A stretch of DNA of 64,000 nt from Oikopleura dioica (Eukaryota > Animalia > Chordata): contig OU015568.1 of the NCBI GenBank assembly GCA_907165135.1, positions 13,392,001 to 13,456,000 on the forward strand, read 5' to 3'. This document shows positions 1 through 64,000 of the stretch, piece after piece. Position numbers and translations under genes: made by a program. How positions within the stretch are numbered: position 1 is the first letter of the stretch; every line of letters starts with the position of its first letter. Below the pieces are notes generated by a model. It was given only the letters and a program-made list of their open reading frames with translations, searched no databases and was not told the origin of the DNA.

Positions 1-997
1 AAAAGTTCTAACCGAAGGGAGGAGAGAAGAGAAAAGAAGTTGAATCTTCTTTAATTATTCTGGATCAATCGAGTTACAAAAATGTTTTCGATTCTTCTGA
101 CAACTCAAACTTTCGTTGATCAAAAAAAACCTGTTATTCACCATTTAAGAAGCCTTACATAAAAAACGTTGTGATGGGATTAAGTCAAGAGTCAATAAGC
201 GACATCTTTTCATCTCGAACAAGACCTAAATCGACATCTTTCCCGCCTAAACATTCACTTTCTTCTTTCGATTGTGGACAAAAGTCAACGTTTTCAGTGT
301 TTCACGGAAAGGATGATTGAATAAGTCGGAACTCTGGTCTTAAAATCGCGCAAAAAGTTTGACCAAGTAATATTGCTGCTAAGAAAATGGACGGAACTTG
401 AGCACAATATCGGCATCACCTGATGATGAATCCAAAATCGATGAATCAACATTGGAGCCCAAGTGTTAATTAATGAAGGAGGGAAGAGTGTTATAGTATG
501 GCTATAACGTATGACTGTTTTACTGCATAGCATTTCTGCTTCTGATCACTGTGCGCGCCCAACACGCGGCGACCTTTCCCTTTTCCCTTTTGTTATTAAT
601 TATTCACTGCACCACCAATAATTTCGGCTGCTCCGCCGATATTCTCGCGCGGCGCTCCGATATTCTCGGAAGGGCCGAGAATATCCGCGGACGCTCTCCC
701 GATATTCTTGGACGTTGCTCTGATATTCTCGGATAGGCCGAGAATATCCCTGTAGAAAAGTGTACCCTATATAAGGACGACACCCACCATCAAATCAGTA
801 ACGTTCTCAGGGGTCACTTTGAGCAAGACCTACGGCTTTATGCCTAGAGATTACTGTACTGAGACTGTACTAGCGCTGGTCGCAGAATAAATCGGAAACG
901 CTTATTAGCTTTTTATTACAATTGTAGTGTGTCTTTATTTCACGCAAGCCATACTGCAACACTAGCACTCAAATAAAAGGGAGAAATATTATATTGA

Positions 998-3280
998 TAC
1001 AGTATATTCAAAACCATATTCAGAAGTCATCTTTTCGAAAAAAATACAGATGTTAGAACATGTTCAAAACTGCTGAACATTCTCGTCAACGATCTTCTCA
1101 AAGAATTTTCTGAACAAAATGCGAAAATAATTGACACTCTAATTCAAAAAGTCCATCATGACCGAGGGCCGGAAGCAATAAGAAAATCCTTAGCATCAGT
1201 TCTTTTATTCCAAAAGATAAATCCGCTGCTCAGCCACTTATTCCCTTTTGTAAACGTCAAGTCTTCCGAATTGATTTCATCCGACATTCCTTGGATTCCT
1301 TTACTAAACACGAAATATGGAGATCTACGTAATATAATCAGACATAAATGTGAAGGCCTTGTACGACCAATTTACGAACCAATGAAGACTTTACTCAGCT
1401 CTGATTTGGACCCGGTCTCCAAGAAAAACTTATCATCAGAATTGATTGAAGTCCTCGTTGATTCCAGTTTGCATAATCATTTTAGCAAAGCTTATATGCC
1501 GAACAAATTTCATTTCGACAAAGTAATTGGGAAGTTTCGCCATCAAATAAAGCGAATTTATGAAGACCCAGAATTTGTTCATGCTATGATTCCATACCTC
1601 TCAACTATAAATGCTCATTATCTGAAGAATCATGTCTGTTTGCTTCGGAATATCGAACGTAAGAATGGAAATATCGAGCTGGAGCGCACGATTCTGGATT
1701 TGCAAAAAGAAGTCAAATATGGACGAATTCCATCTTGGGAACTGGGAATGGCACTGAGGGGCTTCAGAACATATGACTTAAAATATACAACACCAAGTGA
1801 ACTTGAAGACTGGCTCGATGAAATTCTTGAATATGACGGAATTAATAAAGATATAGCCAGGCAAATTTTCAAAGACATGAACACACCCTGGCTTTCGTCA
1901 AATAATTCGGAGCTGAAGGTCTTGGAAAAGTTGTATTTCTTCGCAAAAGAAAAGAGAATGAAGAAATCGATTAGAGAAGCCATCGTAAGGGAGATAGGAA
2001 ACAGAGCTCTCGATCCGTCGCCATTATGTCTACTAGCGATGGGAGTGAGCAGCAAACTCGCAAAATCTGGAATTGACTTTCCTCGCGCAGTCACGAAGAA
2101 GTTCGACGCAGATTTCAAAAAAACTTTGAACTCAATAAACAATCCTCTTCGAATACGCGATTTCACATTAAACTTTATTGACTACGCGGAAGCTGTCTCC
2201 GCGGACGAGCTGGAGAAGCTCATTGCTACACTTCCGGATGATCTTGCTGAGTCTGTGCGACAAGAACTGGGCTCGAGCAATTCTGATGCTTTATTAGACG
2301 TTAGCGGTTTCAGTGAGTTTGAAGAAATGATGGATGCGATTTTGATGCGCTCGGCACGAACAAGAGATTCGGACATAAAAATTGTGATGGAACATCTTAT
2401 CAAAACATCAAATCATGCTGTTGGTGTGAGATTCTTGGAGGCACTTCAGACGGACTCAAAGTTGCTCGGACAGTTTGATTACTTTAATCACATTCATCTC
2501 GAGTTCGCGTATTTTCTCTACACCTCGGATAGCTACTTGGACATCGTTGGCCACGAATGGGAAAAGAACCTTTTCAAGAATGCTAAGAAATATGATATTA
2601 GGTGAGTTTTATTCAATGAAGTAAGGAACTTGTAGACTCAGGTTTATGATGATTTCACCAATTTTACTGGAAAAACGATTCGAATCTTGGGGAACCTACT
2701 TCCATAAAAGTGTTGGCCGTTCGTTTTCGATTTATTCTTGGAACATCAAAAACAACCCAGACGACGATTTCATCATTCTCAGGTCAATGTGCGACTGGCA
2801 GTCGTTGTACAAACTTTGTGAAATGAAAAACTGCCCGACAATGTGGCGAAAATTTCTCGACAAGGCTGCGAATCATCACTGCGATTACGAATATTTTGTT
2901 CGCTCGTTTATTGAGTTCGATAACTTGAAAGGACTCAAACGAGTGCTTTATTATTTCAACTGGAAGGATTTTTCACTGCATGCAAGATTGGAATACAGGA
3001 TGATTCATGTAGTGAGGTTAGTTCGATAACTATTTGGTCAAATAATAGACATCTTTATAGGGAAATTGTTCAATCAAGGCGAGTTGATTTCATTGAAATG
3101 CTGGTCGAATACTTTGACGAAAAGGTGCCAAAATACGGATGCAAGGAGCTTCAAAATTTACATCCAGTCTTGATCGAACTCGAATTGATGCATTTGTTTG
3201 ACAAGATTCAGCCGCACTTGGATGCGCACTGGGAGTACAAAAATAAAACTCTGAAGAAAGGAATACAGAGAGGTAAATAA
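998..3280 (+). CDS. Uncharacterised multi-exon protein (at least 3 exons; 5' end not resolved)
   Basis: The frame of ORF 1271..2605 stays open back to ~998. AG|GTGAGT donor at ~2601, then coding-like segments 2646..3029 and 3098..3280. No family motif recognised. Confidence 0.6.
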
Positions 3281-3537
3281 AGCTTTTAACATAAGACCTG
3301 AACAATAATCATTAATCTAAATCATTATTTTTAGTAGAAGAGCAACTAAACATCGTGTAAAAAGGGTTATTCTCAAGAGAGGATTTGTGAGCTGATTGGC
3401 CAAAAGCTAGCTGCGCTAAGGGAACCGACGCGTATCCCCAGGGTCACTTTCCTGAAGAAAAAGAGATTCGGATAATCTTCTGTTTGAAAATCTAAAAAAG
3501 TGATGTGATTATTAAAAAAGTTTATTTTAGATATTAA

Positions 3538-6040
3538 ATGGGGCGATCTCGGTCAGAATCTGAAGAAAGAGGCCGGAAATCGAAAAAGGATAAAAAATCC
3601 AAAAAGGATAAAAAGTAAGAGCAGTCGAAATGAGTTTACCGATCTTCAAATTTTAAAGGCGAGATGAATCATCTGATGAAGAGTCGGTTGAACGAGTGAA
3701 AAAGTCGAAGAAGGAGAAGCGAAAGATCTCCAGCGATACCTCACCCTCTCCTCCAAGAAAGAAATCAAAGAAATCGAAGAAGAAAAAGTCCAAAAAGGAG
3801 AAAAAGTCGAAAAAAGAAAAGAAGAAAAAACGCTCGAAGTCGTCTTCGTCTGAAGAAGACTCTTCCGACTATTCTGACTCGTAAGCACTGATTTTTTTTG
3901 CAAAGTTTTGAGTGAATCTTTAGCTCTGATGACAGCTCAGAATATGAATCGTCTGATGTCGAATCCGAAAAGAGCGTCAAGAAATCGAAAAAGTCGAAGA
4001 AAGACAAAAAAGAATCCAAGGAACGGTCTAAATCTTTCCAGAAAGAAACTTCATTTGATAAAGCACTAAAAGCGTTCGCTATCGATAGAGGGATCAAGAA
4101 GGTTTGTGTTCATGTTGTAGCGTAGCGAATTTCGTGTCTTGATAAGTCATGATTAAAGTAGAAGAGTCATTTATCCATTTAACTAATTCTCATTTATCGC
4201 ATCCAAGTTAGACCCATTTCGTAGTCAGAAATGGTGAGTGAACGTCCTAACTTTTCTCGTTCTATATATTTCTGCATAGGAACGCACAGTGAAACTCGAG
4301 CGGAAACGAAGCCCCGAGAAGCGCCGTGAAAGAACTCCAGTGAAGCCGAAGCTTGAACGGCGATCTTCTCCAGATCGTCGACGGGACGACGACCGACGCG
4401 ATTCCAGAAGAGATAGAAGTCCTGATCGAAAAGAACGCACGGACTCCCGCACCAAAGACAGCAGAGGTGACCACAATCAACGAAAAGAGCGAGAAAGAAG
4501 CCGGGATCGTTCCGACTCGCGAAAAGAGCGAGACCGCCACTCAAATGGAAGCGCGAGGGATCGAGATCGAAACCGATCTGATAGCCAGAGATCAAGGAAC
4601 GAGCCTGTTCACTCTATGGAGGTTGCAAAAGTTGACGATAGAAACAACGGCGGGCGGAAAAAGAACGGAGCCGACGAATGGTCGATTGCGCAGGAGATTT
4701 CAGTTGAGCCTGTTCGTCTTGCAGAAGACTTCGCAGATCCCGACAGAGAGCCGCTCGAGACTGCGTACGGCATTCAGTTTCCTCTTGATTTCTTCCGCCT
4801 CTATGAGCTCATGTGCAAGCTTTCTCCGGTACACTTAAAAAATGATCAATCAAGCTAACCCTTTCTAGCACGATCCTCTCACTTCGTTCAGCGTTGTTGG
4901 TCTTATCGCAGTCGGACCGTTTGAAGAGCTTCATAAGATGCGCCGATTCGACGGGTATTTACCTGACCCTGAGTGCCAGATGAAACTCAGCCTCCAACAC
5001 AGATACTACTTCGATCCACCAGAATTTCAGACGCTTTTCATTTCCAACAAAGATGCATTCCATCTTGGTTACTGGCGAATCAGGTAGGAACAACACTTAC
5101 AACTAAATTTTCGAGCGTTACCTAGCCCGGATCAAATGCCTGCCTACGTAGTTGGAAATGCAGGGATCAACAAAGTCGTTACTTCGGAGGGTTCAAATCT
5201 TTTCTCGGCTTTCAAAAACTATATCTGGATGAAACAAAGAAAATCATCAAGAACTGGTGCTTCGAACTTGAAGAAAATCTACGACGAGGTATTTTTACGA
5301 ATAAAACACTTATTTACTATCACTTTAGGTTGCCAAATTCTGCGAGGAAGTTCCTGACATCAATTCTGATCGTAAAAACGACGAGCTCATCAAAAAGAGT
5401 TTTCAGGTTAATTGTTTTATGCCTACTGTCTGTTTTATGTTTATTTTTCAGGTCGAGGCTAAATCTGCGCATGCAATGGGGGTTCTAGTCCCGTGGGACT
5501 TTCATTCGGGAGAGTTTATCCAAACAAGAATTTCCAGAAAAGCTGGCTACGGTCATATTGGGTACACGCTGGATGAAATTGAGCTCATGTTTTCCAATGT
5601 CGTCAACGCGATCGACGATGTTTCACGAATGAAAGCGATGAAGCCGTTCGATACACTAGCAAGTCGTATTGTTAATGAGGAAGACGGAAAAGTCGATGGA
5701 GCTATTCTTGGCATGGAGTTTGGACTCGATCTTTTTGCTTATGGATCCGAACATCTCCATGCAATCACGAAGAAAGTATTGATGCATTCATATAATGCGC
5801 TGAGGTGAGGTCTTTCTTCGACTAAAAGATCGCGAATTTTCATTTAGCCGCGGCTTGTGGGCACAAATCTTGGATCTTCATCTCGATGATCGGCGTAAAA
5901 ACGACTACCACCGGTCCGATGTCGGTCGGGATGGACGCATTGTCAGACAGAAAGTCGTTCCCCCGCGCACTCTCCTCGAGCAATTGAAAGGAAGACGAGG
6001 CCCTCGCGAGTTCAAAGGCGGCGCCGCGGATTGGAACTGA
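3538..6040 (+). CDS. HPF1: Histone PARylation factor 1 (HPF1/C4orf27) homolog with long K/S/R/D-rich N-terminal extension, ~9 exons
   Basis: Spliced translation gives LETAYGIQFPLDFF, LQHRYYFDPPEFQT, HLGYWRISPDQMP, AHAMGVLVP, GMEFGLDLFAYGSEHLH and LWAQILDLHL, matching HPF1 motifs (LHWRYYYDPPEFQT, HGAGLVVP, GLELGMDLFCYGSHYFH). GT-AG introns throughout the HPF1 domain. ATG at 3538 follows a tttag acceptor. Confidence 0.88.
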
Positions 6041-6778
6041 CGTGCAATCTGGAAATCAATTGTGTCGCCACTGCCTGACCACGACCCACCATCAGAAACT
6101 GTCAATTAGAGCTCATTTTTAGATCAACTTTAATAGTAATATTTGAATGTCTCAAACGATGTAACATCATCATTGACCGTACCATTAGTCGGATAAAATA
6201 AAAATTTTCTCCAGAAGATTCCAAGATTTCCATGAAAATACGACTGGCACTCGCGCGTAACGATTCTTATGAGTCAAGTACAACCATTGATGGCTTGGTA
6301 AGCCTGTCTTACCAATATATTTTCGTAGCTCTCATACTAATATCAATCATTTTGAGTTCTTTTTATGTTTTTTTATAAGTATTTGCCTTATCATCTGTAA
6401 GCCATCAAGTACTTGACTCGATCATTTGACGAAGTCTGAACAGACTCATCTTGATTCAGAATGGCCATCAAACACTTTTCGCCCAAATACGCTCAGTATT
6501 TCGGCTAATTATATGGCTTTGTAAGGGCATTGTGACCAAAATGATTCAAGTCCAACTCTCAGCGAACTTGGATGAAGGAAAAAGTTATATCGTCTTTCTC
6601 AGGCGCATAACTTTTCAAAGTGATCATCTTGCAGTATCCAACACCAAGTCACTTCGTATACAAAATTAGGCTTGCAATTCATTTAATGGGCGTAGAGGGG
6701 GATCGTATACGAACTGATTTGTATGTTTATCATTTTCAACAAGCAATTGCTACAACAAACACTTGTTTATATTGTAGA

Positions 6779-7804
6779 ATGGGGCATGGAATTCGTGATC
6801 AGCTGCTCCAACTCGTTGATGAGGTAGAAAAGCTAACCACCGAGGTTTTTGAGGCGGTTCAAGAAGGCAACCAAGCGGAAAATCTACTCGAGTTGTTGAT
6901 GAAAAAGGTAGTTTATATTTTCTCTTGCTTGCTGGTAAACAAAGAGTTTGTTGAGACGAATACAAGCCATTACGAGTATTTCTTATTTTTTGTTTAGGAT
7001 CAGCAACTAACGGAATCGCTACGGATCGCGGATATTCAACTTCAGCTGCATCAGCAAATCACAGAATGTAACGCCCAGATTGAGCTGTACAACGGGCGCA
7101 TCTCGCGCTATCAAAAGAAGCTCTCCGAAGCCTCTGACAGTCTCCTTCCGGCCCTGTCACAGGCGAAGAAGCGCTTGAAAATAATTCAGGAAGCTGAGGA
7201 TAAAAAAATTCTCGCCGAAGATATCGTCAAGTACTCGCATAAACTGTGTGCCAGCCATTCAAATATTGCGCCAACAGGGCAGAGTTTTTTAAATAACTGT
7301 GACCTTCTCAACACTCGAGCGATGAGAAGCTAGACAAATAGTAAAGAACTCAATATCAGGCTGGCTTCCAGGTGATCCACGACGCCCCTACCCAACCGAA
7401 CACGACATGAGAGCTGGAATTCTTCATCACCTCGCTCAAGGAAACATCTCTATTCATCCTGACCAGGCAAAGCCACTGCCACAACTGGGCACAGATGGCC
7501 TCAGAACACTCATTGATAGCAAGAGCGATCCGAATAATCCCGGACTTGGTGCAACTTGGGTCCGTGGAGAGTCAAGCGCTAGTCAGCGAAATCAGCAAAT
7601 ACCTCCAGGTAAATTGCCTAGAAGATCAATCAATAAATCAAGGAGGAAAAACCCTGAAGTCTTCTCGGTTGTATTTACTTTTGTGAATAACGCTGATGAC
7701 CTTTAGTTTATATTTTCCTTTTAGGGGTGAATATCAAACCGTCAGGATACCAACAACAAGACTCCAGTTCCGATTCAAGTTCTGACTCCTCTTTCGGAGA
7801 CTAA
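6779..7804 (+). CDS. MED4: Mediator complex subunit 4
   Basis: Exons give [62 protein letters not shown] and an acidic SSDSSSDS tail, matching MED4 ([21 protein letters not shown]). Confidence 0.92.
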
Positions 7805-10800
7805 ACCTCTCACTGCCACAAATCACGAAATAAAACTTTGACAAACTAGCTTTCATAAATTTCTCTCGTGAATGAATTTTCATGAGAAAAACATTCTTTC
7901 TGGTTCAATGACATGCAAATCAGAACAGATATCTACCTATCTCAGAGCGTGTAATTATCTCAGGTCATCTCATGGTCAACAGTAAATTTATTATGACTGA
8001 AACGGCACCCCATTGCCCTTAGTAACGCTCTTCATAAATCTTGTCGCTTTGCTATTTGGAAGCCCGTTTTCCCTTTATTTGCGGTACTATTACACTGTCA
8101 ATATTTCCCCCATCGTGGTTGTGACTTAAAAACTGTCAGTTTGAGCTTGAATCCTGATTCAAGATTGCACTTTCTGTGATTTTTATCGATCAGGCGGCTT
8201 TAGTATCGTGTACGCGCCGTTTGTGTGAGACGGGATTATCTGAGGTGTCCAGTTTAAGGCTATAGTTCCGGAATAGTGATTTAAATCATTGCACCACCTC
8301 TGTCCTAGAGTGTGGTAAGGTCAACAAATGTATAAGGTTTCAGGCGCGGACGCAGGTGTGGTGCTCCGGAAGCTTTTAGCCCTAGGGTGCACTCCTCCAC
8401 CGGACATTGCACCAAGCGAGGTCTAGGAAAAATATACTTCCCGTGACGATCAAAGCAATTTTCATTGCGCCAGGTGGATCAAACGAGGTGGATTGTTTTA
8501 TTGCCCGCGAGAGTTGCGGCTAAGCTTTTCGACTGCTTGCCAAAAATTCTTGTGACTACTTCCAAAAGCTATTTTTGACTTGTTTCAGAAATTTGCCACA
8601 AAAATATATCCGGAACGAGTCATTTCTTTATTGTGGTTTCATAATTTTTTGCGCTTATTTTCATTGTACAGTTCAATTTATGAAGTAACAAGCGTGATTC
8701 GCAAGCTAACATTAGAGCATCAGAAATCAGAATTCACGAAAAAGGTAAACTCCTTTCGACCGTCTCGTGGCCCTCTCACCTCGCATCGGAATTTACTCTT
8801 TTACAACTTCCCCGGGTCATAAATCCCTCAACTTCTTGCTTGATTTTGCTTCCTGCAGGATATCGTCGAACTTTGAGTCTGCAAGATTCGGTGGGTACTG
8901 CGCGCGTGAGCACCCTACCAAGCAAGAAGCTCCCGTCACCAGGTGTTTCATTGGTGCTGCGAGCTGGGCGATGTGCCTTATGCGCTGGTGCCGGAGGTGG
9001 CTCGTAGTTGGCAGTAGTGTCGTCCGTGGGCTAGTTGAATGGTTTTGGCGTCGCGCGCCCCCTAACTGCGCGCTACGCTGCTCAACGAATACACAATTTC
9101 ATATTTCGTTTTACAATTCGCTTTAATTTACTATTTTCTCAGCACAAGAGTTAACTCGCCCTTGAATAAAAGAAACACAAAGAATCAGAGACAGAATTTA
9201 CAACGGATAGAGATAAGGGAAGAAGATGCGTTGGAATAGTTTCTCGCCGTTTTTTGCGGGACTGATAAGTGCACAGTTTACTGATGACCACTTAAAAGTC
9301 ATGGAGACGCATTTACTAAAGGTAATCATCAGATATAGAAGTTGTTGATAAAGTGTCCCCAGAAGAAATCCTGGCGCCGGGGGGTCTGTAAAGCGATCAC
9401 CACTGAGCTAGAAACACCCGGCTGTGGAGAATTTTTTAAGGCGCATTTTTGCGACTTCCGGGGCAAATATTTTCACTTCCGGACAAGTTACTTGTGTAAA
9501 GTGCTCTGTTCTCAAGTTGACCAGTGATTATACCCGCGCCTATAATGTGGGCATAAGTGCTGGTGATTATGCACCGTCTTTTGGTGCCTTAGCGTACTTT
9601 TTTAATTATGGAAAAACATCAGAAGACAGGGGGTATACGGAAAATAGGATAGGCTTAGCCACAAAGCTGTGTGCACAGCGTTTTTTCGCGCAGTGCTTGG
9701 GTGTTGACGTGCCCTGGGGGTTGAGCCCATGAAAGAGAGGGTTCTTTGAAAAACTTAACCCCTTGGAAATCAGATCTCGTTATTGCAGCACGTTCACTTC
9801 CGTGAAGGATCTGAGAGGGCACACGTTCAGTTAGCACCTTTTTAGGCTCCTCAGATGAAAAGAAAATGTAGCACGAAAAAAATTTTATGAGCTCCCAAAG
9901 TCGCATATGGCAGTAGCCATACCTGGCCTTCTTGAAAAAATACGAGTCGAGGAGCAATGAATAACATAGGCCAGCTGGACACCCTTCAACGCCCTGTAAA
10001 ACAATTTATCTCAAGATGATTTGGAGCGAATTATGAGTCGCTTTGATCTATTGTTCTGAGTAATTTGGCGTTATGAAATAACTTGTTCTTGCTAAAGTTG
10101 AAATCATAAAAGACTATCGCTACAGCTCTTAATGAGGGAAAATACACGGTTTTAATTTGACAGGCAACATTGTCGTGATAATCTGAAACAATCTGTATAA
10201 AATGACCGTCTTCCTCTTGCGGATAATTTTCGCTGGAACTCGAGATGTCAAAATCAAACCCCTAACAAGTGACTGTGACAAAAAGTTGCCGATCCACAAA
10301 ATTCCGATTTTGAGCAATCCGGAAAACTACGGTTAAAAGTAATGAAAATTTTTCGCAGCAACCACAAGCGAAGCTGCGCAATTTCGCCAAACTTTGACAC
10401 TTGCTGCGTTCTGCTTGCGGAAGAATTTATTTCACTTCCTGCCACAGTGACACCGCCAGAGCGCATCATCAGAACACCACCACCATGGCGAAAATAATTA
10501 TCCAACTCAAAGTCAATAATCAGACAATGTCAAGTGGGAGTCAGATTTCCGGAACAGTCCATAAATTCCTCCTTGAATGATGATATTATCAGGAAAAAGG
10601 CTTTGCGTCATCGGAGCGATTTTATTGAGCATCACCTGAAGTCGTTAGAGTGGTTCACTGAAATGTCATGTTCACGGCTCTTCTCATTACGAAGATTATA
10701 AATCTGTAATCGTGCTTTCAAAAGCCACATTATAGGAAGACCCTTTGAAGGCAGTTCTCAAGGCGCTATGGAAATTTGTGCTGATTAGCTGGTACATGAC

Positions 10801-12080
10801 TGAAAAGCCGGAAATTTTTAGAACATAAAGAATAATCTTCGTCCGGTAGTCCTTCCCGAAACTTCCGGCGTGTCTCCCCTAAACTTGGGTTGGTTTGACT
10901 TGGGCAGGCGCGCGGTGCCTGGTGGTCTGGCCCGTCCCGTCTGCACCAAATCGATCATTAGAGGTTCATAGTAAATAGCCGTTGAGATCATTAGGGCTGA
11001 TTTGATTTCAAACGACACATAACGGGCCACCACTAATGAGCGCTCGCCTCCGTATGATGAGTCTCTTTAGAAAACTCCTAGAAACCTCATTTTATCGAAC
11101 AAAAAACCCTTCCCAAATGTCTTCCCAAAGATCGGAATTAAAACAGAAATTCATAAAAGCTTGCGGGCAACGTGACGTGTGTGCCCAAGCGCGCAATTCT
11201 TCAGCGCAGATCGCGAGATGAGTGCAAATTTAACCAGCTGGGCACACAACGATACAAACGTGAAATATTAGCACGGCAAATCTAGCGCCAGAAAGGAAAT
11301 AAGCTTGCCAATCTGATAGCTTGCGCCGGATGTTACTCCGTATAAACCATTCTTCTAGTATATTTTTTCCCTGTAAACTCTGATCAATTCAGTAGTGTAA
11401 ACGGTAGATTAGAACAGTAAACTCTCAGTCTGAGTAAGGCCTGGAGAATTCGCTCCGAAATAGAATGAATATCACGTGGTTTATTTATGAAAACTAAAGA
11501 ACATTGATTCAAGATTTATTTTGTACAAAATAAACCTCCAGAAGCTTAATTCAATGAGCGCGTAACGTAATATTTTGCAGAGGCATTAATTTTTGCGCTC
11601 TGAAGTAGGCTAAATGCCAATTCTTGAGTGGTTTGATGGGTCTCGCGCGGGTGGTTGTGTGACACTTCCGCCGCGGTTGCCGGTTCGCGCGGGGGAAAGG
11701 AGAGATTTAGACCTATATCCGGATCCTGGCACGGCTTCCGTTGCTTTGAGAAGCTGCCGAGTTCCGCGCGAGCGGAATTTCGCATCCACCTCTCTTCACA
11801 CAAAACGGATGTCCTCTTCCTAACGCAGCTCTAAAATACTGATAAGGATCTGCCTTTTTCTGGTACAGGAATCTTCCTTTCCGCTCAGAGAAGTAATGTC
11901 TTCACATTTACACTTAAACTTTCCGATTTGGCAAGTTAAATTCTTCCTCCGCAACGAATTTATTTCAATATTTGATCGACCATAAAATAAATGCTCGTTG
12001 CTCTTTTTGCCCGCCATTTTCATACCAACAAGATTCCATCAAATATCGCTGACCACATAAATTCTAACATCTCGTTTTAG

Positions 12081-15000
12081 GTTTTCCAGCTTGATTCTGT
12101 CCCACGGACGACCTCTGATAGCAGATCAAAGCTTTCTCCTTTACTGGAAAGAATGTACCATTTCCAGCAAGACAGCGAACATGAAGAACATTTCGAAATT
12201 GACGACGACGTGAGTCAAATTTCGAATATTGTCCGCCACCAGCACGAGCATCTCAGATTATACGATGATGGAAAGCTCCACTTTATTCATGATATCCATC
12301 TACCGGAAGTGGAGAAGTTGAACAAAGCCGAGCTTTTACTTGACACAACGCAATTTCAGCCGAATTCAACTTTTGACGCTTTTTTGGTAAGTTAAAAAAA
12401 GAAGAATAAATGTAGATTCTCGTAAAAGAATCAGTTTTAGAAATGTTGCTTTAAATTTTTATCCCAAAAAATCTCAAACGGTCATATTTAGGTTGGCGAG
12501 AACGGCGACGTCCTAATCTCGCGCGTGGCAGGGGACTCGGAAATAATCCGAATTGATCTGACAGAAGCCACAAGCAAGTGGCTCTCGGGCTTTCCCAACA
12601 ACGGCGTACGTTTGACAATCAACTCGCAAAATAAAAGGTGACTACCATTTAAAATTGACCTATAAAAACACACACGATTTCGACATCTGTTAACACTTAA
12701 TTAGAGTGCGTCGAAATGTTGAAGACTTCGACGAGCATTCTGCCACGTTTCTGACGTACTCAAGTGACGGCAAAGGACCTACGCTAGGGTCGGCCAAAAA
12801 AATTTTTTGATCTCTAATTCTTTTGAAACCAGTTTCAGTGGATTTGCGGTGCTCAAAAACCTTTATAAACTAAAAATTGCTGAGATCCGATGTTCAGGTC
12901 TCATTCAAGGGCATATTTTCCAAAAATTGGGACTTGAATTTGACATACTTTCTTAAAAAAATTAAATTCACTATATATTCAAGGCGAATGATATATTTGG
13001 TGGCAGAATATGATAGAAAAGGGTTCAAATTATACAGGTAAAGAAGAGAAAAGAGATTGAATACTCATATACCATTTTTATGGAAGGGTGTTTTGTGCCA
13101 ATTACCCTTATATATGGTTAACTCAGGTATTCATTCATTCATAAATCAATAAAAAAAGATGTTTCAATCCCAAATTTTTGCTCATAAATTAGATTAAACA
13201 CTAAGGAATAACTTTGCTCTTTCAGAATGCTTATATGAGTTGGGGAATTTTTTTTAATAATTTTTAAATAAAACTACTGGATATTTACGAGAACTTAAAA
13301 ATGAAGAAAAAAATCTTTTAAGAGGACAAAAAAGGTTCAAATTCTTATCTATATGTTTGAACGATGATAAGAAATTATTAACTAAGTGTTGTGTGGATAT
13401 CATCAGTGATATTCATGAGAGTCTATTATCAGAGGATCTGTTGGTCTCTATCTGTATCATTAAGAGGTCTTGAATAACCTTCAGCACTATGAATGTAGTT
13501 TCTAGTCGTTCAAATTGCACAAAATATCTTTTTGAATTATGCTTACATCATCAGAAAGCCTGCTACTGATACCTATGATCTGTAAGGTAATATCTGTATT
13601 AGAAACGCTTAGTCAATGACTCCGAAAATTGCATACAGTCATTAACAGGGCCAAAGTTGCCCAAAATGTCTTTTTGGAAAATCGTCAAAGTATCAGAAGT
13701 CCTCCAACTGATACCTATCATCTGTTAGTCAGTGTCTGTATTAGTAACGCTATGTCGATGACTCCGAAATTGCATTCATTCATTAACAGGGCTAAAGATG
13801 CCCGAAATGTCTCTTTGGATAATCGTCAAAGTATCAGAAGTCCTCCAACTGATACCTATCATCTGTAAGTCAGTGTCTGTATTAGAAAGGCTTAGTCAAT
13901 GACTTCCGAAATTGCATACAGTCATAAACAGGTCTAAAGATGCCCAAAATGTCTTTTTGCATAATCCTCAAAGTATCAGATGTCCTCTAACTGATATCTA
14001 TCATCTGTTAGTCAGTGTCTGTAATAGAGAGGCTTAGTCAATGACTCCGAAAATTGCATTCAGTCATAAACAGGGCTAAGATGCCCAAAATGTCTATTTG
14101 AATAATCCTCAAAGTATCAGAAGTCTTCCAACTGATACCTGTTGTCTGTAAGTCAGTGTTTGTATTACCATGAAGTTTTACTCTTGATGGAGAAAGTCCC
14201 TGGGCCCCCTTCACCGTTTCCCGCCAATTCAATGTCGGGGGATTCTAGAAATTTTGCCAAGCCCATGTTTGGCGTTTTCTCGAGTCTCGAAATTATGTGC
14301 GGAAGAAAAATGTCCGCTGACTGGCTAGACACAGCTGGCGCAGAATTCAGTCGGGTAAGGGGCGAAGCCGACCCGAAGGAAAAGCAAGCCCCGTCTCTTA
14401 CATTCAGTCAGGTAAGTGGCGAAGCCGACCCGAAGGCAAAGCCAGCCCCGTCTCACAATTCAGTCAGGTAAGGGACCAACCCGACCCGTACCTAACTGAA
14501 TCCAAAAGACGAGGCTTGGCTCCCCTTCGGCTCGGCTTGGCCCCTTACCTGACTGAATTAAGGAGACGAGGCTTGCCCCCGGGTCGCCTTGGCTCTTTAC
14601 CAACCTGAATCCAAGAAACGGGGCTTGCCTCCCCTCCGGAGCGTCTTCGCCCCTTATCTAACTGAATCCAAGAAACGGGGCTGGCCTCTCCTTCAGCTCG
14701 GCTTGGCCCCTTACCTACCTGAATCCTAGAAACGGAGCTAGCCTCCCCTCCGGTTCGGCTTGGCCCCGTATCTAAGTGAATCAAAGAGACGGGGCTGGCC
14801 TCCCTCCGGGTCGGCATGGCCCCTTACCTAACTGAATCCAAGAAACGGGGCTGTCCTCCCCTTCGGGTCGGCTTGGCCCCTTACCTAACTGAATCCAAGA
14901 AACGGGACTGGCCTCCTCCGGGTCGGCATGGCCGCTTACCTAACTGAATAAAATAAACTGGACTGGCCTCCCCTTCGGGTCGGCTTGGCCCCTTACCTAA

Positions 15001-17972
15001 CTGAATCCAAGAAACGGGGCTGTCCTCCCCTTCGGGTCGGCTTGGCCCCTTACCTAACTGAATCCAAGAAACGGGGCTGGCCTCCTCCGGGTCGGCACGG
15101 CCCCTTACCTAACTGAATCCAAGAAACGGGGCTGTCCTCCCCTTCGGCTCGGCTTGGCCCCTTACCTGACTGAATTAAGGAGACGAGGCTTGCCTCCCCG
15201 GGTCGCCTTGGCTCTTTACCAACCTGAATCAAAGAAACGGGGCTTGCCTCCCCTCCGGGTCGTCTTGGCCCCTTATCTAACTGAATCCAAGAAACGGGGC
15301 TGGGATCTCCTTCGGCTCGGCTTGGCCCCTTACCTACCTGAATCCTAGAAACGGAGCTAGCCTCCCCTCCGGTTCGGCTTGGCCCCTTACCTAACTGAAT
15401 CCAAGAAACAAAGCTAGCCTCCCCTCCGGTTCAGCTTGGCCCCGTATCTAAGTGAATCAAAGAGACGGGGCTGGCCTCCCCTCCGGGTCGGCATGGCCCC
15501 TTAGCTAACTGAATCCAAGAAACGGGGCTGTCCTCCCCTTCGGGTCGGCTTGGCCCCTTACCTAACTGAATCCAAGAAACGGGACTGGCCTCCCCTCCGG
15601 GTCGGCATGGCCGCTTACCTAACTGAATAAAATAAACTGGGCTGGCCTCCCCTTCGGGTCGGCTTGGCCCCTTACCTAACTGAATCTAAGAAACGGGGCT
15701 GTCCTCCCCTTCGGGTCGGCTTGGCCCCTTACCTAACTGAATCAAGAAACGGGGCTGGCCTCCCCTCCGGGTCGGCACGGCCCCTTACCTAACTGAATCA
15801 AGAAACGGGGCTGTCCTCCCCTTCGGGTCGGCTTGGCCCCTTACCTAACTGAATCCAAGAAACTGGGCTGGCCTCCTCCGGGTCGGCATGGCCGCTTACC
15901 TAACTGAATAAAATAAACTGGGCTGGCCTCCCCTTCGGGTCGGCTTGGCCCCTTACCTAACTGAATCCAAGAAACGGGGCTGTCCTCCCCTTCGGGTCGG
16001 CTTGGCCCCTTACCTAACTGAATCCAAGAAACGGGGCTGGCCTCCCCTCCGGGTCGGCACGGCCCCTTACCTAACTGAATCCAAGAAACGGGGCTGTCCT
16101 CCCCTTCGGGTCGGCTTGGCCCCTTACCTAACTGAATCAAGAAACGGGGCTGGCCTCTCCTTCGGGTCGGCTCGGCCCCTTACCTGACTGAATTAAAGAG
16201 ACGGAGCTTGCCTCCCTCCAGGTCGTCTTGGCCCCTTACCTAAATGAATCCAAGAAACGGGGCTGGCCTCTCCTTCGGGTCGGCTCGGCCCCTTACCTGA
16301 CTGAATTAAAGAGACGGAGCTTGCCTCCCCTCCGGGTCGGCTTGGCCCCTTACCTAACTGAATCCAAGAAACGGAGCTGGCCTCCCCTTCGGGTCGGCTT
16401 GGCCCCTTACCTAACTGAATCCAAGAAACGGGGCTGGCCTCCCCTCCGGGTCGGCTTGGCCCCTTACCTAAATGAATCCGAGAAACGGAGCTTGCCTCCC
16501 CTTCGGGTCAGCTTGGTCCCTTACCTGACTGAATATAGGAAACGGGGCTTGCCTTCCCTTTTGGTCGGCTTAATTCAAGAGATGAGGCTCGCCTCCCCGT
16601 CGGGTCGTTTTAGCGCCTCACTTTACTGGTGCTCCCTTTACCCGCTCTCTAGGGGTGCACTATCTGCGCAACCCACTGTACCTGACTGAATTTAAGAGAC
16701 GGGCTTATTCGCCTCAAGTCATCCAGGAGTTGGTCTTTCACCCGGGTTCCTTCGGAAGGTTTACGGCAGATAGTGAACGAAAGTGGTTAAATGTGGCAGT
16801 TTTCGGCTAAGCAAGGCTATTTAAATATTTTTTTGAATATTGGTCTTCAACCAGTTGGTCTTCTAGTAAGGGGGTCCTCCGGGAGGTCCTCCGGCAGAAA
16901 GTGACCGAAATTGGTCAAATGTGGCAGTATGTGGCCATCCAAAGCAATTTATTTTTTTTCTATTATTGGTCCTCCAGCAGTTTGTCTTCCAGTAAGGGGT
17001 CTTCCGGAAGGTCCTCCGGCAATAAGTGGCCAAACTTGACCGAAGTCGGCAATCACTTGCCAATCAAGGCTTGATATTTGGCGTACCAAAAAATTCGATA
17101 TTTAGAAACGTCCAAGATTCACGTTTTTAGTGACGAAAATCGCGATTTTCAAAAAATTCTAAAAAAATTTCCCCAACTCGCACAGACAAATGGTTAGTAC
17201 CATTCGAATCGTCTCGTTCTCCTCTTTCTAACAAGGTATAATTCGTAATTGAAACACGAGATCGATTTTTTTTTGGCCGACCCTAACCTACGCTCTCCAG
17301 ATCCAGAAGGTAAAAATAATTTTAGTAATCTTTTGGAAAGAAATTTTCAGAAAATCGAAAAAGAAGTCCTCGCGGCTGATTCGAAATCGCTTGGAACCCT
17401 GCAGCCGCGAGAAAATGTACATCGATTTCAAGTCGATCAAGTGGACCGAGTTCATCGTCGCTCCTTCTGGCTTCGACAGCTATCTTTGTTCGGTGAGTTA
17501 GCTTGAAGTAATTCGGCTTCTAAGAATGATTGAAAGAGACTAAAGAGGCAACTGTTATGAGCGATCATCGTCCGCGTCTTTGAAGGGCCCTTCAAATTTT
17601 AATTTACCGGATGTTGTTAAGCCCCTACACTAAGCCAGCTCCTTTTTACTATTTTCTAATGACCCCATGTCAAAGAGCGAGCAGCTTTCTGTTTAGTAAT
17701 TGACGGTTACTTCAGGGAACATGTCCGTATCCTCTCGACGCTCACTTGAACCACACAAATCATGCTATCTTCAATTCGGTGGTTGCTCGACTTGATCCGC
17801 TAGAAACTGATGGTCCTTGCTGCGTTCCGACTGAGTTAAAGCCTCTCACGGTTTTATACATTGACAACAGTCAGAGGGTAAGAGAAAAATTTGATTAAAT
17901 AAATTAACCTCTTTCTAGGCTGTGTTAAGATCATACGAAGACATGGTAGTAGAGTCATGCGGGTGCAGATAA
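12081..17972 (+). CDS. BMP2/4-like TGF-beta family ligand, interrupted by a transposon; signal-peptide exon not located
   Basis: Exons: 12081-12386; 12492-12637 (IDLTEATSKW..NNGV prodomain motif); 12705-12784 plus 17286-17309 (RVRRN..SSDGKGPTLSRSRR); 17351-17492 (CSREKMYIDFKSIKWTEFIVAPSGFDSYLCS); 17716-17877 (GTCPYPLDAHLNHTNHAI..CCVPTEL); 17919-17972 (SYEDMVVESCGCR*). All seven cystine-knot Cys present. Confidence 0.92.
13430..14165. repeat. Tandem repeat, ~141-142 bp unit, ~5 copies (inside the hAT element)
   Basis: The motif CTGATACCTATCATCTG and variants recur at ~13566, 13708, 13849, 13991 and 14132. Confidence 0.85.
14345..16690. repeat. GC-rich minisatellite, ~57-bp unit, roughly 38-40 direct copies plus 2-3 inverted copies at the left end
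   Basis: Unit CCCTTACCTAACTGAATCCAAGAAACGGGGCTGTCCTCCCCTTCGGGTCGGCTTGGC; period 57 (e.g. 14821 vs 14878). Copies at 14345-14490 are in reverse orientation. Confidence 0.93.
16735..17055. repeat. Degenerate ~128-bp tandem repeat, ~3 copies (subterminal in the hAT element)
   Basis: GGGGTCCTCCGGGAGGTCCTCCGGCAGAAAGTG..AAATGTGGCAG-like blocks at ~16742, 16870 and 16997. Confidence 0.6.
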
Positions 17973-18467
17973 CTGTACTTTCCCCATTGTATTCATCCTT
18001 CCATGCCCAGTCACGCAAAATTACTGGGCGGCGCTGGAACTGCCAACTGCTTTCAAGAAAAGCAGCTTATCTATCAGGTCGTCTTGTCAAGAGCAAAAAA
18101 CTACTAAACCCTCAAGTCCTTTCTGCCACTGTCCGGAGGAGCCTCAAATCTGCATTAAAAATTTGAGCTGATTCATAAAACGGTCTTTCCGGAGATATTT
18201 TTCACTGCATCATCCCATGGAGGAATCTTGTACTAAAACAAACATACTCAAAAATAATATTGTAAATTCAACCATTTCCCCTGTACAGTCCGATAAAATA
18301 AACTACAAGTTCAATCCTACGTAGAGATTTTTCTCTGCAATCAATAAAAACAGGCAAATTCAAAAACTTCAAGCGCAGGCGTTTCAAGTAATCTGGATTA
18401 CATCGATAAAAACAAATCGAGAGAACAGAGAATCGGGAAAGAACTCATTTCTAAGGAAAATTTTGAA

Positions 18468-18710
18468 ATGTTTTTGGACAAGGAAGCAGAGGAAAATCAA
18501 GTTATCGAGGTTCTCAGAGACGCAATTATGATTTTACTCGGTACGACATTGTTCCTTGTCACTATATTTTGCATTCTTTTGATCCTTGTTGCTCGTCTGT
18601 CTCTTCGAATCTACTCATATTATTTGAAAAAGCCTCCTCCAACAGGTAAACCGACGAGAGATTCAATAAGTAACGATGAGCTCAGCCAGGTTTCGCCAAA
18701 AGCTTTCTAA
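18468..18710 (+). CDS. Small single-pass membrane protein (80 aa), function unknown
   Basis: ATG-initiated ORF with an acidic N-terminus, a hydrophobic stretch (IMILLGTTLFLVTIFCILLILVA), then basic residues and a PPP motif. Confidence 0.5.
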   Translation: MFLDKEAEENQVIEVLRDAIMILLGTTLFLVTIFCILLILVARLSLRIYSYYLKKPPPTGKPTRDSISNDELSQVSPKAF

Positions 18711-19195
18711 AGTTCCATCGGCGCCGATAGAAGACGAATTCACGGGACCATAGTAGGACCCTGGGAGCCACTGGCTCAGCGTATGCGGTTGATAATCGAC
18801 CGCGGTTGGTTGTTTGTGGATGTCCGCCTAAATGGCGGCCAGCCCGGAGCCGACAAAACCTTTCATTAGGACACAATAAAGTCAAATTACGAATGATCAA
18901 GACAACCGCAACAAATGATAATTTCCGTTTTATTCTCCACCAAATCAGTTAACATTTCCACGCTTTTCTGCTGTAAGTTCCTTCGAATAAATTTTCTTTA
19001 TATTTGTCATTTTGTTTTATAATCATAACGCATGAAAGTCGATTTTATTTACGTGGAATTCAAAGACATCAGTTTTATTAACAGTTTTATTGTACATTAT
19101 TGCTTGTATTATTGTTTTAGAATCATTTTTATAAATCAGTACATACGGCATTGCAAATAATTTTTCAGGCAAATGCAGGGCAATATCATTTGGAG

Positions 19196-20066
19196 CAGGG
19201 CTGGCAAATTAGGGTCCTAACAGCCGCACTACCGAAAAATTGTTAGGGTTCTAACTCAAAATTAGTGCGAATTAGTGCGGCATCCCCGTCCTACCCGTCC
19301 TATTTTTTCCTTGATATTTTTCGTCTATTAGGACTGAATCGCCGCCCTAACCGTACTAATTTGGAGGCTCTTTTTCATCATCAATCGGCGCGCGCTTCCC
19401 ACGAGGCGCGGAGGACAAATTGGTGGAAGATTGAAAAAGAATGGAGCTGAATGGATGAGAAAAACGAATGACCCGCCATGATTGGCGGACCAATAAACGC
19501 GCGCCTCTTTTAGGACGATTTTAGTGCGGCTTTTTCCAACTCGTACTACTCGCACTAAAAAGTTATAAAATGACAGTTAGGGTTCTAACAATAGGGTTCT
19601 AACTCAAATTAGTGCGGCTGGCGGGACCCTAATTTGCCAGCCCTGGTTAGAACCCTATTGTTAGAAGTTGGAAAAAGCCGCACTAAAATCGTCCTAAAAG
19701 AGGCGCGCGCTTATTGGTCCGCCAATCATGGCGGGTCATTCGTTTTTCTCATCCATTCAGCTCCATTCTTTTTTCAATCTTCCACCAATTTGTCCTCCGC
19801 GCCTCGTGGGAAGCGCGCGCCGATTGGATGATGAAAAAGAGCCTCCAAATTAGTACGGTTAGGGCGGCGATTCAGTCCTAATAGACGAAAAAATATCAAG
19901 GAAAAAAAATAGGACGGGTAGGACGGGGATGCCGCACTAATTCGCACTAATTTTGAGTTAGAACCCTAACAATTTTTCGGTAGTGCGGCTGTTAGGACCC
20001 TAATTTGCCAGCCCTGGTTCTAACTCAAATTAGTGCGGCTGGCGGGACCCTAATTTGCCAGCCCTG
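19196..20066. mobile_element. hAT-type MITE / fold-back element (871 bp)
   Basis: Left end CAGGGCTGGCAAATTAGGGTCC; right end GGACCCTAATTTGCCAGCCCTG. 8-bp TSD ATTTGGAG at 19188-19195 and 20067-20074. Internal ~350-bp inverted arms. Confidence 0.9.
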
Positions 20067-20613
20067 ATTTGGAGTCCAAATTTTGGACTCTTGGACTCTT
20101 GATACGTAAGTTATTGGTTAGGTAAAGTTCGCGATTATTCTTGACACGAATCCAACAGATGTTTCATCCTTCGTTGCGACTTCACACCTTCTTTTTGTAT
20201 GCTGTTTTAATATGAATAAGCTTGATTTCTTGAAAAATTACCTTTTACTTTATCAAGAGCAAGGATTCATAAAAGTTAAATCGAAACTATATTATTCTGA
20301 ATATTATATCTTCATGATCAGGTCTTGTTCTCAAAATAGCAAGCTTATCAAGAGTAAGCAGGGTTACTTTTCGCTCTTTGCTCATCGTCACCTGTCGCCT
20401 TAGCAGTAGCTGCCCGGGCAAAAAGTAGCTCGCTCCCTGCTTCCTCCCAATCTTCTCGTCCCTCGATGCGGGAGCTCAGCTATCTTTTCTTTGTGATCTC
20501 AGAGAAACAGCTGATATTTATGATTTTCTGTTTTGTTTGAGAATTTCTTACGAAGTAGTGTGATAAAAGAGAAAAACTTGAAAGTTTAGAAATTGGAATC
20601 GAGAAATTAGAAA

Positions 20614-23600
20614 ATGGCGGAGGAGCAACAGGAAATGCAAGAGCAAGTTCCAATGGACGAACAGGTAAACGGCTCACCTAAACCATTGCTCGAATATAAA
20701 TTCTTGAATACAGCTAAAGATATATTATCTATAAAGAAAAAAATGCTAATCAAATTTTAGGGGGACTCTGTCCCTATCCTGGTCGACCGATCAAAGTTGA
20801 CACCTCAGATGCGACATTTCCTCACAATGTCGAAGATGCAGTCTGAAAATGCTTACAAAGGTGATTAAGAAAACAAAACTGTTAATAAACTTTATTTTCA
20901 GAGGAAGCTGCAAAAGTTAACTCTAAGAACGAGTTTACCAAAACTTTTACTGATCAGGCTGAATACAAAATTAATAAGGTAATATTTCAATTATGATAAC
21001 ATGGAAGATAACTGATTTATTTAGGCCGTTCATGAAGCAACTGTCGACAGAAACTACAAAAAGGGAGCTGCCGAAGCAGTTGAGAACTTCAAGGGCCACC
21101 AGAACCTTGGCTATGATAACCCTCAAATGGCTCATCACGCCAAGAATAACGAAATGCTTTCTAATGCCTACTACAAAGAAGACTACGAAATGGACAAGGA
21201 CATCGTCTACTTTCCCATGGAGGCTTCTCCAGGCTATGTGAACGCAAAGAAGGTAAAAGAAGCGACGGACGATGCGAACTACAAAGCTAAAGCGGCAGAA
21301 AACAATCAGCAGAACAAGCTCAACCTTTGCGAAACACCTGTCTATCAGACTCAAGAAGCTCTCAAGGCTAAGGTGTCCAACAAGGCTTACACTAAGGACT
21401 ATGAAGAGGCAAAGATCAATGTTCACCCTACTCCTGTCACCCACGAGATGGTTGCCAGTAAGAAAGCTGGAGAGCTGACCAAGCGAGCTTATGGTGCGAA
21501 TGGCATGGAAGCTATTCGATCGTACAACAACGATGCTAGTATGCTCAACAGAGGCGATATCCAACAAGCTCAGAAGACTCAGAAACAGGATGACCATCTC
21601 AAGCGAGAGTACCGAAAGGACTACGAGGAAAGCAAGACAAAATATGAATTTGAAAAGGCCCTGAACGACGTGCCAGTCATCAAACAGCAGATTCTTGCTT
21701 CCAAGCAGGCTGATGCCACCAATACTACTTATGGAGCTGGTGGAAAGCAGAGCATGGAACGTAACGAGTTTACAAAGACATATTGCGATACTAATGTCTA
21801 CAAGACTAACAAGGCTATCACTGCTATTACTCGAGACTCGCTTTACCAAGCCGGAAAAGCTGATGCTATCAAATCTTTCAAAGGATTCCAGGCTTTGGAC
21901 ATCAACCAGGTTCCATCTTTTAAGCAGCACATGGCCAACCAAGAGAACCTTTCCAATGTCTACTACACTGATGATTATGAAAACGACAAGGACTTGGTTT
22001 ATTTCCCTACCAACATTACTCCAAAGTACGAGTCGGACAAGAAGAACGCTGAGATCAACGCGAACTACAAGACCGAAGCGGCCAAGGATGCTGAAACTCA
22101 CAAGTTTAACTTGGCGGAAAGCGAAACCTACAAAAATCAAAAGGACGTTGAGAGCAAAACCCGACCAAAGCAGTACACTGAGAAGTGGGAGCAAGAAAAG
22201 TTCAAGGTCATTGGCACCGCTGTTACCAAAGAAATGGAACTCATCGAAACTCTCAAGAAAACAAAGGATGCCGCTTATACTGAGGCTTGGGACGAGGCAA
22301 AGTTGAATATCCACTATCCACCAGATAACCCACTCATGCTTCAAGCCAAAAAATCTGCCAAGCAGTCTTCTGACATCGAATATAAGAAGGACTACCGAGA
22401 AAACGTTCTTGGCGCTAAGTCATCTGCTGATGCTGAGGGCGATCTTGAATATGTTGTTAACAAAAATAACAAAGCTATCACAGACGACGCTAACTACAAG
22501 AAGGATGCAATGGCCGCTATGGAACATCATAAATATGCCCCTGAGTTTTGTGAGACCGAGAAGTACAAGATTGCGAAGAACATCACCGAGATCACATCCG
22601 ACCGATACAACACCACTAAAGAAACTCTCAAGAACTTCCAAGGATGGAATACTATTCGACCTGGTGACAATCCACTCATCGTTCATCATGCGAAGAATGC
22701 TGATCAACTTAACCCCTATCTTTACAAGGAAGATTATGAAGTTGATAAGACATTGGTCGATTATCCTGTTCATATGTCTGAGCATTACCAGAACACGAAA
22801 AATCTGAAGGAGAAGCTCGATGGCTATACTGAAGATTACGAGAAGATGAAGCAGCAAAATCGTCTCGATTTGACCAAGACCGAAAAGTACATCAACGATG
22901 AAGCTTTGTCCAAGAACTATCGATCTGACAAGGGCTACAAGGCAAAATATGAAAAGGAAGTCCAGGGACACTGCATTGGTTCGGAGACCAACCCGCAGCT
23001 TGAGCAGTTGAAAGGTCTCAAGCCGTATCAAAACGATAAGCTCTACCAAGAGGGTGCTCGCGAACTCATGAAGACTACCAACGTTCCTCATGATGCTCCT
23101 GAATTCGAGCTGTCCAAGAAGCGAAACGAAATTCGATCTGATAAGTTCTACAAGAAAAACTACGAAGAGACCAAGCACAAGAACATTCCTGGTCCAGTTG
23201 AGAACTATCACGATTATAAGACTCAGGCGGAAGTTAAAGCAATCACTAACGATGCTGCTTACAAAAAGAAGTACAACGAGACTGTGGTTACCAACTCTGT
23301 CACCAAAGAGTTCTGTAACACTGAACAATACAAGACCAACAAAAATCTCAAGAAGCTTACTTCGAAGGCCAACTATTCCGACTTTCCAGAAACTCTTGCA
23401 AAATATAAGGGATTCCAGTCGATTGATACCAACGAAGTTCCTGAGTTTGCCATGCACGCTCGAAATGCAGATCAGCTTTCTCAACCCTTGTATAAGGAAG
23501 ATTACAACAATGAAAAAGATCTCGTTTTCTTCCCAGTGCACATGTCCGAGAAGTATCAACAGGATAAGAAACTTCACAAAGACATAAAAGACTACGATGC

Positions 23601-26600
23601 TAACTACCAGGATAAGAAGCACGAGGTCAATTTCAATCAGGCTGAGACCGAAAAATACCTGCAAGACAAGGAACATCGCGCCAAGACCAGCGACAAAGGA
23701 TACAAAAAGGAATGGTCCGAAAAAGTTCAGGGCACTACCGTTGGTACTGCCCGAACTATGGAGATGGACCTTCAGGATACCCTTAAAATCACCAAGGATT
23801 CCGCGTACAAAGAAGGCGCTAAGGAGCGAATGAAGAGCTACAATCGATCTCTCCAAGATCCTGATTACGAACAAATGGCCAAGTCGCAGATTCAGAGATC
23901 TGACAAAGACTACAAAAAGGACTACAATGAGAATGTTCTTGGAAAGAACATTGGTGCTCCTATTGAGGGTCATCTTGACTACTACAACCAGAAGAAAGTC
24001 AAAGAAATCACTCAAGATTCTGCTTATACCGCTGATGCCAAGGATCGAATGCGATCGTTTGTCCTTGAACCTAATGCACCATTTGTCCGCAATGCCATTG
24101 ACGTCCAGAAGCAGGTCAATATGGCTTCTTACCGAAAATCTGGAAAGGAAGCAATCGACCAGTTCAAGGGTTTCCAGCAATTGGATATCTACAAGAACCC
24201 TTACCTCAACCGTCACATTATCAATTCTGAAAACTTGTCGAACAACTACTACAAGGAAGAGTACGAAATCGACAAGGACTGTGTTTACTTCCCATACAAC
24301 ACTACTGAGAAGTATGCGGCAGACAAGAAGCTCCACGACACTGCCGGTGATCTTGCTTATGCTGAGAGTCACAAGAAAGAGGACTGGAAGCATTCTATGG
24401 ACCTTTGTGCCACTGAAAAATACCAGCAAGATGCGAAGCTTGTTGCTGAGAACCAAGGACAGCGATACAAAGCAAAATATCTTGAAGATGTCTCCAAGGG
24501 TCGAGCAGGTGGTAAACTTGTTCATACTTGGGAAATTGACGCGATGAACATGATGAAGAAGGTTCGAGACCAAGCCTACACTGCTGGAGCCAAGCAAATT
24601 CAGCGAAAATATGATCTTATGCTTGATGACAACAAACTGTCTCACTTGATGAAAGTCCAAGATGTTTGCAACGCCCGACTTTACAAGAAGGACTACAATG
24701 AAAATACTCTTGGAAAGGGCGCTGCTGATCCAGGCATCGCTTATCCTTATTACAAGGAACAAGCTAAGCTCACCGAAAAGATGCAAGCAAGCGAGTACAC
24801 CAAAGACGCGAAAGAACGTATGGAAAAGCCAGAAAACTACGTTCGATGGGATGAGCTTCGACGATCGCGAAAAGTCGCTCTTCAGTGCAAGGACTCTGAA
24901 TATCGAAAGTCCTTCCATGAAGCTGTCAAGAGCATGAAGGGATTCCAGCAGCTCGACATCTTCCAGAACCCTTACATGTCTCGGCACATTGTCAACGCAG
25001 AAAACGCATCCGATGTGTACTACAAGGAAGACTACGAAAACAACAAGGATGTTGTTTATTTCCCTGTCCAGATCACTGAACGATTCCAGGACATGAAAAA
25101 GATCGCCGAGATCGAGGCTGACTATAAAACTGAAGCTAAGAAAATTCAGGCGAAAGTCACTTTCGACGCTGCTTCCACAGAGAAATATAATGCTGACAAA
25201 GCTCTTCGAGAAAAACTCGGCGCTGAATACACCAAAAACTCCATTGAGATCAATGCCCGACCCAAGGGTGTCGACAAAACTATGGATATGGAGCGAATCG
25301 AAAAGCTCAAGATTGTCCAGGGAACCAACTATGCTGCTGAAGCTAAGCGTCTTGCTATGAAATACGGGCTTACTGCTGATGATACCAAGCTAGCGAATTC
25401 CCTTCTTTCTGCGAAAATCACTTCTGATCGTCTTTACCATGAGCACTACAACAAACATGTTCGAGGCACAACCGCTCAGAATCCAGGAATCGCTTACGAG
25501 ATCGAGGTTACTCGAAACAAGAACGCTGCGAAGATTCGATCTGACAACGAATATCAGAAGGATGCCAAGAAACTCGCTCAGCGAAACGAGTTTACTAAGC
25601 AGAAATACAGTGAATCCGAGAAGGCTCGACTTGTTGCTCTCCAATGCAATGATTCTGAATATCAAAAGGGCAAACGAGAAGCTGTCAACGAGTTCAAGGG
25701 TTACATGCGAATGGATGCTTCTCTTCATCCAGTTGTTACTCGAGGTATCCTTGTTTCTGAAATGCAGTCTGCTGCGCTTTACCGAGAAGATTGGGAGATG
25801 GAGAAAGATCTTATTTACTATCCCTTGAACATGACTCCCGGTTATGAGCAGCTCAAAGCAGCCGACGAGTACAAATCCGATGCTAACTATCGAGCCAAAT
25901 GGGAACAAGACAAGATTGCAACCAAGTACAATGCTGCTCTCACTGAAAAGTACAATAACGATCTTGAAATCCGAAAGGTTCAATCAGACGCCTTTTACCG
26001 ATCTGAATGGAACAGCAAACAGCGACATGAGTTCAAAACACCCGCTCGAACAATGGAAATGGATCGATTTGAGCCTCTCCGAAAGCTTACTAATAAGGCC
26101 TACGCCCTTGAAGCGAAAAAACTTGGTGAGAAATATGGCCTTGTTCATGACGATATTACTCTTCGAAACTTAATGGCTGTTGGTGGTATCACATCTCAGA
26201 TCGCTTACAAGAAAGCCTACAATGCTGAAGACCTTGGAAAGTCTTCCAAGGCCGACTTTTATGGCTATCTCCCTTATGTCACCCAACGAGATGTCAAAGC
26301 TGCAACCAATGACGCCGCTTACACCAAGGATGCCAAGAACATCATGAAGCACAACGTTGTTGCCCAGAGTAACGAAGAGCTCCGAGCCCGCTCGGTCGCT
26401 CTTTCCATGAAAGATTCGGAGTACAAAAAATCTATGCGAGAAGCTATCGAAACCTGCAAGGGTTTCATGAGAATGGACGCTCATCTTCATCCTGTTGTCC
26501 AGAGAGGTGTTGCCGTCAATGAAATCATCTCTGATGCTCTCTACAAAGAAGAGTGGGAGTTAGAGAAGGATGCGATCTACTTCCCAGTCCAAATGACTCC

Positions 26601-29600
26601 AGGATATGAGACTGCAATTACTTCTACAAAGCAGAGCTCTGACATTGTCTATAAGTCTGATTACAATGCTAGCAAGCACCAGAACAAATACGATCCAACT
26701 GTTTCTGAAAAGTACCAGTCTGACAAGGTTGTGGAAAATGCTCGAAGTGATAAGACCTACAGAAAGGATTACGAAGAAACAAAACACCAGAACATTGGAA
26801 TCGCTGTCACCTCAGAAATGGAACGAGCTGGTATCCAACGAGATCTTCGAGATGCCAAGTATTCGCTTGAAGCCAAGAACTTGGCAATGAAATATGGCTT
26901 GACTCACGATGATATCAAGCTCAAGAACCTTCTGGCTGTTGGCGCTATTTGCTCAGAGCGACTTTACAAAGATCACTATAACAAGGAAGTTCTCGGAAAA
27001 TCATCCAAGGCTGATCTTAACGGTTATCCTCACATCAAGGACTCTTTCAAGCTTCAAAAAGAAATGTCGAAGGCTCAGTATGAGAAGAAATCAAAAGAAA
27101 TTCTCAAGAAAAACAACTATGCTCAATTCGACGACGAAATAAGAGCTCGAAACATGGCTCTTTCCGTTAAAGACTCAGCCTACAGATCATCAATGTGGAA
27201 AGCTATTGATGAATTCAAGGGTTTCATGAGAATGGATGCTTCTTCGCATCCAGTTGTTACTCGAGGTATTTTGGTCGCAGAACTCATGTCAGATGCTCTC
27301 TACAAAGAAGACTACATGCTTGAGCGCGATTTGATCTACTACCCCGTCCAGATCACTCCTGGATATGAATCTGCAACTAACGCTCAGAATTTCGCTTCTG
27401 ACATCAACTACCGAGCGAAATATCACGAAACAAAAGCTGAGAACAAGTACAACTCTACTCTTGATCAGCGATATGCTGAAATCAAAACTCATGAGAAAGC
27501 TCGATCTGACAAGACCTACAAAGCTGATTATGAAGCTACAAAGCATAACGCTAAAGGAACTCCTGTTACTCAAGAAATGGAGCGTGCTGCAATCATGAAA
27601 GAAATTAGCGATGATAAATACAAGGCGGAAGCCAAGAAACTCGCCATGAAATATGGACTGACTTGCGATGATATCAAGCTTGCCAATTCTTTGGCTGTTG
27701 CAAAGATCGCTAGTGACAAATTGTACAAGAAAGATTACAATGAAAACGTTCTTGGTGCATCTGGCAAAGCTGATCTCCAAGGTTATCCAGTTTACAAGGA
27801 TGCCAAGGAAAACAACGCCAAGCTCAACTCAAAAGCGTATAAGAAGGACGCTATGAAGGTTCTCGAAAAGAACAACTACGCTCAGTTTGATGACGAAATC
27901 CGTGCCCGAGAAGTTGCACTTTACTGCAATCCAGATCGATACAGCCAACAACGACGCGAAGTTATCAACGACATGAAGGGATTCATGAGAATGGACGCTG
28001 CTATGCATCCAGTTGTCACTCGAGGTATTGAAGTTGCTGAGATGCAGTCCGCTGCTCTTTACCGCGAAGAATGGGAGATCGAAAAGGATCTCATTTACTT
28101 CCCCGCACAGATTACACCTGGATATGAATCTGCTCAAGATGCTTACAAATTCCAGTCTGAGAATCTTTACCGAAAGAAATACAAAGATGACCTTGAAAAC
28201 GCTCCTGTTTTTAATCCTGTTCATACTGAAAAATATCAACAGGACAAGGAAACGGAGAAGCACCGTAGCGACAAGCACTACAAAGCTAAATGGGATGACA
28301 TGAAGGAGAAGGGACAAGGATTTAGTTCTGTTCCGGTGACCATGGAAATGGAACGAGCCAAGCTTCTTGAGAAAACCGCCATGAAAATTTACGGCAAAGA
28401 GGCTAAGAATGTTGCCATGAAATATGGTCTTGATGCTCAAGATGTTACCCTTAGCAACTTGAAGAATGTCCAACAGCTTCGTTCAGACATCCTTTACAAG
28501 AAGAAATACATCGAGGAGGATCTCGGAAAATCTTCTGTCGCTGATCTTAAGGGTTATCCTCATCTCGAGGCTTCCAACAAGCTCCAAAAAGCAATGTCCA
28601 AGGCTGAATACGAAAAAGATGCCAAGCAATGTTTGACAAAGAACAACTACGTGCAGTTCGACGAGCAGAACCGAGCTGAAAAAATGGCTTATGAAGTCCG
28701 AGGATCTAACTACCGACGACAAATGTGGGAGACTATCAACAAATACAAGGGTTTCCAGCGAATGGATGCCGCTTCTCACCCAATCGTCGCCGAGGGTAAT
28801 CGAGTCAACGATATCATTTCTCAGCGTAATTACATCGAGGACTATCTCATTGACCGAAATGTCATCTACTACCCTGTTCACATGACCCCTGGTTATGAAG
28901 CTGCTATGTTCGCCGCCAAATGGCAGTCCAACATCGAATACGATGCTGACTACCAGGAAAATAAGATGAAGAACAAGTTCAACATGACTGAGACTGAGCG
29001 ATACAAGGATATTCAGGTCACGGAACAATTCCGCTCTGACAAGAACTACCAGGCTAAGGTCAAAGCCGATTTCTCTGCTGGCAAGGGTCTCACTTCTATC
29101 AAAGAGACTCCGGAAATGGTTATTTCAAAGGCGCTTAAGCCTCTTCGAACTGAGTACATGAAGGAAGCCAAAGATCTCGCTGCTAAATATTCTCTCTGTG
29201 CTGGTGCAGTTGAAATTGCCCACGCTCTTGAAGTTGCTGACGTTACTTCCATGGCTCTTTATAAGAAGGATTACAATGAGAATACTCTTGGTAAAGCTGC
29301 TGCTAATCCTGGAATCGCATATCCCTTCTATGATCTTTGCAAAGAATACCAGAGCCAAAGATCTGACAAAAACTACAAGGGAGATCTTCAGAAAGTCCAC
29401 GATAAATACACTTTCATGGACTCGGACGAATGCCGACGAGCTCGAGCAGCTGCTTTATCCTGCACTCCTCGAGAGTACACTAAGCAGAGAGAGGAGGTGA
29501 TCAAAAAGTACCAGGGTTTCCAGCGAATGGATGCCGCTACTCACCCAATTGTATTGGAAGGAGAACGAGTCAACAACCTCATCTCAAAAGCCCGTTACCT

Positions 29601-32600
29601 CGAAGATTTCATCATTGAGAAAGAATCCGTCTTCTACCCAGTTCATCTCACTGCTGGCTATGAAAACTCTATCAACGCCCAGAAGCTTCTCTCTGAGACC
29701 GAGTACAAGAAAGATCACGAAGCGAACAAGTTTAAAAATGTGTACGACTCCAGCAAAACCGAGAAATACGCTGCTGACAAAGTTCACGAAAAACATCGAT
29801 CTGACTTTTATTACAAGCTTGAAGCTAACAAGATGTTTTCTGAGGGCAAGGGCTTCACCGAAGTTGCCGAGCGATTTGACATCAATCTCAGCAAAGAACT
29901 TCAGAAGACTCAGGGCGATCGATATGTCAAGGAAGCTAAAGAAATTGCTGGTAAATATGGTCTTGCTCATGACGCTATGGCCATTACTAGCGCTATTGCT
30001 ATCAGCGATGTTATTTCTAAAAAGCTTTACAAGAAGAAATATGAAGAAGAATGTCTTGGTACTGGAGCGAAAAACCCCGCAATTGCTCACCCAGAGTACT
30101 TGCACTACAGAGATGTTCAGGCAGCTTTGAACCAGAGTAATTACAAGGCTGAAGGTGACAAGATCAAGGTCAAATACACTGTTGCCGAGTCTAACGAGAC
30201 CCTTCGAGCAAGATCTGTTGCTCTTCAGTGCACTGACAAAGAATACAAGAAACAGCGTGCTGAAGTTATCAATAAGTACAAAGGCTTTCAGCACATGGAC
30301 GCCCACAACCATCCAGTCGTTGTCGAAGGAGAGCGAGTCAATGATATTATCTCTCACTCAAAGTACATTGAAGACTATCTCGTTGAGCGAAACTTCGTCT
30401 ATTTCCCAGCTCATATTACTCCTGGTTATGAAAATGCTGTTGCAGTCAACAAGTTCCAATCTGACATTCCATACAGAAAGGATTACTTGGAAAACCGAGC
30501 AAAGAACGTGTACGACGTCACCACCACTGAGCGATACGCGGATCAGAAGGCAGCTGTGAAGTATAAGAATGACCAGTACTACGCTGAAGAGTGGAATACA
30601 ACTGGGAAATTGAAGTTCACCCCTGTCAGTGATACTCCTGTTCAGAACCTCGCGAAGGCGAACTCGAAGCTTCAGCGACCAAATGATTACGTGGCTGATG
30701 CTAAAGATATCATGTCAAAGTATGGTCTTGAGCTTCAGAACTTGAACTTGCAGGAATCGATGAAGAATGGTCAGCACCACAAGGACTATCTTTACAAAGA
30801 AAAATACAACAAGGAGACCAAGGGTAAAGGTGGAAACTACAAAGGAATCGATGACGTCTTTGACTACAAGCGAGCGAAGGAGAACCAGTTCAACTTGAAC
30901 GAAAAGAACTACCGTGCCACTGGCGAAGAGTTCAATCACAAGTACACTCTTGTCTACGATACGCCCGTCCAGCTGACTGCTCTCAAGAATCAGAAAAACA
31001 TCAATCACGCTCTCTACTCGAAGTCCAAAATTGAAGCCATTGAAAAATTTAAGGGCTTCCAGAGAATGGATGCCGCTACTCATCCAATCGTCGTTGAGGG
31101 AGAACGAGTGAACGATGTTATCTCTCACCGAAAGTACATCGAAGACTACCTTATTGATAGAAACGTCATCTACTACCCTGTTCATATGACTCCTGGTTAC
31201 GAAACTGCCATGTACGCTTCTAAATGGCAATCTAACATTGGTTACACTGATGAATACCAGAAGTCTAAAGTAAAGAACGTCTATAATCAGGCTGAGTCCG
31301 AGCAGTATAAGGATGCTAAGGCCCGACAAGCTGCTATTGGACAAAATGCCTACGGTCGAGAATGGAAGGACAAACTTGCGACTTCGAAGCAGCACACTGA
31401 AATCGTTGATCCCACTGAGGTTAAGCTTGCCAAGAGCGTCAAACCATGGATCGGCAAAGCCGCTTACATCAAGGCTGCAAAGGAAATCGCTGCCAAGCAT
31501 GGACTTGTTGCCGGTGATATCAGTCTACAGCACGCCGCTGAGTGCAAGCTGAAGCTCTCGATGAAGGATTATCGACAGGCATATGTTGAGTCCGTACAGG
31601 GTGTTGGTGGAAAATATCAGTCCATTGATGACTTGTTCATTGAAAAACAAGCCAAACTCACTCAAGAGCAACTTTCCCAGAAAAACTACACCGCTAAAGA
31701 TGATGCTTCTCTTCACCAATACACTGTTATTCCCGATTCTATCGAAATGCAGCGAGTTAAAGCTCAAGCCGGTCTTCTCAACGATTACTTGTACTCTGCT
31801 TCTCGACGAGACTGTATTGCTCGATACAAGGGTTTCCAAAACATGGACGCTCACTCTCACCCCGTTGTCATTCGTGGTGTTGAAGCTATGGAGCGAATTT
31901 CAAACTCCAAGTACACTGAAGAGTGGAAAGAAATTAAGGAGATGATCTACTTCCCCGTTCAGATTACTCCAGCTTATGAGTCTGCTATGCAAGCTTATCA
32001 GTTCCAGTCCCAGCTTCTCTACAACAAGGACTACCACAAAGAAAAGCACAACAATGTCTACAACATGTGTACCAGTGAAGGTTACGCTCAGAAGCAAACC
32101 GCAAATAAGATCCTTTCCGATCATCATTATCAGGAAGACTACCGAAAGAACAAGGGCAAGGGCTTCACTGAAGTGATGACTCTCAAAGAAGAGACTGCGA
32201 AGAGTGTCCAGCCACAAACATCCATTAGACTTTATCAGCAAGCCGCCAAGGACTTGATGGGCAAGTACCACATTGACTGTACGGCAATGGAAGTCGGCCA
32301 TGCTATGGAGATGCGAAATGTCTGCTCCCAGCGAATCTATGATGATGTTTATAACAAGGAAGTCAAGGGTCTGCCATCTCGATTCTTCCATCTAACTGAA
32401 ACTTACGACACTTACAAGAAGAACGCCATCAACTTGAATGATAAGATCTACCAGCAGGATGGACGCGTCGCCTCGCATCAGTATACTTTCGGGCCCAATC
32501 TCATGCTCGAACACTACAAGAACGTTATGAAGCTCATGAGCACTTCTGACTACACCAAGTCACAGAAGATCGTTAACAATACATTCAAGGCTTTCTCCAA

Positions 32601-35600
32601 GCTCTGTGTCGGCGACGATATGAACATGGTTCGAGCTGCTGAAAATGCTCGAAACTTGTCTGACTGGCGATACAAGGAAGAATACCTCGAAGAGCGAAAC
32701 TACGCCTATTTCCCTGTTCACATCACTCCGGGATATGAGAATGCTCTCCAGCACACCAAAATGATGTCTGACAAGAAATACAAGGCAGAATACGAAGAAT
32801 CTAAGCGAAAAGCAAACCATTTCCGTGCTAACGAGACTGAGCATTACATCCAAAATAAGGACCTCGATGGCTTCCTTTCTATTCACAAGTACAGAGCTAA
32901 GTATATGGCCGATAGGAACAAGGGCTACAAGGGTGTCAAGGGTCTTGATATGGTTCAAGAAAACCTTCGAGATTGCCAGAAACGCCTGAGCAACTGGACA
33001 TACGAGCAAGAAGCCCGAAATACTATGGGCAAATATAATCTCGACTTGGACTTTATGCCATTCAAGCTTGCGAAAGCTAATGACGTCATCCAAAGTGAGA
33101 ACCTTTACCGAAAGGCTGGAAAAGAATTCAACACCAAGTACCAGTCTGCTGGAAAGGACGAATTTGCTCTTCAGCTCCATGCTGCTAACAAGAAGCTCCA
33201 AAACCCTAACAATTACGCCGCTGATTGGAATAAGCAGAAGGAGAAGTACACTCTTATCCCCGACTCTGTCGCAGTTGAAGGCGCCAAAGCTGCGTCCAAG
33301 GCCTTCAGCCAGAAGGAGTACTTGAAGGATTATGAAGCTGCCGTAAAGAGCGCCTCTTCTTTCAAAAACATCGATATGTGGCCTGAAGATCGATTCCACT
33401 CGGAAGTCACTCGAAATATGTCGAAGCATGCGTACCAGGAGGAATATCTTATTGACCGAGAGTGCTGCTTCTACCCTGTTCACATCACGCCTGGGTACGA
33501 ACTTTCTCTCGAAGTCAACCGATTCCAGTCCCAGTGGCTCTATCTTCAGAAGTATAAAAAGGATATCCAGGGCGCGCCAAACAAGTACAAAATCACTGAG
33601 TCTGAGAAATATTCTCAGGACAAGAAGAACAAGGGTCTTCTTGACTTCAAGTACCAAGAAGCTGGAAAGGCCGCTAACACCAAATGGCAATTTACAATTA
33701 TCACTCCTGTTCATGAGCACCAAAAGGCCATGATCGAGCTCGGTAGTGAATCAAAGTACAAAAAGGAGGCTAAGGAAATCATGATGAAGTATGACTTGCC
33801 AGTTCAGCGAATTGATATTGTTGCTGCTAAAGAAGCTCGACAGATGGTATCTGACTATATCTACTTAACTAAGCATCGAGAAGAAAAGGGTAAATCTCGT
33901 CTCTGGAATGCTGCTGCTGCCCTTGATGGTCCTCGACATAAGGAAAATCAACAAAACGTATCCGAGAAGGGCTACAAAGAAGCCGCTGAGAAGATGAAGA
34001 CAACATTTAATATTCCAGTAGATCACTTGCCTATCAAGGCTGCTCAAGAAGCTGCTGCTGCATGCTCTAACCTTGACTACAAGAAAACTTATCAGGAAGC
34101 CATCAAGCAATGCAGAGCTTTCACCAAACTCAGCATCAAGGATTCTCTCACTCAAACTTTCCATCAGGATGTGAAAGAAATTCTTTCTGACAAGAAATAC
34201 AAGGAAGAGTACATGGAAGAGCAGGTTGGCTGGTGCATTCCTGAATTCGATACTCCCGAGTACCGACGAATCAAAGAGCAGTACGACCGAGGTGATGTCT
34301 CTGACAAGCTTTACAAGAAGACATTCTACAAAAACACCTTCGGAAAGGGACTTACTGACTTCACTGGACCTTCCTTCCAGCATGCGCTCAATATGAAAAC
34401 CGAACAATCCAAAATTTCTTATGAAGCAAAAGACAAAGAGAAGCATAAGTGGGCTTCTCATATGGCTAACCAGACTCCCGGTGCAATGGAGCTCAAAGAA
34501 GCCCAGAAATATCAGTCTGCGTCTTCCTACAAACAGCCCGAGCACTACATGGGCATTGGTGCTGCCGTTATGTCAGAAGAAACCAAAAATCAGCTTGAAG
34601 TTCAGCACTTGGCTTCCGTTAACGAGTACAAACAGAAGTACGAAGAGACAAAGCACATTTCCGACTTTGCAAAGTGCGAGGAGCCAATCGACATGGCTGC
34701 TTTCAAGGATGCACAAAAACTCCAATCCGATAATCTCTACAAGGCTCAGCACTTGAAGGAGGACTTCGGCAGACCTGCTGAATTAGCCATGTCAGTCAAG
34801 CTTGTTCAGGATCGAGAAAATCAGAAACTTGCTTCTGAGCATCCATACAAGCTCAAGGGTGAGAAGGCCAAACACATCCAGAGCTACCAAAACAACTTGT
34901 TCCTCACTCCATGGGCTAAATATGTTGAAGAGATGAAGCATCTTGTTTCTGACAACAAGTACAAGGAAGAATGGAACGATGAAAAATCTGCTATCTGGGT
35001 CCCTTACATGTGGACTGTCGAGTACGAGCACTACAAAGAACAGGCTGATCTCAAGAATCAGCGAGCATACACTGGCGATGCCAAAAAGGCTCTTTCAAAA
35101 ACCGCCAATCTTTATCAATCTGTTGAGCATGAATTCCAAAAGGAAGTTAAGAAGGAAATCTCCACCATCAACTATGGCAACAAAGTTAAGGGTGTTATGC
35201 AGCACGGTCCACACACTACTGTTGCTGATACTCCAGCGATTCTTCACGCTAAAGAAGCCCAAGAACTCGCATCTGGTCAGAAATATAAGGCAGAAGCTGA
35301 AGTTTTCAACAAGTTCTGTGCTCTTGACCCCACTGGAGGTAGCTACGTGAACAATGCTCATCTTGTTGAAGCTACAAAGCTCGCTAAAGATGCAAACGTC
35401 GTGAAACTCGATCAGACTTACGATCTCAAGGCTACTCCTATCGAGCTCAAGGATGATTTCAAAACCCAAGAACTCCTCCGCGCCCAGAAAATGGTGGGCG
35501 GTAAAGATTACAAGAAGGAGGCGATTGCTGAAATGCATGCTGTAAACGGTTGTTCTGTAACTGATACTCCTTGGCAACTCACTGTCGACAATGCTCAAAA

Positions 35601-38600
35601 GTACGCTTCTGAGACTCAATATCGAGAAGATCCAAGCAAGATGAAAATCTTTGATGATGGTACCCACGATATCCAGAAGTATGCCGATCGCCAGGCTAAT
35701 ATCTCTGACGTCAAATATCGAGAAGAATACAACGATTACTGGAAGGGGCAAGTTCTTTCTCTGCCAATTCCATTTGATTTGACGATGGAATCTCTGTGCG
35801 AGCGTCAAAAACTCACTGATGACAAAGCTTACAAGGAAAAAGCCAAGGAAGCTGCTCAGAAATACCTTGTGGTTCCAGATACTCCTTACTACCGACACTT
35901 GAAAGAACTTGCGGAGAAATCTGGCGAGCGTACTTACAAGGCCGCTGCTCTTCATGAAATGAGAGCAATGAATCTCAACACTGCGGACTCATTCAGCATC
36001 AACGAGGTCAAAAAGGCTGAAGCTCTTAAGAGCAACCGCGAGTACCAACGAGAAGCTAAGCTCGAAATGAGTCTCAACTCGCAAACTGTCAACAAGGAGA
36101 CTGCAGCCCAAATCGAAGCAACGAAGGTTTCTGATAAGATTGGCTACTACAAAGATGGCAAGGAAGCTATGAAATCGAACTTGCAGGCTCACAAGACCTT
36201 GGAGCAAGCTCATATCAAGGATACCGTCGAAAAGCTTAACGACAGAAACTACAAGGCTGCTGCAAAGGTCGAAATGCACGCTGTCAACTGCAACACCATT
36301 GGTGTCCAGCTCAATGCTGCTAAGGATGCTCAGAAGCTCACCGACGAGAAAGGATATAAGGAGATCGCTCTCAAGGACATGCAATCTACTAACATCCGAG
36401 ACGCTGATAACTTTGTATTCAACAATGTCAAACAGATTCAGAAAGCCGTCTCTGATGTCGAGTACAAGAATTCTGATCAGTTTGGTGGTATTAAAGACAA
36501 CGAGTGGTGCTTCCAGTTCCCCGATGATCTTTCTCTTACTTCTGCTCAGCAGACTACAAAATACCAGTCTGATGCTGCTTACAAAAAACAGTTCAACGAG
36601 CAGAAGGGTAAAGTTGCCTTTATCGCCGCTGATACACCTGAGTATGCTCGTCTCCAGAAGATGCAAGAGCAGTATTCTGACCTCAAGTACCGAGATCAGG
36701 TTAAGCGAGAGATGAAAGACATCACTTTCACTCCTAATCTCAAAGAAGCCACAAAGGCCTCTGAGATTGCTTCTGATGTGAAGTACCGAAAAGCTGGTAA
36801 GACCGAGCTCCAGAAGAATACTCAGGTCAAAGATATGATCGTTGATCACCAGGCTTCTATCACCAAGGACACTCTCCGATCTGATCGTGACTACAAACAG
36901 CAGTATGAGATGGAAAAGAGCAAATTCACTGCTTTGCCCGATGATATCCAAACCACTCACCGAAGCCGAGTCCAAAAGATTGCTTCGAAGATTGCGTATC
37001 AACAGGAGAACAAGATGTCCGAGTACTCCAAACTTGAGCGCACTTACGATCAAGAGCGACATGACGACAATCAGTACCTGGTCTCTTCTAAGTACAAGCA
37101 GAAGACTGAAGGCAAGTCTCTCGATATGGTTCCCTCAATGGAAGCTAAACTTGAGTTCCAGACTCTTGCTAGCAAGATTGAATACTCTAAGAACAAGCAG
37201 CAGGATAAGAACTCTTTCAAACCTGAGAGCACTCCAATGTACAACCAGCTCAAGGATCTCAAATCTATCCAGTCTGATGTTCAGTACAAGAAAAAAGCGC
37301 GAGAAGGCATGGACAAGAACCATGCTACATCCATCGAAGATCGACCAGATATCGCTCAAAATGCAACTGCTTCTAAGCTCGTCTCTGATAAGGCATACAA
37401 AGAAGCTGGCAAACAAGGATCATCCGGATACACTTTTGTTCCAGAGGCACCAATTCACCAGCATCACAATCACGCTGGAAAGATCAACTCTGAGCTTCAC
37501 TACAAACGAGAAGGTCTCAAGTCACAGAAGGGCAAGGGATGGGAAGCTGATGAAGCCAATCCTTTCCAGCAAACCTACATGGAAGCTCAGCGATTCACTT
37601 CCGGTCGAAATTACAAGACCGCCGCTAGAGACGCGATGAAGGCCAGTTGCTACGAAGACGACTTCAACTCTGAGCGTGTCAAAAAGGCCAGCCGAATCCT
37701 CTCCGACCGAGAATATAAGAAAGACTTTGAGAAGACCATGAAGGGCTACGGATATGATCTTCATATGACACCTGCTATGGAGGCTATTCGAAAAGCAAAT
37801 GCTATCAAGTCCGACAAGGAATATAAAAAACAGTACGAGAGTGAGCTCAAGGGTCGATCGGCTGGCGACGTTCTTCAGACACCGGCTATGAAAGCTGCTA
37901 TGGCTGCTCAACAGCTCATGAAGAAGGAGTCTCTTGGCGAAGCCATTGCTGGCAACGATAAGTGGGTCACTGCTCGAGTGAACGCAATTCTTGATACTCC
38001 AGAAATGCGACGAATCAAGGGAGTCGCAAAGACTTCTGAGCGAAACTACCGAATCAAGGTCAATCCTGGTGCCACTGTTCTTGATACCCCTGAAATGCGA
38101 CGAGTCAAGAACGTCAGCAAGATTCAGTCTAAGGTTGGCTACGCTGATAACAAGTGGAAGGGCAAATCTTGTGGAGTTATGGACACCCCTGAAATGCGAA
38201 TGGTTAAGCGAAACCAGAAGAACTTTTCCGAGCTCAAGTACAAGGAAGATCTGCAGAAGCAGGCCGGCAAGCGAATCCAGGTTGCCGATGATCTCGCTAC
38301 CAAGCGCGCTCGACGAGCAACTGATATTGCTTCCGATCTCAACTACAAGGGAATCCGAGGCAAGGTCGATCAGATGGAAGCGGCTCGAATGACTCTTGAA
38401 AATGAAGCTCGCCAGCAGCAGATCCGTTCTCAGGCGCCAGCGCAATCAACTGGAACTCGAGTTGGCCGAGCTATGCCTCGATATCGAGCTGATCCTGGTT
38501 CTGTTTTCGACATTGAAGATCCTACAGATATTGAGTACGGCAGCTCTTACAATCATCATTACGACACTGCTGATGATATGGATGGAGATGGCTCTGACTA

Positions 38601-48254: not shown

Positions 48255-49207
48255 TTATGAATCGTTTTTGATGCTCCACATCGAGAAAACTCTCTCAAAC
48301 GCTTCTTCTTTCCGAATATTGATGAAAGTGTTGCTTTCAAGGCATTCACGCGCCGCTTTGATGAATCCTTTATTGTGTTCTGATACAGAGTTTCCGCTCA
48401 AAGCATCTTCAATATTTATCCACTAGTAAAGATATGTTACGTTTCAAATTTTTATGAAATTTTTACTTGAGCGCATTGGATTTCATTTGCCTGAATTTTG
48501 ATTGTTTGAGTTTCGTCTTCGGGCTCAAGGAGAATGATAAAGTAGATGTCTGAGCAGAAATGGCCTTCTATTGGCATGTCGTGGAAATGGCGGAACTGCA
48601 CGATGCCCTGAGAAATTTCTAGAGACGATGGAATGAATGAAAAACTCACTTTGAATTTGGCATCTATTCCAGTCTCTTCCTTGACTTCCCGTATTGCGGC
48701 AATGTGTAAATCTTCGCCTTTGTCGACGTGACCTCCCGGAAGTTTGAAGTACTCAGAGAACGCGTACTTCTCTTTCACCATAAGAACTTGATTGTTTGAG
48801 TTGATGACGAGGCCCCCGACTCCAATTCCTGTGTACGGATAAGCCGGAACGTTGTTGGTGTCGTCCGTGGGCAGCCATCCGAGAAGGACGACTTTCCCCT
48901 TTTTAGCATGGTGGTACTCTGGGTTATATAGAACTGATTGAACTTGCGGATAAATATTTACCGAATCCGTTTTGTAGCAAATGAGCAACGGCCTTGTTCG
49001 CTCTGTTAGGCAGGTGAAACCAGACGCCGCGCTTTCCAGCTGCTTTCCACTCTGCCAAGTTCTAATAAAGTACTTTGTTCCAAATATTCCCAAAACAACT
49101 AAACAAGACAATCACCTTTTGAGCTCTTCTTCGAATGATTTCTCGTTTATTTCTTCGTCCGGGAGTTCGATGATTACGCCTTTGAATCGATCCTCTGTGA
49201 TTTTCAT
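48255..49207 (-). CDS. NUDT6: Nudix hydrolase, NUDT6-like
   Basis: Nudix box KLPGGHVDKGEDLHIAAIREVKEETGI, preceded by PAYPYTGIGVGGLVIN; N-terminal DRFKGV. Several small introns. Confidence 0.85.
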
Positions 49208-52200
49208 TCTGGAAATTGAATTATCGAGGATTTTGATGTTTGGTTTTATACGATGGTAAGTCAGACACTACCCGAGGCAGGGAAATATCAATTGGCTCTC
49301 GAAATGACGTAACTAAAAGTATAGACATTATGTAAGCTTCTTGAAGGAAACAAAGTGGCACATTATTGAAAACTTTATGTAAAAGATCTCAGAAAAATTG
49401 CTGTTGCTTGAAAATTATGTTTTAGTTGCTCAAATAGCATTTCTACGATTGTAGAAATCATTTTATAAACACAAGGATGTTTTTGTAACTACCTAAAGGG
49501 GAAACATGACAGATAGACAGACAGAATGGATCGAATTGTCTGCCGTTTTTCTTCAGAATAGGATATTTATGATGGCATTTTTGGTAATGGAATATTTTTA
49601 TGGAAAACTCGCAAGAATGATTACTGTAAAGGTTCGAATGAAAAGTGCCTCCTGAAACTGAAGCCAATCCTTTGGTTAAGACATACCACGCGCGTCGGGC
49701 TTCAAAAAGCATCAAAGGCCAGCCGTTGCGAATTTTGGCCGGCACCAGACACCTGGGTAGTTTTCAATCGGTCTTATTATATTTAAAATTTAACTCTAAA
49801 TGTCATCGACCGTGTGAGGCGAACCTGGAAAGTTATTGAATTACGAAATGTCAAAAAAGAGACAAGTCATTATCGCAGTTTGGCTGGGAATAATTTATTG
49901 TCAGAAGGGATTTACGGGTGAAATGGGCCTGGGAGGGTATAGCCATGACAGGATGTTAATTCAAGTTCTCTTCTCCAGGCTTTCGGTTCGAAATTATCAA
50001 CTTATAGCGATAATCTACCACGCAAAGTCAAAGATAAGCTTCCTGTTCAACAGCCGCTAGCGGCTTGGGTTTCGCCATAGATTACGGAAGACCAAATCTA
50101 ATTTATTCTAGAGAGAATTTGACAGCCAAGGAACTTGAAAACCTTTTTCTAGGTTGGAAATCTGACAAGACCACTGAAGACTTCATCCCCTAATTGTCGG
50201 TAAAATCTTTCGTTGAAAAAAAAGAACTGAGTTTTTTTAATTAGAATAAATCGATCACACTTCCGAGGTTCAAAGAAGTGTCTGTGAGATCCTGTCTGAC
50301 AGGGCGCGGATCACTGGAACATTCACTCATGCGCGAAAATTTTTAATTTGCCCTGAAATTTTATTTTCCAAAAATAGCGGCGCCCATCCCAAAATAAAAC
50401 TAGCGCCGATTTTTAAGTGCTAATAACCAGTTATACCAGGCGTTAAGCCGCTTGCGTCTAGCTTCCCATCGGTTGCCTCGGTGGTGGTGCCACCACGATG
50501 GTAAATATTGAAGAGCTTAGCCAGCTTAGCGAGGTCGCGCGCTTCTCATCGACCTCGGCGACACGCAAGAATGGGCAACCAAGTGACCCGGACATCCGGG
50601 CATCAAAAACTTATTTATGTTCGTTTCCTTCTCGCACTAAATATAGACCTTCTAGGTTTATGGACTGAAATTTACACTGGTTATCATCAAACGATTTTAA
50701 TAAAATCGTAAAAAAGGAATATGTAGAAGAAATTTACTTACATTTTGTACTTAGATTTTCAGTAGGAGATTTTCCAAGTTTATGAATATGGCGACTTTCC
50801 AACTTGGAGAATAACTATGCGTGCGAAAATCGCCTGTTCCGGGAGGGTGCACCGCCTGACAATAGCGCTTGGCGCAGTACAATTTCCATTGTCATCTCTT
50901 TCTGGGGAGGTCACGGCCGTGTGCCCAAATAAGGGCACACAATAGACGCTCACTACACTTATTTTTTCTCCCTTGACTACTCAACGCTCAAGCACGTCCA
51001 AGTACTTGCCAAGGCGCACTTTCGGACGTGAGACCGAAACGCTACCGTTCTATCCATTCTTTCTTCCAGTAAATAATTCAAGAGCTCGGGTTTACTCAAG
51101 AATTACATCATTCATCCCTAAAGATCACTCTTACTCATTCCAGACTTCAATAATTAAAGTTTGGAAGGAGTGTCTCCAAAGAGAAGTTATTTCCCGTTTT
51201 GAATTTGGTTAGTTACAAATCATCGGTAATTTCCCGCCCATTACCCTCAACCTTCCGCCGGAATCAGGGCTTACGCCACAAAACAAAGAATGCCCCTCGC
51301 CAAGCACCAAAACCGACCGGGGCAAGATGCATATTTTCGAAAGATGCATCTTCTTTCATTTCAAAATTCAAAGCGCTTTTGAAACTTGTTACGGCTGACT
51401 GGCGCTTGCAGCCTTGGGGCGGATGGGAGAGTGATTCCTTGCTGATTCTTGGCGGAGGTGGTGCATCACGCTGCTCGCACCTTCACACGTACCGTTATGA
51501 CTAGCCATTATGTGTAGTCATAATAATCATCCCTTTTCTTTCCATATGAATGTGTGTCCCACAGAGGCCTGCGGGCACCTGCTGAGAGAGAATCAGAGAT
51601 ATTCATCCCCTTTTATCCGGGCGTCTCCACCGACGAAACGCGTCAGCAGGCCCAGAACAGCAGACCCCTTTATAAAATTCATCGGTCAAAAAATGACCAG
51701 CGCTTCACACCAGAAAGACTAAAAAAGAGACGGTCCAGAATCACACGCTTCGTAAAACACCTAAAAATATAGAGATGATCGTATACCATGGGAACTGAGT
51801 ATGACAGGAATTATGACGTATAAATGCGACCAGGAAGAGAATTTTTATAATTGATTATGGTCGGACAATGGACAATCACTAAATTCTGAGTGTGTTCAAT
51901 AATAATCAGTAGTAAAAACTCCCGAGTCTTTTCGAGGATAATCCGTATTTGAAGGATAGAAAATCATGTAAACTGTCATGAAAAACATTATTAGTTTAGA
52001 ACGGTGCAATTCCTACAAGCATGGCGGGACACAACGGTTTCAAAAATTTCAACCGGTTTTCGCGCGTTTTATTTGTGATATTGCCCGTAGCTAGGTGGAG
52101 TCTAAGTGGTGTTGATGATTCTCCTCGCTTACTCCACCGCTACAGCACCGCGAATTCTGGCTTGGAGGCGAGCGGCGGTCGCCACCACAGCGCCGCCAAG

Positions 52201-54465
52201 TGTCTGCGATTCACGAAAATTCCGCCGCCCGTCCTGTGCGCGTCCGATTTATCGTTGACTCCACGCGCTGCGCTAGAAACTTACAAAAAAACTTTGTTTG
52301 CCATTTTGAAACGTTAAATAGTCAGAGATGATCCCATAGAGAGCCTGCAGCGAATCCTTACTTGCCATTTCGACCACCTCAGGCGTGATTACACTAAGAT
52401 TGCGGTTCGCACGATTTCATGTGTCCATAGTCCGAGCTTAGCAGGGTTACCTCAGTGCTAAAATTGACCATAATCAGCATTTTTAACTCATAGATCTATG
52501 TCTTTTATGGATGATTTATCCCCAACACAGGTTTTTTGCGCCTCTTCAGATATCAGTGAAAACATTGGGTGTCTTTTAGTTTTTCATGACCCATGAACAG
52601 GTGGGGAATAGAACTCCAGGGGTCTAGAGTAGGTTTAGCACCTAGAGAGATACGATTTTGAATAGATAATACCAAGGCCGTTGCGGCGAGGTTATTGAGG
52701 CATTGTCCCTAAGTCCACTTGAATTTGGGCCTCAAGCGCGTTATGCTCGAATGTTTTGGCCGCTCGGTTCTGGCCCTTTACTTTTATTATAAAAACAGAA
52801 ATAGCAGTGAGAGACCAGAGGCGGGAAAGGAGAGAGAAACTCGTACGCTTTATTCAAACCGACACAAAGAGGCAAGAGAGACTGCTCAAAAGAAAGCCCT
52901 TCCATTCACCACCTCAGCGGCCAAAGTCGGTTAGCATAAGGAGCGGGGTCCACAACATAACAAGAGAATTTGAATTTGGCGAGGACTACAAAGCCGCTCT
53001 AAACGCTATTCAATGGCAAAGAGCGCTTATATAAATAGTTTGATAAACGGGACGCTTTTGGGGAGTTTATGATTTCACCTGTTTCAGAGCGCAGAATTAA
53101 TGATATTATAGAGATCAGAGTAGATTTCCGCCTGTCATAAACGCAGTCGACGGCGGTGGTGTGTACTCGACTGTGACGGGCGACGAAAGGATCCAATCTG
53201 AAACGACACTATTCATACTGCTGATATCGGCAGTCTTTTTCTCTCCTAACTTTTGTCAATTGATCCGCTCTTATTCAGACTACACGCCATCGCGTACTCT
53301 TCCATGTCTCCAATCCGTTTTTGCGATAATAGTGTGGATTAGAGATAAACGAATGCGGTTTGAATGAATTCAATGACGAATTGGGATTATGCAATAGGCG
53401 TAGTAGGAGCACCCGGTGGTGGTGCCGCCCTCAGGGTAGATTATCAGGGCTTGGCGTCGCGTTTCAGCCCTGGCCTCATCACCAAGCCGCCAAAAATTTG
53501 CCTTTTTCTAGCGCTGATTTGAGTAAGAGATTTTCGTTGCAGTAGAAGACTAAGAACGTGACCGGGTGGTATCGATTTTGATCGTGTCAGGCGAATCTGT
53601 TGAGAGGGCCCGCTCTTGGAGCATTGACTCCGTCGATCAAATATTCAAAAACCCTAGGCCCGATATCGATTCTAAACCTATCCACACTTCTTGCTTTGCT
53701 AGAAATAACACTGACCGGTTCCACCACACTTCATCTTCTCGCGATAATTGACAGAATCACACGCACTATGAACCCTATTTCCAAGTCCCTCAGGGATAAA
53801 GGAAGGCTTCACAGTTAAACTGCCATGCAATTCTTTTACTGAGGAGCTAAAAGTGTCAAAAGGACCTTGAACTTCAGTGTTTACTTGAAATTGATAGAGA
53901 TTTTGTCCCTTTCTTTCCTTTTTTGGCACGGACTAGAAATGGCGCGGAGTGATTGCGCCCTTCCCACAAAGGCGATATTCAATATGAAAAATAGCTCAAA
54001 GTCGTAGCGCTTGAATGAGCATAGTGAAGAGAAAATAGTTTTGAAAAGAACTTTTGGATATCTAGAGCTGATTATGGTTAATTTTTGTACCGAAATGTCA
54101 GCCGTACATTAATCGTTTTACAAGACCCTAATCCATAAAATCGAACTCAAATCAAAATTGTTTGAAAGGCCGTTTGACCTGTCGCTAGCGACCCGGTGAT
54201 CACCGGCGGTGGCGACCGGTCATGCGGAACCCGACTAAATCATCCGTAGAGAAAACCTCCGTTCCCCGATTCCGATTAGCGAGAATTCCACCGCGTATTT
54301 CAAAAATAACTATTCTGCGACAGAGGGATTATTCATCGCACCGAGAGATTTTTCTAACGAAGAACTTGTTTTCAGATTGGATTGAGTAAAAGGTTTGCAC
54401 TAGACCTCGACGACGTTCGGCTGCAAACTTAGTATTCAAATAAGAATAGTGCAATAACTCACACA

Positions 54466-57400
54466 ATGAAGCTTCTTATGGCACAAGCGGCGGCAGGTAA
54501 TATTTCTTCGTATTCGAACGCCTTTCTAAAGAAATTCTAGCGCTCGCACAGATTGACTCGTCAAGTGCCAACACAATGGTCACCGTCGACGTTATCGGCA
54601 GCGAAGACTACATTGAGGCCGGCGGCAACACCACCCTCACTTGCTCATGGAATCTCCCAGTCGACTCCGAAGGTAAAATAGACTAACAATAATATGCTCG
54701 CACTTTTGACAAATGGTGACCTCGAAATAAATCAACTGGCGGGTGGCGACATCATAAGTTTATAAATACTGATCCACTAATAACCTAACCCAAATTTGAA
54801 AACAGCATGAATAACCATTAATTCTTTTGTGTTTCGTTGTTCTGTTAATATTTTCGCGTTTATTCAAAGCTGTAAAATTAGTATTCTGCGACTACGAAGG
54901 AGTTGAAGATGATTATGATAGCGTTGAACAGTGCAGACAGGCCTGGGAGGCATCGGAGGAATTGGGACATCGTAAGGAGCACTTTTTTGTGTCGCCTTGG
55001 GTTATGATTATTTTACTAAGCCGCCTGAAAAAACAAGTGATGTTTTTGTTCAATGATTTGTTGCCTCTAATGAAATAGCTCTTGCTTTGTCGTGTGACAA
55101 TATACTGAACATTGATAACATTTTATTTTAGCTGAGTTCAACCCTGACAACTTCCAGCTCTTCTGGAAACTCGATATCAACGACAACAACCACAAGTCGC
55201 TCCTCTCGTGGCGAGTCGGCCAGGAACCCCAGATGTACAAGACCCGATATGCTGAGGGCCTCATCTTCAATGGCGACTTCGATGGTAAGTTCCAAATTTG
55301 CTATTAGTCGAAGGAATAGCCTCCTGAATCTAATAATTATCCTTGACTAACCACTCCTATTTAGCCTCTGATTTTGACCCTACACGAAGTACGTCTTATA
55401 GTATAATCATTAGGCTTTAGCAATTCCACGCATGTTTCGTAAAAATTCATCATTATTATCCGTCGAGTTATTCAAAAATTCACTGAAAAGAAAAAATTTT
55501 TGGCTTCACGCCACCCTTTTTGTCCCACTTTGTTGTGGTAACAAGCAATTCAAGTCAGCTCTCAATGGATCATCAAGTCCACAAATTTCCATTTCATAAT
55601 TTTAAATCACCAAAATCGCACTCCGTCACAATTAAAGAGTTATCTTTGTCCACACAAAATCATCAATTACAAGTCATTGTAAAACCACACAACCATAAAT
55701 CCAATCTCTCTCTTTACATTCATATTTAGCTCAATCCGCTTCTCTTGTCATTCCCGAAGTCACCATTGGCCACGATGGTCTCGAATACTCCTGCGAAGTC
55801 CACTGGGGAGGAACCTACGGTGAACAGAACGTCGAGCTCACTGTCTACCGTAAGAAACACTTTTTTAATAACAGTACATTACTCAATCTCTAGAAAACGC
55901 CCAAGCCGTCGAACTCGCTACCATTGAGGACGTCCTTGAAGGCCGAGACCAACGAATTGGAAATGAAACTATCCCTGCTCAGGAGAGCTACGATGTCGCC
56001 GAGTGCGTTGTCCGATCCGTCTACCCAGAGCCCGCCACCGTCACCTTCCTCTTGAACGGCGTTGAGCACGCTGTTGATGCCGCCGATGTCACCCCTAACG
56101 GTGATGGAACCTTTGATGCCTCCGCCACTCTTACTCTTGCCCCTGAGGGCCAGTTCGATGGTGCTGAAGTTTCTTGCATCTCTGTCGCTGCCCCCACTGC
56201 CGTCACTGTTGAAAACGATGAAGAGTCTACTTTCGCTGTCGAAGTCTTCTGTAAGTCAGCCAAACCCACAGCGTATTTTGATTCTCATTTTAGACTACAC
56301 CAATGAGGCTAGCATTGAAGTCACCGGTGGCGCTACTGCTATCTCCGATGAAGACTACTACGTTATCGAGGGCAACAGCTACCAGGTGTCCTGCCAGGCT
56401 AACGGAAACCCCGCTCCACTTGTTCAAATCCGAAGTCTTGATGGAACCGTCATCTCCGTAAGATCGAACTTTTAGTAGCTCATTTAAAATGTAAATTTAA
56501 GGAGGAAGACGCCATTGTCGCTGCCCGAAATGAGAAGGTCCAGCTTACTTGTGAAGCTTCCAATAACAGCCCCGCTAACGAAACTTTCACTGCTGGTCTG
56601 GCTATCTCCGATGTTGCCTCCGTCGATGTTTACTGTGAGTTGAATTCTTATTTTTAAATGAATCTAACGCATCCATAGACATTGATGCCCCCGCCGCCGG
56701 TACCGATGATGAAGCTGAATACGACAAGGAATACCGAAAGTCCTGTTCTGCCAGTGGAAACCCAGCTCCAAAGATTCAGTGGACTCGAGCTGGCTCTAGC
56801 ACTGTTATCTCCGAGAAAGACCTCGTCCTTGGCAAGGTTACCTATAACGATGAAGCTGAATACACCTGCACTGCTACCAACACTGCCGGTTCCCAGTCTG
56901 ACTCCTTCGAACTCAGCGTTGATGGCCCATGCGTTGTCCGAACTGAAGAGCCTGTTGCCGGCACCTCTGGCGAAGGCGAGCACGCCAGTTTGAGCATCAT
57001 GTGCGTTGTTGCTGGCCCACGTGAGAATGCCTGCAAAAGTAAGACAAGCATTGAAGTGATTGATCACTTACAACCTAATTTTAGTCAGCTGGCAAGGACC
57101 AGTCGGTCTTGAGGAAACTTTCGCTCAGAGCGAGCAGCTTCCTAAGGAAAATGGATCTCTTCTCCTCTTCAGCAACCTCGTCAAGCTCAGCGAACCAACT
57201 GAGGTAAAATTGATCAATTTAAGCGAATATCTTATGATTAACTTAGTTCACTTGCTCCGCCAGCAACTCTTACGGAGTTCGAACTGCAGTCGCTCAAGTC
57301 AACGCTGATCACGAACCAGCCTGCTGCCAACCATCCCGAAACGCATCCCTCGGAACTGGTAAGTTATTAAAATCGGATTTCTAGTAAATTTAAAAATATC

Positions 57401-58544
57401 GCCTCGGGACTTGGTCTGGCGCTGTTCCAATATTCTAACCACAAAATTTCTTTCAGGTGCCATCGTTGGTATCGTTATTGCTATTCCCGCCATTCTCATC
57501 ATCGTCGGCGCCGCTGTGTTCTTCTGCCGCAAGCAGCAACAGGATAAGGAGTAAGTATAAACAGAAGACGTGCTAGCGCGGTTTTACGCCAAGCTGTCCG
57601 CATGAGATTTTCGTGTGTCGTTTTGTGTGTGATCTAACAACTGTTTGTAGTGATACTTGCGTTGAAGAGGGTGATGATGCGGCTGATGCCGAGAAACAGC
57701 CGCTTCAAGCTTCTGAAGTAAGTAAAGAGTCAAGTCCGAAAGTAGACTCTGGTGCTATCTTGTAAATTCTGGTGATAAAGGGACATTTATGGCTAGCTGT
57801 CGCGATAAAAGAGAACTAAATTGTGTATAGTTTGATCAGCTAACTCTTCTGCGGGAGCATTAAAGTAAGATTTGAAAATCATCAACAAATCGCATGAGTT
57901 TCATTCTTTTTCTTCACTAGTATGGAATTCAATACCCTCAATTTTGCTAATTATGTTTTTCTTTGAAGATCGCCTGTGGTTAATTACACAGTATTCGAAC
58001 CACATCCATCTTGTGAATCACTGTGGCCGACCGACAGGCCTTCCCATGGGAGCGCCTTTCAGCGTCACCAGGCCTGGGGTCCACATTCGCGATTGCCCTA
58101 GAATCAGACTCTTGAAACTTTTGAACCCTAGACAAAGTCCTTGTCGAGCCTGTGGCCATCATCGACAGACTCGTCCCGCAGACTTTTGCTAAACTAACTT
58201 TATAGAGCTCATATGGCCGAATTAGACACCACTAAATTTCACAGCAAACTTCTCCCGTGGTAATTGTCAAATTCCTACTACTCGTAGACAATCTGTAGTC
58301 CAGTTATAGTCCAGTATTGTCGTAGCCCTTTCAACCCCTAAATTGCTTCAACATGCTTCGCCATGTTAGCACTAGAAGGGCAGTTTAAAATCAAGCATGT
58401 TTGTTTTACTACTTTTTAATACAATCAACCAAGACATTTGAGTTCAGGCTCATCTGATCTTTCTATCCGTTCAATGATCAAAAAATAACATTATCTTTTT
58501 AGCCAGATGGAGAGGGAGGGGATGCTGGAGACGACGCAGTCTAA
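54466..58544 (+). CDS. Type I membrane Ig-superfamily adhesion molecule with ~5 Ig domains (ALCAM/MCAM/BCAM-like architecture)
   Basis: Signal-peptide exon at 54466. Ig motifs TLTCSW..LFWK..ASLVIPEVT..YSCEV, VAECV..VYPEPATVTF, VSCQANGNPAP, VSCQWKP..YTCTATN and FTCSANN. TM segment GAIVGIVIAIPAILIIVGAAVFFC followed by RK (~57460-57535). Short acidic tail exons. Confidence 0.85.
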
Positions 58545-61257
58545 TGCCTAAACTCTGTGCCCTGTCGCCACCTGCTGTTGCAAAACAAAACATGGACAAT
58601 CAACACCTATATTTCCCCATACCCTCCTGATATCCAGTAATATCCTCATCCACACACCCAATACGGACAATCTTTAATCCATTTATCTCCTCACCCCTCT
58701 GTTGTGTCAAACAGCCGGTTAAAAAACTCGCCTATTTAAGTATAAAGCGTTTACAAAAGTTCTTCTAATTGAAAAATTACCAAACCGGAAATCGTTCAAT
58801 CCGGTTTACCCCTCCTGCTTAGATAAACTATTTTCCCCGTACTATGTATAAAAACCTTCCTCCTCTCTTCTCCTAATTCTCGACCATTTTTGTATAAATG
58901 TGAGCCCCTGCTTTTCCTACCATTTCGTTTTGAAGGATTTCATTCCTAGACAATGTCTAGCAGACACGATTTGCTGCGGTAGTAGCTCATTGTGCCAAGC
59001 AATTTTAAATAAAAAGATTAATAACATTATTATTGGCCAGTTTACCTAGTGGATCATTCTGTTCTACTTCAACACAACAAAATACTGTACTGCTACCAGT
59101 AAGCTAGCGATGGCTAAACGTAGCGCGCCCTTTCTAAGGGCCTTAGCCTTTTATTGTTACCTCGAAAAATTTTGCCCACCGTTTAGCCAAAATCTTAGAA
59201 AAACGAAATTTAGGCACACTCATAGTCTTCACCTATAGCACGGCCAACATTCCACTATGATAATATGTATTATTATACAGAGGCCAATTTTCAAACAAAC
59301 TACAACAACAAACGAGACTACCAAATTGTTGCTTGAACGAAACAATAAACATTGAAAATGTTAATAAAAACGACTTGTCTTTTCCTTTCATTCAGCAGGG
59401 TAAAGGCACGCATCAAATATTTTGACTCCCTTGTTTCATAAATCGGATCAATTAAAGTTTCATGTCCGAGACTCCCCCTAAACGGGTTAGTGTCAAGAAT
59501 TGCAAAACAGAATTTTCCGCTTTAGTTTGGCGCCTTGGCATCACGCCAAATGCCCTTTTGAGCTACGAGGTGCTGCTTTTACGCCACTTGGCGAAATTAC
59601 TTAGCCAACTAGAACAGACCCTTTTGGTGAATGAGTGGCTTTCATGCAGCTGCTTTCAAGAGCCCCAAAATGGTTATTGTCACTTGCATAAAGATACACA
59701 AATTCCAGAAATAATAATATTGACAGCCCGAAAGCCGGGCAAAAGAAGAGCATCGAATGTCAAAAAGTGACATCTCAAGCATTTCAAAGCATAATCTCGA
59801 CGTTTTTCGATGTCTGAGCTTCTTCTAGTCCAAAGATTATAAATTTAACTCGGCATTCTTATTTTGTTCACAATGAAATTCCATAAGCTTGAGTCAAGTA
59901 AAACCAAGCAGCTCCAAAAAAGGCCTTTTGTGGTGACATTATCACCGTGCAAATCGACCGCCGAAGCACTCAAGCTCTAAGTGTGAGCAGTTTATGCACG
60001 CAGGTATTGTTATCGTTACTAAGTGACCACTAGTTATTTTTTGTTACATATACACCTGCATCAAAAATGCAGCCTCAAGTAGCAAAACAAAATTAAAGCT
60101 CACTTCGTTGAATAATAGATTCAGGACAAACAAAGTCGAGCTGTTCTCGTGGAAAAATCCGATCACGAATGAAAATGCTCCTCTCTATCTCAATTAAGTC
60201 TTATCACAGCTTATTTAGTAAACAACGCAAAACTGCTCCCTTTTTGTAGATAAGAATAAGCTTTTGTCACCAAGCTCACGATAATATGCGCGGCTAAAAC
60301 CCCCTCCTTCCGCCACATGTGAATTCATATCCGATCCACGCGCCGTCAATTCAATTCACTTTGTTTTATTTTGGGTAGAATTATGCCCCGTTCCGTGAAA
60401 TTTTTGGCACATGGTCAACCCTTTTTCGCACCGCGGCATAGAGCCTTCCTGTCTGGGAGATTTTACGAATATAAGAAGGGATATTTAATTAGCATAGAAA
60501 TCGCTCTAATTAAACTTCAAGCAATCTTTTTGCAAAGGAAAGATGAGCCGAGTCCATGGGCGCAGGGTGTATCGGATAGCGTGGGAAAATGCGCTAGAAT
60601 TGGAGGCAAGCCAGCAAGCTACTATTTCGAATCAGCATATTTAGTAAACTAAAGCTTATTGATCCCCGGAAAGAAAATTGCTCGTCAAATGTTCTTCCCA
60701 GCTTTATCAGATGCAAAGAAGGCGTTCAATTTCATGTAAATATATTTATAAAAGGTAAACGTTCATGTGTTTTTCAGTGAAAGGCAGTCTAGTCAGATAA
60801 ATCCTTCTGATCAAAGAAGTTAGAAATTAGTAAAATGATGAAGTTGAGGCCTGTGATTTCTTCTTTTCGGGCGTCGGCTTCACCATTTTGAATCTAAAAT
60901 GGAAACATTACCATAAATACAAAAACTTGTGATAAAATGCGGTTGACACCCAGTCTACATTTTAGCAATTTAGACAAGTCTTATTTTTTATTAGAAGCTA
61001 CTTTTTTGATTGCAAAAAGGGAAATTTCCTAGTCCATCGAACCATAATAAATGCACGCGTGAGACTTAGCTAAGACTAGTGATAAACTCTACCAATTACG
61101 TAAAAAGACCGCTGTGTACTCTTGAACACCGTCGACGTCTTTTGCAGAGCAAGTCTCAAGTCTAAGGGCCTAAAGCTCATTCGGATTTTTGACCAAATCG
61201 TGATCGTACCCTCCGCCAAAATTTCGCAAAAAACGACCTTTAACTTTTTTAAACAAA

Positions 61258-62286
61258 ATGAGAGCTTTCAAGTGGGGAGTCCTTGGAGGCGGACAAATGG
61301 GATACGCTATCAAGAGTGGAGCTGTGAAAGGTACATTTGATTAATAATTACCAGAATTTGATAACAAAAATTAAGCTGGGGTGATTAGAGGATCAGATGT
61401 AATTGTAAGCGATCCTGTCTTCGAAAAAGAAAGCTACGAGGCTAAATGGAAGAGCTTCGGAGCCAAATGTAAAGAAGATAATAAAGAAGTAATTGAAAAT
61501 GCAAAATTCATCCTTTTATCTGTCAAGGTATATTTCAAATCTGAACTTTCAAAAATAATATTTCAGCCGCAAATTCTTCCCGAAATTGCAAACGAGCTCT
61601 CCAAACTTCAAGAGGATCAAACAGTCATTTCTGTTATTGCTGGGCAGAAACTTGACAAACTTGAAAGTTTATGTGGAAAAGCAAAAGTTGTCCGTGTTAT
61701 GGTCAACACGGCATGTTCAATCGGACATGGAGCCGCCGCTCTTTGCGCAAACGAAGCTGTCACGAAAGAAGACTTTCAAGAAATTCAAGAGTTGTTCAAT
61801 GCTACAAATGGAGCAGTAGATATCCTGCCAGAAAAAGGATTTGATGCATTCACGTAAATATCAAAATTGAAAAACGACATAAAATCGTTCTTTAGAGCTC
61901 TTTCTGGTTCAGGAATTGCCTACGTTTACATGATGGCGGAAGCAATGGCTGACGCAGGAGTTCACGGAGGTTTATCGCGAGACTACGCTACAAAAGTCGC
62001 AGTTCAAACCATCCTTGGCGCGGCTCAGATGGCCGCTCAGACAGAAAAACATCCAGCCGTTTTAAAAGGTACTAAAATGTCTCAAAATTCAAGAAAATAT
62101 GGGTGCGATAAAAACTTTCAATTGGCTCTTATCTACGAGACCCGCGGAAATCACAATCTTTCAGATGCGGTAACATCTCCAGGTGGCTGCACAATGGCCG
62201 GCGTGCGGACACTCGAAAAACTTGGCTACCGAAGTTCCATAATTGAGGCCATTATCGCCACTCAAGAAAGATGTCAAAACTTTTAA
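61258..62286 (+). CDS. PYCR: Pyrroline-5-carboxylate reductase
   Basis: Rossmann motif GVLGGGQMG, LLSVKPQ, VISVIAG, VVRVMVNT, ALSGSGIAYVYM and AVTSPGGCT. Confidence 0.95.
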
Positions 62287-63541
62287 CAGAAAACTGCTAC
62301 ACTTTCTAACTTGCTTGAAACAATTAAAATAAAGATAACTCACAATTTGATAGCGGACTTTTCGGCAATTTCTGCAGATTCCTCGTATTCGTGACGCAAC
62401 AGCTGGTTCATAAGGAGTTTGCTGGATGCATAGAACTGCAAAGATCCATTCAGCTAGATCGACTTGAAGAGCTTTTTGACGTTTTTAACAAATTATGGAG
62501 ATACTTGCACCTCGGGAGATTACTAAGTGCTAGAACTAAGCAGATAATGAACGCGTCCCTTGGTTCGCTTGGATGAGCTCGGCGAAGAGATCAAACAGAC
62601 CGCTTATTTGATGTGACGTGAGCCGCAGTACTACTCGAAGCACCGGCGGCATTCTTTTTCGCGGATTTACATATCATTCTTTGTCTTGTTTATATGTACT
62701 CATCTAATCAAAGCATAATTGAAAATCCTAGCCATGGTCAAGCTTGTCAATATCAACAATGCGATCTGCGAACTCAAGATTTTCTTCGAGCTGCTTCGCG
62801 CTTTCTTCAGAATCACCCTCTTCCTGGTTTACCCCGCTTCGCCCTTCGAAGTCAACGTATGGAACGCGCTTGCCAAAGATAATTTTCTGCCACGCTTCAA
62901 AATCATATGGCTCTTAACATGCTTGAGTGGGGCTAAATATGATGAACGAGCGAACCTGGTAGTGGGAAAATGGGCAAGCGAGGGCGTTTCTTTGACTCCC
63001 GACGGATCGATTTCAGTTTTCCTGCATGAGTGCCCACCTGAATCACGAAAAGTCCGTTCACCGAAAAAATATTCAAGAAAATACCTTGAGCCGGACATTA
63101 GTAAACAACCGCAAACGGTCGGCTTTCCATGCCTTCGATGGGAGGTATTTTGGGTCGACTTTATCATCCTTCATGAAATTCACTGCGGAAATATAACTTG
63201 ATGATGATAGCTGCTTGAATGTTAGATCCTTCCTGTCTTGTTAGTGGTTCAATAAGCGAATGAGTTTATAAAATAGGATAAAAAAGATCCGTTCAACCAG
63301 TTTCTAGTTTTTTCGATGGACTAATAGGTATTTGCGCCTTATCTGCTCTCGTGAAATCCGGCTCGTTGCGTGCCTCAAGTATCACTGATTTCAAGTAGTC
63401 CTCTGCTGTTTCCATCCCTGCGCTAGGATCGAATTCTTCAAGCTCCTTTTCCTCAAATTGAACAAATGGAATTTGCCCTGGTATTTGATCGGGTTTTTCT
63501 GCCGGCGTTTCGCCGCTGTTCAACTTTATTCTTTCAGACAT
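62252..63541 (-). CDS. GEMIN2: Gemin2 (SMN-interacting protein 1); exact 3' end uncertain
   Basis: Exons give EEFDPSAGMETAEDYLKSVILEA, PSKAWKADRLRLFTNVR, DFEAWQKIIFG, MPPVLRVV and AEWIFAVLCIQQTP..SRIRGICRNC, colinear with Gemin2 motifs. Confidence 0.85.
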
Positions 63542-63582
63542 TCTAAGCAGTAAACAAATCAGTGAAGATGCTTTACACTTGT

Positions 63583-64000
63583 TTATGCAGCGCTTTCGAC
63601 TTGAACAGCTTCTCTCAGTTTTCGTTCTTTCAAATGAGCTTCTCGCGATGCTTTGCCGTAAATTCTGTGACCGGGGCAATCTGTATCGTCGTACTCTAAC
63701 AAAAGTATAAATCCCGCTTCCCCTTTCGGAGTTACCTAATCGTTTCCTACAACAGGCTTTGCAAAATAAAAATCCACATTTTAAACCGCGCGGATTTCCA
63801 GGGCACTTGACGCACATCTCGTATTTTGGCTTCACTCCCTAAATCGTTATATTTCTCCCGCGATTTAAAATTATTCTCACCTCTTTTGCCATTTTCTCTT
63901 GAAACTTCGCTTTTTTCTGTTCTTTATGTTTCTTTCTTTTCAAATTTTCCTCGATCATGCCCGAGTTACGCTTTCTTGAGTTTTGTTCTGTTGTTTCCGA
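63583..64000 (-). CDS. DUS1L: 3' end of tRNA-dihydrouridine synthase 1-like (partial; runs off the window)
   Basis: CVKCPGNPRGLKCGFLFCKACCRKRL..DCPGH matches the DUS1L C-terminal Cys-rich motif (C..CGNPKG..C.F.LC..CC...DCPGH). Stop at 63583-63585. Confidence 0.8.

What the first reader, a model, noticed from the sequence alone, without database searches (positions are those of the whole stretch)
12777..17350. hAT transposon inside a BMP coding exon that could be spliced out as a new intron
Seen: a 4.5-kb element with TIRs and a perfect 8-bp TSD sits in the exon encoding DGKGPTLSRSRR, just upstream of the mature BMP domain. Unspliced, it stops translation at TGA 12808 and removes the ligand. 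The left TIR contains a GT at 12789 (CTAGG|GTCGGC, phase 2). The right TIR, TSD and host flank read TTTTTTTGGCCGACC-CTAAC-CTACGCTCTCCAG|, i.e. a branch-point-like CTAAC and an AG at 17299-17300, also phase 2. Splicing 12789-17300 gives in-frame GPTLGSRRKSK versus ancestral GPTLSRSRRKSK; splicing to the next acceptor (17350) is also in frame. Established: maize Ds (hAT) elements can be spliced from exons, introner transposons create introns, and larvaceans show heavy intron gain and use BMP in patterning. Inference: this may be transposon-to-intron conversion caught in progress in a developmental ligand gene, or else a segregating null allele.
Basis: partly seen in the sequence, partly recalled or inferred. 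Interest (0 to 1): 0.88.

Follow-up and report, generated by a model that had tools for sequence, protein, structure and literature searches.

The report
Private transposon insertion in BMP exon
A 4.5-kb cut-and-paste transposon sits inside a coding exon of a BMP growth-factor gene in the Okinawan Oikopleura dioica reference genome, but every other DNA sample that could be read lacks it, so it is a very young private insertion, probably a broken allele, and no RNA shows that it is becoming an intron.

Summary
A 4,501-bp element (12785-17285) has perfect 18-bp inverted ends and a perfect 8-bp target duplication (ACCTACGC). It carries no transposase and is filled with 142-, 57- and ~126-bp tandem repeats. 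It interrupts exon 4 of an otherwise intact BMP/TGF-beta gene. Read-through stops at TGA 12808.

The window is O. dioica OKI2018_I69, PAR, OU015568.1:13392001-13456000.

The insertion is absent elsewhere:
- Two same-lineage DNA runs carry an unbranched contig across the precise empty site at full single-copy depth.
- Three further public contigs are also empty.
- Orthologues of the other lineages found, including a cDNA-like contig, keep the uninterrupted ...YSSDGKGPTLSRSRRKSK....

The public gene model (CAG5089622.1) already removes the element as an intron. It uses a different donor (GT 12756), which deletes 12 conserved residues.

In a simulation, 56% of exonic positions in this gene would allow in-frame removal through the TIR GT, and 93% if nearby host GTs are allowed. 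The proposed donor GTCGGC is weak, and the AG is host sequence.

The only RNA that could be laid came from another lineage without the insertion, so splicing is untested.

Best reading: a recent, rare insertion allele. The scan found similar young exonic hAT insertions elsewhere in this genome.

The parts
9226..9321 (+). BMP gene exon 1 (start codon, signal-peptide-like MRWNSFSPFFAGLISA...)
   Evidence: The spliced CDS reproduces public protein P0001 exactly.
12081..12386 (+). Exon 2 (prodomain)
   Evidence: RNA reads of a sister lineage cover it, and the differences are mostly at third codon positions.
12492..12637 (+). Exon 3 (prodomain). The upstream intron 12387-12491 is confirmed by RNA joints.
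   Evidence: joint 12385->12491, GT..AG, 16 reads in X4 and 25 in X5.
12705..12784 (+). Exon 4, left part (…RVRRNVEDFDEHSATFLTYSSDGKGPT + 1 nt), cut by the insertion
12756..12757 (+). Cryptic host GT (GAC|GTACTC) used as the donor by the public gene model g12282
   Evidence: exons joined 12755^17301 translate exactly to P0001 / CAG5089622.1.
12777..12784 (.). Left target-site duplication ACCTACGC
12785..17285 (.). Non-autonomous hAT-like element, 4,501 bp. Its ORFs of 60 aa or more lie in the tandem-repeat arrays and none looks like a transposase; they were not run against a family library.
   Evidence: No other copy lies in the window. The interior is many-fold over flank depth in two DNA runs.
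12785..12802 (+). Left TIR TAGGGTCGGCCAAAAAAA.
12808..12810 (+). First in-frame stop (TGA) if the element is not removed
13516..14167 (.). 142-bp tandem repeat, 4.6 copies
14344..14488 (.). 57-bp repeat, 2.6 copies, inverted relative to the main array
   Evidence: (I1-I25)
14485..16571 (.). 57-bp tandem repeat, 36.9 copies, 84% matches
16744..17079 (.). ~125-128-bp tandem repeat, 2-3 copies
17268..17285 (-). Right TIR (reverse complement of the left TIR, 18/18)
17286..17293 (.). Right target-site duplication ACCTACGC
17294..17309 (+). Exon 4, right part (…LSRSRR; furin-type RSRR).
17351..17492 (+). Exon 5 (start of the mature TGF-beta domain)
   Evidence: Pfam PF00019, E=6.7e-07
17716..17877 (+). 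Exon 6 (TGF-beta domain)
   Evidence: Pfam PF00019, E=2.5e-09. Best solved relatives are BMP2/6, GDF5, BMP6 and BMP7.
17919..17972 (+). Exon 7 (…AVLRSYEDMVVESCGCR, stop TAA)

Best explanation
This is a very recent germline insertion of a non-autonomous, hAT-type cut-and-paste element into coding exon 4 of a conserved BMP-family ligand gene. So far it has been seen only in the haplotype that became the OKI2018_I69 reference, which was assembled from a single male of a laboratory culture. Shown: the transposition hallmarks, the absence of the insertion from every other sample readable here, and purifying selection on the gene between lineages. Inferred: the filled allele is a loss-of-function or reduced-function allele. 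Unspliced mRNA stops 8 codons into the element, before the second furin site and the whole ligand domain. Such an allele could persist because it is young, because the PAR is diploid, and because selection has had little time to act. In this gene-dense genome, new insertions should often land in exons. The element is not an established intron. Any rescue by cryptic splicing is possible but unproven, and every candidate junction would alter the RSRR cleavage motif.
For: - Hallmarks: perfect 18-bp TIRs and a perfect 8-bp TSD.
- Source: the window is identical to OU015568.1 of GCA_907165135.1. That assembly comes from one male of a culture with about 3.6% heterozygosity (PMC8008620).
- Empty sites in DNA runs: X29 and X30 each hold a contig joining 12776->17286. 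It skips 4,509 bases with 9 ambiguous bases (TSD+1). Depths are 122.4 and 90.3, equal to their single-copy flanks (119-122 and 82-94). Heterozygous bubbles nearby sit at about half those depths.
- Empty sites in public contigs: L122 (SRR23998797), L123 (SRR23998815) and L124 (ERZ17293588) all read GGACCTACGCTCTC[C/A]AGATCCAGAAGgtaaa.
- Other lineages: P0005, P0027 (intronless 1,334-nt contig L127) and OdB3 CBY23887.1 keep YSSDGKGPTLSRSRRKSKKK.
- Constraint on the gene: 27 of 33 well-supported RNA-versus-reference differences are at third codon positions, and 24 of 31 changed codons are synonymous.
- Mobile family: the element interior is many-fold over flank depth in X29 and X30.
- Chance test: an in-frame GT-AG removal is available at 56-93% of simulated exonic insertion positions.
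Against: - No RNA from a carrier was examined, so efficient splicing of the filled allele is not excluded.
- The public hint-assisted AUGUSTUS model joins 12755^17301 in frame. I cannot tell whether an RNA hint supported that junction.
- The upstream furin-type site RVRR could still release a ligand from an in-frame spliced product.
- Zygosity in individual I69 and the allele's frequency in the culture are unknown.
- Logan contigs drop rare variants, so a low-frequency filled allele in X29 or X30 cannot be excluded.
- Earlier notes of this scan report several other young exonic hAT insertions in this reference, including one in essential POLA1. That could hint at tolerance through splicing.
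Confidence: 0.72

Rival explanations
1. Newborn intron. The spliceosome removes the element, with a few flanking bases, from most transcripts. It would use a cryptic GT (host 12756 or TIR 12789) and the host AG at 17300 or the next acceptor at 17350. The allele would then still make an in-frame BMP precursor and could spread as a gained intron.
For: All four GT-AG combinations, and skipping of the whole exon, are in frame and free of stops. The O. dioica-trained gene predictor chose 12756-17300. The same gene already has a 2,759-nt intron, so long introns are handled here. About 11% of introns in this assembly are non-canonical, which suggests permissive splice-site recognition (PMC8008620). 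The upstream RVRR site could still allow maturation. Precedents recalled from memory: maize Ds spliced out of exons, and introner DNA transposons (Huff et al. 2016, cited).
Against: No junction read exists. The in-frame possibility is expected by chance (56-93%). The TIR donor GTCGGC has C at +3 and G at +4, whereas all six natural donors of this gene are GT[A/G]A. The AG and the 'CTAAC' are host or TSD sequence, so the element has no built-in acceptor. Every candidate product loses either the P4 arginine or the whole RSRR motif, or 12 residues that are identical in the other lineages found. The allele was found in no other sample.
Confidence: 0.2
2. Assembly artefact: a chimeric long read or a mis-join placed a repeat inside the gene in the Nanopore assembly.
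For: The filled junctions were not seen in any independent data set here. The interior is highly repetitive.
Against: An exact 8-bp duplication of the target flanking exact 18-bp inverted ends is the signature of transposition, not of a mis-join. The empty sites in other samples match the predicted pre-insertion sequence to the base. The assembly had 221x Nanopore coverage and Illumina polishing.
Confidence: 0.03
3. The ancestral state is the filled site, and the other samples carry precise excisions.
For: None specific.
Against: hAT excision normally leaves footprints and retains TSD bases, yet all empty sites are footprint-free. The uninterrupted exon is shared by the other O. dioica lineages found.
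Confidence: 0.01

Closest known systems
Ordinary transposon insertion polymorphism that disrupts a coding exon (a spontaneous insertional allele)
   Same: A young element with intact TIRs and TSD, presence/absence polymorphism with a precise empty site, and a premature stop on read-through.
   Different: Nothing essential. The host is a developmental ligand gene in an unusually compact chordate genome, and the allele happens to sit in the public reference.
Maize Ac/Ds (hAT) insertions in exons that are partly removed by cryptic splicing (recalled from memory, not tested here)
   Same: hAT-type ends, an exonic insertion, and candidate donors in or near the element terminus joined to a downstream acceptor, giving near-wild-type in-frame mRNA.
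   Different: In maize the spliced products were demonstrated by cDNA. Here no carrier RNA exists, and the terminal GT has a poor context.
Introner / introner-like DNA transposons (Huff, Zilberman & Roy 2016, cited in PMC13326754; Gozashti et al. preprint, which does not mention Oikopleura or tunicates)
   Same: A non-autonomous DNA transposon lying inside a gene, with the idea that TSD or terminal bases contribute to the splice sites.
   Different: Introners are short, occur as hundreds to thousands of spliced intronic copies, and bring or create both splice sites. This element is 4.5 kb, mostly satellite, supplies at best one weak GT, and shows no evidence of being spliced.
Public gene model Oidioi.mRNA.OKI2018_I69.PAR.g12282.t1 (CAG5089622.1)
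   Same: It is the same locus, and it already treats the element as lying inside an intron ending at AG 17300.
   Different: The model uses the host GT at 12756, not the TIR GT at 12789. As a result it lacks 12 residues that the orthologues in the other lineages found all retain.

Membership tests
hAT superfamily DNA transposon | 8-bp target-site duplication | tested here: met
   ACCTACGC on both sides, 8/8. It does not fit the loose nTnnnnAn preference, which I recall from memory.
hAT superfamily DNA transposon | Short TIRs (about 10-25 bp) beginning with (T/C)A(A/G)NG | tested here: met
   18-bp perfect TIR starting TAGGG. The motif itself is recalled from memory.
hAT superfamily DNA transposon | Transposase with a DDE/RNase-H fold and a C-terminal hAT dimerisation domain, in this copy or an autonomous partner with the same ends | tested here: not met
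   This copy has no transposase-like ORF. Its ORFs of 60 aa or more lie in the tandem repeats and read as repeat translations; I did not run them against a family library. An autonomous partner cannot be sought with a 64-kb window. Earlier scan notes report hAT transposases elsewhere in this genome, but none was linked to this TIR.
hAT superfamily DNA transposon | Evidence of mobility: multiple copies and presence/absence polymorphism with a precise empty site | tested here: met
   The interior is many-fold over flank depth in X29 and X30. Five independent empty sites were found.
Spliceosomal intron / introner | RNA junction reads showing removal | not testable with these tools
   The only RNA that could be laid (X4, X5) is 90-95% identical, so it comes from another lineage, and it has the uninterrupted exon. 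No Okinawan transcript of this gene is in the protein collections.
Spliceosomal intron / introner | The element itself carries or creates both splice sites | tested here: not met
   Only a GT (GTCGGC) lies in the TIR. The AG at 17299-17300 and two of the five bases of 'CTAAC' are host or TSD sequence.
Spliceosomal intron / introner | In-frame removal more likely than chance | tested here: not met
   Simulation over 953 exonic positions of this gene: 56% allow stop-free in-frame removal using the TIR GT, and 93% if host GTs within 50 nt are allowed.
BMP / TGF-beta family ligand (host gene) | C-terminal TGF_beta cystine-knot domain with seven cysteines ending CXCX | tested here: met
   PF00019 on exons 5 and 6. 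Best solved relatives are BMP2/6, GDF5, BMP6 and BMP7. The protein ends ...ESCGCR, and seven Cys are visible in the mature region.
BMP / TGF-beta family ligand (host gene) | Signal peptide, prodomain and a furin-type R-X-X-R site before the ligand | tested here: met
   The hydrophobic N-terminus MRWNSFSPFFAGLISA is judged by eye only. RVRR and RSRR lie upstream of the first cysteine. The Pfam prodomain model did not hit.

The most novel reading that the evidence does not exclude
The filled allele is functional because the Oikopleura spliceosome removes the 4.5-kb hAT-type element through cryptic sites. That would make it a directly observable first step of intron gain by a transposon in a chordate developmental gene. 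Together with the other young exonic hAT insertions noted in this reference (POLA1, a Kir channel and others), it would point to a general splicing-based tolerance of exonic transposon insertions in larvaceans.
Probability: 0.15. Interest if true: 0.75.

Novelty: new member of a known kind. Interest (0 to 1): 0.3.

Why it matters
For biology, this is one more sign that hAT-type elements are currently active in the Okinawan O. dioica lineage. It also shows that in so compact a genome new insertions do land in coding exons, so the reference carries private, probably deleterious alleles.

For users of the reference there is a concrete caveat. The public protein CAG5089622.1 (g12282) lacks 12 conserved residues only because the gene model had to splice out a private transposon. 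BMP comparisons or knock-down designs based on it should use the uninterrupted allele.

The locus would matter for intron origins only if carrier RNA showed efficient in-frame removal. That experiment is simple and now well defined.

Tried and rejected
- **RNA evidence.** The look-up of sequencing runs listed no RNA run holding the stretch. The two bulk 2026 RNA runs I laid (X4, X5) came from another lineage at 90-95% identity, with an uninterrupted exon and zero depth in the element. They say nothing about splicing of the filled allele.
- **Metagenome scan.** A scan with the 16-nt TIR returned 120 loci. BLAST of the whole region against them gave only one 23-nt chance hit.
- **Junction-spanning ORFs.** Exact-protein look-ups of ORFs that span the filled junctions (17249-17503 and 12706-12807) found nothing on record. 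This is not evidence of absence.
- **Transcript fragments.** A search for fragments across the junction with P0001:150-250 found nothing.
- **Other copies.** The window holds no other copy of the element, so TSD, orientation and phase statistics for the family could not be made.
- **Other searches.** Rfam found nothing in 9000-18500. Literature searches found no description of this element or allele.
- **Not built.** I made no species-specific splice-site weight matrix because I had no sufficient intron set. The donor assessment rests on the six introns of this gene and general knowledge.
- **Rejected readings.** Assembly artefact, because of the TSD/TIR signature. Filled-site ancestry with precise excision, because the empty sites are footprint-free across lineages.

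Full report
**Observation.**
- The element spans 12785-17285 (4,501 bp).
- Its ends are a perfect 18-bp inverted repeat, TAGGGTCGGCCAAAAAAA. A 16-mer of it, with up to two mismatches allowed, occurs only at these two places in the 64-kb window (0.04 expected by chance).
- It is flanked by a perfect 8-bp direct duplication, ACCTACGC, at 12777-12784 and 17286-17293.
- The ORFs of 60 aa or more inside it all lie in the tandem repeats and none looks like a transposase; they were not run against a family library.
- About three quarters of the interior is tandem repeat: 142 bp x4.6, 57 bp x2.6 (inverted), 57 bp x36.9 and about 126 bp x2-3.
- No other copy lies in the window.

**Host gene.** Seven exons on the + strand encode a TGF-beta-family precursor.
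- The exons are 9226-9321, 12081-12386, 12492-12637, 12705-12784[insertion]17294-17309, 17351-17492, 17716-17877 and 17919-17972.
- The precursor has a hydrophobic N-terminus, a prodomain, two furin-type motifs (RVRR and RSRR) and a seven-cysteine ligand domain ending ESCGCR.
- Pfam TGF_beta hits exons 5 and 6. The nearest solved structures are BMP2/6, GDF5, BMP6 and BMP7.
- Without removal of the element, translation reads GPTLGSAKKIF and stops at TGA 12808-12810.

**Identity of the window.** A search with the 101-residue exon-2 peptide found a 321-aa protein that is 100% identical (P0001). It is CAG5089622.1, 'Oidioi.mRNA.OKI2018_I69.PAR.g12282.t1' of Oikopleura dioica. Its locus in GCA_907165135.1 (OU015568.1:13398226-13412972) matches the window base for base, which places the window at OU015568.1:13392001-13456000. 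The 3' end of the O. dioica spliced-leader sequence, recalled from memory, occurs exactly three times in the window. According to PMC8008620:
- The assembly came from a single male (I69, generation 47 of a laboratory culture).
- Estimated heterozygosity is about 3.6%.
- 11% of introns are non-canonical and the median intron is 49 bp.
- Gene models came from AUGUSTUS with RNA-seq hints.
- 44% of the repeats are unclassified.

**The public model already 'splices' the element.** Joining 12755 to 17301 (donor GAC|GTACTC in the host exon, acceptor CTCTCCAG|A in the host exon) reproduces P0001 exactly. This intron is 4,545 nt. It deletes YSSDGKGPTLSR, which the orthologues in the other lineages found all retain unchanged (P0005, P0027 and OdB3 CBY23887.1). 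I cannot tell whether an RNA hint supported the model. No public contig other than the genome record encodes exactly this protein.

**Polymorphism.**
- *Laid DNA runs.* The one read-laying run used two DNA runs that hold the region, from studies other than that of the best holders (X29, and X30, which is labelled organism B). Both carry a contig that joins 12776 to 17286, skipping 4,509 bases, with 9 ambiguous bases (the TSD plus one). Depths are 122.4 and 90.3, the same as their single-copy flanks. Nearby heterozygous bubbles sit at about half those depths (tables 5 and 8). These unitigs run through the site without branching, so both samples look homozygous empty.
- *Public contigs.* Three more contigs came from exact look-up of the exon-2 ORF. 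L122 and L123 are about 95% identical to the reference, and L124 is 98.5% identical. All read GGACCTACGC-TCTC[C/A]AGATCCAGAAG-gtaaa, the predicted pre-insertion sequence with no footprint.
- *cDNA.* An intronless 1,334-nt contig (L127) from another lineage shows the exon contiguous and normally spliced to exon 5.
- *Conclusion.* No independent source showed the filled site. The identical TSDs and TIRs, together with this distribution, indicate a very recent insertion that is private or rare.

**RNA.**
- No indexed RNA run holds the stretch.
- The two bulk 2026 runs I laid gave 57 and 67 reads, almost all at 90-95% identity. They confirmed intron 12387-12491 and had zero depth across 12888-17221.
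- At 17286 they left loose ends reading TTTACTGACGTATTCGAGTGACGGAAAAGG. This is identical to L127 and orthologous to 12747-12776, so the exon is uninterrupted in another lineage.
- Of the 33 best-supported differences in exons 2-3, 27 are at third codon positions. Of the 31 changed codons, 24 are synonymous. The gene is therefore expressed and under purifying selection.
- None of this tests the filled allele.

**Is the in-frame GT...AG meaningful?**
- Seven GTs lie between the exon start and the stop, and three of them are in phase 2 (12747, 12756, 12789). The downstream host acceptors 17300, 17306 and 17350 all need phase 2.
- Five removal routes were checked: 12756 or 12789 to 17300 or 17350, and skipping of the whole exon. 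All are in frame and free of stops.
- I simulated an insertion of this element at every exonic position of the gene. In 56% of positions an in-frame, stop-free removal is possible with the TIR GT and some downstream AG. The figure is 93% if host GTs within 50 nt are allowed. The arithmetic therefore carries no evidential weight. An earlier follow-up of this scan reached the same conclusion for a hAT in a Kir exon.
- The TIR donor GTCGGC departs from all six natural donors of this gene (GTAATC, GTAAGT, GTGACT, GTAAAA, GTGAGT, GTAAGA; all GT-purine-A). The CTAAC motif is half TSD and the AG is host sequence.
- Each candidate product removes the P4 arginine or the whole RSRR motif, or 12 conserved residues. 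The upstream RVRR might still allow processing (inference).

**Classification.** The 8-bp TSD and a short TIR beginning TAGGG fit the hAT superfamily; the TIR motif is recalled from memory. Mobility is shown by copy number and by the polymorphism. The defining transposase is absent from this copy, and no partner could be sought, so 'hAT-type, non-autonomous' is a well-founded label rather than a proven membership. A metagenome scan with the TIR gave only chance hits.

**Verdict.** The best explanation (0.72) is a private or rare insertion allele of a constrained BMP gene, probably null or hypomorphic, that happened to be captured in the reference haplotype. The newborn-intron reading (about 0.2) remains open only because no carrier RNA could be examined, and nothing in the sequence favours it beyond chance. 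Earlier notes of this scan describe similar young exonic hAT insertions in the same genome (POLA1, Kir and others). I take these as a lead that the family is active. Exonic hits are expected in a gene-dense genome, so they are not independent support for splicing.

Noticed in passing
window 12756-17300; public protein CAG5089622.1: The public OKI2018_I69 gene model g12282 lacks 12 residues (YSSDGKGPTLSR) that the orthologues in the other lineages found all retain. The cause is that the model splices out the private transposon from a cryptic exon GT, so the reference protein misrepresents the gene.
   Followed up: yes
P0016 (OdB3 CBY23887.1) versus P0027 / L127: The Bergen gene model carries an extra 23 residues (VRKGLLRMIECGSNETNFLSDHR) between the equivalents of exons 5 and 6. 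The cDNA-like contig lacks them, so this is probably a mis-set splice site or retained-intron piece in the model.
   Followed up: partly
window 9322-12080: Intron 1 of the BMP gene is 2,759 nt, very long for a genome with a 49-bp median intron. At least 10294-12080 is shared with the diverged haplotypes L122 and L123. Its content was not examined.
   Followed up: no
window 12630-12720 and 17294-17309: Two furin-type motifs, RVRR (exon 3/4 junction) and RSRR (just before the ligand), bracket a 28-residue linker. The arrangement is reminiscent of the S2/S1 sites of BMP4. The insertion lies inside this linker.
   Followed up: no
window 14344-16571: The 57-bp satellite inside the element reaches summed contig depths more than 100 times the single-copy flanks in two other individuals. 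It is therefore abundant in the genome beyond this element. A short inverted block of the same unit lies at 14344-14488.
   Followed up: partly
L122, L123, L124 versus window 10294-12785 and 17286-18625: Same-lineage haplotypes differ from the reference by about 5% (L122, L123) or about 1.5% (L124) over 2-3 kb of this locus. L122 and L123 carry a synonymous TCC>TCA change immediately next to the insertion site.
   Followed up: partly
window 42106-42124, 43938-43956, 44670-44688: There are three exact matches to the 3' end of the O. dioica spliced-leader sequence, two on + and one on -.
   Followed up: no
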